Assembly: GCF_021028975.2 (NCBI RefSeq)
Contig: NC_059437.1
Location: 45,198,001 to 45,262,000, forward strand
DNA from: Sphaerodactylus townsendi
Taxonomy: Eukaryota
Direction of reading: 5' to 3'
DNA length: 64,000 nt
The translations under genes and the position numbers were made by a program. Position 1 is the first letter of the stretch; every line of letters begins with the position of its first letter. The notes beneath the pieces were generated by a model. That model was not told where the DNA came from, did no database searches, and saw nothing but the letters and a program-made list of their open reading frames with translations. Of the stretch, positions 1 to 64,000 are shown piece after piece.

Positions 1-2189
1 GTATAACTTTCAAAGAGATCCACTCATGGTATAGATGCCAAGGATCAAGATGAAGAAGAAGAAATGCTTGGCTGTTGGGCAATAGAAGGTGGAAGTAAAT
101 ATTGGCCCCGGGAAAAACCAATACTTTCTATTGTTACTTCTTCCCCAGCCACTTTCCTGGCAATCATTGTTGGTGTTATCTATAACATGTCTGGTTTATT
201 GTTGATTCAGACGTGTGGATCTGTTATATGAATGTGTGGGGATCTAAACATTCCCTGGGGGGGCTCCGTGGCTCCGTTCAGGTCCCCCTCATTCCAGCGG
301 CTTAGCTGCCTGCTGGTGTTGGGGGAAAAGACCCTTTTCTGCAGACAAAACATCGCCTCGGAAATAAATCCCGGGACTCCAGTCCACTAGACACAACGAA
401 GCGTTTAAACAACCCAGACGTCGACGGGGGCCAGGAGGAGCACAAACTGGAGCCAACCGGTTGTGACTCCTATTTTTGTTCCCCTTGTGTAATGGGCAAG
501 CTGCGGGATCTTTCTTAGCAGGCCTACTCCGAAGTAGACCCAGTGAGACCCAAGTGTACCCATGGAGGCTTGCTGGTTGGTTTGGGGGAGTTCTTCACAT
601 CCCACTTGCTAGTCGGAGTAAAACAGGCCGAGGTGGCGAGGTGGAAAGCCCACTCATTTGGATTCTGCCTGCAAGGGAGGTTGCCATCGGCCGGGAGAGG
701 AAGCCCTGTCCCTTTAATACAGGCTTTAAAGGACGCTATTCACCAGGTGAGGTTATTTACTTTCATGCAGTGAAAGGCACCATCAAGGAAGCAGCGGGGC
801 TCCTTTCTCCAGCTCAGCTGGCAGCTCTAACGATTACTCTTATTAATATTTTTATCCTGCCTTAGACAAATACGTCTAGGCGGCTCACAATAAAATCAGA
901 CTAATAAAACATACAAAAGATAAAATAACAAACCTGAGAACTCTAAGGCTATAAGAGGAGAGCTGGGCCGCAGTTACAACCGAAGTTTCTTAGTAGTAAA
1001 AAATAAATAAACCTGTGTTTTGGAGATGGGATAGCTTTCGGGGGGGGGGGGGGATTTCCTTGGCCAGCCTGAACGAGAGAAGCGGCTAACATAATTGGTG
1101 GGAGCTCTTTAACATTATTGCCCACCTTGTGCACGGCGCTGTACAGAAGGAAGGAAGGAATCAGGAGCCCAAGAAATCTCAAGGAAACCTCCATGAAACC
1201 GGAGTGATTTCAGATCCGCGTGGCAACCTGCCTTTGGAGACGGGGGGGGGGGCATCTTCGTTCCCCCTCCTCCCCTTGCTCAATCTCCGCTCACTGGGGG
1301 TGGGTGGGACTCGGGAGGCAGCCGGCAAGAAAACCCAGAAACGTGGGCGGGATCGTGCCCGACAATACTTAACACTTTTGTGGAATTTCCCATCACAGAT
1401 AAAACGGGTCTTCAGGGTCAGGGGATGACAGGAAGAAGTAGATCCCTGCTCTAGATCTCCTGGGGATTTCTTCTTCTTCTTCTTACATGGGGGGGGGGGG
1501 TCAGAAGGGGCCGCGACGACCAGAGGGGGTCCCCCCCCCCACAAAGATAGCTTACATGTTAAAACAGCGAGAGGAGGAGAATCTCAATAATTTTTTTTCA
1601 AAAAGAACGCAAAAGCACCCTTAAATAAGGTCTACATTACACCTGCGCACACCTTGGGTGGGGCGCATGCTTCTTGTCCACTTATCGAAAACATGCCGAA
1701 TTCTCAAAGCGGTTACAAGTAAACAAAATGGTCACAAAGTCAGGAAGCAACCAGTTAAATAAAAGCTCGTTATTTCAAGCCCATGCAATTGCTCGCATTC
1801 AGAGTGTTTCTGACTGTTTTGCTGAGTTCATTCTCTCCTCTGGGGCTACCACCGAGAAGGCCATTTAATGGAAACAGCCCCAAGCCCTTTACAAATTTAA
1901 GCATCGCATAAGCATTATGCCCCAGTTTTAGGAAATGCATGTATTTATGCAGCGGCTAGAGTGCTTGGCTAGAACTGGGGAAAATTGGATTTCAACCCCT
2001 GCCATGGAGCTAGGTCAGTCACTGTTTTTTAGTCTGACCTACCTCACAGGTCCGTTGTGAAAATAAAATTGGAGAGAGGTTTCAAAGGCAGTATAACAAA
2101 CATAAATAAGCAGACACAATATTGTTATTGACTGAAACAGAGGTCCAAAGAAAACGAGCCTGATTTTATCCAGAAGTGGCCGCTACATT

Positions 2190-2345
2190 GTGACCTTGGG
2201 CTAGTCACAGTTCTTCGGAGCTCTCTCGACCCCACCCACCTCACTGGGTGTTTGTTGGGGGGGGGGAGGGAAAGGAAATAGATTGTAAGCCCCTTTGAGT
2301 CTCCTTACAGGAGAGAAAGTGGGATATAAATCCAAACTCTCCTCT
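2190..2345 (+). mobile_element. Squam3-like tRNA-derived SINE, 3' part
   Basis: gtgaccttgggctagtcacag...ttgagtctccttacaggagagaaag...taaatccaaactc, a motif recurring about 15 times in the window. Confidence 0.7.
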
Positions 2346-2350
2346 GGGGA

Positions 2351-2472
2351 GTGTAACAGACTTCCCTCTGTGATACACCTCTAAAGATGCCAGCCACAGA
2401 TGCAGGCGAAACGTTAGGAACAAGATCCACCAGACCACGGCCACGCAGCCCGGGAAACCCACCACAACCAGT
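2351..2472 (+). mobile_element. Penelope-like element terminal fragment inserted in a SINE tail
   Basis: gatgccagccacagatgcaggcgaaacgttaggaacaagatccaccagaccacggcc; taaatccaaactc is duplicated on both sides. Confidence 0.7.
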
Positions 2473-2920
2473 TAAATCCAAACTCCTCCTCTTCCTCCTC
2501 CTCCTTCACACATGCTGGGTTTCATGGGACTTAGTTCCTAGTGCGCACACAGGATCGCAGATAAGAGACCCTGATCCAAAGAAACAGCCCACATTTGCGC
2601 AGACTCTCGGAGTAACCCAAAAAGAGGAGAGGACGAGAGAATAGATGCTCTACGCCGCTCTTTTCCAAGTCCGGAAGAAGACTCTAGAGTCGTCTCATCT
2701 TTCGCCTGTAAAAAGACAAGAGATCCTGTTTGCCCAAATATCACCCACCCACACAGCTCTTTCACTGTGAACAAGCAAGGCCATCAAAATCGCGAGGGCG
2801 AAACTGAACACTAAACAGATCTCAGACCTTTCAATGGCCCCGTGGATTAGCCCCCCCTCCTGAAATGGTCCGGTCGTCAAACCAGCTTTAAATAGATGCT
2901 GAGGGAATCTGCGGTGGGCA

Positions 2921-3395
2921 AGAATAAGAGTTTTGATTTATACCCCATTTTTCTCTCCTGTAGGGAGCCTCCAGGCGGCTTACAAGCTCCTGTCCCTTCC
3001 TCCCGCACGACAGACACCTTGTTAGGTAGGCAGGGGTGGGAGAGTTCTGAGAGAACTGTGAGCTCCCGGTTTCTCTTTTGGGGTAGAGGCCCAAGCTCAG
3101 CGGTGGGAGTCCAACTTGGCACACAGTTCATTCCTTGCCTCTTCAAATAGAGGGTTCCACTTGAGCTGTGGAGGTTTAACTGGTGAAGCACATGCCAGCT
3201 GGGTGACCTTGGGCTAGTCACAGCTCTTCTGAGCTCTCTCAGCCCCACCTACCTCACAGGGTGTTTGTTGTGAGGGGGGGGGAAGGGAAAGGAGATTGTA
3301 AACCCCTTTGAGTCTCCTACAGGAGAAAAAGGGGGGATATAAATCCAAACACCACCATCTCTTACTCTCCTCCTCCTCCTCCTCCTCCTCCTCCT
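2921..3395. mobile_element. Two Squam3-like SINE fragments in opposite orientation (2921-3062 minus, 3158-3395 plus with (CCT)n tail)
   Basis: Same body and tail motifs as the other copies. Confidence 0.7.
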
Positions 3396-4146
3396 TTGGG
3401 TGGCAGGAGTTGAAGGTACCTGCCCCAACTTCCCTGAGGAGGGGCTGCCAGTCCGAGCAGGGAACTGGAAAGGTCCAAGGCGTAACTCCACCAAGGGAGC
3501 TTCAATTTTCGAAAAGTTAAGCTTCTCGGAAAGAACCTGGTGGTTCCGGCCTGTTCCTGCCGGCGGCTTCCTGGCTTTGTAGTTCCAGAATTCCGGAACC
3601 TCCACCCTAAGGAAGAACATGATTCGAGTCCAGTAAACTCCAGCCAACTTCCCCAGGGTGCGAAGGCTTGCGGGACTGAAAGCTCCCTTTACCAGAAGTG
3701 ACTCACCAAACCTGAACACACTACTAGAGAATCGTGCAGGTCTCGGAAGGACTGCTGCTGGGCTCGATTTTTGTTCTGCTAGAAACTACTCCTAAGAGTG
3801 AGCGGGATAATTTCACTGTTCCAAATACCCCAAGGCTGAGGAAGGTGGAGGGGGTCCCCAAAAACTGAAATAAACATTAAAATCCTCGAAACACCGCCCT
3901 ACTAGGAGTCTGTTCAGGACCCCTGCCCAAATAATTTCTACTCCTTCAGAAGGCCTTTGCTGGACCGGACCTAAGTCCACCTGGTTGGACATGACTTACA
4001 AGGATGGAAGGAGGAGCAGGTACTTTCCTTCCATTCAGCTGCCCCCTCAGAAATTCTTTCCCTGCTTTATTATTAAGGCCTAATGCCTTAAAAAGGCGCT
4101 CCCGGGATCCAACCGCTGTCTTCTAGACCTTCCAGCTCAGATCTGT

Positions 4147-4341
4147 CACTTGAGCTGTGGAGACTTATCTGGTGAACCAGATTAACTTGTGCACTCCACC
4201 ACAGATCAGCTGGGTGACCTTGGGCTAGTCACAGTTTGTCTGAGCTCTCTCTGACCCACTCACCTCACAGGGTGTTTGTTGTAAGGGTGGGGAGAGAAAG
4301 GAGATTGTAAACCCCTTTGAGTCTCCTTACAGGAGAGAAAG
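4147..4341 (+). mobile_element. Squam3-like SINE running into the gap
   Basis: gcttatctggtgaaccag-type body and ttgagtctccttacaggagagaaag. Confidence 0.7.
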
Positions 4342-4482
4342 NNNNNNNNNNNNNNNNNNNNNNNNNNNNNNNNNNNNNNNNNNNNNNNNNNNNNNNNNNN
4401 NNNNNNNNNNNNNNNNNNNNNNNNNNNNNNNNNNNNNNNNNNNNNNNNNNNNNNNNNNNNNNNNNNNNNNNNNNNNNNNNNN
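4342..4482. other. Assembly gap (141 N)
   Basis: Run of N. Confidence 1.
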
Positions 4483-5689
4483 TGCTTGACTCCTGACCCT
4501 TTCACGGGTCCAGTGAAGCTCCAGTGGCAACTCTCACGTGTGAATGAATGACCCATTACCGGTCAAACCCCCGTGGAGCTTTTATGTCACCAATGTCCCC
4601 TACCCACTCCCCAGGTCAGAAGCATGTCATGCTCCCTTGGGAAATGTGATGAGCATGCGTTTGTTGATTCCTGGGGAATGCACTTTGTACATGCTCAGAG
4701 GCTCCTCGGTGTTGGTTCTATGATTTCCCACCTGCCGCTACAAGTGGTTCCACAACTCGTAGGTTGCCAGCCGAAGTCCTGCCTGGAATTCGAAGTCCTG
4801 TGGTTTTCGGCTTGATCAATAGAGATGAACTTGGAAACATGGCTAAGAAGGGAAGAGGCGGCGCAGTACGTGTTATTGGCGGCAGTTTCCCAGCTCAGAC
4901 GCGGTTCCTTTAAATGGGGAGGGGACCCCCTTCAAGTACTGAGGAATGCGAAAGAGGAGAAGTGAGGGGCGGGGGTGGACGGGAAGAGACGATGAAGATT
5001 GAGAGCGAAGAAGATGAAAGGCAGGAGGAGAGGCTGGGGTGGATCGGCCTGGGGAAGGAAGGAGGGGGGGTCACCGCAGAAGCCAGCATAGCATAGAAAA
5101 CTGGGGGTGGGGGGATCCGCAAGCGATATGGCCAGAATACACAAAGGAAGGGTTTGCAGAAGAGACCCACAGAAGCTGTGAGAGATGGATTTAGTACATT
5201 TTCTCCACTCTTTACTACATGTTTACTACTACTCCTTACTCCATCGTTACTACTACTTCATAAAAACCATTAAGGCGCATAAGCAAGCGAGGAAGAGGTT
5301 TACAATCCAGGATGAATGGGCAGAGAGGCGATAGCAAAATCTAGCCGGTGGGCAGAGACCGACTTTACTATGAATGACTTGGGGGTCTCTTAGGGCCCAC
5401 GGGGCTTGCTTAATTTGAACTCAGGCCCGGCATCGGTTCTAAGTGAAGTCACTAGTAGAGAACAGACTGTTTCCGAACATGTGCAGAATGTCTTTTGCTC
5501 TGCTTCAAATCAGCCTTTTCCAGGCAACGCAGCAGGCTTTCGAGGGGAATCCCTTTGTCCGGAAGCAAACCTCTGAGAATAGACGTGGGTGCAGAGGAAG
5601 AGATCTAGGGATCTACCGGATCTGACTTTACGTTTTTTTTCCTGCGTGCTAATTCGGAACCAGAATGAAATAATCGACCTGCAACAAAC

Positions 5690-8400
5690 TTGGCTAGTTC
5701 CTTGCAACCTGCGCGGGAAAGGAAGGCGCGCTGCGGCTGCCAGTTGAGCCTAGCCAGTGGCTACTGAATCCGTGCGCGGGGAGGCCTTTCCATGCTCCAT
5801 ACTAATCCCGCAGCTGCTGGGACTCTGTTGTGCCTCCTAGACAGCTGACCCCGGGCTTATTTTGGGCCCCTTCTCCCCTCTCCAGACCACCACTCCTTCG
5901 CCTCCCCATCTGCACCCCGCTTTTCAGTTGTCCCCCAAGGTGCTTGGATTTATACGAGGCCCCCGGCCCCCCATTCACCAGGGAGGAAAAGGACACGTCC
6001 AGTTTCATGCCCCCATTTCCTTCTCCCACTCCAAGAACAGAGCATTGCTTTGAGGACTGGGGGGCGGGGGTGGTGGTTAGGAGAGGAAGCAAGCGCCGCC
6101 ACGGGGCTGTGGGGATCCCGGGCTGAGAAGCTAGGATCTGGCCCTCCGGGGTGCAGTGAGAGGAGGCTGCCCCCCCACACAAATGTCTGTGCCCCCCCCC
6201 CAAAAAAAAATCAGGGCCGCCCTGAGCCCGGTTTGACCTGGGCAGGGTCTCTTCCTGTAGATCCCGGTTCTAAGAGGGCTCCAGGGCGGACAGGATAACC
6301 GGGTGGGGTGGGGGATGGTGGCGAGGGGGGGTTCTGGTTGCCACTCAAGCCGCCCAAAGCCGGCGGGGAGGGCGGCGCGGCGCCTCCAATGAGACGGGCC
6401 GGGGATCGCGGGGCGTCTTTTGCGGAAGCTCCCAGCCAGCCGCGGAGAAGGACCGAGCCGGGAGTCGTCTGGAAAGGCTCGGCGGAGTTCAGGCGGCGCT
6501 GCGGGTCGGAGGAGGCCATCGCCTGGCCCGGGCCGTAAGTCTCCGTCTCTCCTCGCCGGTGGTGGCTGCCTTTAAAGGCGGGGAGGGGGATCTGGGTTTG
6601 CAGGGAGCCATTAACCCTTGCCCTCCCGGTCGCCAGCCGCGCGTGGCTTTGCGGGGAAAGTGGCGCAGCGCGATCCGAGGCATTACTTCCCCCCCTAAGC
6701 GAAGCGGAGTGGGCGGCGGGTCAGTCCAACTGGACTCTGCTTTTGACAGCTGGGCCTAGAAAACCACCCTCTGCTGCCCGAGTCAGGTCACGTTTACTCG
6801 GGAGTAAGTCCGTCCCCCTCGTTTCCAAACCTATTTCCGAGTAAAGATGCGTGGAATCCAACCCTAGTGTGATTTACCGTACTAACAATAACCTTGTTGA
6901 CTACTTGCTGACTAACGATCTTGTTGACTAATTAATAATAATAGTTGTCGCGATTGTTGTTGTTCATTATGATTGGTTCCGTTGGAAGAATCAGCGCTAT
7001 TAATAAACCTCGACGGCTAATCGATAACTCCCGCGCCGCCCCCGCTGCTGAGAATCGCCTTTCTAGTAGTAATTTCCCTCCTTTGCAACAACTCACTCCC
7101 GTTCTTTAGCTGAGCGGAGCAAATAGGTTTCGCGAGGACTCATTTGCATCTTTCAAGATTGCCGGCCGGTGAATGTTTACTCGAGAGTAAGTTCCACCGA
7201 ATCCACCGGCACTTTTTCTCAAGTACCTGGGAAAGCAGAGCCCGACCAAGTCAACTGGTTTGGGGAGAGCAGAGAAAGTTTCCCAGATTAAAAAGCACCG
7301 TCTTGTGTGGCAGGGTAAATCCCAAGGAAAGAAATCGGATTTACTTTCGAGTAAATGTGGTCGGGATCGGCCTCTTCGATTGAGTTGTTTCTGCATGCTA
7401 CGGTAATTCTGTGCCCAGGCGGTGTTGGCAGAACTTTTTCGGAGCCACCCGCAAGCCACTTAAGCCGGGACGCCTGAATCCAAACATCCTACCCAAAAGA
7501 GAGGAATTAATTGCTCTACAGTCTGGTACTGTGACTTAAGTGGTGTATGGATCTCAGCCAAGGAAATGATCTTGTTGACTAATAATTGTCTCACACACAT
7601 AAGGCGAGAAAGGGGGAGAGTACGTTTATTATTTTCCATATTTTTGTACCCCTCTTTCTGACTCCCAATCCTCTCTCCATCAACAGATATCTATATCGAT
7701 TAAGACATAAAATGTAACAGTGAAGAGAAGGGGGGGGGGGTTAAGAGCGGGACCCGGTCCAGATTTGAGGCGGCCGGTACTTTCCTCTTCTTTCTCCGGC
7801 CACGCTAATCCGGATCTATAGGATACATCCACCCCTCCACGCCCCACGCCCCCCGTAGTTTGCGGCGCGTGTGAACGGAGACAGGCCAGGAGGGCGATCC
7901 AGTTCTCTTCGAAACAGGCGCAACTTCGGCTGTTGGGTCCTGCGGGAGAGGATCTGGTCCAAGGATACGAACTAAAGCCGTGTAAACGCGGCGGGCGGCG
8001 CGTGTCTTTGGCCTGAGAACATGGAAGGAGCGAAGGCTTTATTTAGATGCATTTCAATGGAGTTGCGGCTGGAAAAAGAAGAAGCGGCGAATCTCTAAGG
8101 TTTCTCTCGCTCCAGAACGGGCCCCTTGAAGCAGACTGGCCTGAAACCCGAGCCCGCAGGAGAGGGAAGGGAAAGGGTTAATGGTCTGGTTTAACTACTG
8201 AGAGAGGGGGGGAGAGAGAGGGTGGAGGGGCCGGGGAAGGAAAACTCACTGGAAGTTAGTTAAATTCGCAAACCTGTCCCGACCAAACCCTCGTTGCTGC
8301 CAGACAAGCGCAGCCGGAATCCTTTTTGGTCCTTCCCAAAAGCGGGCTCGAACCCCGCACCCCCAGTGCCGCTGGCACGATCCTTCGATTCGAATTGCGC
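5690..8400. promoter_or_regulatory. Upstream CpG-rich region, candidate distal regulatory element
   Basis: High CpG retention (notably 6280-6740 and 7740-8010) with no recognisable protein-coding content. Confidence 0.5.
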
Positions 8401-8415
8401 CTTCCTCCTCTGGCA

Positions 8416-8567
8416 GGCCCCTTCCGCACATGCAGAACAATGCACTTTCAAGCCACTTTCAATGCACTTTGCAGCTGGATTTTACTCGGTGGAATAGCAA
8501 AATCCACTTGCAAACAACTGTGAAAGTGGATTGAAAGTGCATTATTCTGCATGCGCGGAAGCCGCCC
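8416..8567. mobile_element. PIF/Harbinger-type palindromic MITE, family A
   Basis: Long TIRs GGCCCCTTCCGCACATGCAGAATAATGCACTTTCAA; 3-bp flanking duplication. Confidence 0.8.
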
Positions 8568-9060
8568 CAGGGTCCCTGAAGCCCTCTGGACTCCGGAGTG
8601 GAATCCCCTTCTCTGCCTACCCCATTCTGACCCTTAAGGAAGGTCCCCAGTCCAGTTCCTTAGTTGGCCAGAATCCGGGAGGAGATTCACACACACACAC
8701 CAGATCACATGAGCCTTATGGTCAGTATCCTAAGCAAAGGACCCGGTCTGGAAAGGCTCCATGCATTATCTTGGCGGCTAGCAACTCCATTCACAACACT
8801 CACCCCTTTTCAGGGAGAGTGGATGGAGCCGAAATTTAGGGAAAGGGTTGGACTGGGTGATCTCAGTGCCAGCCCCCCAGTTAGAGATGGGGGGCTGTTT
8901 GGATGAGACCCTTCTTTTGGTCGGTTTGAAGGGGCTTTGGATGGCAAGAGGGGACAGCCGGAGACTGAGGAATGGTTTCAAGATGCAAAATCCCCAGGGA
9001 TTTCGCTCTTTTGCAGGCAAGACATCATACATGTTTAATTCAAGAAGGGAATGGTTTGTT

Positions 9061-9072
9061 CCTGTTTGTTTA
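9061..9072 (-). promoter_or_regulatory. Forkhead (Fox) binding site TAAACAAACAGG, candidate Tbx1 upstream enhancer core
   Basis: Overlapping RYAAAYA-type motifs in non-repetitive DNA about 14.6 kb upstream of ATG 23682. Confidence 0.4.
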
Positions 9073-10260
9073 AAGATTTCTACCCCACTTGTCCAGCAGA
9101 TCAAGGCACCTTAGGTTGCAATCGCCCCCCCCCCCACCACTCAGTTTGGTTACTTCTGGTTTAATTCCCCCCCCCAAAAAAATTAAAGATCCCCCCCCCA
9201 AGACAAGTTCTACATTTAAATGAGCAGTTCTGTTTACTTAGAAGTTCCAGTCTGTCCAATGGGGCTTTCCCCCAGGTGAGCCTGCCAGGGATTGTAACTT
9301 TAGCCAGTAATGCAGAATCACTGAATGAATTCCATTGAACTCAGAGGACGTTACTTCTGCATAGCTCATCCCACCCCCCAAAATTAACGGAATTGAATTG
9401 CAATGTATTTTGCCATCAGGTCACAGCCATCTGGTGGCCTGGTAGGGTTTTCAAGGCCAGAGAGGAACCACGGGCCATTCACCATGGCCCACCTCTGCAT
9501 GGCAGCCCAGAGGCAGCTCTGCAATCTCCCATCTAACCCCACCCCACCCCCCACCCCCTGTTTAGCTTCTGGGATCTTCCTTTCTCATTCCTTTACTGTT
9601 CTGGGAGTCTGCTGTGTCCTGGTTGAACTGGATGATTTCTAAACTGGATTCTGTAAGTGGAACGTGCACAGTTAGTCACTTCTCCCTTTTGTCGTGAGTG
9701 CATTGATCAAATATGTTTCGAAAACAATCTTGCTGGCATTTGTCTTGAGTGAATCAACAGTTTTTCATGCAGCGTTTGGCTAATGCAGGCATATATTCTT
9801 ATGTACTGGCAACGGGGCGTGCATGGGGAAAGGAGTCCTAAAAAGCAACCCAAAGGGGCTGCACATATTTTGCTTATTTCTACACTCAGTTAAAACCCAC
9901 CATTCACGCCCATGGGGACCTGAAACAGTTTGCATCATTCTTCTTATCTTCCCAGCAATCTTGTGAGGCTGAGAGAGGGACTGGTCCAAAGTCACCTCCG
10001 TAGCAGAGTCGAGATTCGAACCTGAGTCTCTTGGATCCAAATTCAATGCTCTAACCACTACACAACACTGGCTGTCATGTCCATACATCCTTCCCTCATC
10101 CATCCTTTCCTTATAGAAAATATGACTGGGGGATTTAGAAAGTCATCATACAACAGTGAATCTCACGGGATGACACTGAGCCATGAGTGTAACCTACCTT
10201 ACAGGGGTGTTGTGAGGACAAAATGCCTTGTCTCCCTGAAGAAAGGGTGTAATTAACTAG

Positions 10261-10401
10261 GGCTCATTCTGCACATGCAGAATAATGCACTTTCAAACTG
10301 CTTTCAGTGCTCTTTGAAGCTGTGCGGAATGGCAAAATCCACTTGCAAACAGTTGTGAAAGTGGTTTGAAAATGCATTATTTTGCGTGTGCGGAAGGGGC
10401 C
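10261..10401. mobile_element. MITE family A, young subfamily
   Basis: 141 bp with TAG TSD; only 3 differences from the copy at 56671-56811. Confidence 0.88.
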
Positions 10402-11227
10402 TAGAACTCTAAAATCCAGAACAGGAGAAATTTAGAAATATTCCTAAGTAGTTATCTTATTTCCTATCTACCAGGATTCCAGCAAATGTGTTCCAAAGTG
10501 GACTCACACTAGATAACAAATGTTATAAAACTAAGTTCCACTTATTGATCTGTTAAATAGCTAAAGCAAATGTTATGGAACACAAAGGACAATCAAGTTT
10601 TTAACAAAAACAGTCTGTATCGCAAAACCCACACTAAGTCCGGGTGCAAAGGAAAATTGGGTTTTGCATTGAATCATTGCATTTCTAAATAATAAATAGA
10701 CAATTGTGCAAGTTTGCAAGTTCCCCAGAATTCTTGATCAAGGTGGATGTTAAGTACAAATATTTATAAATTTCAATGGAAGTGAAGTGGAGAGATTTTT
10801 AAACCTGCTGTATGAGTCCCGGAGTCTGCAGTTTCCAGATCCTTTAGACTGGAGGCATGCTGACTGTGTATTCCAGGACTTTGGCTTTTGGAATTCTTCT
10901 GAGAACTTTCCCAGCTACTGGCAATCCTTCTTTAATTAGTTAATTGTAACAGACTGCCAGCATTATTCACCCTGTGCACTAATTGTGGCCCAAGGCGCTG
11001 CTCACCCCAATTGCTAGCGACAGGCCTACAACCACAAATTGATCAGTGTTCAGATTATCTTGTCTGGAATCTTGTGATCATGAAAGAAGTCTTTTTTTAA
11101 ATAACCGCAAAATGAAGCAGCTCGGTAAGAGAAGCTTCCTCTTCTAGATTTCCTTATTGCTTTTCTTAAAAGCTGTTGAACAATAATTAAGTCACAAAGA
11201 GAGGCTTGGAAACAGATGCAAAACTGA

Positions 11228-11370
11228 GGCCCCTTCCGCACATGCAGAATAATGCACTTTCAATCCACTTTCAAAATGAACTTTGCAGCTGTGCGGAATA
11301 GCAAAATCCACTTGCAAACAATTGTGAAAGTGGATTGAAAGTGCATTATTCTGCATGTGTGGAAGGGGCG
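11228..11370. mobile_element. MITE family A
   Basis: TIRs plus TGA TSD. Confidence 0.85.
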
Positions 11371-12264
11371 TGAGAGGTAGGCAGCCAAGAAGGACTGGAG
11401 TTATGTTTTCAAATACCAAGCCCCTCAAGAAGTCAACATTGACCACCGTGATACCCTTGGCAAGAAAAGGAAGGAGTCAGCCCTCCACCAAATGTATCAT
11501 GTTGTGACAAATAAAAAATGAAAAATAACACCCAATAGAGTCACTGTTCTTAGACCAGGATCATCAGCCTTTATATAGGTAAAGAACTCAACTGTATCAG
11601 CATTCAAAGGACAAGATACAGGAGAAAAGCCAGTGTGAGGAAGCTCATTTGCATAACTGAAAATATGCCTCTTAGCACTACGGATAATTTGACACATTGA
11701 TTAATAATCCATCAAGTTTCTGCAGATCCAACCCTGACAAATGTGAGGCCTTTATTTTAAAGATAAACAAGGAAGGTTTACATTATCCTAATATAATGCT
11801 AGTGCCATTGTGGCACCATCATATGTGGACAGGTGCAAATACATTTTTGAAAATTCTGTAGGACCTAGTTTCTTGGAATAAGAAGTTAAATGGCCTCTTT
11901 CTTTCTTTTTAGCTATTAGCTTCTGAGGCCTAAATATTGTTTTCCCATACTTGGTACAGCCTGTTCTTGAAATAAGAAATATTGTTTTCCCATACCTGGT
12001 ACTGCCTGTTTCCACATCCAGTAATAAAAATATACAGGAACACCCCACGTGGTTGTTTCAGTGCGGTTGCATAAATCTGCACATGACTTTCCACTGTTCA
12101 CCTCTCTCATCTCCCTTTCAGTAAAGTAACTCAAAGGAGTCCTTCACTCCCATCATAATCTTGGTATGCCATTCCCTTCCTTCAGCAATTATTCTAGTGC
12201 CCACCAACCCTTGATTTTCTTCTCTCTGTTAAGTTTCTCTCTGTTTTTCTTCTCTCTGTTAAGT

Positions 12265-12575
12265 TTCAAAGGGTAGTTGTGATGATCTGCAGTAGAAGAG
12301 CTAAATTCGAATTCAGGAGCATCTTAGGCCCCTTCCACACACGCAGAATAATGCACTTTCAATCCACTTTCACAATTGTTTGCAAGTGGATTTTGCTATC
12401 CTGTATGGTAAAATCCAGCAGCAAGGTGCATTGAAAGTGCATTATTCTGCACGTGCGGAAGGGGCCTTAGAGACCAACATTGATTTTGGGGGGAGGAGCT
12501 TCTCTTCTTGAAACAAAGTTCATACCCCCTAAAACTCTTTTGGTCTCCAAGGTTCTCCTGGACTCGAATCTACTT
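12265..12575. mobile_element. Penelope-like terminal remnant interrupted by MITE family A (12327-12466, TTA TSD)
   Basis: Host motif agcatctta/gagaccaac is split by the MITE; related remnants at 22670-22740 and 38352-38535. Confidence 0.65.
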
Positions 12576-14004
12576 TGTATACATTTGGTTCTAGAGTCAT
12601 CTTTTGCAGGCCTTTGTCCAAAATGTAGCTCTGCTGTCACCCGTTTACCCTTGACCCTCTTTCAGTGATGGAGCCTAGACAAGCTTTGGTGCTAGAGTTT
12701 CCTAGTAGTCTATGTCTTCAGAGGTGGTGAGGCAATCATGGGTGTGCGACTTGGATTTTGCCATGTGGGCTGGACCAGGGAGTGGTGAGGAGGAGATGAA
12801 ATCCCACCACTGAGATCTGATCTCCAAAACGAGCTACAAACCCCACGCCCGTCCCAGCCTGCCTTGGCTATAATTAAGGTGTGACTTCTGTCATTCTGCA
12901 GGGCTAGGAGTCAGTTTTATGGGACTAGGGTTTGTCTGGTTCCCCACTCTGAAAGGTTGCTCTTTCTTCCTCCATGATGCAACGATGACTTTTGAACGCG
13001 TTTTCTGCCACAGGATTATTTGGAGCTAGAGACTATTGCAGATTTCTATGCGCTGCCATTCCGCAGATACGTGAGAAGTTCCCCCAAGTTTTATATGGAA
13101 CAAAATATACATTAAATAGGATTCTAGTTTCTAGCTTGGGTGCTGGTTAGATGAACTGATTGAAATGTTTTAATTGCCAGAAGTATCTAAATCCATGTCA
13201 TCAGATTTTATTTTTAAAAGAGGTTTCATCCAAGTCATTGCAAAACCCACACATCTTGAAGGGAACATTCCCTCTTTTGTGAAAGAGAAGGGAGATGTTA
13301 CTTTTCAGCTGGTATCTCCCGAAAGAGGTGAGCATTATGCAAAAACAAAGGAAGTGTTTTCCTTCTTTGGAACTATTGTGTGTGTGTGTGGGGTGGGAGG
13401 GTTGTGCTGCAAATTAAGGCAAACAATTGATTCTTAATAGATGGTAGTTTGTTCAATTAAACCAATGAAGACATCCTATTCATTTGGTGCCAGACTTAAT
13501 TTTTATGGCACGCTGTGTCTACTAGTTAAGAAATGTGTCTGGGTGTGTCAGAGGAGGACGGAAATTAAAATGTACTAAACGATCGCTATTCAGCACAGCT
13601 TGAGCATATGGGGCAGGGCCTTGGCTCCGTGGCAGAGGACATGCTTTGCATACTGAAGCTTCCTGGCATTTCCAGTTAAAGGATCTCCAGCAGCAAGTGT
13701 TGCAAAAGACCTTTTTCTCTTTGTAAGACCCCCCCCCTCCAAAAAAACAAATACTTCTGGATACTTCTGGATTTAGATACTGCCACCAGAGCAGTCAATA
13801 TTCAGCGAGCTGGACCAGCAATCTAACTCATGATGAAGCAGGTTCATAAGCTGACTCACAACACACACAAAGCTGCATTATACTCAAACTGACCATAGGT
13901 CTATCAAGGACAGGACTGTCTACTCCATCTTGCAGTGGGTCTCCAGACCTCCTCAAGGGGAGGTCTTTCACATCAGTTGCTACCCAGGGCTTTGTTCAGT
14001 GGAA

Positions 14005-14285
14005 GAAGTAGAAAAGTTTGGATTCATATCCCCCCTTTCTCTCCCGAAAGGAGACTCAAAGGGGCTTAGCCTTTCCCTCTCCCCTGCAACAAACACCCTG
14101 TGAGATGGGTGGGGCTGAGAGAGCTCTGAAGAATTGTGACTAGCCCAAGGTCACCAAGCTGGCATGTGTCGGAGTGCGCAAGCTAATCTGGTTCATCAGA
14201 TAAGCCTCCACAAGTGGCAGAGCGGGAAATCAGACCCAGTTCTCCACATTAGAGTGCACCTGCTCTTAACCTCTACACCATGCTG
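14005..14285 (-). mobile_element. Squam3-like SINE, near full length
   Basis: Reverse-complement tRNA-like head (tggtgtagaggttaagagcaggtgcactctaat) and characteristic tail. Confidence 0.75.
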
Positions 14286-14469
14286 GAGATGTTGGGACCA
14301 TCTGCATCCCAAACAGATGCTCTGCCATTGAGCCTCCTCTAACCTTCAGAAAGCTTCTAAGATGCTCTGGCCCTGGAGGTGTTGCAAAAACCATTCAGAC
14401 ACACAGAATACCTTATATTAAACAGGGACATGGTATCCTCAACAGTGGTGAATTAAAAAGAGAGAGAGA

Positions 14470-14870
14470 AGATGGTGGTGGAAGGTGCCCTCAAGTCATA
14501 GCTGACTTATGGTGACCCACAAGGTCTTCAAGGCAAGATATGGACCAAGGTGGGTCACTGTTCTGAGATCTGACCAGATTGGAGTAGCCGGGTTCAAAGA
14601 TGCTTGGTGTCTAAACCAGCTCATAGAGAGTCCCATCCTAGACATGTAGTAGGCATACATCATGCACGTATGATGTGTGTGTAAAGTACCGTCAAGTAGT
14701 AACTGATTTATGGCAACCCAATAGAGTTTTCAAGGCAAGAGAGTAATAGAGATGGTTTGTCATTGCCTTGTCTGCATAGCAACCCTGATATTCCCTGGTG
14801 ATATCTCATCCAAGTACAAACCAGGGCCTACCCTGCTTGGTTTCTGAGCTCTGACAAGATCAGGCTAGCC
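14470..14870 (-). mobile_element. Two 5S rRNA-derived SINEs (5S-Sauria-like)
   Basis: Minus strand gctagcctgatcttgtcagagctcagaaaccaagcagggtaggccctggtttgtacttggatgag resembles 5S rRNA, followed by a tcttgccttgaaaac...cacacac tail. Confidence 0.7.
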
Positions 14871-15297
14871 CATATATGATAATGAATCCTGTCGGCCCAA
14901 GTCCTTTCTCGAAGGAGCCCTGCTTTTCAAACCAAGTGTATCTGACAACATGCTTTCCCGGCTGCCGTCTAAGAAAGCTGCTCTTTCAGTGATCTTCACG
15001 GGCTTCCAGGTTCTGATCTGCCATAGCTTTGAAGCACTGGCTACACAGGCTGCTTTGTTCAGGAGACAAAACAAGGACTGGAGTGAAAAAAATTGTCAGA
15101 GCAGTCCACACTCAATTAAATCAGTGACAAAACTCCCAGCAAAGAGTCTTCCATTGCACCATAAAGGAGCTATGGCTCAATAGCATTCTTTGGATTATTC
15201 AGTAGTCACCAGGTGTCTCCTTAGTCCCAGAGGGTAGAAATCGCTGGTCCTGAAATGGTCTCTTGTAATGCAGCAGCTCAGGCTGCCGTAAATGTGT

Positions 15298-15546
15298 GCA
15301 TACTTTCTAATCTGGAGAACTGGGTTTGATTCCCCACTCCTCCACCTGAGTGGCAGAGGCTTATCTGGTGAACCAGATGTGTTTCCACACTCCTACACTC
15401 CTGCTGGGTGACCTTGGGACAGTTCTTCAGAACTCTCCCAGCTCTACCTACCTCACAAGGTGTCTGTTGTGGGGAGAGGCGGGGAAAGGAGCTTGTAAGC
15501 CACCTGGAGTCTCCTTACAGGAGAGAAAGGTGGATTATAAATCCAA

Positions 15547-15620
<74 letters not shown>
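15298..15620 (+). mobile_element. Squam3-like SINE with expanded (TAC)n tail (about 15548-15620)
   Basis: SINE body followed by about 24 perfect TAC units. Confidence 0.8.
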
Positions 15621-15865
15621 GGAAACACTTCTGGCTGGTGTGCTTTGAAGCTGCATGCTCTGGCAGAAACCTACATTGATCCAAAGGGGGGGGCATTACT
15701 GTGTCATCAGCAGGTTATTTTTTTTGTAGCATCACCCTTTCAGCTTGCAAAGTTGGCTTGATTTGGGATGTTGGCTTAACTGGTCGCCTTAAGATAATCT
15801 GTGCAGTGAGAGCTGGAGTTTCAGCTCCTGGATCTGTTTTGCAACAAGAATTCTGGAATCCAAAC

Positions 15866-16250
15866 ACATAGAATCATAAAGTTGGAAAAGACCACGAGGG
15901 CCATCAAATCCATCCCCTGCCATGCAGGAACACACAGCCAAAGCACTCCTGACAAATGTTCATCCAGCTTCTGTTTAAAAACCTCCAAAGAAGGAGAATC
16001 CACCACACTTCGAGGCAGTGAATTTCACTGTCCAACAGCCCTGACAGTCAGAAAGTTCTTCCTAATGTTTAGGTGGAATCTCTTTTCCTGCACCTTGAAT
16101 CCATTGCTCCTGGTCCTAGTCTCTGAGGCAGCAGAAAACAAGCTTGCTCCCTCACCAACCTGACATCCCCTCTAATATCTAAACACAGCTATCATGTCCC
16201 CCCTTAACCTTCACTTCTCCAGACTAAACATCCCCAGCTCCCTAAGTCTC
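15866..16250 (-). mobile_element. CR1 LINE 3' fragment
   Basis: Minus-strand VVDSPSLEVFKQKLDEHLSG (CR1 ORF2 end) and an attctatg-type tail. Confidence 0.9.
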
Positions 16251-17274
16251 TTTTTGTACAACTATAAAATGATTACTCTGAAGGACTTTCCCAGTTAGCA
16301 ACCTTCCAAGCAAGGTTTGCAGGGCACTTGGAGACTGCAGCCAAGTAATTTCCCACCCCTAACAAACACACAAAGGTGAAGCTGCCTTATAGGAAAGGGA
16401 CATTTTTAGCCATCAAGATTAGTATTGTCAGCAGCTTTTGGCCTTGGGAGTCTCTGGTAGAGGTCCTTCCCCTCACCTCTCCCTGACCCATTTAACTGGA
16501 GATGTCAGGGTCAATCGCTTCTCGGCCTTTTGGCTAAGAAAGTATTCTCTATGTGTGAAATGTCAGGGTCCAAACCTGCTTTCACTGAGCCACGGCCCCT
16601 CTGGCACAACACTGTGGATCTCAGGAGGCATTCACACACTCGATGGATAAAACCCATGATTTGTATGTGCTGTGGAGACAAAATGATCGGATCTGCCATG
16701 TTGTATGAAATGGAGTTTTTTTCCCAATTGATTAAGTTCTACTCAGTGCAGGAGAGTAGATTTTGGCAGAGTAAAAGTGTCAGGCATTCTGCGACACAGC
16801 CAGTTACCCAGAAGGCTCTCTGGCACTGAAGGTCTGGAAGCAGGGTCTGGATAGTTATTTGGAAGCTCTAGACATGCATTTCCTGAATGGGGAAGAGGGC
16901 TAGATGGGATGGACTGTAAAGGCCTCTTCCAACTCCCAGACTCATGCTGCAAAATGCCTGCAACTGTGGACCAGTGAAAAATATGGAAACAACCAATGTC
17001 ATTACTGTTGTTTGATTGATTAGTTCTTAAGATTTGCTTTATGTATTTATGCAAGATGCAAGTGACTTACAGCTACCCCAGCAAGGAGTGTTTGGGGCAA
17101 GAGAGAGGCAAAGGTGGTTTGCCATTGCTTCCTCTGCAGAGTCTTCCTTGGTGGTCTCCCTTCCAAGCACTGTCTCTGCTCAGATCTGACAAGAATGGGC
17201 TATACTATGCCACCTTCCTTCCAATATTTGCTTCAGATAGGAATTACTGCTCCATCCCTCCCCACCCTATAGAT

Positions 17275-17367
17275 CAGTAGTGGCGAACCTTTGGCACTCC
17301 ATGCTGGCAGAGGCTGATGGGAATTGTAGTCCATAACATCTGGAGTGCCAAAGGTTTTCCACCACAG
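17275..17367. mobile_element. hAT (Charlie-like) MITE
   Basis: Inverted ends and 8-bp TSD CTATAGAT; core gctgatgggaattgtagt shared with the 39414 copy. Confidence 0.8.
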
Positions 17368-17451
17368 CTATAGATGGTCTTGGGAGCTGAAATGGCTGGA
17401 AGGTCTAACTACATTTAAATATGAATAAAATAATTAGATTGCCGAAACTTC

Positions 17452-17601
17452 GGCCCCTGCCGCACATGCAGAATAATGCACTTTCAATATACTTTCAATA
17501 CACTTCGCTGTGGGATTGTACTGTGTGGAATAGCAAAATCCACTTGCAAACAATTGTGAAAGTGGATTGAAGGTCCATTATTCTGCATGCACGGAAGGAT
17601 C
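17452..17601. mobile_element. MITE family A
   Basis: TIR match. Confidence 0.8.
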
Positions 17602-18144
17602 CCTGGAGCTGAAAAAGTTCTGGATGGGAAACCCGCTGGGAAACCTTGGAAGCAACTCTGAACTTTCCAGAGACGAGCAGGATATAAACAGGCAAATTGT
17701 GTAAACAAACCAGCTAGGCCCTGATCTTTTGCCCAGGGTGCCAAGTCATTTCCCACATATCTTCGGTCCAGATGGTCTTTGTGCAAATATAAACCAAAAT
17801 CTTTGCATCTTTACTCCCGGGATTAGATTCTGGAAAGTGTTTGGGGCAGAATGCACACAGGTTTTAAGAACAGGGTGTCCTTAACCTTTGTTCTTCCCCA
17901 GTCCTTTAACATAGGAGGGGGTGTCCACAGTGAGTCCCCTGCCATTTCAAGCTTCTTAACTGTGGAAACAGCCTGGGCGGGGCTCCCTTGGGATGGGGAA
18001 CAGCAGGCATTGCTCCAGGAAAATGACCTCAGCAGCCCTCAGGATACTGCTCCTATTTAAAGAGAGGCATCTGTACCACCAGGCAAGGGGGGGGGGGATC
18101 TGATGGCCAAAGAATAACAAGGAGCTAATGGTCACCTTTCTTAT

Positions 18145-18395
18145 TGGTTGTGGAGGGTTTTCCGGGCTGTGTGGCCGTGGTCTGGTGGATCTTGTTCCTA
18201 ACATTTCGCCTGCATCTGTGGCTGGCATCTTCAGAGGTGTATCACAGAGGGAAGCCTGTCACACACTGTGTCCAGTGAGAAGGGAACGTTTAGTGGGGTA
18301 TATATTGTCCATGTCCCAGGGTGGGGAACCAATCAGTAAGTGTTTTGGATGGAACTTGCTATGCAAAGGTGTGGTTGATAGTATTGTATTGCGGG
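18145..18395 (-). mobile_element. Penelope-like element fragment with hammerhead-like motif
   Basis: Reverse complement of the 2351-2472 family, extending further into the element. Confidence 0.7.
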
Positions 18396-18761
18396 TAGGT
18401 TTTTCAATAATAACCATAATAACCTTTCTTATTGCTTATCTATCCCCAGAGATGCTAATTTTCCCTAGTCAGAGGAGAGAGAATTAGCTGCCAAACGGTG
18501 GGGGTGGGAATATACAACAGGGAAGGAGGCATCAGCTCCCTACCTGTTTATGAATTTGTTGGTAGGGTGTAATAGTGAAAGACTTAGAAGACCCAGGTTT
18601 GAGTCTTGACTTGTTCAACTTGGCTGCTCACCGGTCTGCTTCATGGGGTTATTGTGAGGCTAAAGAAGGTAAGACTTCTGAGCTCCCTGGAGGGAGAGGG
18701 GAATTGAAAGAGGTGTTTTAGAGTCATCTTTTCTGCAGGTGAAGAAGACATAAGAATGTAG

Positions 18762-18902
18762 GGCTGATTCCGCATGGGCCAAAAACAGCGGTGTGAAAAT
18801 GGTGTGAAAACAGTATAAACCCTTTTATGCCATTTTAAACCCTTTTACACCATTTTCACACCATTTTTCACACTGCTGTTTTTGGCCCATGCGGAATCAG
18901 CC
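18762..18902. mobile_element. PIF/Harbinger-type MITE, family B
   Basis: TIR GGCTGATTCCGCATGGGCCAAAAACAGC, TAG TSD, fully palindromic; other copies at 25609-25726, 48750-48818 (partial) and 55173-55301. Confidence 0.85.
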
Positions 18903-20013
18903 TAGGTGTAAAAAAAATTACTCTTCTCTCTTGTGTAGGTGAATCACTTGAGGAATGCAAGGGTAATAGATTACGTGAAAATGATCCATTCACAATTTTT
19001 CCCACTCCAAACATTTCCCAGCCGAATCCATTCACAAGTGTCGGTTTAACCAGCTATGGAGCTGTTCTACACTTGAGACAGGGACTCTGTTGGGAATGTC
19101 GGGTTCTCTAAATTAGCTCGGATTTTCATCTGTAAAATGGGAATAATTTAGGAATTTAGATGCCAGAGTTCTTCCAAAGGCCAGTTCAGAGAAGGGCTGT
19201 AACCCCCTTCCCGCCCCCCACAAACATATATATTCCAAACCTTGTGTTGATGATCAAAGGGCAAAGTTTTGAAGATTCAGCAGCCAGCAAGTTTTCAGAT
19301 TCTCATTTTCAAAAAGCAGCTCTTTCAGATTTCGCTTCCCAGAAATTCGGCATGGAGGGGATTCTTTTTCTTCCTTCCTGAAACCCTGTGGGAAAATGAC
19401 AAGACATCCACGTGAAGAATAATCTTGCTGGCCAAACAGAACTCCCAGGCTGTTTCTCAGCATTCATAACGGAGAATCTGAATAAAGAAATCAAGCTAAA
19501 AGAAATGACACCACCCAGGAGCCCAGATTCCCTCGAGCAGCTCCAGATCCCCAGTGGTTTTCACTTCCTTAAAAATGTCTACATTAGTGGTTACTATTAT
19601 TCATATTAGTGTATAATTAGCAGTATGATCGGACTGAAACAGTAATTATTGGCGCATACTCCTCTGCCTTTATAATGCGCAGTTTCATGATATGAGATCT
19701 CTGTAGGGAACTAAAGATCATGTCACTAATAAAGATGTAGTCTATAGGCTATAATCTTTCAGCAGTTGTTGGATTAATACATGCTTTCAGTTCATTTATG
19801 GGAGATCTAAAAGTAAGATTCAGCTCCTTTTTTTCAATGGAAGCTCGGTTCTCGGCAAGTTATCTTCAGAAGCAGCAAGGCTGGGGTGATGTCTTTTTAA
19901 ATTATTAGCTTTAGTAGTTCGTAGCTCAGTGAACAAGAGCGACCCAATCAAGATACCCTCAAATGACCAGTTGTGTTGAAAACGCAGTGAATACAGAATG
20001 GCTTTGGCCCAAT

Positions 20014-20161
20014 GCCCCTTCCGCATATGCAGAATAATCCACTTTCAATCCACTTTCAATGCACTTTGCAGCTGGATTTTACTGTGTGAAGCAGCAAAAT
20101 CCACTTGCAGACAATTGTGAATGGATTGGAAGTGCATTATTCTGCATGTGCGGAAGGGACC
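20014..20161. mobile_element. MITE family A
   Basis: TIR match. Confidence 0.8.
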
Positions 20162-20717
20162 CAAGTGAAGCGCTCCCTTCCCACACTCCCAATCCAGTTT
20201 GGTTTAATGGGAAAGTTAAAGGAAATGCGGACATCTGTCCCTTGAAATCAGGCGCTGAACGTGAATTGGATCAGGACCATAGCTTCGAGGCTGACATCGA
20301 AATCCGTGGGACTAGCATTTGGACCTAAGCGTTGACCATCTGGCTTGTTAGTTATGTGGCTAGTTAAACCTGTCAGAAGCACGCCCATGGGTGGACTAAA
20401 CTTGTAGGAGGTGCCAGGTGACTATAAATATCTCAGGCACTTGGTCACAAACTATTTACCCCACAGGCGGATCCATCTGCTTGAATTGGGTTACTTAAAC
20501 TAGTAAATTTTAACCAAGCACACTGCTGTGAGAATCACAGAAAAGGGGCAGAAAGGAATAAGAACCCGTCAATTCTAGGCTTAATGCTAACAATAAATGG
20601 GCAAATATTAAAATAATGCATTGATCAAGAATTGAAGAGGACCACCTACAGACACTGTCTTGTTTATGTACTTCTTTAGTCATTGGACTACATCAGCCGT
20701 CCAACTTTCTCACTGAG

Positions 20718-20847
20718 GGCACTTCCGCACACGCAGAATAATCCACTTTCAATGCACTTTGCAGCTGTGTTGTACTGTGTGAAATAGCACAATCCGCTTG
20801 CAAACAAGTGGACTGGAAGTGTATTATTCTGCACGTGTGAAAGTGCC
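20718..20847. mobile_element. MITE family A (diverged)
   Basis: TIR match with TGA flanks. Confidence 0.75.
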
Positions 20848-20965
20848 CTGAGGCTCAAAGCAGATTGCAGAATTATGAAACCCTGCGATAAAGTCCAGGA
20901 TAACACATCCCAAAAACAATAACATAAACCTGCTTGAGGATTATGGTCAGTCAGGAATATTAAGA

Positions 20966-21067
20966 GTGATTCTGCACTGCATATTTATGAAGTGCTGCAA
21001 TAGTTATAAATGAACCGAGTTCATATATAACGACTGCAACTCGTCATAAATACGCTGTGCGGAAAGC
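20966..21067. mobile_element. Palindromic MITE family C (Harbinger-like end)
   Basis: ttctgcactgcatatttatga...tcataaatacgctgtgcggaa inverted repeat; related end at 34345-34385. Confidence 0.55.
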
Positions 21068-21570
21068 CTTCGACAATACACTTAAATCTCCTTCTCGACC
21101 TTCCTTCCTTCGTTTTAAGCTCTTTTCTGCTGCCCTTTGAGTTGGGAGAGCGACCCCCCCCCCTTTCCGGGCCTGGGAAAGAGTTTGAGCTGGCCCTTTG
21201 GGGCAACTTTGACTCTGTGAGGTCTAATGCGAGGAGGAGGGGGGGAGGAGAGTGAGCAAGTTCGGCCATCTCTGCTTCCCCCTCCCTTTCCAGCCCTTTC
21301 CAAGGGGTTGATGTAGCCCGAGTATCGCGTTGCACAAGCCCCACGTCTGGCTGAGCCATGAAAAGCGATCCTGTTTCGCCGGCTGGCCTTCTAACGTTGC
21401 AGCTGAGAAAGGTGAAGGCGTTTGGAGGATGACTTTCCAGGTGACTGCCAATTAAGCAGATTTATATGTCTGGCTCGCCCGGCGGAGAAGGCCAGACTCG
21501 GCCTGCCGGCAAGAACCTTCCATTCAGGGGTGCCAGAAAACACATTAAGACCTAGGAAGGGGGGGGGGGG

Positions 21571-21715
21571 NNNNNNNNNNNNNNNNNNNNNNNNNNNNNN
21601 NNNNNNNNNNNNNNNNNNNNNNNNNNNNNNNNNNNNNNNNNNNNNNNNNNNNNNNNNNNNNNNNNNNNNNNNNNNNNNNNNNNNNNNNNNNNNNNNNNNN
21701 NNNNNNNNNNNNNNN
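21571..21715. other. Assembly gap (145 N)
   Basis: Run of N following a poly-G run. Confidence 1.
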
Positions 21716-22219
21716 GCTGAAATAAGCATCTCTGCTTTCTCCGTCTGGCAAGAAATCTATGCTTGATGAAAACTCTTCTTGACAGATCTGTGTTCTCTGG
21801 CCCACACGCTATTTTATCTATGATTTTTAACACCCTTTTTCTGTCCCAAATATATTTTGTGCACTTTCCTTCTCTTTTCTTTCTTCTCTTCCTTCCTTCC
21901 TTCCTTCCCTCCCTCCCTCCCTCCCTCCCTCCCTCCTCCCTTCCTTCCTTTCTCTCTCTCCTGGATCCAAGGAATATCGGTAGAGGCTGTGGGCGTATTG
22001 GGGGTGGGGGTGGTGAATAGATGATGAAAAATATCATAAATTGTAGGCTGCAGAATCAGACATCTTTAACTTCTGCCCTCAAGTCAGTGGGAATTTAATT
22101 TAATCTGCCCACTCGTTTGCTTTGAAGGAGAGGGGGCTTCATAGGATTGGGAAGAGGGGTGGCCCAGAAAAGGTCCGGACCACACTGTTTAAAAACAAAC
22201 ACACGAACAAAACATAAGG

Positions 22220-22372
22220 AAGTGTTGTGGGTTTTCTGGGCTGTATGGCCGTGTTCCAGTAGCATTTTCTCCTGATGCCAGTCACAGATGCAGGCAAAAC
22301 TTCAGGAGAAAATGCTACTGGAAACCCCAAAACACTCCAGTGATTCCGGCCCTGAAAGCCTTCGACAATACA
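22220..22372. mobile_element. Penelope-like inverted terminal fragment
   Basis: ttccagtagcattttctcctga / tcaggagaaaatgctactggaa inverted pair plus gattccggccctgaaagccttcgacaataca. Confidence 0.7.
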
Positions 22373-22858
22373 TAAAACATAAAGAAACTTTCCTTATAGG
22401 CTCTTCCCAAAGGGGCTGCTTCGACCTCTTTCCGGAATCCGGACCTTAACATTTGGGCCACAGAGAATCTCCCGGGCTTTCCTTTCCCCGCTGGGCTGCT
22501 GCTTCTTCTCGACTGAGTGTCAGAAGAGGGTGGCCGCCCTGGTCTGGGGGGCTGCATCTGGAGTGGGGTCCGGGAGCACTTTAGGGACCAAGAAGCGGTT
22601 CAGGGAAATGGACTCGACTCCAGCTGTCCTGCCCTGGACTCCCCTTGAGGACGGCCATGGAGAGAAATTTTGACACTCGATAGCTCATACCCTGAAAGTT
22701 TGAATGGTCTCTAGGTGCCCCTGGATTGGAATCTAACAGCAGAATTTAGCGCTCCTCCCCGCTCCAATTCTAGGCTTCCCTCGGCCCAGGGAGGTGGGGA
22801 CGCCCTCCTGCTCTCTCCACAGGTCCTTTTCGAAATCTTCAGTGCCTCAGGGTGTTGG

Positions 22859-23166
22859 GAGCAGCAGTGGTTAAGAGCAGGTGCACTCTAATCTGGACAA
22901 CCGGGTTTGATTCCACACTCTGCCACTTGGGCCATGGAGGCTTATCTGGTGAACCAGATTAGCTTGTGCACTCCGACACATGCCATTCTGGGTGACCTTG
23001 GGCTAGTCACAGTTCTTCAGAGCTCTCTCAGCCCCACGCACCTCACAGGGTGTTTGTTGTTGTTGGGGGGGGGGGAAGGAGTCTGTAAGTCCCTTTGAGT
23101 CTCCTTACAGGAGAGAAGGGGAGGGGTATACATTCAAACTCTTCTTCTTCTCTCCTTCTTCTTCTT
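22859..23166 (+). mobile_element. Squam3-like SINE bordering the distal CpG island
   Basis: tRNA-like head, body and (CTT)n tail. Confidence 0.8.
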
Positions 23167-23199
23167 CGGTCCAGGTGCCCTCAGCCTTTCTCAGGGGCT

Positions 23200-24870
23200 T
23201 AAAACCGCAGTGTGTGTATGGGGGGGGGGGGAAGTGTTTTGGAAGGAGCCACTCGCTTGCATTGCAAGGAAATGTGGCCGTCGGGAGGGGGGGTCAGCAG
23301 AAGGGGGCCGGAGAGCGGAGTGGGAGGACAAGTCAAGCAGGAGGATAAACGGGGTGGGGTGGAGAGAAGGCAGCGACTAATAAATAAATCGCCGACGGGG
23401 GGAAGGAGGCGGTGGGCGGAGGAGGCGGAGGAGGGAAGCGCTGGTGAGACGGGGCGGCCCGGACGGGGCTCGCCTCGCCCGGAGAGGTTTTCCTCCAGCT
23501 GGGCGGGAGCGGCCCGGGGAGGGGGAAGGGCCGGCCCGGGCGGAGGGCAGTCGCGGGGAAGCGTCCCGCGCCGCTGCGCCCTCCCGCCGGGGGCCCCGCC
23601 TGCCCTCCCGCCCGCCCGCCCGCCCGCCCGCCGTGGCGCGCTGAGCTGCGGGCTGGGGCCGGCCGGGCCGGGCTGTGCTCTATGGACGAGGGCAGCCCGC
23701 TGTCGCCCAAGGCCAGCGCCTTCAGGATCGCCTCTCTCATTGCAGCCGCCGGTCAGCCGGACCGGGAGCCGCAGCAGCAGCCCGGGGGGCCCTTCGCGGC
23801 GCTGGACGCCCAGCTGAGCGCCCACGGGGGTCTGCCCAAGCCCTACAGCCCCGCCGCCCTCGCCGCCGCTGCCCGCAGGAGGATGCATTTCAGCGCCGTC
23901 ACCAGGGACATGGAAGGTAAGCCAAGGAAGCGGCCGTCGGGGAGGGAGGGAGCGAGGGAGGGCCAGCCGGGGCTGCTTTCTCCACCCCCGGGGAGCCCCG
24001 ATCCCGGGCAGGGGGCTGAGGCGTCGCCCCCGCCCCCCCTTTCTCCCAGCCCGCCGCGGTTCCTTCCCGGGCCTTCCCCACCTCTCCAAACCTGCTTGGG
24101 GGAAACGCGGGGGCCACCTTTTGCTCGGCGATCCTCAGCACGCTGCAGGCGAAAGAGAGTTCCTCAACTGGAGGAGGCCGGCTGCCAGGCAGGCGACCAG
24201 GGGGTTTTCCTTCCGAGGAGCCGGGTCCGGCGGCGGAGGGGTCAGATCCCCCGGGCAAAGGCGAGCGGGCGGCCCCGAGGCCACGTCGACGGAATTTGGA
24301 GTCACTCGCCTGTCCTAGGACGGTTTCCGTAGCTTCCCAGCAAAGCGCCACTCCGTTTGGCCTCCGGGGCGCCTGGGCCAGCGGGGCCCGGAAGGCTCTC
24401 CCGAAACCGCAGCCGCTCCACGCGATCCTTGTGCCGCGGCCGGGTCGCCATCAGTCACCGAGGTGGCCCAGAGAGAGGCACGGAGGATGACAGCGCAGCA
24501 AGAACCGCGTTTGGGGAGCGGGAGGAAGCGGAGCCTTCTCCGCCGAGACAGCCGGGCGAGGCACGATCCAGCACTCAGTTAAGCCCTCCTAGGCACGCTG
24601 ACGGGGGAGTCAACCCCCTGGAAGAAAGCGAGGCTTACTTCCGAGGAAACACACCTAGTGGTGGCTGCACAGCCGGGCCGTGTGAACGCCACCGATGTGC
24701 GCAGGAGCTTGAATGCGCTCGGGCGAGATGAACGGAACTCGAGATGGTTAGTTTCAGTTTGGGTTGGGGAGCGCCACCCCGGACCCCGAATCCGCCCCGG
24801 TGCGCGTTTCCTCTCTGCGCTCCGTGCGCAAAGCCCTCCGCTCCAGGGCACCAAAGCATGGGGGGAGCGC
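23200..24870. promoter_or_regulatory. CpG island / distal TBX1 promoter around the upstream exon
   Basis: Very GC- and CpG-rich with multiple GC boxes (ccgccc arrays at 23580-23635) directly ahead of ATG 23682. Confidence 0.75.
23682..23916 (+). CDS. TBX1: TBX1 alternative upstream coding exon (MDEGSPLSPKASAFRIASLI...MHFSAVTRDME)
   Basis: ATG at 23682 is open and in frame with ATG 23883 (MHFSAVTRDME, matching the human TBX1 start MHFSTVTRDME). Ends GAAG|GTAAGC (donor 23917, phase 1), compatible with acceptor AG 27438-27439 (G+CC=Ala, then FAANSLSSL). Confidence 0.85.
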
Positions 24871-25282
24871 AAGGTTGCCTACAGTTAAGTTAGAATAAAA
24901 GGATAGCCTTGCATTATAGAATAGTTCAGAGCGAAAAATGATCGTGTGCTTGTAAGCTCCTAACCTTACTTCGGAGTTAGTTCTATTTTAGGGCGCGTTG
25001 TAAAGTGGATTTTAAAACAGTTAAGGATGCAGGACCGGATATCTGCTACATGTATATCGGAATTTCACCCGTCTCAACTTGCTTCTAACCGCATCTGGGG
25101 TTAAATCAAAGTTCTGGGGGTGAAATTGACAGGTCAGGGTATTTGAGTCACCTAAGAGTAATCATATAGAGAGGCAATTATGTATGGTATAATGTCATGA
25201 ATAGTAAAATTCTGTAGGTAACCTCTCAGGTTGAGGCGAGTGATGGAAGAGCGCATTAAATACAGTCACATTGTCATTCCCA

Positions 25283-25440
25283 GGCCCCTTCCGCACGCGC
25301 AGAATAATGCACTTTCAATCCACTTTGCCGGCAGGTCCACTTTGCAGCTGGATTTTACTGTACGGAATAGCAAGATCCACTTGCAAACAATTGTGAAAGT
25401 GGACTGAAAGTGCATTATTCTGCATGTGCGGAAGGGGTCC
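25283..25440. mobile_element. MITE family A
   Basis: TIR match. Confidence 0.82.
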
Positions 25441-25608
25441 TAGGTTTTGGACAGACAAGGAGGCCTCTTCCCAGATGCGAGAACGCCAAGGGAATAAGAG
25501 GCAAAGTAGAATAAGACCAAATCGGCTGGATGTCTTTCGGAGGGAATCCCATTCACTTCTACTGGTCTCCAAGAAGAGACCTCGAAGCTGCGCAGGTTGC
25601 CAAACTTA

Positions 25609-25726
25609 GGCAGATTCCTCATGGGCAAAAAACGGCAGTGTGAAAACGGTGTAAACTCTTTTACATCATTTTAAACCCTTTTACACTGTTTTCACACTGC
25701 TGTTTTTGGCCCATGAGGAATCAGCC
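25609..25726. mobile_element. MITE family B
   Basis: TIR match to the 18762 copy. Confidence 0.8.
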
Positions 25727-27378
25727 TATTAGAGAAGGCTCCCTGCTCGGCTGCCCACGTTTGCAAGCAACTCAGGGCACTGTTCAGAGGGTACATTTTT
25801 AAAATAACAGGCAGCGTTCATTTCCATTGCCTTTTTTTTTTTGGCTTTGTTTTAATTCGGGGGAAAGGTAGGAAAGACCGGGCGCGTATTTCTAGCGCCC
25901 CTGCCCCGTGGAATCCACCAGATTCCTCCCCAGAGAAGCGTGCCATAGCGATAGAAGCTTAAGGGGTTTCATTGCTCAGAGCTCCGCAGCAGAAACACAC
26001 GCAACCCGTTGGGATCCCGACGGATCTCGGGAAAGAGGATCGCGCCCAGCCCAACCGGTCCGTGTCCAAATTCGAAGAAGGCCGGCCCGGGAGTCGTTTG
26101 CTCCAGCCAGGCTGACAAAGGGAAGCTCTTCGCGTTCCTCCCTGGCCAGTGGATCTGGGCAAAGGGAACTCGCGCAGGATCCGGCCTTTCGGGGAAAACG
26201 GACTACCCCCCCACCCCCGCGTGCTGAGGATCGCCGGCAAAGATCGCCCCGGACCCGGACTGTCCGCAGCGCCAAGCCCGGCGGATGGCTCCCCCAGCGC
26301 CAGTCGTTTCGGGTCTGCTGGGTCCTCCGGCGCTCGCAAGGTCCGCCGAGCAACTGGGAAGTGGGCCCGATTCAAGGGGCCGGGAGTGCGGCACCTTTCC
26401 AGTGCCCGCCGGACTCCTCCGAAGAAGGGTCGCGTCTCCCGGGAGCGGCTTAAGAGCGCTGGGGATCGGAGCTCTCCCGGGCGGGATCCGGTACAGTTGG
26501 ATCCCGGATCCGGACAGAGGAGAAAGCGGAGGTGGGGGAAGAGGGGGAGAGCGCGACAGAGGCGCCCGGCCGAGCTGTGCCTCTTCCTTCTCGGAGGGGG
26601 GGGGAGGGGGCGAGTGCGAGTCCAGGAAAGGCCTGGGCTGGACACGGGGGCGGGGGGAGGACCTCCCGCCAATCATTCCTGCTCGGCTTCTTCCGCGGGG
26701 CCAGCCGAGGCCGGCGTGCTCGACTTCCCTGTTGCCGGAGCGCCGCGGAGGGAAGCGGCGGGCGGGCGGCCCAAAGGAGCCGCGCCAGGAGGCAGCAGCC
26801 CGGCCCGCGCCCCTCACGGCTTCCCGACGGGGAGGGCGGGGCCAGAAAGCGCCCCCGCTGGGCCGGGCCTGCCGCGCGCGCGCGCTCCAGAAGGAGGAGG
26901 CTGACAGACAGACAGACAGACAGGCGGGGGAGCCGGAGAGGCGAGGCTGGCGCTGGAGCGCGCGCGGAGAGGAAGGCGAGGCTGAGGAGGGCGCGCCGCC
27001 TGAGAGGGCTCCAGGCGCCTGCAGCGGGCGGGGGGGAGCGAGCGGAGCTAGGATCCCGCCTGAGCGCCAAAGACCCCCCGCGCGCCCCCTCCTCCCCGTC
27101 TGGGCGCGCGCCCGCTGCTTGGGCCGGGCTTGCAGGAGGGAGGGCAGCGCCCGGGGTTGCGGCGCAGGCGCGCTCCCCGCGGAGAGCCCCCTCCCTCCCT
27201 CCTTCCCCGCCCGCCCGCCCGCCTGCCTGCCCGCCTGGCTGCCTGTGGGCGCCCTTGTGGTGCGCGAGGAGGCGCGGGGGGCTATAAGTGTCTGCGGGCC
27301 GGCGGGGTTCGGGCGCAGAGCTGCCGGCGGGCGGGCGGGCGCCGGGGCGGGCAGGGCAGGGCAGGGCAGGAGCCGGGC

Positions 27379-27884
27379 ATGATTTCGGCCATCTCGAGCC
27401 CGTGGCTGACGCAGCTCTCGCACTTCTGCGACGTCGCAGCCTTCGCGGCCAACAGCCTGAGCAGCCTCAACGCCTCGGCCGCCTACCCGCACCTGGCGCC
27501 CCCCTCGCCCGCCCAGCCCGCCGCCGCCGCCGCCTACGGCCACCATGAGCCCCCCCAGCCGCAGCCCCACTACGAGCCCTGCGCCGCCCAGCAGCAGCAG
27601 CACCAGCAGGCGCACCAGCAGCAGCAGCAGCAGCAGCAGCCTCCTTCGCAGCAGCAGCAGCAGCACGGCTACCCCTTCGCCGGCTCCGGCTCCAACCCTC
27701 CTCCGGCGCCCGGCTCCGAGACCCCCGAAGGGGCGGGGGGCGGCAGCTCGGCGCCTTCTTCGGCCAAGGCGGCGGTGAAGAAGAACGCCAAGGTGGCCAA
27801 CGTGAGCGTGCAGCTGGAGATGAAGGCGCTCTGGGACGAGTTCAACCAGCTGGGCACCGAGATGATCGTCACCAAGGCCGGCAG
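27379..27884 (+). CDS. TBX1: TBX1 main first coding exon ([19 protein letters not shown]...[28 protein letters not shown]); alternative internal entry at 27440
   Basis: TBX1-type N-terminus followed by the start of the T-box; donor AG|GTCAGT at 27885, phase 2. Confidence 0.97.
27589..27666 (+). repeat. Interrupted CAG repeat encoding a polyQ/H tract in TBX1
   Basis: [26 protein letters not shown]; every Gln codon is CAG. Confidence 0.95.
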
Positions 27885-28842
27885 GTCAGTCTGAGCGCCC
27901 GGCACCCCCTCCCCTCCCCCCCCACCCCCAAAGCTCCACTCCCTGGGGGGTGAGGGCTAGAGAGAGGGCCTTTGCCAGGGGCCACTGGGCCGGATTGGGC
28001 CCCTGAAGGACTGGGAGGCAGATCTCTCCTAAGCCGGTCTGCTCAGAATCCCCCCCCCCCCCGCCGTCTCCACGGCCAGCCAGAGGCCCTCCCCAGCCTG
28101 GCCCCGGGAGGCTTCCGCAGGACCCCCCTCGACAGGCCACCCGGGGCTCCCCGAAGGCCGCTCGCGCCTCCACTGCACGGTCAGTCCCGAGCAGGGGGGG
28201 AACAAAACGGGGAAATTAACAGCAGCAGCAAAACCGTCTTGGGCCCCGTCGGGGGTGGGGGGTGGGGGGCTTGGAGGCCTCCGGTCCCCGCAGCCACCTT
28301 GCGCTGGAGAGGCCGGCTGGAGGGTTCCGGGCGCCCCGAGAGTGGGCTTCTTCGCGCCCCCGTTCTGTCGGCCCTTCTTTCTGGGCGCCAGAGGCTGTGC
28401 CTCGCCGCCTCCCCACCCGTCGCTCCCCCGAGTGGGTTTCTGGGTTTCCTCCTGTCCGGGGCTGAGGTTGTTGTAAACCCCACGGGTTGGGGGGGGGGGG
28501 AGAATCAGGGAAAATCACGCCCCGCGCTTGAAAATCAGGCAAAGCAAAGCAGACCCTTTCCCAGCCCTGTCGTGCGTTTTCTGGGACCACCGGCATGCAA
28601 CCCCCCCCCCATGTCCTTTGGGTCCTTTTCTGGCGGGCCTGCTGCCTGCCGGTCCGGATCCCCGCGGCGCTTCCTCCCCTCGCTTAGGGCCAGCGCTTTC
28701 GAGCCAGGCCGGCTGCTTTCGCTGGGAGGCTGCGGGCTTGAAGCTTTCTGGGCCTGGACAGGAGTCCCACCTATGCTTTCGGCTTAACGGGGAGGGGGAT
28801 GGAAGCTCAGCTGAACCGAGATGTCGAAGCCCCCTGAAAGAA

Positions 28843-28980
28843 CCTCCTTCCGCACATGCAGAATAATGCACTTTGAATCCACTTTCCATGCACTTTTACT
28901 GTGCGGTTTTACTGTGCGGAATAGCACGATCCACTTGCGAAAGTAATGGCAGTGCGGTATCCTGCATGTCGCAAGGGGCC
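28843..28980. mobile_element. MITE family A (diverged)
   Basis: TIR match. Confidence 0.75.
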
Positions 28981-31079
28981 TGGCTGGTGGGGCCTTCGGA
29001 TCCGTGTCCAGATTACTGGGGTGGGGGGAGGAATTCGGATTTCCCCGTCAGGTAGGGGGGTCGAACCAATCCCAACCGTCTGTTCCCCGGGGGTTATTCT
29101 TCGCGCTCTCCAGTGGGCCGCTGGTTGTCCGGTCCTCTCCCCCCCCCTCGCCTATTTGCCTGGGGGGGGGCTTTATTAGTGGAGCTATTAATAATTAATC
29201 GATACAGAAGCGTCTCAATCAACGCTTCTCCAAAAGGATCAGCTTCACCCTCGATTCGTGGTTCTCCTTTGATGGGGGGGGGGGGGATCAAACCCACAGA
29301 CTGTTCGACTCCCCGCACAGCGCCAAAGTTGCCGAGTTCCTTTGTTTGTGGTTTTAAAACCCTCTTTCCTAAATTAAGACCACGTTGAATAAAGTCGGTG
29401 CACACGAGACGTTTCCTAGAAATTACGGCGGGGAAACCAGGAAAGTTCAAGCTAGGCGTGAATTACGGTTGTTAACATGACGGCGGCGGCGATAAATTAC
29501 AAACTGGAAACCAGTTCGAAGAGGGAGTGCGTGTGTGTGTGTAAATCCTCCTCAGCCTTCAAAAAAGAGAGGTTCCTCTCCTCTCACCACTCCCCCTACA
29601 CTCGATCTGCATTTTTAAAAAATTCCCCTCTTCCCCTACTATGTCGGTCCCCCACCCCATTTTCCCGAAAGCCCCGTCCTTAAACCGGTTTGCGCTTCGT
29701 GTAAATGACCTGTAAATCACTCATTCCGGGGCGCGTGCATTTTTTTCCCCCCTGAGGTCTTTTGGCTGGGGGCCTCGGTGGTCTCCTGAATGCAATAAAA
29801 GACACCAGCTAGGACCCCTCCTAAACACACAAACACGAACCACACACACCACTTTCTCGTGGAACTAGCAATCGCAAATCCCCTTTTGTCTTTTCACTTG
29901 ACTGTTGCAAAGCGTTGGAACTTATTTCCTTGGGAACTGATTTCCCAGTAAACATTCCTGAGATCTGCGAATCGGGCGGAATAACTGGCTAGCGCGGTGG
30001 TTTGCCCTAGAAAGGTCTCCAAGACGTCGACTTTGCGAAGGGGAAAGCTTCAAATCCCTCCAATTTAGGCTGTTTCTCGGCAGACCCTAGGATTTGGGCC
30101 TCCGTTCCCTTAACCTGGTCCTCTTCTAATATCGCCCTTCTCCATTCCGCCCTGGATTCCGTGCAGCACGTTTATAACAAGTTGCAATCGTTATAAATGA
30201 ACTCTTCCCCCCCCCCCCCCCCAGTCCGCTTTCAAGTTTGGACTTGGCCCGGTTCGGACTTAAAGTTTGCCGTCTTGTAAAATGTGGTTTCCCCAAACCG
30301 TTTTGTGCTTTCACTCTTTCCCGCGGTGCCAGGCAGTAAATTAGGATTTCTGTTCCCGCTGGCCCTTGTGAAATATATATATCCTGTAAAGAATGAAATC
30401 GAATTCCCTTCGGGGAAAGCTGGAAACGTTTTTATAGGCCTGTTTTCGAGGAATATAGGAAGATCCCCCGCCCTCAAATTTTCACAATAATCTGCTTTTA
30501 GTCATCTGTGTTTATTTGAGGACAAGCTCTGCGTTTTGTGTGTATGTGGGGGGGTGTGCTTTTTATTCTTGGGGGAGGGAAGAAATAGCCAGACCTTATT
30601 CAGAAGGCAAATGTTTACGCTGGTGGGGAAAAAAAAGGGGGGGGGAGTATTTTATCTCCAACTGGGAAGTGAGACTTTCACTGCTCGTGGTGGGTTTTCC
30701 GGGCTGAGTCTTTCCCCTTTTCTAGTTAATACCCCTCACGGCAGAATAAATCCTCTCATTCTTCCGGCACAGAGTTTTTAAAATGTAAAACTGTTTTTAG
30801 CTTGCAAAAAAATGTATTTAAAAAAACGGGCGCGTGCTCTTTGTGTCTGCACCAGACTGTAAATCTGTGCTTTTAAACCTTGCGATTTGCCCCGGCGCAA
30901 AGCAGAATTTTTGTTTGTTTCTTTTTAACCGAGAGAAACAATCAATGATTGCCATCCTTCTGCACGGATTTTCCTTCTAATATCAAGACGATCCCATAAT
31001 ATTTTTTCCCCTTGGTGGCTTCCTGACTGTTACGCGGTACCAAGGGAAATGCCATCAAACCTTATTCCCGATGAACCTA

Positions 31080-31220
31080 GGCCCCTTCCGCACACGCAAA
31101 ATAATGTGTTTTCAAACCACTTTCACAACTGTTTGCAAGTGGGTTTTGCTGTTCCGCACAGCTTCAAAGAGCACTGAAAGTAGTTTGAAAGTGCATTATT
31201 CTGCGTGTGCGGAATGAGCC
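31080..31220. mobile_element. MITE family A, young subfamily (opposite orientation to 10261)
   Basis: 141 bp, CTA TSD. Confidence 0.87.
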
Positions 31221-33492
31221 CTAGATAAAACCAATGAACCTTATCGGTACCAAAGACTTCCAGAGGGCTTAAAACTTTCGTGGATCGGATCGCGGGCAGG
31301 GCGCACGGCTGAGTTGTGGCTGGGTGTGGTTTCTTAGCACTGGGCATTGCAAATTCTTAGGTTCTAAATTCTCCACGTGGGCTGGTTCCCCAAAGCTTTG
31401 GATATGACTGGTTCTGGTGGGTTTTCCGGGCTTTGGATATGACCTTGGGAAATAACGCCCCCCCCCCCCCCACCAGCCAAATGCGGATAAACTATTGTGC
31501 TCTGCTGGTATTTTCGAGGCAGTTTATCCCGGATGGTCTGACGCGAAATATTGACTGTAGATCCGTGATCCACCCGTTTGCACACAGCTGGCTTTTAGTG
31601 CATAAAGATTCGCAAACTGGGGCATAATGTTATCTTCGCCGGGCGCACCTCTGCAGGCGTACTAAATGCAGGCACACCTTTTTGGACGGGGGGGGGGCAT
31701 GCCATGCAGCCCTAAATTCGCCATTTAAAAAGTCCCCGTTAGTGTCCCCGGGCCGTCCTGCCGCGCAGTCCTGCAGGGTGTTCTGCCGTTGCTTTGGAAT
31801 AACTGCGCACCAGATCGAGCCTGGCGCTTGGTCAAAATCGAGGCCGTGCTTTTTGCTTTTTGCGATCCACCGGGCAGACTTCCCCTCCGGCAGGCCTTGA
31901 TTTGGGACGGACTTTTGCAAACCCACCAAACCCGCTACTACGCGGAGCGCTGAGCTTCGCCTCTCTCCCCGATGGCCGCATTCCGGGGGTTGCAAAACCC
32001 CAGCCCGGTGCGTGGGGATCTTTACTCTTCGTTTGCGGTGCCGTGCAAAGTGGAGTCTTGGGAGAGGATACTCCTTTTCTCCCCTATGAATTTTTTGGGA
32101 GGGGGAGGAACTGAGCCGAACTTCTTCAACTGCGAGACCTTCGACATGAGCTCACAGCAAACAGGGAGGCTTCAATGTCTGGCCTTATTGGAGGCCTCTA
32201 TTTGCGCCAGGAACTCGCTCGGTGCGGAGGAAAAGTTTTTCCTGTTGCTTTCTGATCCTGGACAGACCTGATCTCAGCCGTATTTACCTGGCGGATAAAC
32301 CCTCCTGTATGGAATGGGGTTCCACACTCACGATCGCAGCTTTGCAAGCCGGGTGGGGGAGGGGGGGAAAGGCAAATCGAAAGGATCGTTTCTCGGCCTC
32401 CCGGAGATAAAGTCCTGGTGAAACAAGAGAGCAGCCATTTCTGCCTTCCCGAGTTAGAGGGGAGGGCAACGCGACAGTCACAGTAACAGGCGGGTGGGCA
32501 TATTATTCCTGGGGGCGGCGGGGGGGGGGGATGAGTCTGTGATTGTAGCAGCCGCTCCAGTCTGCTGCAGCAAAACTGGGTGTGGGAAGGGGGGTTATTT
32601 GGGTCCCCCAGAAAGTAGCCGAAGTTTGCGTGGGCCAGATCTGCTATTGTTTGCGTGGGCCAGATCTGCTATCCAGTGCCAGATCTGCTATTGTTTATTC
32701 TGGACCCTGGCAGGGCTGGAAACTCACAGGGGGAGAAATGTCAAGCACTAGGCATTTAACAACAAAAACTTTCCAGATTTATTTTGGACTGATTTTCTTA
32801 GGGGGAGTCCCTAAGGACTCTTCCACCCTCTTTGTGTTGGGGGAGGGGAGGTTGGATTGGAAGCTCCGTTTTGGTTTAGACCCCGCTTCCCAATCTAATG
32901 CACTGACCACGAAGCCCACGACCATAAGTGTATTTTTTTTAAGTTCAGAAGATGTCCCGGGGAAGATTTCGAGTAAACCTGCTTTCAGACAGAGGCAGCC
33001 AAATGCAATCCGGCCGGGTCCTGCATTGTGAATCGAATCCTAGAGCAACCTTTGGGGTGCCTTTTGGGGAGAAACAGTGGGCTATGCATCCTAAAACATA
33101 AATGCACAAAAATTATTATTCACAAAGCACTTAAGCAAGGTGATGATAATGAGGACTGTTGGGACTGAGCTAAAAATAGTGGATTAGATGTATCCTCGAG
33201 GGTTAAACTTCTCAATACAGAGGGGCATGGGCAAACACACACACACACACACACACACTTTCTCTGTCTCTCTCTTACACACACACACAGAGTGGTGTTC
33301 TGGTGCAGAGCGAGGAAGCATTAGAGGTCATGGAACACCCTGCTGAGAACAGCTGCCTGCTAAAGCCAGGCCAAGCTTTCCTTGGCCTTCCAAAGCGGGC
33401 ACTTACCAGTCTTCTACTTTTTTGGGGGAGGGGGAGCTTCTCTTTCTGGTCTCTGAGCGGCTCAGCTTCCCCTGAACAGGGCGCATCTCTTG

Positions 33493-33643
33493 GGCCCTTT
33501 CTGCACGTGTGGAATAATGCACTTTCAATCCACTTTCACAATAGTTTGCAAGTGGATTGTGCTATTCTGCACAGTAAAATCCAGCTGCAAAGTGCATTGA
33601 AAGTGAATCGAAAGTGCATTATTCTGCATGTGCGGAAGGGGCC
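33493..33643. mobile_element. MITE family A
   Basis: TIR match. Confidence 0.82.
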
Positions 33644-35009
33644 TTAGGCAAACCAGCCCCAGATGCAGCTTCAGGTCAGGGAACAACAATCCGGGCAGCT
33701 GCAGACTCTGGAAGAACCCTCGCCTGGAAATCTAGGGGAAAAGCTCACAGCCAATAGCCCAGTGACCCCCATAATAACATTTTTTTTAAATGCCACAATC
33801 CACCTAATGCGCATCTACTTGAGCCCCAGAGTGGAGGAGAGGGATGTTGGCGAGAAAAAGCCTTTCAAACTGAGACCTGAAACATCTTGTTCTTCCCCCA
33901 CTTATCTTTAAATATATATTATTCTTTAACACCCAGTTCTGGAGCGCTTGAAAGTTCGCGAAAGGTGGGGATTGTGGTTTGGGTTTTTGTGCTTGTTCTG
34001 GGCCCTCTGATAACCTTGTTTGGCCATTACGACAGCCTCTTGCAGGCAAGCAAAGTTTCTTTCTGCCCCCTCCCCCCAGCCTGCTTCTCGGCAGTCATTC
34101 CCAGTGGTTACAGTGGGTACTTGTCCTTAGATTTCCTCTCATACACACCTGCTGCGCCAAGGTCTTTACAGCACGATCCTAAAGGAGCCACCTCCTTCTA
34201 AGCCGACTCACCCCAGTGGATTTAAAGTGTGACTGACTCCATTTGGGGTTTTGAGCCTGGACAGCAAATGTTTATTTGTTCTATTTATGTTCTTTGCACT
34301 CCACCTTTCTTCCCAAAACTCAAGGCGGATTACAGAGTGGAAAGTGGTTTCCGCACAGCATATTTATAACGAGTTATAAATGTATAAATCCAATCCACGG
34401 GATGGGACACCCGAGGAACAGTGCAAAGAAATCTGAAAGCAGGCAGAATTCTACAAGAGGACTGAAACAAGGCGTAAGCATTTGGCCATGACATGTTATG
34501 TGGTGTAGAAGCTACGCTTGCAGAGGGCAGCGCAGTCCTGTAAACCACAGTCCTCAATGGGGGTCCTTTTTTGGGGACAGGCGGGTTGCTCCCAAACTGG
34601 GAAGCTGCCCTCTTATTTTGAGTGGTGACCTGGTGGACAATGTCTGAAATGCCTGGAGCCCAGGCTGGGTTTATATCCACAGCGAACCCAATGGCCACCA
34701 CTTGTGTCCACTAGAGTTTGCATGTTACACTGGTGTCTCTTGACAAAAAGCACACTACACAAAAAGGGAGAGGTGGTGGATCGGGCCCTTCGTGACATAC
34801 ACTAATTTCATACACGCAAGGAAGCTTTGGTGGTTCTGATGCCCAGCTGCAGCAGACGTGGCACAGCCCAGGAAAAGCTTTCAGCTCCCTACGCTGCCCT
34901 GGCTGAAGTGACCCAGCGATTCCGCCGCTGGAGAAGTGACTGGCGAAAGCCACGACTTTCTCCCTGGCTGGTTAAGGAGCAACTCCAAAGTGCTTCTCAG
35001 CCTCCCACT

Positions 35010-35130
35010 CATAATGCACTTTCAATCTACTTTCAATGCACTTTGCAGCTGTGCGGAATAACAAAATCCACTTGCAAACAATTGTGAAAGTGGATTGAAA
35101 GTGCCTTATTCTGCATGTGCGGAAGGGGCC
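35010..35130. mobile_element. MITE family A, left end truncated
   Basis: Right TIR intact. Confidence 0.78.
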
Positions 35131-37230
35131 TGAAAGATTTTAAAAAAAAGAAGTACCAGGAACCTGCATAGAGCAAGAGACTAAATAGTCTACAATCCCA
35201 ACTTTTTACTCCAAACTTATTTCTGAATCATTTTGTTATAGGGTAACACAATGTTTCTGGGTTCTTCTGTTCATTTCTGCCACATCGCAAACCCATTACA
35301 GAGCCTGCCTAGGCTGGCTACGCTTGGATTTAAGCCAATTTATTTCAGGAGGACTGAACCGGTTTAAGTCAAAAGATTTATGGCGCAACTGATTTGCGCG
35401 TGCGTCGGGTGCGAAGTAAATCTCACCGATTCAGTTTGGGGCTTACTTCTAAGTAAGGACCGAATGCTTCGGATGGCAGCCTTTGATTGGTGGCCTTGAA
35501 AATAACCTTTCCCTTGTTTTGATTCTTAAATCGTTAAAAACGAATAGCCGCCCCCCCAAAATGTTAAAACCTATGATTACAACCTTAAATTTGAGTCATA
35601 CCCGATTTACACACCCAGCATTATATTGCGGTCGGTCGGAGGAACAGTCTCTCAATCTTGGTTGCCATCATTTAAAAAAACAACAACAGTTCTTTCGATT
35701 TTAACAAGAAGCCCCCACCTGGTTTCAGCTCACTTAGGGCCGGTTCACACGTGCCAGGAGAATGCAGAGCAAAATGGACCCCATCATTCCAGATGGGAAC
35801 TATGTAGATTTCAGCCTGGAGTGTTCCTCTGCATTAAAAAATTAAACTGGCAAAGGTTGCGAGCCATGTAGCCCCAGCCTCTGGCTTGCCTTGCTGTTTT
35901 CCTGTCTGCAGATAATTCTGGACTTGGAATGTTCTCCTTTAGGATCTCCCCCCTCCTGCCCCCATCACCTGTGGCTAAAGTGATGCAGTCCACTTTACCG
36001 CCACAGGTCTCTGCCACCTCTTCCTCGGACACCTTATCTCCACCCTATTTACAGCTGCCTCCCCAGCTAGGTTTCTACATGCCAGGTTGATCCTAAAGGT
36101 GGAAAAGCCATGGGATCAAAAGGAAGCCAGAGCAACCCTTCATATTTTCAAGTGACTTCCGATGCTCTGCCCTGCAGTGCTTGCCCACCTGCCCGGCTTC
36201 TCCCTGAAGCTGCCATCTGTTCAGAAAACAAGTACTGGGAATAAAGGTAAAAGCTGTCCCCTGTTCAAGTACCAGGTCATTCCACTGCTCCTCCCTATGA
36301 AGCTTATTGGGTGACCTTGGGCTAGTGTCGCAGTCCTCTCAGAACTCTCTCAGCCCCATCGGTCTCCCAAGGTGTCTGTTGTGGGGAAAGGAAGGGGAAA
36401 TGAGTTTGTAAACTGCTTTGAAACTCCTTACAGTTGAGAAAAGCAAAGTATAAATCCAAGCTTTTTTCTTCTACCTGAAACCGACTTCTCTTGGGATCGA
36501 ACTGACGTTCTGAGTAGAGCTTTGACTGCAGTACTGCAGCTTTCCACTCTTCTCCACCTTATACAGAATAGGAGGGGTATTATTTACTGTGCTGGGGGAG
36601 GGTAGGCTGCAAACCCATTACTATGATTGATGCCATTTGGAAAATAAAATTTAGTTCCCTGATTAGTGGGAGAGTTGGGGTGCCAGAACTTGTGGGAAGA
36701 GGAAGGGAAGGAGTTTGCAAGCCACTTTGAGGCTCCTTACAAAAGGTGGGGTATAAATCCAAACTCTTCGCCTGCCTTTTGCATGTGAGATAGATGGGGC
36801 TTGGCGAGTTCTGACCCGAAGTGCGACTAGCCCAAGGTCACCCAGCCGGAGGAGCGGGAAACAAATCCAGTTCACCAGCTTAGAGTCTGCTGCTCAGGTG
36901 GAGGAGTGGGCAATCAAACCTGATTCTTCAGGTTAGAGTCTACCTGCTCTTAGCCACTTCACCACGCTGTCTGTTCTGGATTAGAGTGGTGATTCTGAAT
37001 AGTGGCACATGTGCAGACAAGAAGGCACATATCTTGTGGTTTGTTTTCAAACATTTTTAATGGCCCACGGACAGATATATGTTGGAAAAACACAGTGAGG
37101 TTTTGGGGGGGGGAGGGGGGATTTTTTGATCTGCAAAACTAAAGCTGCAATCCTAAATACATTTTCCTGAGAGCAATTCCCACTTACTTCTGAGCAGACC
37201 TGTTTATGAGTGTTCCCTACTTCTCCTTAA

Positions 37231-37434
<204 letters not shown>

Positions 37435-39261
37435 TAAGTATACTGGAAGGCTTCTTTAAAAATCCCTTAGCGCTAGTCAGAAGGGAATGCATTTGTTCCC
37501 ATAAGAGATACGATCTGCAATCCTAAAATGCTTTTCTGGGATTAAGCCCCGTTGAATAAAACTGGACTTACTTCTGAGTAGACTTGCTGAAGGTTGCTCC
37601 CACAGTCTTACCCGTAAGACCTTGTTAGACTTTGCCATTCTCCGATTGGGTCAGTGCAAAAGAGAGCGATCTGGTGATGCAAAATTTCCAGGAAATGGTG
37701 ATCAAAGGCAGGTTTCCATTTCAAAATCGTTGGAGTTTCCATTTTAGGCTGGATGTGACCATTTCTCTTTCCTGTGTTTGGGTTGACTTGTTTTCTAGCA
37801 GTTGGGTGAAATTCGGCAGGTGGAGAAATGAAATCTGGTTGTCATGTAGATATTAAAAAGGGAGGGAGAGACAGAGATTCTCTTTGCAGTTCTGATAAAT
37901 CAACATCCATGCATTTCCAGCTGAACTCAAGTGCTGCTAACCCTTCCAGCTGGAAAACAACCCCTTATCCTGTTCAAAGAACCAGCTGAATCGCATCTCT
38001 GTTTTTCTACACTTGTGTTAAAACTCCACTTTATTTCTTTACTAATTGTTTCAAGCCATGCTTTTATTGCTTTATGCTCGCTTCAGCTTCTTCTTTTCAG
38101 CTCTGCCAAGATGGAATTGGCTTTAGATTTTTCCAAACTCAGATAAATAGACAATTCAGGCAAAGAATATTACTTTACATATTATTTGTATCCTCATCTT
38201 TCCCCCTCCTCCACTACAAGGTCAACCAGCAAACTTTTGTGGCAGACTGGAGAGTCGAACCCGGGTTTCCCAAATGGTAGTCCTACGCTGTATCCATCAC
38301 ACCACATTTCCTGTGGATATCAATAAGTATCATAAACCAATAAAGATAGTTTCAGTGGGTAGCTGCTTTGGTCTGCAATAGAACAGTTGAATTGGAGTCC
38401 AGTAACACCTTAGCGGCCAGTTTGATTTTGGAGGATATAAGCTTTGGAGAGTCGAAACCCTCATGGTCCATTTGAGGGGGGAGCTTTGATTCTTGAAAGC
38501 TCAAATCCTGAAAATCTTGTTGGACTCCAGTGTAACTGTACAAATCAGTAAGTAACATAAATACCCTAAATATCTCTTCTAGGGATGCACAACAAATTGA
38601 TGCAATTAATTTTTTAAAATGCTCTCCTCTCAACATTCCTCCTCCTAACATTCCTCAGTTCCTCTTAACATTCCTCAATTTTGGAAGCTACCAACATTAG
38701 CCAAAAAAAGGCATTATAAAACAGGAAGACTCTAATAACAGTGCGTTTGTTTGATTTGTAAATCAACAGCAGTCAGATTGGGCTCAGAACAAAAATCATG
38801 GCTGCAGGGTGTGGCAAATGCCTCCCCTTTAGGAAGGAAGGCACATTCGTAGAGAATAGCGGTTACAGCTAAAAACAGAGTTTCTATATTCAGAGGCATT
38901 ATAGACTTCTAAGGACCAGCTGCCAGGGACGATCAAAGACAGGTGTCCATCGGACCACGTGGGCCCCTTGTGGGTTTCTAGAGTGCTGGGCTAGGCAGCC
39001 ATTTCTCAGACCCTTACAAAGCATGGTGCAAAAGTCCCGAGCCAGAACTGGGGCTCCAGGCCACATCCAAATTATGGTCTTGGAGCTCCGGGCAGATTTT
39101 CTAAACCAGCTTTCCTATTTTTGTTGTTTTTCAGCTCTAATTTCCTCTCCTGTGTATCTCTTTGAAAATCCATTTAGAAATGTCTCGGTTTGCAGCAGTG
39201 CCCCATTTGGGGAGGGGGTGAATAAAAAGGGAGCGTGAGCGTATCCCGGATGTCTATTTGG

Positions 39262-39712
39262 AAGTAGAAGAAGAGTTTGGATTTACATCCTGCCTTTCTC
39301 TCCTGTAAGGAGACTCAAGGTGGCTTCCAAGCTCCTTTCCCTTCCTCTCCCCAGAACAGACACCTGGTGAGGTAGGTGGGGCTGAGAGAGTTCTGAGAGA
39401 ACTGTGACTAGCCCAGGGGTAGGGAACCTGCGGCTCTCCAGATGTTCAGGAACTACAATTCCCATCAGCCCCTACCAGCATGGCCAATTGGCCATGCTGA
39501 CAGAGGCTGATGGGAATTGTAGTTCCTGAACATCTGGAGAGCCGCAGGTTCCCTACCCCTGGACTAGCCCAAAGTCACCCACCAGGAATGTAGGAGTGTG
39601 GAAACACATCTGGTTCACCAGATAAGCCTCTGTCACTCAGGTGGAGGAGTGGGGAATCAAACCTGACTCCCCAGATTAGAATCCACCTGCTCTTAACCAC
39701 TGCAACACACTG
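39262..39712 (-). mobile_element. Squam3-like SINE interrupted by a hAT MITE
   Basis: SINE sequence resumes across the GACTAGCC duplication. Confidence 0.8.
39414..39561. mobile_element. hAT (Charlie-like) MITE, near-perfect 148-bp palindrome
   Basis: CAGGGGTAGGGAACCTGCGG...CCGCAGGTTCCCTACCCCTG; 8-bp TSD GACTAGCC (39406-39413, 39562-39569). Confidence 0.92.
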
Positions 39713-40490
39713 TATGCAGTTGAACTTTTTTTGTTTCTTTGGCCATCAATTTGCAGCTGAATAATGTGGACCTTATAGGGTTTTCAAGGCAAGAGACTTA
39801 CAGAGGTGGTTTGCCATTGTCTGCCTCTGCTTAGAGGCCCTGGACTGCCTTGGTGGTCTCCCATCCAAATGCTGACCAGGGTAAACCCCATTTAGCTTCC
39901 CAGATCATGAAACTTAACTCCACAGGACTGAGCCTGCTGATTACGTCTTAGCAGGGAGATGACTGCACAGTTGAAACAGTGGCCCTTAAATGCCAATCCC
40001 TGCAATGTTTGGGGTGCAACCTTTTGCATGTGGATTCTGGTGAGAAGAGGGGCAGGGAAAGTGAGCTGAAAATCTCTTCCCCCGCCCCCTCTGACTCAGC
40101 CCAGGAGAGTGGAGTTTGCCATTCGACCTCAGGGGGGTGACTCGTAATTCCAATTATGTTTCTTCCCTTTTTGCTGCAGGCTGTTTGTAATTTGTAAGTG
40201 ATTAGACCCAGTTTTGTAGTTCCCTAAAAAAAACTTGTCTGGCAATCATCTCCTTAGCAATTTATGTGGAAGGTGGTTTCTGAATTTCTCCCATATTTCT
40301 AGGGTGTTTTGGAGGTGGTTGGCTTCTTCCAGCATCTCCAGCAAGGATTGCACTTAATTCCCTGGAACTCTAGTAAAAGGATCGAGCTGGAAATTACTGT
40401 TGGAAAATGTGCAGAAGCTGGGGCTTGAAAACATTATCATGGGGGTGAGGGGGTGGGGGAGGCTGGTGTAAATGCCACCTCCCCCGGGGG

Positions 40491-40983
40491 TGTTGGGATA
40501 AGAGCTCCTGGTAGTTGGAGATTATCTCTTTATCGTAGTTAGCAGAGCGGCACGGGTGGCTAGAACACAGCAGAAGCCCTTACCTCGTGTGCATGCGTGT
40601 GCGTGATGAATCCCAATGTGCGGCAAGCTTACACAAAAGAAAGTCGGAGTCAGTTATAGTTTCTTATCTAATAAAAAGAGTATTTATTAGTGAACTCCAT
40701 TCTGGATAGAAAGGTAGGTAGATAGAGTCACTATGCTATCTTAATCTAGCTGGATGGAGATGGATGCGAGGAGCATCCATCCTCTCTCTAGGCATGGTAG
40801 GAAGAAGTGGGTGAGAAGGGGTCGAGGAAGAAGCCGGAAGGAAGGAAGTCCCTGAGAGTATCAGTCTAACATCAAAGGGATAGAACCAGCATGATAGAGT
40901 AAAGGTGTCAAATCCCTAGGTCCCTATCTAGCCACTAGCTCTCTAGTAAAAACCCCCTCTGTAGGTTGAGGCAGGAAACAGCG
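40491..40983 (-). mobile_element. LTR-like insert (solo or truncated LTR) flanked by a 103-bp direct repeat
   Basis: TGTT...AACA ends (40491, 40980); AATAAA on the minus strand near 40683-40688; flanks 40388-40490 and 40984-41086 are identical. Confidence 0.65.
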
Positions 40984-41194
40984 TGGAAATTACTGTTGGA
41001 AAATGTGCAGAAGCTGGGGCTTGAAAACATTATCATGGGGGTGAGGGGGTGGGGGAGGCTGGTGTAAATGCCACCTCCCCCGGGGGAACATCCAGATTAA
41101 GTAGAAAAGTGGAACTCTCAGACCAGGCGTTAACTGATAAAAGCCAGGGATTTTTTAACCACCATGGTCCAATACAACATTTACATCCAAACTG

Positions 41195-41485
41195 AAGAAG
41201 AGGAAGAGTTTGGATTTATATCCCGCCTTTCTCTACAGCAAGGAGACTCAAAGGGGCTTGCAAACTCCTTTCCCTTCCTCTCCCCACAAGAGACACCTTG
41301 TGAAGTAGGTGGGGCTGAGAGAGTTCTGAACGACCTGTGACTGGCCCTAGGTAATCCAGCAGAAATTTAGGAGTGGGGGAAACACATTCTGGTTCACCAG
41401 ATAAGCCTCTGTCACTCAGGTGGAGGAGTGTGGAATCAATCCTGGTTCTCCAGATTAGAGTCCACCTGCTCTCCACCACTATACC
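41195..41485 (-). mobile_element. Squam3-like SINE
   Basis: Head, body and tail match. Confidence 0.78.
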
Positions 41486-42953
41486 AGGCTGGCTGTCCAG
41501 TGTGGTCTTGGAGCCAACTCAACCAGTTCTGGGGAATTCTCTGAGAAAGTACAGCACAAGAAATCAGCCCTCCCCAGAGCGACCAGCCACGGAGAGAGAT
41601 TTGCTTGACTGCTGAGTCCCATTACCAAATGCAGAAGGATTAGTGGCAATTGCAGGGCTGAGCTGGCAGGCACGCTGGTACCTTGCAAAAGCCAGAGGGT
41701 GCTGTTTTCTCCCCTGAAAAGACAGTCTTTCCACAATTTGAATGGTGCTGAACTTGTCAAAGCAAGGCAGAGGCGCCCCTTGCTGGCAGCAGCCCTTGTG
41801 CGGGGGTGGGGGGGGTGGGGGTGTGTGTCAACTGGCAAGCAATTTTGTCTTCCACCGCAGGATTGGGGCAGATGTCCTCCTCCTGGCCTGCAACCCTCTT
41901 TGGAAGCTCATGGGCCCACCAAATCCAACTTTCTCTCCGTAGTTGACCAAAATGCAGTGGTTTGGTGAAGCTCTTCTACCCCCCTCCCCAAAACCCCAGT
42001 TATGCGCCTTGACTTTTAACACCTTGAGTTTAAAAGGGCCACACTGAAAGACACATTATACACTTGGCTCGGCAGATCCAAGACGCCTGAAAAGCCCCTG
42101 TGCCCAGGAATCGTGATGCCGAAGATGTAAATATTTAGACAGATCGCCAGCTTCCCAGGGCATTTCAGAACTGTTTGCTTGTCAAAGGAAATGGGACATA
42201 TAACATCCAATTGAGTATATCTCTCCCAGCCACCCCCCTTTTTCTTGCCTTTGTGTTTCTGCTCAAGTCCGATGCGAGATAGTTCTCCTGCTGAGCAAAG
42301 GCTGGATTTTAAATAAACACCAAGCGGAGGAGAGGTCTGAGACTGCACTGTTGAATCAATATGTACTTTGGAAGGATGAAATCAAGGGGGAGGAAGGGCT
42401 GGGAAATGCTTTCCTGACGGACCTGGGTTTTGTCCCATACCTGTGCACACCCCAGACCCCAGACAAAGGTTCCCTCTGACTCACCTCACATTCAGAAGAT
42501 AAGATTTGTTTGTGGTTGGAATATTGCTGCTATCCCTGTGTGGCATCTTGTCTGGCTCTCTGGGCCCCTGAAACTTGAGGCTCTCCCCAGCCCATATCCC
42601 CGGGGAAAAGTATGTTTTAACTCGAAGTTTGGCGGAACTTAAATATTATATACAAAAAGTTTTATTACTGTTCATAACTGTAATTTACATGGGAATGTAA
42701 GACTAGCTCATTTTTTTCTTCATGCTATTAGCAGGGGAATCCCACTTTCCTTTTGAGTAATAAATCTTATTATATTCCATATGCAGATAGAAAGACTGAG
42801 GTGGAGAGAAAATGACTTGCCTTAAGGCTTATCTAGAGAGCTCATGTCAGGGGTGAAATGTGAACCCCGGGATCTTCACAGTCCATTCAGAACTATGCTA
42901 TACCCCCTATTTTAGACTTTTTGCAAGAAAAGATCAGTCATACTTTTCTGCTT

Positions 42954-43360
42954 GAAGAAGAGTTGGTTTTTATACCCCACTTTCCCTCTACCTTTGAGGA
43001 GTCTCAAAGTGGCTTACAACCATCTTACCTTCTTGCAGCAGACACCTTGGCCCTTTCCGCACATGCAAAATAATGCACTTTCAATCCACTTTCACAATTG
43101 TTTGCAAGTGGATTTTGCTATTCCGCATAGCTGCAAAGTGCATTGAAAGTGGATTGAAAGTGCATTATTCTGCATGTGTAGGTGGGGCTGAGAGATTTCT
43201 GAGAGACCTGTGGCTGATCAAAGGTCACCCAACAGGCTTCTTGTGGAGGAATGGGGAAAACAAACCCAGTTATCCAGATTAGAGTCTGCCGCTCACGTGG
43301 AGGTGTGGGGAATCAATTTCCATTCTCCAGATTAAATTCTACAATTAACCACTACACCAT
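42954..43360 (-). mobile_element. Squam3-like SINE interrupted by MITE family A (about 43049-43188)
   Basis: SINE motifs on both sides of the MITE. Confidence 0.75.
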
Positions 43361-43665
43361 ATAGATGTAAGCCACTCCCCACTAGAGAGAAAGGCAGGGT
43401 ATAAATAAAGTAAATAAGTAAAAAAGAATTAATGTAGGGAAGCATCTACATAAATATGCCGATACCGATGCATTACAGAAATACCCAGCCTTTCCATGCT
43501 GGGTAAGCTATCCCAGAACTTGGGAATATACATTTAGGATCCTTGATTTATGTTGAAAAAATGACTGTTGTGTTCTGAGGCGTGGCAGATTTTTAGACAG
43601 CACAAAGGACAGGGTTGGCACATGATGGCAGAATGGTCCCTACTGGAGTCTAGTAAACTATCCAG

Positions 43666-43945
43666 GCTGCGTAGTGTAGTGGTTAAGAGCAGATGGATTC
43701 TAATCTGGAGACCGGGGTTTGAGTCCCCACTCCTGCTCCTGAGTGGCAGTGGCTTATCTGGGGAACCAGGTGTGTTTCTTCACTCCTACATTCCTGCTGG
43801 GTGGCTTTGGGCTGGTCACAGTTCTCTCCAAACTGCAAGGTGTCTGTTGTGGGGAGAGGAAGGGGAAGGAGTTTGTAGGCCATCTTGAGTCTCCTTACAG
43901 GAGAGAAAGGTGGGGTATAAATCCAAAATCCTCTTCTTCTCCTCT
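43666..43945 (+). mobile_element. Squam3-like SINE ending about 45 bp before a TBX1 acceptor
   Basis: gtagtgtagtggttaagagc head through taaatccaaaatcctcttctt tail. Confidence 0.8.
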
Positions 43946-43954
43946 TAAGCATGA

Positions 43955-44194
<240 letters not shown>

Positions 44195-44343
44195 TGAAGG
44201 TCTTGATCAATGAAATAGCAGATGAATCTCAAGAGGGTGGGATGGTGGGTCCAGGTGGGCTTCCTGTGGGCAGGCTGCTGGGCCTCAAAAAGTGATTATT
44301 AAAAGAGGCATCCCAAGGTTGAAGAGTTCATGTCTGGGAGAGA

Positions 44344-44483
44344 GGCCCCTTCCGCACATGCAGAATAATGCACTTTCAATCCACTTTCACAATTGTTTGC
44401 AAGTGGATTTTGCTATTCTGCACAGTTAAATCCAGTTGCAAAGTTCATTGAAAGTGCATTATTCTGCATGTGGGGAAGGGGCC
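44344..44483. mobile_element. MITE family A
   Basis: TIRs plus AGA TSD. Confidence 0.85.
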
Positions 44484-44714
44484 AGATATGTGGTCTTTCA
44501 AAACCAGATACTTTCTAAGGGGCTAGCAGCAAAATACTACAGCAGCTATCATCAAGCCTATCTAGAATGTCTCTGTTGTGTGAAGTTCCTAACAGTCTGT
44601 AGCTCTTCCACCCATACAGCATCCCTATGAAGTAAGCAATTGATACGTCTTTTAATGGGGGGGGGTATGCTGTTTTTGTTATGAAAACAATAAAACAATA
44701 TTAAATAATAATTT

Positions 44715-44812
44715 AATAATAATGAGTCTGAAATTGTGTGCATCGAGGAATGCTGCTGTAAATTTCGTTGTGCGTGCACAATGACAATAAAATGCTTATG
44801 CTTATGCTTAAT
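44715..44812 (+). mobile_element. Rex1/Babar-like LINE 3' end
   Basis: aatttcgttgtgcgtgcacaatgacaataaa followed by a (TGCTTA)3 tail. Confidence 0.5.
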
Positions 44813-44838
44813 ACTTTTACTGGTGTATATAACATTTA

Positions 44839-45335
44839 CAGTGGAACCTCGGTTTTCGTTGGTAATCCGTCCGAAAAGAATCGATGAAAACCAAAATCGA
44901 GGCAAACTTTTCCACAGGAATCAATGTAAATCCAATTAATCCGTTCTAGGCACTCCAAAAAACATACAAAAACAAAAAAAAATTTGTGAATAAACATAGT
45001 GTTTAATACTGGAAACAGTAACAAACAATAACACTAGGACCAGCTTCAGAGCCAGTGGACCAATGTCGCACCAGAAAGCTGTCCAAAGAGGTCTGTTTCT
45101 GACACCTCTTTAAGATTTGTCTGAAATGGAGCAAGACATTGTCATTAAACAAGTTGCAGACATGGCCTGCAACAGCTTTGTCCGGGTGATTTTTCTCCAC
45201 AACCCCCTGCACCTTACTGCAAATAGATGAAAACCGAGGCAAATCGATGAAAACCGAGTCAAATTTTTCACTGAAAAAATCAATGGAAACCGAAACCGAT
45301 GAAAACCGAAGGCAATGAAAACCAAGGTTCCACCG
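44839..45335 (-). mobile_element. Tigger/pogo (Tc1-mariner) internally deleted transposon
   Basis: TIRs CAGTGGAACCTCGGTTTTCGTTG / CAATGAAAACCAAGGTTCCACCG, TA TSD; minus-strand transposase C-terminal remnant EKNHPDKAVAGHVCNLFNDNVLLHFRQILKRCQKQTSLDSFL. Confidence 0.9.
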
Positions 45336-45371
45336 TATCTCTTTGCTATTTTAAGCATGTTGTCATATTGA

Positions 45372-45486
45372 CCATGCATGATGACTGCTGAAATGGCAGC
45401 CAAGAAAGCCAATGCAGTTCTGGGATGCATCAATAAGAGTATACCGGTAGTGTCTAGACTGAGGGAAGTAATTGTACCTCTCTACA
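45372..45486 (+). mobile_element. CR1 LINE RT-region fragment
   Basis: AAKKANAVLGCINKSI..SRLREVIVPLY is typical CR1 ORF2. Confidence 0.85.
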
Positions 45487-45740
45487 TACTGTCGAAGGCT
45501 TTCATGGTCAAAAACAACTGGTTGATGTGGGTTTTCTGCTTTTTGTGTTTGTGGTTTGATAGTTTTTGCTTCTAATATTTCACCCACATCTATGGCTGGT
45601 ATCTTCAAAGGCATGTCACGGTGAAAAACTCATCTTCCTGTGATATGCCTCTGAAAATGCCAGCCATAGATGCGGGTGAAATATTAGGAGCAAAAACTTC
45701 CAGACCATGGCCATATGGCTTGGAAAACCACAACAGCTAA
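45487..45740. mobile_element. Penelope-like inverted terminal pair
   Basis: Two opposed copies of the gccagccatagatg.gggtgaaatattag motif (about 45570-45615 minus, 45648-45688 plus). Confidence 0.7.
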
Positions 45741-46052
45741 CAACAACAACAACAACATTTACTTTGGCAAGCAAAAATTAATGTTTAGTAGCATGGAGCT
45801 CTTCCCCTCTCAATAAATCAGTCCAAATTGTTCATGCCATGACCTGATAAACTTTGTTTTCCTTTGCTTCTCCTCCAGTCCAACCCTCTTTTAAAACCCA
45901 GCCATATGCCCAATGATTCTTCCCCTTCCCACATCCACGCTGCATGTTGGTCCCTACCCTGACATTGCACATTCTGCTTCCCGTGTATGGCCCCCTCTTC
46001 TCTGTATCCCATGTAGGCCCCCCTCCTCTCTCAACGTGCTGCCACAGTGTAG

Positions 46053-46547
<495 letters not shown>

Positions 46548-47074
46548 TAAAGGTGCGTCATCTTTAAAAGGTTTGTGGGATACAATTTTAGCATTTATAA
46601 GGAATCAAATGTGCTAAGATTCACATTTGTTCCTGACGTCTGCTTTCCTTCATACCGAGTGAACCACAAGCCACAGAGGCCAGATTAAGCCACATTTTTT
46701 AGGGCCTCAAACACTGAAATAAGTTCTGATTTGTTCCAAGAGTAGGTTGGGATGCCCATCTAAGCCCTCGTTTTTATACTTAAAGTGCAGCCTTGCAGGT
46801 TCCGAGTTAGGTTTTAAAAATAGAAAATGCAAAATATTTCATTCAAGGGACAGACATTACCAAGTGTCCTTTGGGCCTCGTCAAAATTAATGCACTGGGA
46901 AGTTCTTACTATACCAACAAAAGGAAGGAATTGTAATAAAACACCCCTTCATAGAAAAAGCAGCCATGCGTATGTTTACTCAGGAGTCAATCCCACTGAG
47001 GTAAATGGAACTTATTCCCTAGAAACTGTGCATGGAATTGCAATTGGTTTATGCACTACAGTTATACAAAGTCG

Positions 47075-47240
47075 TGTGTATAGTGCCATCAAGTCAGCCA
47101 ACGTATGTCAGCCCCAGCAAGGCTCTTTCAAGGCAAGTGATTAAACGGAGGTGGTTTGCCATTGCCTTCCTCTGCAAAGTCTTCCTTGGAGGTCTCCCTT
47201 CCGGGAACTGACCCTGTTTAGCGTCTGAGATCCGGCTGCC
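47075..47240 (-). mobile_element. 5S-derived SINE fragment
   Basis: ttcaaggcaag...gaggtggtttgccattgcc...ggaggtctcccttcc; similar copies at 17050-17210 and 39740-39905. Confidence 0.65.
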
Positions 47241-47842
47241 TTCCATCCATGCTTCCAACAAAGCACAGATGGGCTGGGATTGGGTGATGCCAAGCTTCCT
47301 AGAAACTCATACATGCAAGCCTTATTCATTTCAATAAAAGCTAGTAATAATTTGGGACATTACCTTTTTACTGCCTGTCCAATAAAAGTTAAGCCAAAGC
47401 TATTCTATACTTAAAGGACAGGACACCCTGAATCATAAACTGGATCTAGGTTGCCTTAGAATCCTACCCAATAACCCTTTGCAACAACACCTGTGGATTC
47501 AATGCAGTATTATTAACTATGGTGTCCTACCCTTCCTCAAAGCAGCAATGTGAGGGCCTACTAAATGGGAGATCCTCGACTTGAGGAAAGAGTGAAGCCT
47601 TTTCTCCCCCTTCACTGCAGATCTGATCAGGACAACCCCTTTCCTCAGTTGCTAACCAGCCCCTTCCTCCAAGTCACCTCTTGTTTAGTTCTCGGTTTCA
47701 CTTAAAAGCTAATTAGACTGCAAGACATATCCTAGGTGAAGTTGAAGTGGGACCATGCCTCAGTGGCGGAGCACCTCCTTGGCATATAGAAGGTTCAAAT
47801 CCTGGCATCTCAGGTGGTAGTAGGTAATGTGAAAGACCTTGT

Positions 47843-48122
47843 GAGAGCCAATGTGGTGTAGTGGTTAAGAGCAGGTGGACTCTAATCCGGAGAACTTCTC
47901 CTCCACATAAGAGGCAGGCTCTTATCTGATGAACTGGGTTTGTTTCCCTGCTCCTATACACCAAGCCTGCTGGGTGATCTTGAGCTAGTCCCAGTGCCCT
48001 TTGAACTCTCTCAGCCCCACCTGCCTCACAAGATGTCTGTTGTGAGAGAAAGGTGTTTGTAAGCCATCCTGAGTCTCCTTACAGGAGAGAGATCCAGGGT
48101 GTAAATCCAAACTCTCCTTCTT
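47843..48122 (+). mobile_element. Squam3-like SINE
   Basis: gagagccaatgtggtgtagtggttaagagcaggtggactctaatc head plus tail. Confidence 0.78.
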
Positions 48123-48308
48123 GTTCTGCATGAGACTCTGAAAAGCAGCTACCAGGGTGAATAGAGTATACTGACCTTGATGGGCCAATAGTCTCATTGA
48201 GAACCAGGCTGCTTCATGGGTGCATGCAAAGATACCGGCTTCTCTAACACAGCATTGTCTACTCTGACGGGCAGCATCTCTTTAGAGGCCTGCCCCATTC
48301 TGCTAGCT

Positions 48309-48448
48309 CATGGGTCTGCAACCTGCAGCTCTCCAGATGTTCAAGGACTACAAATCCCACCATCCCCTGCCAGCATGGCCAATTGGCAGGGGCTGATGGG
48401 ATTTGTAGTCCACGGACATCTGGAGAGCCACAGGTTGCAGACCCCCTG
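48309..48448. mobile_element. hAT MITE
   Basis: Palindromic; 8-bp TSD TGCTAGCT. Confidence 0.85.
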
Positions 48449-48553
48449 TGCTAGCTGCAACCATCTCCACTGGAATTGCCAGGAAATGTCTGCATGCCCT
48501 GAGCTGCAATTCTTTCTTGTTTCCACTATTTGAAGCTGAGGCTGCAATTCTAT

Positions 48554-48694
48554 GGCCCCTTCCGCACATGCAGAATAATGCCCTTTTAATCCACTTTCAC
48601 AATTGTTTGCAAGTGAATTTTGCTATTCTGCACAGCTGCAAAGTGCATTGCAAGTGGATTGAAAGTGCATTATTCTGCATGTCCGGAAGGGGCC
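48554..48694. mobile_element. MITE family A
   Basis: TIR match. Confidence 0.83.
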
Positions 48695-49534
48695 TAAGCA
48701 TGCTGCCCTATGAATTGGCCCTACAGAATGTAGTCGGACTTTCTTCTGAATTTACACCATTTAAAACCTTTTTACACCATTTTCACACCGCTGTTTTTGG
48801 CCCATGCGGAATCTGCCTAAGTCTTTTTAAAAAACCACAGCAAATGTTTATTTTTCTTATAACGGATGTGCCAAAAATACAAGAAGAGCACATTTTCCAC
48901 TGCTGTAGGATGTGGGCGATCAACAGTTTTCATGCAGAATCAATTGAAGTGGCTGTGAAAATGGATCTCTAAACATAGTTGCAAAACAGGAACGGTCAGC
49001 ATTTCACAGTCAAACTATTTCCTCTCTTCCCCAAAGAAAACCAACTTCGGAAAACCAACTCTAAATTATTCTCAGCCCCACCTATCTCACAAGGGGTCTG
49101 TTGTGGGGAGGGGAGGGGAAGCTCCCACCGTTGCTTTTAAAGGCCAAATTGCATCATGACATGAAGTCTAATCCTGTGACTTCATAACCTCCCACCAGCT
49201 CCAAAACATAAGTTATGTCTATTTTCTGGGCACCGAAGTCCAAAGGCTGCAATTAAAAATAACCTTCCTCCGCTGAGTGTAATTATGCTAGGATGGAGTA
49301 ATGGGTTTTAGAATCAATCCACTATTAAGCAAAACTTCCTACCTATGGGTAGCTGTATAGTAAAGAAACTAGGGATCTCTTGCAGAGAATCCTCAACATC
49401 TTCACGTTAGGACCAGCTTGCAGTGAGGGGAAACTACGGCAGCTGAACAGGTTTAAAACCTCCACAGGCATAACCGTTGCAAATAGTTGAATGAGAAAAA
49501 AATGTTGAGGTTCTCCCCTTTGCTGCCTGCTGTT

Positions 49535-49729
49535 GCAGGGGCTGATGGGATCTGTAGTCCATGAACATCTGGAGAGCCGCAGGTTGCAGACCCCTGTGCT
49601 AGCTGCAACCATCTCCACTGGAATCGCCAGGAAATGTCTGCATGCCCTGAGCTGCAATTCTTTCTTGTTTCTACTATTTGAAGCTGAGGCTGCAATTCTA
49701 TGGCCCCTTCTGCACATGCAGAGTAATGC
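49535..49729 (+). repeat. About 195-bp dispersed duplicate of 48386-48581
   Basis: Near-identical copy including the unique spacer caaccatctccactggaat...gctgcaattctat. Confidence 0.92.
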
Positions 49730-50904
49730 AGTTGCAGACACCTCTTCTTGCACAGCCGATAATTCCCTCAGGCTGGTCTACACTGACTGGTCTGCTTGCA
49801 GTTTATGGGGTCTCTCCTCAAGCTGCAGACATCAGGTATCTAGGGAATTCTTCGGGGAGGAAAAGTGAACCAGTCCAACCCATTTCTTCATTTTGGGAGG
49901 AATGTGATTGTCCTGGGAGTCCTCACTTTCATTGTTCCTTTGAAACCAGCTGGCAAGGGATTCACTTTTCCCTCTGTTTGTTTGTAACTCCAGCAAACAT
50001 TACCCGAAATCATTGTGATATGGCTTGTATGAAGCTGAACTTTAAGAGCTACCAGAGGAACTGCAGGCCACGCTCACTTAAAGTATGAGCAATACAGGTT
50101 GGTCTGCCAATCAGACTGTTTTCTCTTGGAACTGTCTGAGATGTCCCATCACCTTTGTTGGTGTGTTCACAAACACTGAAAAATGCACTTTCATTGTTCT
50201 TTGCAACTGGATTTTCATTTTGTGAAACAGCAAAATCTACTTGCAAACAATCGCTAAAGTGCATTGAAAAGTGTACTATTCAGCATCTATGAAAACACCA
50301 TTATTGGAGAATCCCGCCTTTCCCCTGTTCATCCAGACGTTTTGCTGAATTGTGAGTAAGCATTTTTATTTCATTTCAGAAGCATTCCCTATAGTACCTG
50401 TTCTGTTTCTGTAGGTGATCTTTTTAAAAAAAATCCCCTTCTTGTCAAAATAAATGTCAATGTGGCATTGATATTCTAGCATGAATTTAAATATAGTTGT
50501 TTTAAGGCTGAAAGGATTATTGGGTTAAACTCTGCAATTAGTCACTCAGCACCTCAAACTTACTAAATGTATCTTTTTAACCAGAGAATGCCTTGAAGAG
50601 GTTTTTTTCCCCTCTCATCTTGATAATTAATCACTTGTCAGGAGAAACACAAGTTGTACACATTTCTTTTTCTTTTTTATTCCCAATTACAGATATTCAT
50701 GTTAAAGTTTATATCAAAACATTGTACATAGAGTTAACAACAACACCAATTCAATTAGCATTTACAAAGTACTTTCAGTTTTTAGAGCCCTTCGTTGTCC
50801 TTTTATTATAGATGAAGGAAAGAAAAAGCGACTTGCCAGGCAGAGATGAGAGTTGTCAGAGCCACATATGTATCCCACCAAGGAGTTCAGGGAGACGTAC
50901 AACA

Positions 50905-51375
50905 AATCCAAATCCAAAACCTTTATTAGGCATAAAACCGGTGTGTGTCAAGAATTTCAAATACAATAAGAAGATCATTATTGCGCAACTTGCAGTACAC
51001 AGAGTAAAAATATAGCAACAGCTTCAGAGATTTCAACATTAGAGTTATTTAGAAGCTTAGCCATTTTTATTTTATCAGAAAGGAGCATAAATCCTGTTGG
51101 TAATACAGTTCTCAAATCAGTTCTGATGTTGTTGTATTTTGAACAATGAAGCAGAATGTGAGAAAGTGTATCAGTTGTATCAGGACAAAATCGACAGCAA
51201 CGCTCATTTTGTGGAATACTAGAGAAGCGACCTTGAAGATGTACTGACGGAAAAGAGTTACACCTTGCTCTAGTCATGACCCATCTGCAATTGTAATTAA
51301 CAAGTTGTTCCAGGTATATAGCAGGGCTAGATTTCTGAGGGATAATCCCAAAGAATATTGGAGACGTACACATTT
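50905..51375 (-). mobile_element. Non-LTR retrotransposon 3' fragment (RTE-X-like)
   Basis: ORF 50978-51373 with C-terminal CCHC knuckle (ERCCRFC...HILLHC), then AATAAA and a (GGATTT)n tail on the minus strand. Confidence 0.75.
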
Positions 51376-51448
51376 CTCCACTTTATTGTTACAGATAATC
51401 TGTGAAGTGGGTTAAGTTGATGAAGAGTGACTGGCACAAAGTCACTTG

Positions 51449-51585
51449 GGCCCCTTCTGCACATGCTGAATAATGCACTTTCAATCCACTTGCACAAGTT
51501 TGCAAGAGGAATTTTGCTATTTCACACAGTAAAATCCATCTGCAAAGTGGATTGAAAGCGCATTATTCTGCATGTGCGGATGGCC
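51449..51585. mobile_element. MITE family A (diverged)
   Basis: TIR match. Confidence 0.75.
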
Positions 51586-51739
51586 TCGTTGGACTTTAAG
51601 TCTGACTGGAGATTTGAATTGCGGCCTTCTAAGTCCTAGTCCATGTGTTACACTGTGCTGGTTCCACATGAAAATTCTGGTTGGTTTAACTTGCTTTCCT
51701 TGAGAAATGAGATGGCAGATCTTGTTTATGGGTCCTGTT

Positions 51740-51910
51740 CAGTGGTGGGATTCAGCCGGTTCGCACCACTTCGGCAGAACCGGTTGTTAGAATGGTGCTT
51801 GTAAACAACCAGTTGTTAAATTATTTGAATCCCACCACCAGAACCGGTTGTTAAATTATTTGAATCCCACCACCGGAACCAGTTGTTACATTATTTGAAT
51901 CCCGCCGCTG
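51740..51910. mobile_element. hAT-type non-autonomous element with tandemly tripled right end
   Basis: TIR CAGTGGTGGGATTCA / TGAATCCCGCCGCTG; 7/8 TSD GTCCTGTT/GTCCTGTA; three 35-bp units. Confidence 0.8.
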
Positions 51911-52358
51911 GTCCTGTAATAAAATATCCATAAATGAACCATAAATATTCTAAAATAGGAACACTGGGACAGTAAAATAAGCTGCAACTTTAAAAGAATA
52001 ATCAGCCAGGTAGCATTTTAAAAATTTAAAACCAGTTAGCCACAAAGAAGTAAAATAGATTTAAAAGCTGGCCAATAGACTACCAAGACAAAACACAGTC
52101 AGCATGATAATGGTATGAAAGCAAGGCCAATATCAAAACCATACATAAACCATTCCATAAAAGAGATTTTACTGAAATCTGTAAAAACAAAGCATACGGA
52201 TCCCATATATAGTTGTAAGCTTGGCAGGGGTGCAAAAGCAGGATAATAGAAGCAAAAGGATTTCCCACACTTTGCTGTAAGGAAAAGTTTTCCACGTAGG
52301 AAAATCAAAGCATGCTCCAAATTCTTGCGTTTGCCATGTATTACACGTGACCCAAATG

Positions 52359-53102
52359 CAGGGCCGGATTAAGACCTTTAGAGACCCAAAACACTGAAAA
52401 GATTTTGGTACCCCCATATACTGTACAAGTAATACAAAATATAAGTCATTTTATATATATTTTATATATTATATGCCCCCACTTTATTCTCCTGTGTTCG
52501 GGATCCCTTTACCATCTATGGGACCCTTTCCCCCCCTTTGGGAGGGCTTTTAAATAAGGGTTTTATTGCTGATGCTGTTTTTTATATTGATCGCTGTGTT
52601 ATTTTAATGGGCTTTTAATTGTATATGCTGTATATTTATGTTGTTCACCGCCCAGAGCCCTTTGGGGGTAGGAAGGTATATAAAACTCAATAATATATAT
52701 ATTCTGATGAATAGATTTAATTATTTATACGAAACCAAACACCTATTATTCCATTCCTTCCTGCTTTGAAGATACATAGCATTTTAACCAGTGTGATCCC
52801 ACCTTTACTTATAATGTTGGCACGTGTGTTGTGGCGACTGAGCACCATTTGGCTGCTTCATTCACAAGTCATGCTTGACAAGTACTGAACATGTTCTAAA
52901 GTGAGCTGAGGTTGCTCTGCCTCTGAGGACCATGTGGCAGTGGTCAGATTCCAGTTTTGTTGTATTCCCAAGATTAAAATATATTAACCTTTTCAATACT
53001 AGAATTATATTAATTTTTTTCCCATTTATCGTGGGGCCCCTGTTTTATGGACCCTGGTTCAGCTGCAACATTGCACCGGGATGCATTCTAAATCCGGCAC
53101 TG
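52359..53102. mobile_element. Possible old hAT-like non-autonomous element with a nested LINE 3' end (about 52480-52690)
   Basis: CAGGGCCGGATTA ... AAATCCGGCACTG inverted ends; no TSD recognised. Confidence 0.4.
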
Positions 53103-54930
53103 GGGGAGAAAAAACTCCACAGGGCCCTCTTTACTGGAGGCCCCCAAGCACATGCTTATTTTGCTTAACGGTTAATCCAGGGCTGCCCAAATGCTGCATT
53201 GTTGCAGCAGAATTACAGTCTGATATGTTGACTTCTCTTTTATCATAAAGCTCCCATGCCTGCACATTTATGCCTGAAAGTTCCACTGAACTATGGGACA
53301 AATTTGGACTGCAAATGCAACAGTTGGACGACATTTGACAGTCTGCTTTCAGCGATAGCATCTTGTTTTAAGAAGCCAGAGCTCTCAACGGCTAAATGCA
53401 AAACGAAAGATCTGTAAATTTTCAGATTTAGCCGTATGTAATAAGGGGGAGGAGTGAGTCACAATGGTTGTTTTGAGTTTTGACAGCCTCTGAAACGGCT
53501 CCTTCTCCCCGTGAGCAGGGCGCTGTTCCTTTAAGAGACTCCCCAGGCCTTCGCAGACTGGCATTCATCTGATGGTCGGGGACAGCTGCTCCTTCTCTCC
53601 TGCTTTCTATCAGTTTGACCTCTAAGGCTGGAACTGTCACTGAGGGGCTTAAAGTTTGTTTTTCAACCCATTCCGGAAACTCACAATCTCATACTTTATC
53701 CGTGGATTTGCTTAAATATAGAAAAATGCCCTGTCTCTCTCTCCCTGGTGAATGAAATAAATACATGGCTGCTCCGTGGTGGCGGCAGGGGAGGAGAATC
53801 GTGTAATGTGGCGTCCGCTTACAAGTGCATTCACAGCAGACGGCTTAGGAACTGCCTTTCTCCGGTACCGTGAATTAGTGTTACACACAGAATACAATTC
53901 TGCTTTGGGGAAGAGAGGAAAACCACATGGTTGAATTCCGAGGCAAAATAGGAGCTCTCCCCATGTCCTCCCAATGCCTTTGAAGGGGAGCTGGGTTCGC
54001 AAAGAGCAGCCCTGTTGGCTGCGAGCACAAAAACAAAACAAAACATAAAATGACATCAGTCCCAGGACAGATCTTTTGGCTGACATGTCGTATCTTGCTA
54101 TTTAGGAATGATTTCAGATTTCCAGTTCTGACTGTTCACTGTTGGGTCCCGAAAAAACGTGCATTTCAGTTTTGTTTCTCCCTCGTGCACACTGTGAACG
54201 TTGCGATGATTTCGTGCCGTTTCTTCTTCCTCGCACTGAAACGTGGATGGGTTCCACTGTTTTCAACAGTGTTTTTGCATCCATCGATGAGTGCGATCCA
54301 TTATACATAAAGTAGATGCATAAATGCCATACATTGTGTCTGCTCGTTGAACATAAAGCTACATAGCCTGTGCTCCCATGCAAAGGAATCTGCAGAAACA
54401 ACAGTGAAATGCACACAACTGAAACTATTGACAGAAATGTAAACAGATATAGGAAATGAAGAACACGGAGAAGCACTTGCTCATGTGAGGACTGGGGATT
54501 ATCTGTGGGAGATCTCTATGTTCCCCACCTCGTACAGTTCCTAGGATTCCTTACAGGAAAGTCGTTTAAATGAGTTTTGGTGTATCGTGTCCACATGACC
54601 TTAGGGAGAAGGTTGTAGCTCAAATGACAGAGCACATGCCATGCTGACATAGAGACCTCTATGTATCTTTACTCTCCCTCCCACACATACACATACTAGC
54701 AACTTTGGAAACAAGCTCTCGGGTTTGTTGACCTCAGGTAGCCATTAGTGTACCTCATTAGTGCGTTTCACCACCCTGGTGAAAGAAAGTGGGTACGGAT
54801 TAGTGCGGAGGACCAGTGCCAAAGGGGCACTTCTCACCTTCTGCTTCAAATCCATGAAGAGAGACAGTACCAGTCATAAATTGGCTGCTTATACAGTCAG
54901 CTCCTACTGAGTTCTCCGCTGTCAGCTATT

Positions 54931-55301
54931 GAGAGACAGTGTGGTGTAGTGGTTAAGAGCAGTGGACTAATCTGGAGAACCAGCTTTGATTCCGCACTCC
55001 TCCACATGAGCAGCAGACTCTGATCTGGTGAACCCAGTTCAATTCCTCACTCCAACATGTGAAATCGACTGGGCGACCTTGGGCTAATTCTGTTCAAACT
55101 CTCTCAGCCCCACCTACCTGTCAAGTTTCTGTTGTGGGGAAGGTGATTGTAAGCAGCTCTGTTAAAAGTAGAGGCTGGTTCCACATGGGCCAAAAACAGT
55201 GGTGTGAAAATGGTGTGAAAACGGTATAAACTGTGTTACACTGCTTTAAACCCTTTTACACCATTTTCACACCACTGTTTTTGGCCCAGGCGGAATGAGC
55301 C
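54931..55301 (+). mobile_element. Squam3-like SINE followed by MITE family B (55173-55301, AGA TSD)
   Basis: SINE head and body match; MITE TIRs. Confidence 0.78.
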
Positions 55302-56206
55302 AGAGAAAAGCAGGATATGAAAGCTAACTTTTCTTCAACATAGAGGTTGGAAAGAGGGAGACAAGGAGGAGACAGGTACCCTTGACACCCTGCCTCAGCT
55401 GACAGCTGACACCCTTGACACCCTGTCACTGAGAATCCCCTCCCCAAGCCCCTTTCTATTTGGTACAGAATGCCGTTGCAAGAATTTTGACTGGACTGTG
55501 TAATAGGGCATTATCAGGCCAACCTTGTTCCATTGAGACTGGCTTCCAATTTGCTTCTGGGACCAATCTGAGGAACTGATGTTGACCTTTATAGCCCTAC
55601 ACAACCTGGGACCAGCATCCCTTAATAACTGCCTACTCTCACATGAAACTAACTGAAAATCACCGTCATCTTTGAGCCTTGCTTTAGGTCTCCCAGTCAA
55701 CTGAGTCAGGATGGGTTCCAACCCCAGAAAGGGCCTTCTTGGTTGTGCCCCCAAAGTAATAGAACTTTTCCCCCAGGGAGACTCGTCTGCCTCCCTTTAT
55801 CGTTATTTTCCGCTAGTGGTCGAAGTCCTTTTTGTTTCATTTGGCGTTCCCTTGTTTACCCTCCTTATTTATTTAATGTATACCCCTCCCTCCTCCTCGT
55901 TTGTGTTTTTCGTTGTTGCTTTATAAACATCTATGTATTATTTTAAAAGTTGGATTTAATATTTTCAATTGTCTGCTGCCTTGAAAATCCAAATTGAACG
56001 TAAAGGCAGTATTAAAATGTTCTAAATTTTTCTTTTAAAGTGTTGGTCTTTTTTGCTCAGCTTTCCAGATAAATTCATACAGAAAGACAGAGTGGTATAA
56101 TTAATGGCTGGTTGAGCTTGGGCTGGGGGCAGGGGCTGAGTGCACAGTGCTGGCTTCGTATTTATTTAAGGACTTCTTCCTCTCCTTTCCCATTGTCCCT
56201 GGCTGA

Positions 56207-56317
<111 letters not shown>

Positions 56318-56670
56318 TAAGGCTGGCCTTTTTCCCCTTCCACTGCTAAAGTCTTGGTTGAGAACAGCTCAAGTTATGTCCTTACAACCCAAATATGATC
56401 ACACTTTCTGGCCGCCCTGTAATTCAGTGCTATAATTGATATACACGTCGATACATACAAATAAGGTTAGTTGGGCCCAGGAGCTTAAGAAGTTCAGTCG
56501 AAAGGAGCAATTTTCATACCACAGAATCCTACTGTATTTGCCAGAAATTATCAAAGCTCTTTGAATCAGAGACCAAAGGAAATTTGTACTGCCATATCCT
56601 AGCTAATCTGTCACTGTAGCCTTCACTGTTTCAAACAGCTGCACGGCTTACCTTTTCAAAGGACTTTCAT

Positions 56671-56811
56671 GGCTCATTCCGCACATGCAGAATAATGCAC
56701 TTTCAAACTGCTTTCAGTGCTCTTTGAAGCTGTGCGGAATGGCAAAATCCACTTGCAAACAGTTGTGAAAGTGGTTTGAAAACGCATTATTTTGCGTGTG
56801 TGGAAGGGGCC
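56671..56811. mobile_element. MITE family A, young subfamily
   Basis: 141 bp, CAT TSD. Confidence 0.88.
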
Positions 56812-56930
56812 CATGTTGCCATTCTACATCTGGTTGTTTTTGGACTATACAACAGTGAAACTGGACCCAAGGGCAGAACCAGACTTCAGCTTCCATTGAA
56901 AGAGGAAACCTGAATTTACTTCTAGTCTTG

Positions 56931-57426
56931 GGCCGTTTCCGCACGAATGCGGAAGCAGCCAGGTCGGCGTTTCCGACGCCGACCCGACGACGCTGGGACT
57001 GTCCGCACGGACGGTCCTGGAAAGAGCCGGGCAGCCGGCGCTGCAGAACGCCGGCGCCCGGCATGTCCCGGGGCCTCCGGCGCGTCGCCAAGGCATGGGG
57101 ACACGCCCCCCTGGCCCTGCGCGCCTGCTCCAGCGGCACAGGCCAGGGGGGCGTGTCCCCAGGCCTCGGCGACACGCCGGAGGCCCGGGGACAAGATAAG
57201 TGCCGGGTGGGGGAGGTGTCTCGAAGCTGCTGCCGTTCGCTCGGCAGCTGCTTCGAGGCGGCGTTTCCCCAACAAGAGCGCTTCCGAGCGCTCTGGGGAA
57301 ACGCCGGCTTCGCGGCGCGAGGGCGGCGTGGCTGCGATGCAGCTGCGCCACCTGTGCGAATGGCGGCCTGGAGACTGCGTTTTTGCCGTCTCCAGGCCAC
57401 CATTAAATGCCCGTGTGGAAACTGCC
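56931..57426. mobile_element. GC/CpG-rich PIF/Harbinger-type non-autonomous element (496 bp)
   Basis: TIR GGCCGTTTCCGCACG / CGTGTGGAAACTGCC (13/15), TTG TSD, sharp compositional boundaries, internal hairpin 57064-57193. Confidence 0.8.
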
Positions 57427-58830
57427 TTGGTTTCTTGATGTTTCAGAACAACCAGGAATGAGGTTTTGGACAAAGCTTTCAGTCCATGAGAGATGGGGTG
57501 CTGGATTCCTTGTTTTCCTCTTCTATTACTCTGTTTGCACATATCTCTCAGACCATCTCCTCCCTTTCCAGTTCACACTGGCTCTGTTTCAGTTAGGAAA
57601 AAGGACCTTGTGAATCAAGCAAAATCATGGGAATGTGTTGATTTGCTTGGTTGATCTGGAGTGCAAAATGTCACATGTGTTCAGTCCAGGTTTTAGAGTT
57701 TGGTTTCAAAGAACTGGGGCTGAGAGGATGCACAGGCCTTGTATTGTCCTTCCAGGAGGAGACCAGCTCAGGGAGAAATCTGCTGCCTTCATGACTTGTT
57801 TTTGGAGTTCCTGGAGAGATATGTATAGCCACTGGTGGAAACAGGATACTTCTATGTTCTTTACGCCACAAACTATGTTGTTGGAAAAGTAGTTAATTGG
57901 GAAAGTGAGTTATTTTCAGTGTGGGAAAACAACAGAGTGTTCTTGCTGCCGGGAATCCCTGTTCCATGAATCCCATTAGCAGTTTCCAATGAATGTCTAT
58001 CCAAAGAACAACCACACACAGAATGCAGGGATAAGAAATGAATTGTCAGAACAGCGTGAGACTTAAGATCATATATCAAGGCTTGAAGTAGTCAGTACTG
58101 GGATGAAGTCACATTTCTCAAGCTTACAGAGAGATTAGCTTCAGCCTACCATAGAGTTTCCAGCAGTCCCCAGGGATGTTTCCCCTGGAAGTGATGTCAT
58201 GCCATTGGCCAAACAGCCCTGCTTCCAGGCTCCTCGAGCTCAGTGTTTTCCTTTCTTAAGCCTTCCGTAGTCTGTAAGGATGTATACATATGCCATCTTT
58301 CACGTCTTTATATGTTGCCATTGCACCTATCTTTCATTGCTGGAGTTCCTGGTTTGTTTTTTTGTACACTATTTTTATGCCATTTTACACCATTTTTATT
58401 CTACTGGTGTGCACGAAACCAGCTGTACAATACCAGCCAGTTGTACAACATCAGCCGTACTTTTTGATGGCAATAACAATTCTGTCCAATTTTATTAGTA
58501 TGGTTGGTTTGGGGGAAAATATGCCTACAGTTTCATTCCAGTGCCAGAACTTGGGGTTTTATGATAACATTTATATCCATCTTTCCTCATGGCTCAAGGC
58601 TGCATAACAGTATCAGTTAAAAACATTTCCAGTTAAAATCAAAAATAAAATGGGAAATCCCATGTCTCCCCCGACCCTTAAAAGATGCCTGCCATTCAAA
58701 CCCTCTCAAAAACTCCAGTAGACAGGTTTGCCCTAGTCATATTCAGTGAGAGTATATTCTCAAACTTTAGCAATTACCCTAAGTTAGTTCTCTTTAATTT
58801 ATTGTTACTGTTCTGTTCCCCTTGTGTCAG

Positions 58831-58931
58831 GCCCAGAAATCACCGACCTGGGGCTCTGCCTCTCATGAGTGCTTTCGCTAGGTCCAGAAATCCGGTATCT
58901 TCCCCAGTGCATCAGAATGGAAACGAGAAAG
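58831..58931 (+). CDS. TBX1: TBX1 post-T-box exon ([33 protein letters not shown]); gene continues beyond the window
   Basis: Acceptor cttgtgtcag, 101 nt, donor GTGAGT; peptide is characteristic of TBX1. No terminal exon recognised in 58932-64000. Confidence 0.96.
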
Positions 58932-59414
58932 GTGAGTTTCTGTGATACAGACAGGTAATATATTGTATTCCCTGCAGCAATCTGGGACAGTACTTAGAAT
59001 CAGGAACATCGTAACAACCCTGTGGTAAGGATTCTGCCCTGCAAGTCTTGTAAGAGTGCACTTGGCTCTACGCTCGGCAATGCAAATAAATTTAAAATGA
59101 ACTGTGATTAACAGGAAGAATCACAAACTAGTCAAGGCACAATGCTTGGGACATTTGCCAGTCAGGCTTTATAGACTTCCAGGAAAAAACCATCTCATTG
59201 TCAAGGAGAAAGTGTCAGCATGTTCACAGAGCCTTGGAAACTGGGATTTTTTGGTCTTTATTAGAAGATCTGGTTCTTGTTCTCGACGGCTCCTATGTAT
59301 ATGTTTGCAGCTGCTTCTTGATCACTTATCTGCTGATATAGCTGGACTTAGCATAGGATGTTTATCCCAGTTAACCAAGGGGGCTAAAAGCCTGTTTGAG
59401 TGTTTTCAATCTAA

Positions 59415-59710
59415 GAGTCAGTGTAGTGTAGTGGTTAACAGCAGGTAGATTCTAATCTGGAGAACCATGTTTGATTCCCCACTCCTCCACCTGAGTGGCA
59501 GAGGCTTATCTGGTGAACAGATGTGTTTCTGCACTCCTACATTCCTGCTGGGTGATTTTGGGCTAGTCACAGTTCTTTGGAACTCTCTCAGCCCCATCTA
59601 CCTCACAAGGTGTCTGTTGTGGGAAGGGAAAAGAGCTTGTAAGCCACCTTGAGTCTCCTTACAGGAGAGAAAGGTGGGATATAAATCCAAAACTCCTCCT
59701 CCTCCTTCTT
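59415..59710 (+). mobile_element. Squam3-like SINE, full length
   Basis: Head, body and (CCT)n tail. Confidence 0.8.
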
Positions 59711-60083
59711 CAACAGATTTCGATAAGCAAAGTGGCTGAACCAAGTGTACCAATTCCTTCTGCTCCAAGGGAGTTTTAAACATATATGAACTTGCACATG
59801 GAATCCCCTTGTGTCCTGAGGCATTATTTGTCCAAGGGCAAAGCAGCGCTTGGTTGTGGAAGTAAAGAGTTGTGTCTTTTGCTTCCACAGGCAGATGTTG
59901 ATCATTTCTCTGGACACATATATGCTTGCAGGTCCAGAGAAAAATTAAAAAGTACTTGACAAAGTAGCTTTGTTGCAGCTAAGGAGGACCGAGTCTGGCT
60001 AGTGAGTGATGGCAAAGACCTCCTATAGGTACCCTATGGCACTCATGTTGGAAGAAAGGAGACTGGAATGAAAACATTATAAG

Positions 60084-60335
60084 TAGGGTTGCCAACCTCC
60101 AGATAGTGGCTGGAAATCTCCTGGGATTACAACTGATCTCCAGGCAACAGAGGCCGGTTCATCTGGGGAGAATGGCTGCCTTAGCAACATGAACTCTATG
60201 GCATTATAGCCCATAGAAATCCCAAATTCCACCCTCCTCAGATTTCACCACAAAAATCTCCAGGTAAACAATCATCGAATCATAGAGTTGGAAAATACCC
60301 CAAGGGCCATCAAGTCCAACCCCCTGCAATGCAGG
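60084..60335. mobile_element. Old DNA-transposon fragment (TAGGGTTGCCA end, hAT-Blackjack-like) plus CR1 3' tip (60275-60335)
   Basis: tagggttgccaacctccag; related opposite-orientation fragment at 61995-62186. Confidence 0.5.
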
Positions 60336-60751
60336 AAGTAATTTTAAACTTATTTGCTAGGAATAAGTAATACACAGACTGCCGCTGCTGCAGAGGTTCT
60401 CTGGGTTCGCAAATGAACTGCACAGACAGAAGCATTGTGTAATGTCACAGTGGAACCACAAATATGCCAGATAATGCAGCTTGCTTAGCCCAGAGTCTGT
60501 GGTTCTCCAAAGCACTACCTGTGATTACGTTGCGTGTCCTTGTGTGCCATCCTTGGACCTGCCCTGAGAGTAATAAATCATTGGGATGCAACTACTACTG
60601 GGAAATTACAGTGTTCAGTTGATTTCAGCGGATATGCTTCCAACTGAAACACGTTAGGAAGTATGCCTACACTGTGTCTAATCTAGACTTTTTGCAGAAT
60701 GCTGTGTTATCAATATGAGGTGGTAGAATGGGCTATAGTTCGACCTAGATT

Positions 60752-60940
60752 TCCCAGGCTAGCCCAATTTCACCAGATTTCAGAAGCTAAGCAAGTTCGG
60801 CCCTGGTTAGTATTTGGATGGGAGACCACAAACGATACAGAGGCAGGCAATGACAAAATACCTCCAAATGTCTCTTGCCTTGAAAACCTTATGGGGTTGC
60901 CATAAGTCAGTTACTACTTGATGGCAGTTTCACCACCACT
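60752..60940 (+). mobile_element. 5S rRNA-derived SINE (5S-Sauria-like)
   Basis: cagaagctaagcaagttcggccctggttagtatttggatgggagacc (5S internal promoter region) plus tcttgccttgaaaacc...cataagtcag tail. Confidence 0.78.
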
Positions 60941-62544
60941 GAAATGGGCTGTAACACTGTTGGGGGGGGGATTACATTTTTAATGTCCCCCCCCCCAAAA
61001 AATAACTCTATCCAAATAAAATAAATAGTACATCAGCTAAAAAGGTCTTGTGCTATCATTTTACATGCTGTGCTAGTTTGCCTTTTTTAGGGCAGGTAGA
61101 AGTTTGAAACAGATAATTTTTCACCTGCAATCTGTACTAGTGCATCCTTCCACCTCAGTACTCCGTCTCAATATTACCTTTTAATTCTCCATGTGTATGC
61201 TGGGCAGGAGTCCTCTTCAATCCAAATGCTTCACCTCATCAGTTTTGCTGAATTGCAATCGGCGCCTCGTTTTAACAACATTTTCTTGAAAACAAGGTGC
61301 CTTGAAATGGGACTTGCTCAAATGAAACGTCCCAGAAGTGCAAAGACATGCACATACAAGCCAAAGCATGCATGCACCTGGGATAGCTTACCTGTTCCCT
61401 CTGCAGCAACTCCTCATATAAAACTGAAGAACACTCTTTCAGCTTGGGAGATGGCGGATGGCTGGCCCATTCCTGCGTGAGAATAACAACAGTGAGCATC
61501 ATGTATTAACTTGGAGCACATGTGGATCTACCAGTAATGGAATTATGCCTGTATTTCCCAACTGTTGAATACAGAACTTAACCCCCCCACTCCCACCCCA
61601 TGCAGAAGGCTTTGGCACACCTGGCACGGCAATTTTACTTGTGGAAACCTGTTTCCACACATAGATTGCATTCTCTGGTTCGGCATGATTATGTTTAGGG
61701 TCAAGATGCTAGATGGGTGGTGTCAGATATTCATCCAAGCATCACCTCAAACACTCAGCAGGAACCAGTGGTAAAGGTCATCGTGGGCTGTACCATTTCG
61801 AGCTGCAGGTGAAAAATTGTAAATGTCAGTGCTTAAAAAAAACCCCTCTGCTTGTTGCACTTCCAGGATTCAGCTGAGAAACTAGTTTGTTTGCAAAGGG
61901 AGTTCAGGGTGCGTTGAAACACACCACCTGCCCTTGCATAAAGTGGTACATTCTAAAAACAGGGGGGACTCTCCTACCCCTCCCTCCTATGATTGCTAGC
62001 TCTGGGTGAGGAAATACCTGGAGACTTTGGGTGGTGGAGCCTGGTGGGGGGCAGGGTTTGGTAAAGGGAAGGACATCAGTAGCACATAATGCCATAGCAT
62101 TATAGAGTCCACCCTCCAAAGCAGTCATTTTTGCTGTCTGGAGATCAATGGAAATAGCAAGAGATCTCCTGGAGATTGGCAACCTACTACTCCCTCCTGA
62201 TGCATCCACTCTCTCTGGGGAGGACTAGTACATTGTGGGCAAATTGTGCGGGTTTGCTGTAGGAGTTCAGAATCAGCAAGATGCACACTGATTGGCTAAT
62301 CAAGAGATTGGACTAGATGGCTCTGTGATTCTGTACTTCTGCTGGTGGAAGTGCCCGTATGCGGGAACAAAACATCCGTTGGATACAGACAACACACAAT
62401 TAGTTCAGCCACTGGGCGAAACTTTTGTTTGTTCCTCAAGCTCAGTTAATTTGTTTCTTCTTGTGCTTTTTCTTCTGGACTCTTATCTCTGATGGCTTGC
62501 TATTCAGAGTGCTGCCAACTTTTGCATTATCTGTCCGTTTAGTA

Positions 62545-62746
62545 GGATGTTGTGGGTTTTCTGGTTTGTGTGGCCGTGTTCCAGTAGTATTTTCTCCTGA
62601 TGTGTTGCCTGATGTGTTGCCTGCATCTCAGAAACGTCAGGAGAAAATACTACTGGAACACGGCCACACAACCCGGAAAACCAACACAATACAACCCGGA
62701 AAATCTATCCTAGTGATTCCGGCCATGAAAGCCTTTGGCAATACAT
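62545..62746. mobile_element. Penelope-like inverted terminal fragment
   Basis: Same family and inverted layout as 22220-22372. Confidence 0.7.
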
Positions 62747-62979
62747 TGTCCATTTATGATTTCTTTTAATGGTTTGGATCCTTAGGTACCGTTCCTATGG
62801 GAAGAGTAGTGTTAATGTCCTCTACTGCAATTCCATTCATGCTGCTTTAAGATCCAAAGCAGTGCTTCTGCTGATTTTTATGCTGTTAGGTTTAATTGTT
62901 CGATTTTTCTTTGATTTACTGACTTTATTGCATGTTTTACTCTGGCTTGGAAATCATTGATGGACATAGTCTGAGACAG

Positions 62980-63545
62980 AAGCGTACCAAGGGTAAATGG
63001 TGCCCGGAGACAAATTGTCTCCAGGATGCCCCCCCAGGCTCTGCCCCCTAGCTCCACCCCCTGATGCCCCCTAGCTCCACCCCCACTGCCCTCAACCCCA
63101 CCCATGTCACCATGGACATGGGCAAGGTCTAGGGTGCCCACCTCCCCCCCCAGACTCCCCCTGCCGGCTGGGCTCCCAACCGGCAGCCTCTTCTGACCTC
63201 CCCTCCGGGCAGGCCAGAAGAGACTGCAGTCCCGGCCTCGGAGACCTTCTTTTATAAGCACTGAGGCCAGGGGGTGGGGCTTGGGGAGCAGGAAGGGGTG
63301 GAAGCCCAGCCGGCAGGGGGGAAGGAAGGGAGGGGGTATCCAGGGTGGGGTTGAGGGCACTTGCAGGCAGCAGGAAGTCCTGCTGCCTCGTCGTTTTTTG
63401 CGTGCCTCTGACGTGGTTGGGGCACGTGAAAACAACGAGACAGCAGGACTTCCTGGTCATGTGGGGGGGGGCCGATTTTGCGCCCCCCACATGACCAGAA
63501 GAGTGGCACCCGGGGATATACCTCCGGTCTGAGATATACCTACTT
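62980..63545. mobile_element. Probable GC-rich non-autonomous DNA transposon (hAT-like)
   Basis: GC-rich block with ggtgcccgg/ggcacccgggg subterminal motifs and an internal inverted caggaagtcctgctg / cagcaggacttcctg; termini degenerate. Confidence 0.4.
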
Positions 63546-64000
63546 CCAAATAAATGAATATATTAAAAACACAGGGGATGGGAAAGTGACAGCAAATGGC
63601 TATATTTTTAAAATGTGCATTCTGAATGTACTGAACCAACACTGTACTATGCCATCAGATTGCACATAGAAAAGTAAGATCTCATCAAAGCTAATGGCTA
63701 ATAGTAACACTGGCAAATATTAATCATTAGTATTAATTAGCAGGAAATAAATGCACACCTTTACAATTAAGATCAAATGTGCTACTCAAAAATTGATTCA
63801 ATAATTTAAAAATAATGTATTCCTTCCAAAGACTTTTTAAAAAGTTCTAATGTTGTTCAATTTGCCTTGATTTTTTTTGCAAGTTCCCATTGATGGGTCA
63901 CTTCCTCAATTTCCAATAATTTCAAGGCTTTTTAACACTGATGCTTTATTGAAACCAAAGAATTATTTCCCCAATGCTTATTGTTTTTTGTTCTCGCCTA

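Follow-up and report, generated by a model that had tools for sequence, protein, structure and literature searches.

An eh1-like motif in a predicted, conserved N-terminal extension of vertebrate TBX1

Upstream of its familiar start codon, the TBX1 gene of the gecko Sphaerodactylus townsendi carries a predicted coding extension which, judged by comparison with orthologous sequences, is the ancestral jawed-vertebrate N-terminus of the protein: a conserved block that bears an eh1-like motif, followed by a fast-evolving linker and then by the classical MHFS.VTRDME start. The long form would be an eh1-bearing protein of the Tbx1 subfamily with putative TLE binding. We regard it as probable that the exon is coding from the upstream ATG, that the eh1-bearing long form is a TLE-dependent repressor, and that forms without the motif are made from the same locus.

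The TBX1 gene and its first exon

The window, which is the whole stretch of 64,000 nucleotides that was analysed, holds a predicted gene that is TBX1, since T-box Pfam matches fall on successive exons and the exons of turtle TBX1 are found in order. The T-box profile (PF00907) is matched at positions 1–25, 26–60, 55–116 and 115–167 on four successive exons, and a tblastn search with the turtle TBX1 protein recovers seven exons in order from 23682 to 58930, with 84–95% identity over the T-box exons. All features described here lie on the + strand. The common exon (27440..27884), with the acceptor cgcag/CC (a slash marks the splice point), encodes the N-terminal region with its poly-Q tract and the start of the T-box (Pfam positions 1–25). 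The T-box exons that follow, located by both Pfam and tblastn, end in KRYR (37332..37433), DDNGH (43990..44161) and YQNHR (46098..46253), and two further TBX1 exons were placed by tblastn, with approximate bounds, at 56240..56317 and 58814..58930. Both TBX1-specific N-termini, MHFS.VTRDME and MISA, are joined to the common exon, and both are shared with named TBX1 proteins of many species. The MISA start lies on an alternative first exon (27380..27439) that is contiguous with the acceptor exon and has a TATA-like ctataag (27281–27287) about 100 nt upstream.

In exon 1, an ATG at 23682–23684 (ATG1) is in frame with the ATG of MHFSAVTRDME at 23883 (ATG2), the spacing being 201 nt or 67 codons, and the interval 23682–23916 translates without a stop into 78 residues that start MDEGSPLSPKASAFRIASLI (the DNA reading ATG GAC GAG ...) and end RRRMHFSAVTRDME. 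The extension proper, which starts with ATG1 and stops short of the MHFS ATG (23682..23882), is delimited by sequence and translation, by orthologues in 27 species and by substitutions of the coding type. It opens with the conserved block of codons 1–22 (MDEGSPLSPKASAFRIASLIAA; 23682..23747), within which are found both the eh1-like core F14-R-I-A-S-L-I20 (23721..23741; from the translation and the 27-species alignment) and, in the coding sequence, an acceptor-like site (gcctctctcattgcag; 23730..23745). The classical MHFSAVTRDME start and the exon end occupy 23883..23916, after which the exon closes as GAAG/gtaagc, a phase-1 GT donor (gt 23917–23918). The acceptor at 27439/27440 fits this donor, so that an Ala codon is completed and the frame continues into the T-box. 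A preliminary description of this DNA had reported an in-frame ATG 201 nt before the MHFS start, adding 67 residues, and an exon spliced in frame to the T-box exons; sequence and translation agree with the first statement, and the match between the phase-1 donor at 23916 and the acceptor at 27439/27440 with the second. It had also placed the motif on an optional exon, which is not the case, as motif and MHFS start share one exon, with the motif in its 5' part. Upstream of ATG1 no stop interrupts the reading frame as far back as 23448, as is common in GC-rich DNA of this kind, and the region around exon 1 is a GC-rich CpG-island promoter.

In a search of 1.84 billion representative proteins, the 78-residue exon was matched best by UniRef A0ACB8FYR7, an entry from S. 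townsendi itself that is 100% identical over the exon. This truncated prediction, named 'uncharacterized protein', is spliced from 23916 to 27440 and thereafter runs on into the following intron; two of its residues, both in the poly-Q tract, differ from the window. Dozens of NCBI predicted 'isoform X' entries also carry the extension, and it is present in the sole model in Bombina, Heterodontus, Trichosurus and Monodelphis. With such NCBI predictions and A0ACB8FYR7 in hand, the isoform can no longer be called hidden, as it had been, while the accompanying caution that databases might already include it proved right. The NCBI long isoforms (Gallus gallus X3, Alligator X3 XP_059569448.1, Monodelphis XP_056677381.1 and Trichosurus XP_036597291.1) have the exon structure and N-terminus of the window ORF, but they are automatic predictions in which the motif stands without functional annotation.

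Most of the orthologues considered here are automatic gene predictions, and the single direct transcript is a bird contig. This duck-like Logan contig (L003, 2283 nt) represents a fully spliced TBX1 mRNA, in which a leader of 303 nt precedes ATG1 and a complete frame of 569 codons runs from it; its N-terminus is identical to that of Anas proteins. From the gecko itself, three RNA-seq runs over 21800–27760 gave a depth of about zero on exon 1 (a fourth read set over this interval is genomic DNA); because these runs have almost no reads on the remainder of the TBX1 stretch either, they are uninformative on exon 1 rather than negative. The only RNA signal, at 27372–27570, contains GCC-repeat indels, stops before the next bin and looks like low-complexity cross-matching.

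Conservation and coding signature of the extension

A word-index search of protein databases identified predicted long TBX1 proteins in five cartilaginous fishes (Stegostoma, Hemiscyllium, Heterodontus, Pristiophorus and Narcine), in ray-finned fishes (sturgeon, gar, arowana and many other teleosts) and the coelacanth, in frogs (Ascaphus, Bombina, Rana, Lithobates, Hyperolius, Engystomops and others), in three turtles, the alligator and many birds, including Gallus gallus isoform X3, and in five marsupials (Trichosurus, Sarcophilus, Notamacropus, Petaurus and Monodelphis). In an alignment of 27 species the first 20–22 residues are at least 90% conserved, with the consensus MD..PLSPKANAFSIASLI, and are followed by a linker of variable sequence and length and then by MH.S.VTR.ME. 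As a result of the linker variation, the ORF of the exon ranges from 55 to 78 residues across species. Among the sauropsids sampled in this alignment, the gecko has the most divergent motif, with N12S in the flank and S15R, and the longest linker.

Codons were compared in six DNAs, namely the gecko window, two sauropsid-type Logan contigs with the non-mammalian MHFSAV form (L001 and L002), the duck-like cDNA, the frog Ascaphus and one teleost. In the motif block the variable sites are distributed 3/3/15 over codon positions 1, 2 and 3, which places 15 of the 21 at third positions, and pairwise pN is 0.025–0.11 against a pS of 0.09–0.71, giving a pN/pS of about 0.1. The spacing between ATG1 and ATG2 is 201, 177, 132, 159, 147 and 150 nt, each divisible by three. 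Over the 66 nt that precede ATG1, identity is only 24–50%, as in random GC-rich DNA. Retrieval of these sequences through protein similarity favours intact frames, a bias that should be small with a single orthologous locus per species. Given the third-position bias, the low pN/pS, the frame-keeping indels of the linker and the unconserved 66 nt upstream, the extension has the signature of a translated and selected peptide. The two comparative checks proposed in the preliminary description thus came out in its favour, with ATG1, motif and frame kept in orthologues from sharks to marsupials, and with selection of the coding type in the six DNAs at the pN/pS given above. A chance ORF in GC-rich DNA is rejected on the conservation of the ATG, of the first 20–22 codons and of the frame across jawed vertebrates, and a pure splice or regulatory element on the codon-position statistics.

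Searches of protein databases returned no eutherian protein with the extension, and marsupial forms scored well in them (possum, 65 bits). This absence from protein databases suggests loss, decay or non-annotation of the extension in placentals. Any of these would explain why no motif was found in work on human and mouse. The idea that a similar extension may precede human MHFSTV is left unsupported by the lack of a eutherian match in these searches, and nothing found lends support to its suggested relevance for the interpretation of 22q11 variants.

The eh1-like motif and ways around it

Residues 14–20 of the gecko extension read FRIASLI, where the 27-species consensus, followed by nearly all other species, is FSIASLI. 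This core agrees with the eh1 pattern F-x-I-x-x-[IL]-[IL], with the hydrophobic positions F14, I16, L19 and I20 intact in the gecko; it is not part of the DNA-binding domain, preceding the T-box by about 190 residues, and both the 27-species alignment and the six-DNA codon analysis show it kept among orthologues under purifying selection. Its affinity in the gecko could be lower, given N12S, S15R and the long linker. The same F-R-I variant is found independently in the electric ray Narcine, and position 2 of the motif is F in the EN2 EH1 peptide, ...FFIDNIL... (PMC13308096). A Pfam search with the 78-residue exon matched no family, Pfam being without a model for eh1, which is a short pattern, and a search of the ESM Atlas with residues 1–30 of turtle TBX1 gave no usable match.

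Motifs of this kind have been described in related proteins. TBX15, TBX18 and C. elegans MLS-1 have an N-terminal eh1 and bind Groucho (PMC3154951; PMC6071992), TBX18, TBX20 and TBX22 are listed in the eh1 survey by Copley (PMC1310626), and the eh1 of TBX15, TBX18, TBX22 and MLS-1 shows direct binding of Groucho/TLE (UNC-37 in the worm) and motif-dependent repression (PMC3154951; PMC6071992; PMC1310626). In TBX20, Phe18 and Ser19 of the eh1 are required for TLE binding and heart development, and mice in which they are mutated die as embryos (PMC10629681). Like the TBX1 long form, TBX15, TBX18, TBX22 and MLS-1 are Tbx1-subfamily proteins with the motif at the N-terminus, and TBX20, from the same T-box subfamily, has it (core F-S-I-x-x-L) before the T-box and within residues 1–25. 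The proposal that the TBX1 N-terminus contains an eh1-like motif therefore holds, in that the core fits the pattern and its N-terminal position is that seen in TBX20, TBX15, TBX18 and TBX22. The flank of the TBX20 motif, LS.[RK]ANAFSIA.L (LS.RANAFSIAAL), is almost the same as the TBX1 flank LSPKANAFSIASL, a lead that would argue for common descent over convergence. The two differ in that the TBX20 motif is constitutive, whereas that of TBX1 lies upstream of a second ATG in better context and can be bypassed through alternative 5' ends, its TLE binding being putative.

By analogy with these proteins, we infer that the long TBX1 N-terminus recruits Groucho/TLE. The eh1 core, through F14, I16, L19 and I20, would bind the WD40 domain of these co-repressors, and long TBX1 would then act as a direct repressor that depends on TLE, as TBX20, TBX15, TBX18 and TBX22 do. 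In the literature, Tbx1 meets Groucho only indirectly, via Ripply (Miller and Okkema, 2011; PMC3154951), and TBX1 has been placed outside the eh1-bearing T-box group, as a protein that lacks a Groucho-binding motif, in statements that concern the human and mouse proteins (PMC3154951; PMC6071992; PMC1310626; Pane et al.); a 2026 preprint that tested TBX3, TBX15, TBX18, TBX20 and TBX22 as eh1 factors left TBX1 out (PMC13308096). A full-text literature search, covering few subscription journals, found no paper assigning an eh1 or an N-terminal extension to TBX1, and an eh1-bearing TBX1 extension appears to be unreported in searchable papers. The Ripply3 route leads to the same outcome, a repressor complex of TBX1 with Groucho/TLE (PMC3154951; PMC6176997), but it is indirect, working through the WRPW motif of the adaptor, and is confined to sites that express Ripply3, whereas the motif of the long form would make recruitment intrinsic.

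TBX1 without the eh1 would arise through the MISA first exon, through the internal acceptor or through leaky scanning to ATG2. The first of these routes, an alternative first exon with its own MISA start, is plain from the sequence. By the second, an upstream exon may in the gecko be spliced into an acceptor that directly follows the motif: S-L-I-A-A is encoded by tctctcattgcag/cc, a good polypyrimidine-AG site with its AG at 23744–23745, and an exon using it would begin at 23746, directly after the eh1 core. All five tetrapod DNAs have this AG, which the teleost lacks. In frog models (Engystomops P0096 and P0097 versus P0101, Pseudophryne P0104 and Phyllobates P0107), an alternative first exon (MFSHWELT-) joins at the homologous point, and the shared sequence begins directly after the motif. 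The third route, scanning past ATG1 to ATG2, possibly operates in the gecko too. In all six DNAs ATG1 has a pyrimidine at -3 (T in the gecko) and G at +4, and ATG2 has A at -3; no ATG intervenes between the two in the gecko, L001 and L002, and in the duck, frog and teleost a single ATG lies there, out of frame, and opens a mini-ORF of only 7 codons. Because the context of ATG1 is weak, the long form may be a minor product. The earlier suggestion that one locus could make both eh1-bearing and eh1-less forms stands, the MISA start and the MHFS start each being predicted to give a protein that lacks the motif.

In a further variant, found in birds, frogs and fish, exon 1 is joined to ...AISSPWL; this junction seems to be unavailable in the gecko, because TCG GCC is found where the duck mRNA implies TCAG/CT.

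Alternative readings and significance

The extension might be translated and conserved, but with the block serving otherwise, as a site for another partner, a degron or stability element, or a site of localisation or modification. Conservation is wider than the eh1 core, MD..PLSPKANA being as invariant as FSIASLI, SPLSPK resembles a proline-directed kinase site, and TLE-bound eh1 factors were recently reported to be targets of SCF-FBXL14 degradation, so that the motif could chiefly control turnover (PMC13308096). We nevertheless consider such another function unlikely, as the core fits eh1 exactly and its N-terminal position is the same as that of the proven TBX20 motif (F18/S19). Conserved flanks are also a feature of the other T-box eh1 motifs, and their presence in TBX1 is for this reason counted against a different role. 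There is, further, a slim chance that in the gecko lineage the long form is decaying or minor and that the gene works mainly via the MISA and MHFS starts: the gecko is the sauropsid outlier of the alignment (N12S, S15R, and a linker grown to give 67 residues in all), its ATG1 has T at -3, and the three RNA runs offer no support for the exon. The frame, ATG1 and all four hydrophobic positions of the core are intact, however; position 2 of eh1 varies, being F in EN2, and Narcine has arrived at F-R-I on its own, and RNA runs that are nearly blank over the rest of the TBX1 stretch say nothing in either direction.

It is very improbable that the block owes its conservation to a role in DNA or RNA, whether as a promoter-proximal element, a 5'UTR structure or the acceptor tctctcattgcag, and is left untranslated with an incidental open frame. 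Such a view could draw on the overlap of the acceptor-like site with codons 17–22, on its use in the frog models and on the position of the block in a GC-rich CpG-island promoter, but it is at odds with 15 of 21 variable sites at third positions and with a pN/pS of about 0.1 at pS values of up to 0.7. Moreover, every linker indel preserves the frame, ATG1 is invariant while the adjoining upstream sequence is unconserved, and the teleost keeps the peptide without the acceptor AG.

A broader extension of the preferred reading, of an exon coding from ATG1 and a TLE-dependent long form, is offered tentatively, as an idea that may well not hold: that ancestral jawed-vertebrate TBX1 was a switchable direct TLE repressor, toggled by the choice of 5' end (ATG1 exon, internal acceptor after the motif or MISA promoter) and by leaky scanning, and that placentals, in which the biochemistry of TBX1 was worked out, lost or silenced the motif and rely on Ripply3 and other adaptors. 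If this were true, expression constructs and translation-blocking reagents that are based on the MHFS or MISA starts and used in fish, frog and chick would have tested the eh1-less protein.

TBX1 is the main dosage-sensitive gene of the 22q11.2 deletion syndrome, and the motif bears on how TBX1 represses targets such as Mef2c. As the motif is encoded in nearly every non-placental vertebrate examined, direct TLE recruitment by TBX1 is testable in zebrafish, Xenopus, chick and marsupials, and the choice of cDNA and of morpholino and CRISPR targets in non-mammalian models is affected. An eh1 in TBX1 would complete the picture of a motif common to the Tbx1 subfamily, with a possible lineage-specific loss in placentals.

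Sequence around the first TBX1 exon

Interspersed repeats lie just 5′ of TBX1 and within its intron 1 (22198–22396, 22795–23192 and 25183–25779); their read depth was enormous in DNA and RNA runs alike, and their element family, with ORF fragments reading ...HMQNNALSIHFHNCLQVDFA..., was found again at many positions in the window. The window contains two runs of N, one of 141 bases at 4342–4482 and one of 145 bases at 21571–21715, the latter about 2 kb 5′ of ATG1, the upstream in-frame ATG of TBX1 at 23682.

Short reading frames near ATG1

An out-of-frame ATG at ATG1+34, within the KAN-A codons, is common to a duck-like spliced TBX1 mRNA contig (L003), frog DNA (L004, Ascaphus) and teleost DNA (L005), and in all three it opens a conserved mini-ORF of seven codons (MLSVSPL). 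The gecko lacks this ATG, and hence the mini-ORF, because the codon there is AGC, not AAT. The leader of the duck-like mRNA also contains a three-codon upstream ORF (MAR and stop; L003 209–217).

The MISA first exon and the tract downstream

A TATA-like ctataag at 27281–27287, roughly 100 nt 5′ of the start codon of the alternative MISA form (27380), suggests that this form has its own promoter within TBX1 intron 1. Farther on in the N-terminal region is a poly-Q/H tract (CAG/CAC; 27590–27660), where the window differs from the Sphaerodactylus townsendi UniRef protein (A0ACB8FYR7) by two residues (QQ versus AH). GCC-repeat length differences were seen at 27517 in RNA reads from a related organism.

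Possible alternative splice acceptors

In bird, frog and fish models exon 1 is joined to a segment reading ...AISSPWL, which adds 17 residues and whose acceptor lies at the beginning of the MISA segment. When window positions 27386–27391 were compared with L003 493–500, the gecko had TCG GCC, without an AG, at the acceptor position, and the AISSPWL variant therefore seems, from this sequence, not to be available to this gecko genome. A polypyrimidine-AG acceptor-like site also occurs inside the coding sequence at 23730–23746, immediately 3′ of the eh1 core (FRIASLI), and frog gene models join an alternative first exon (MFSHWELT-) at the homologous point. Splicing at this point would remove the motif and retain the linker.
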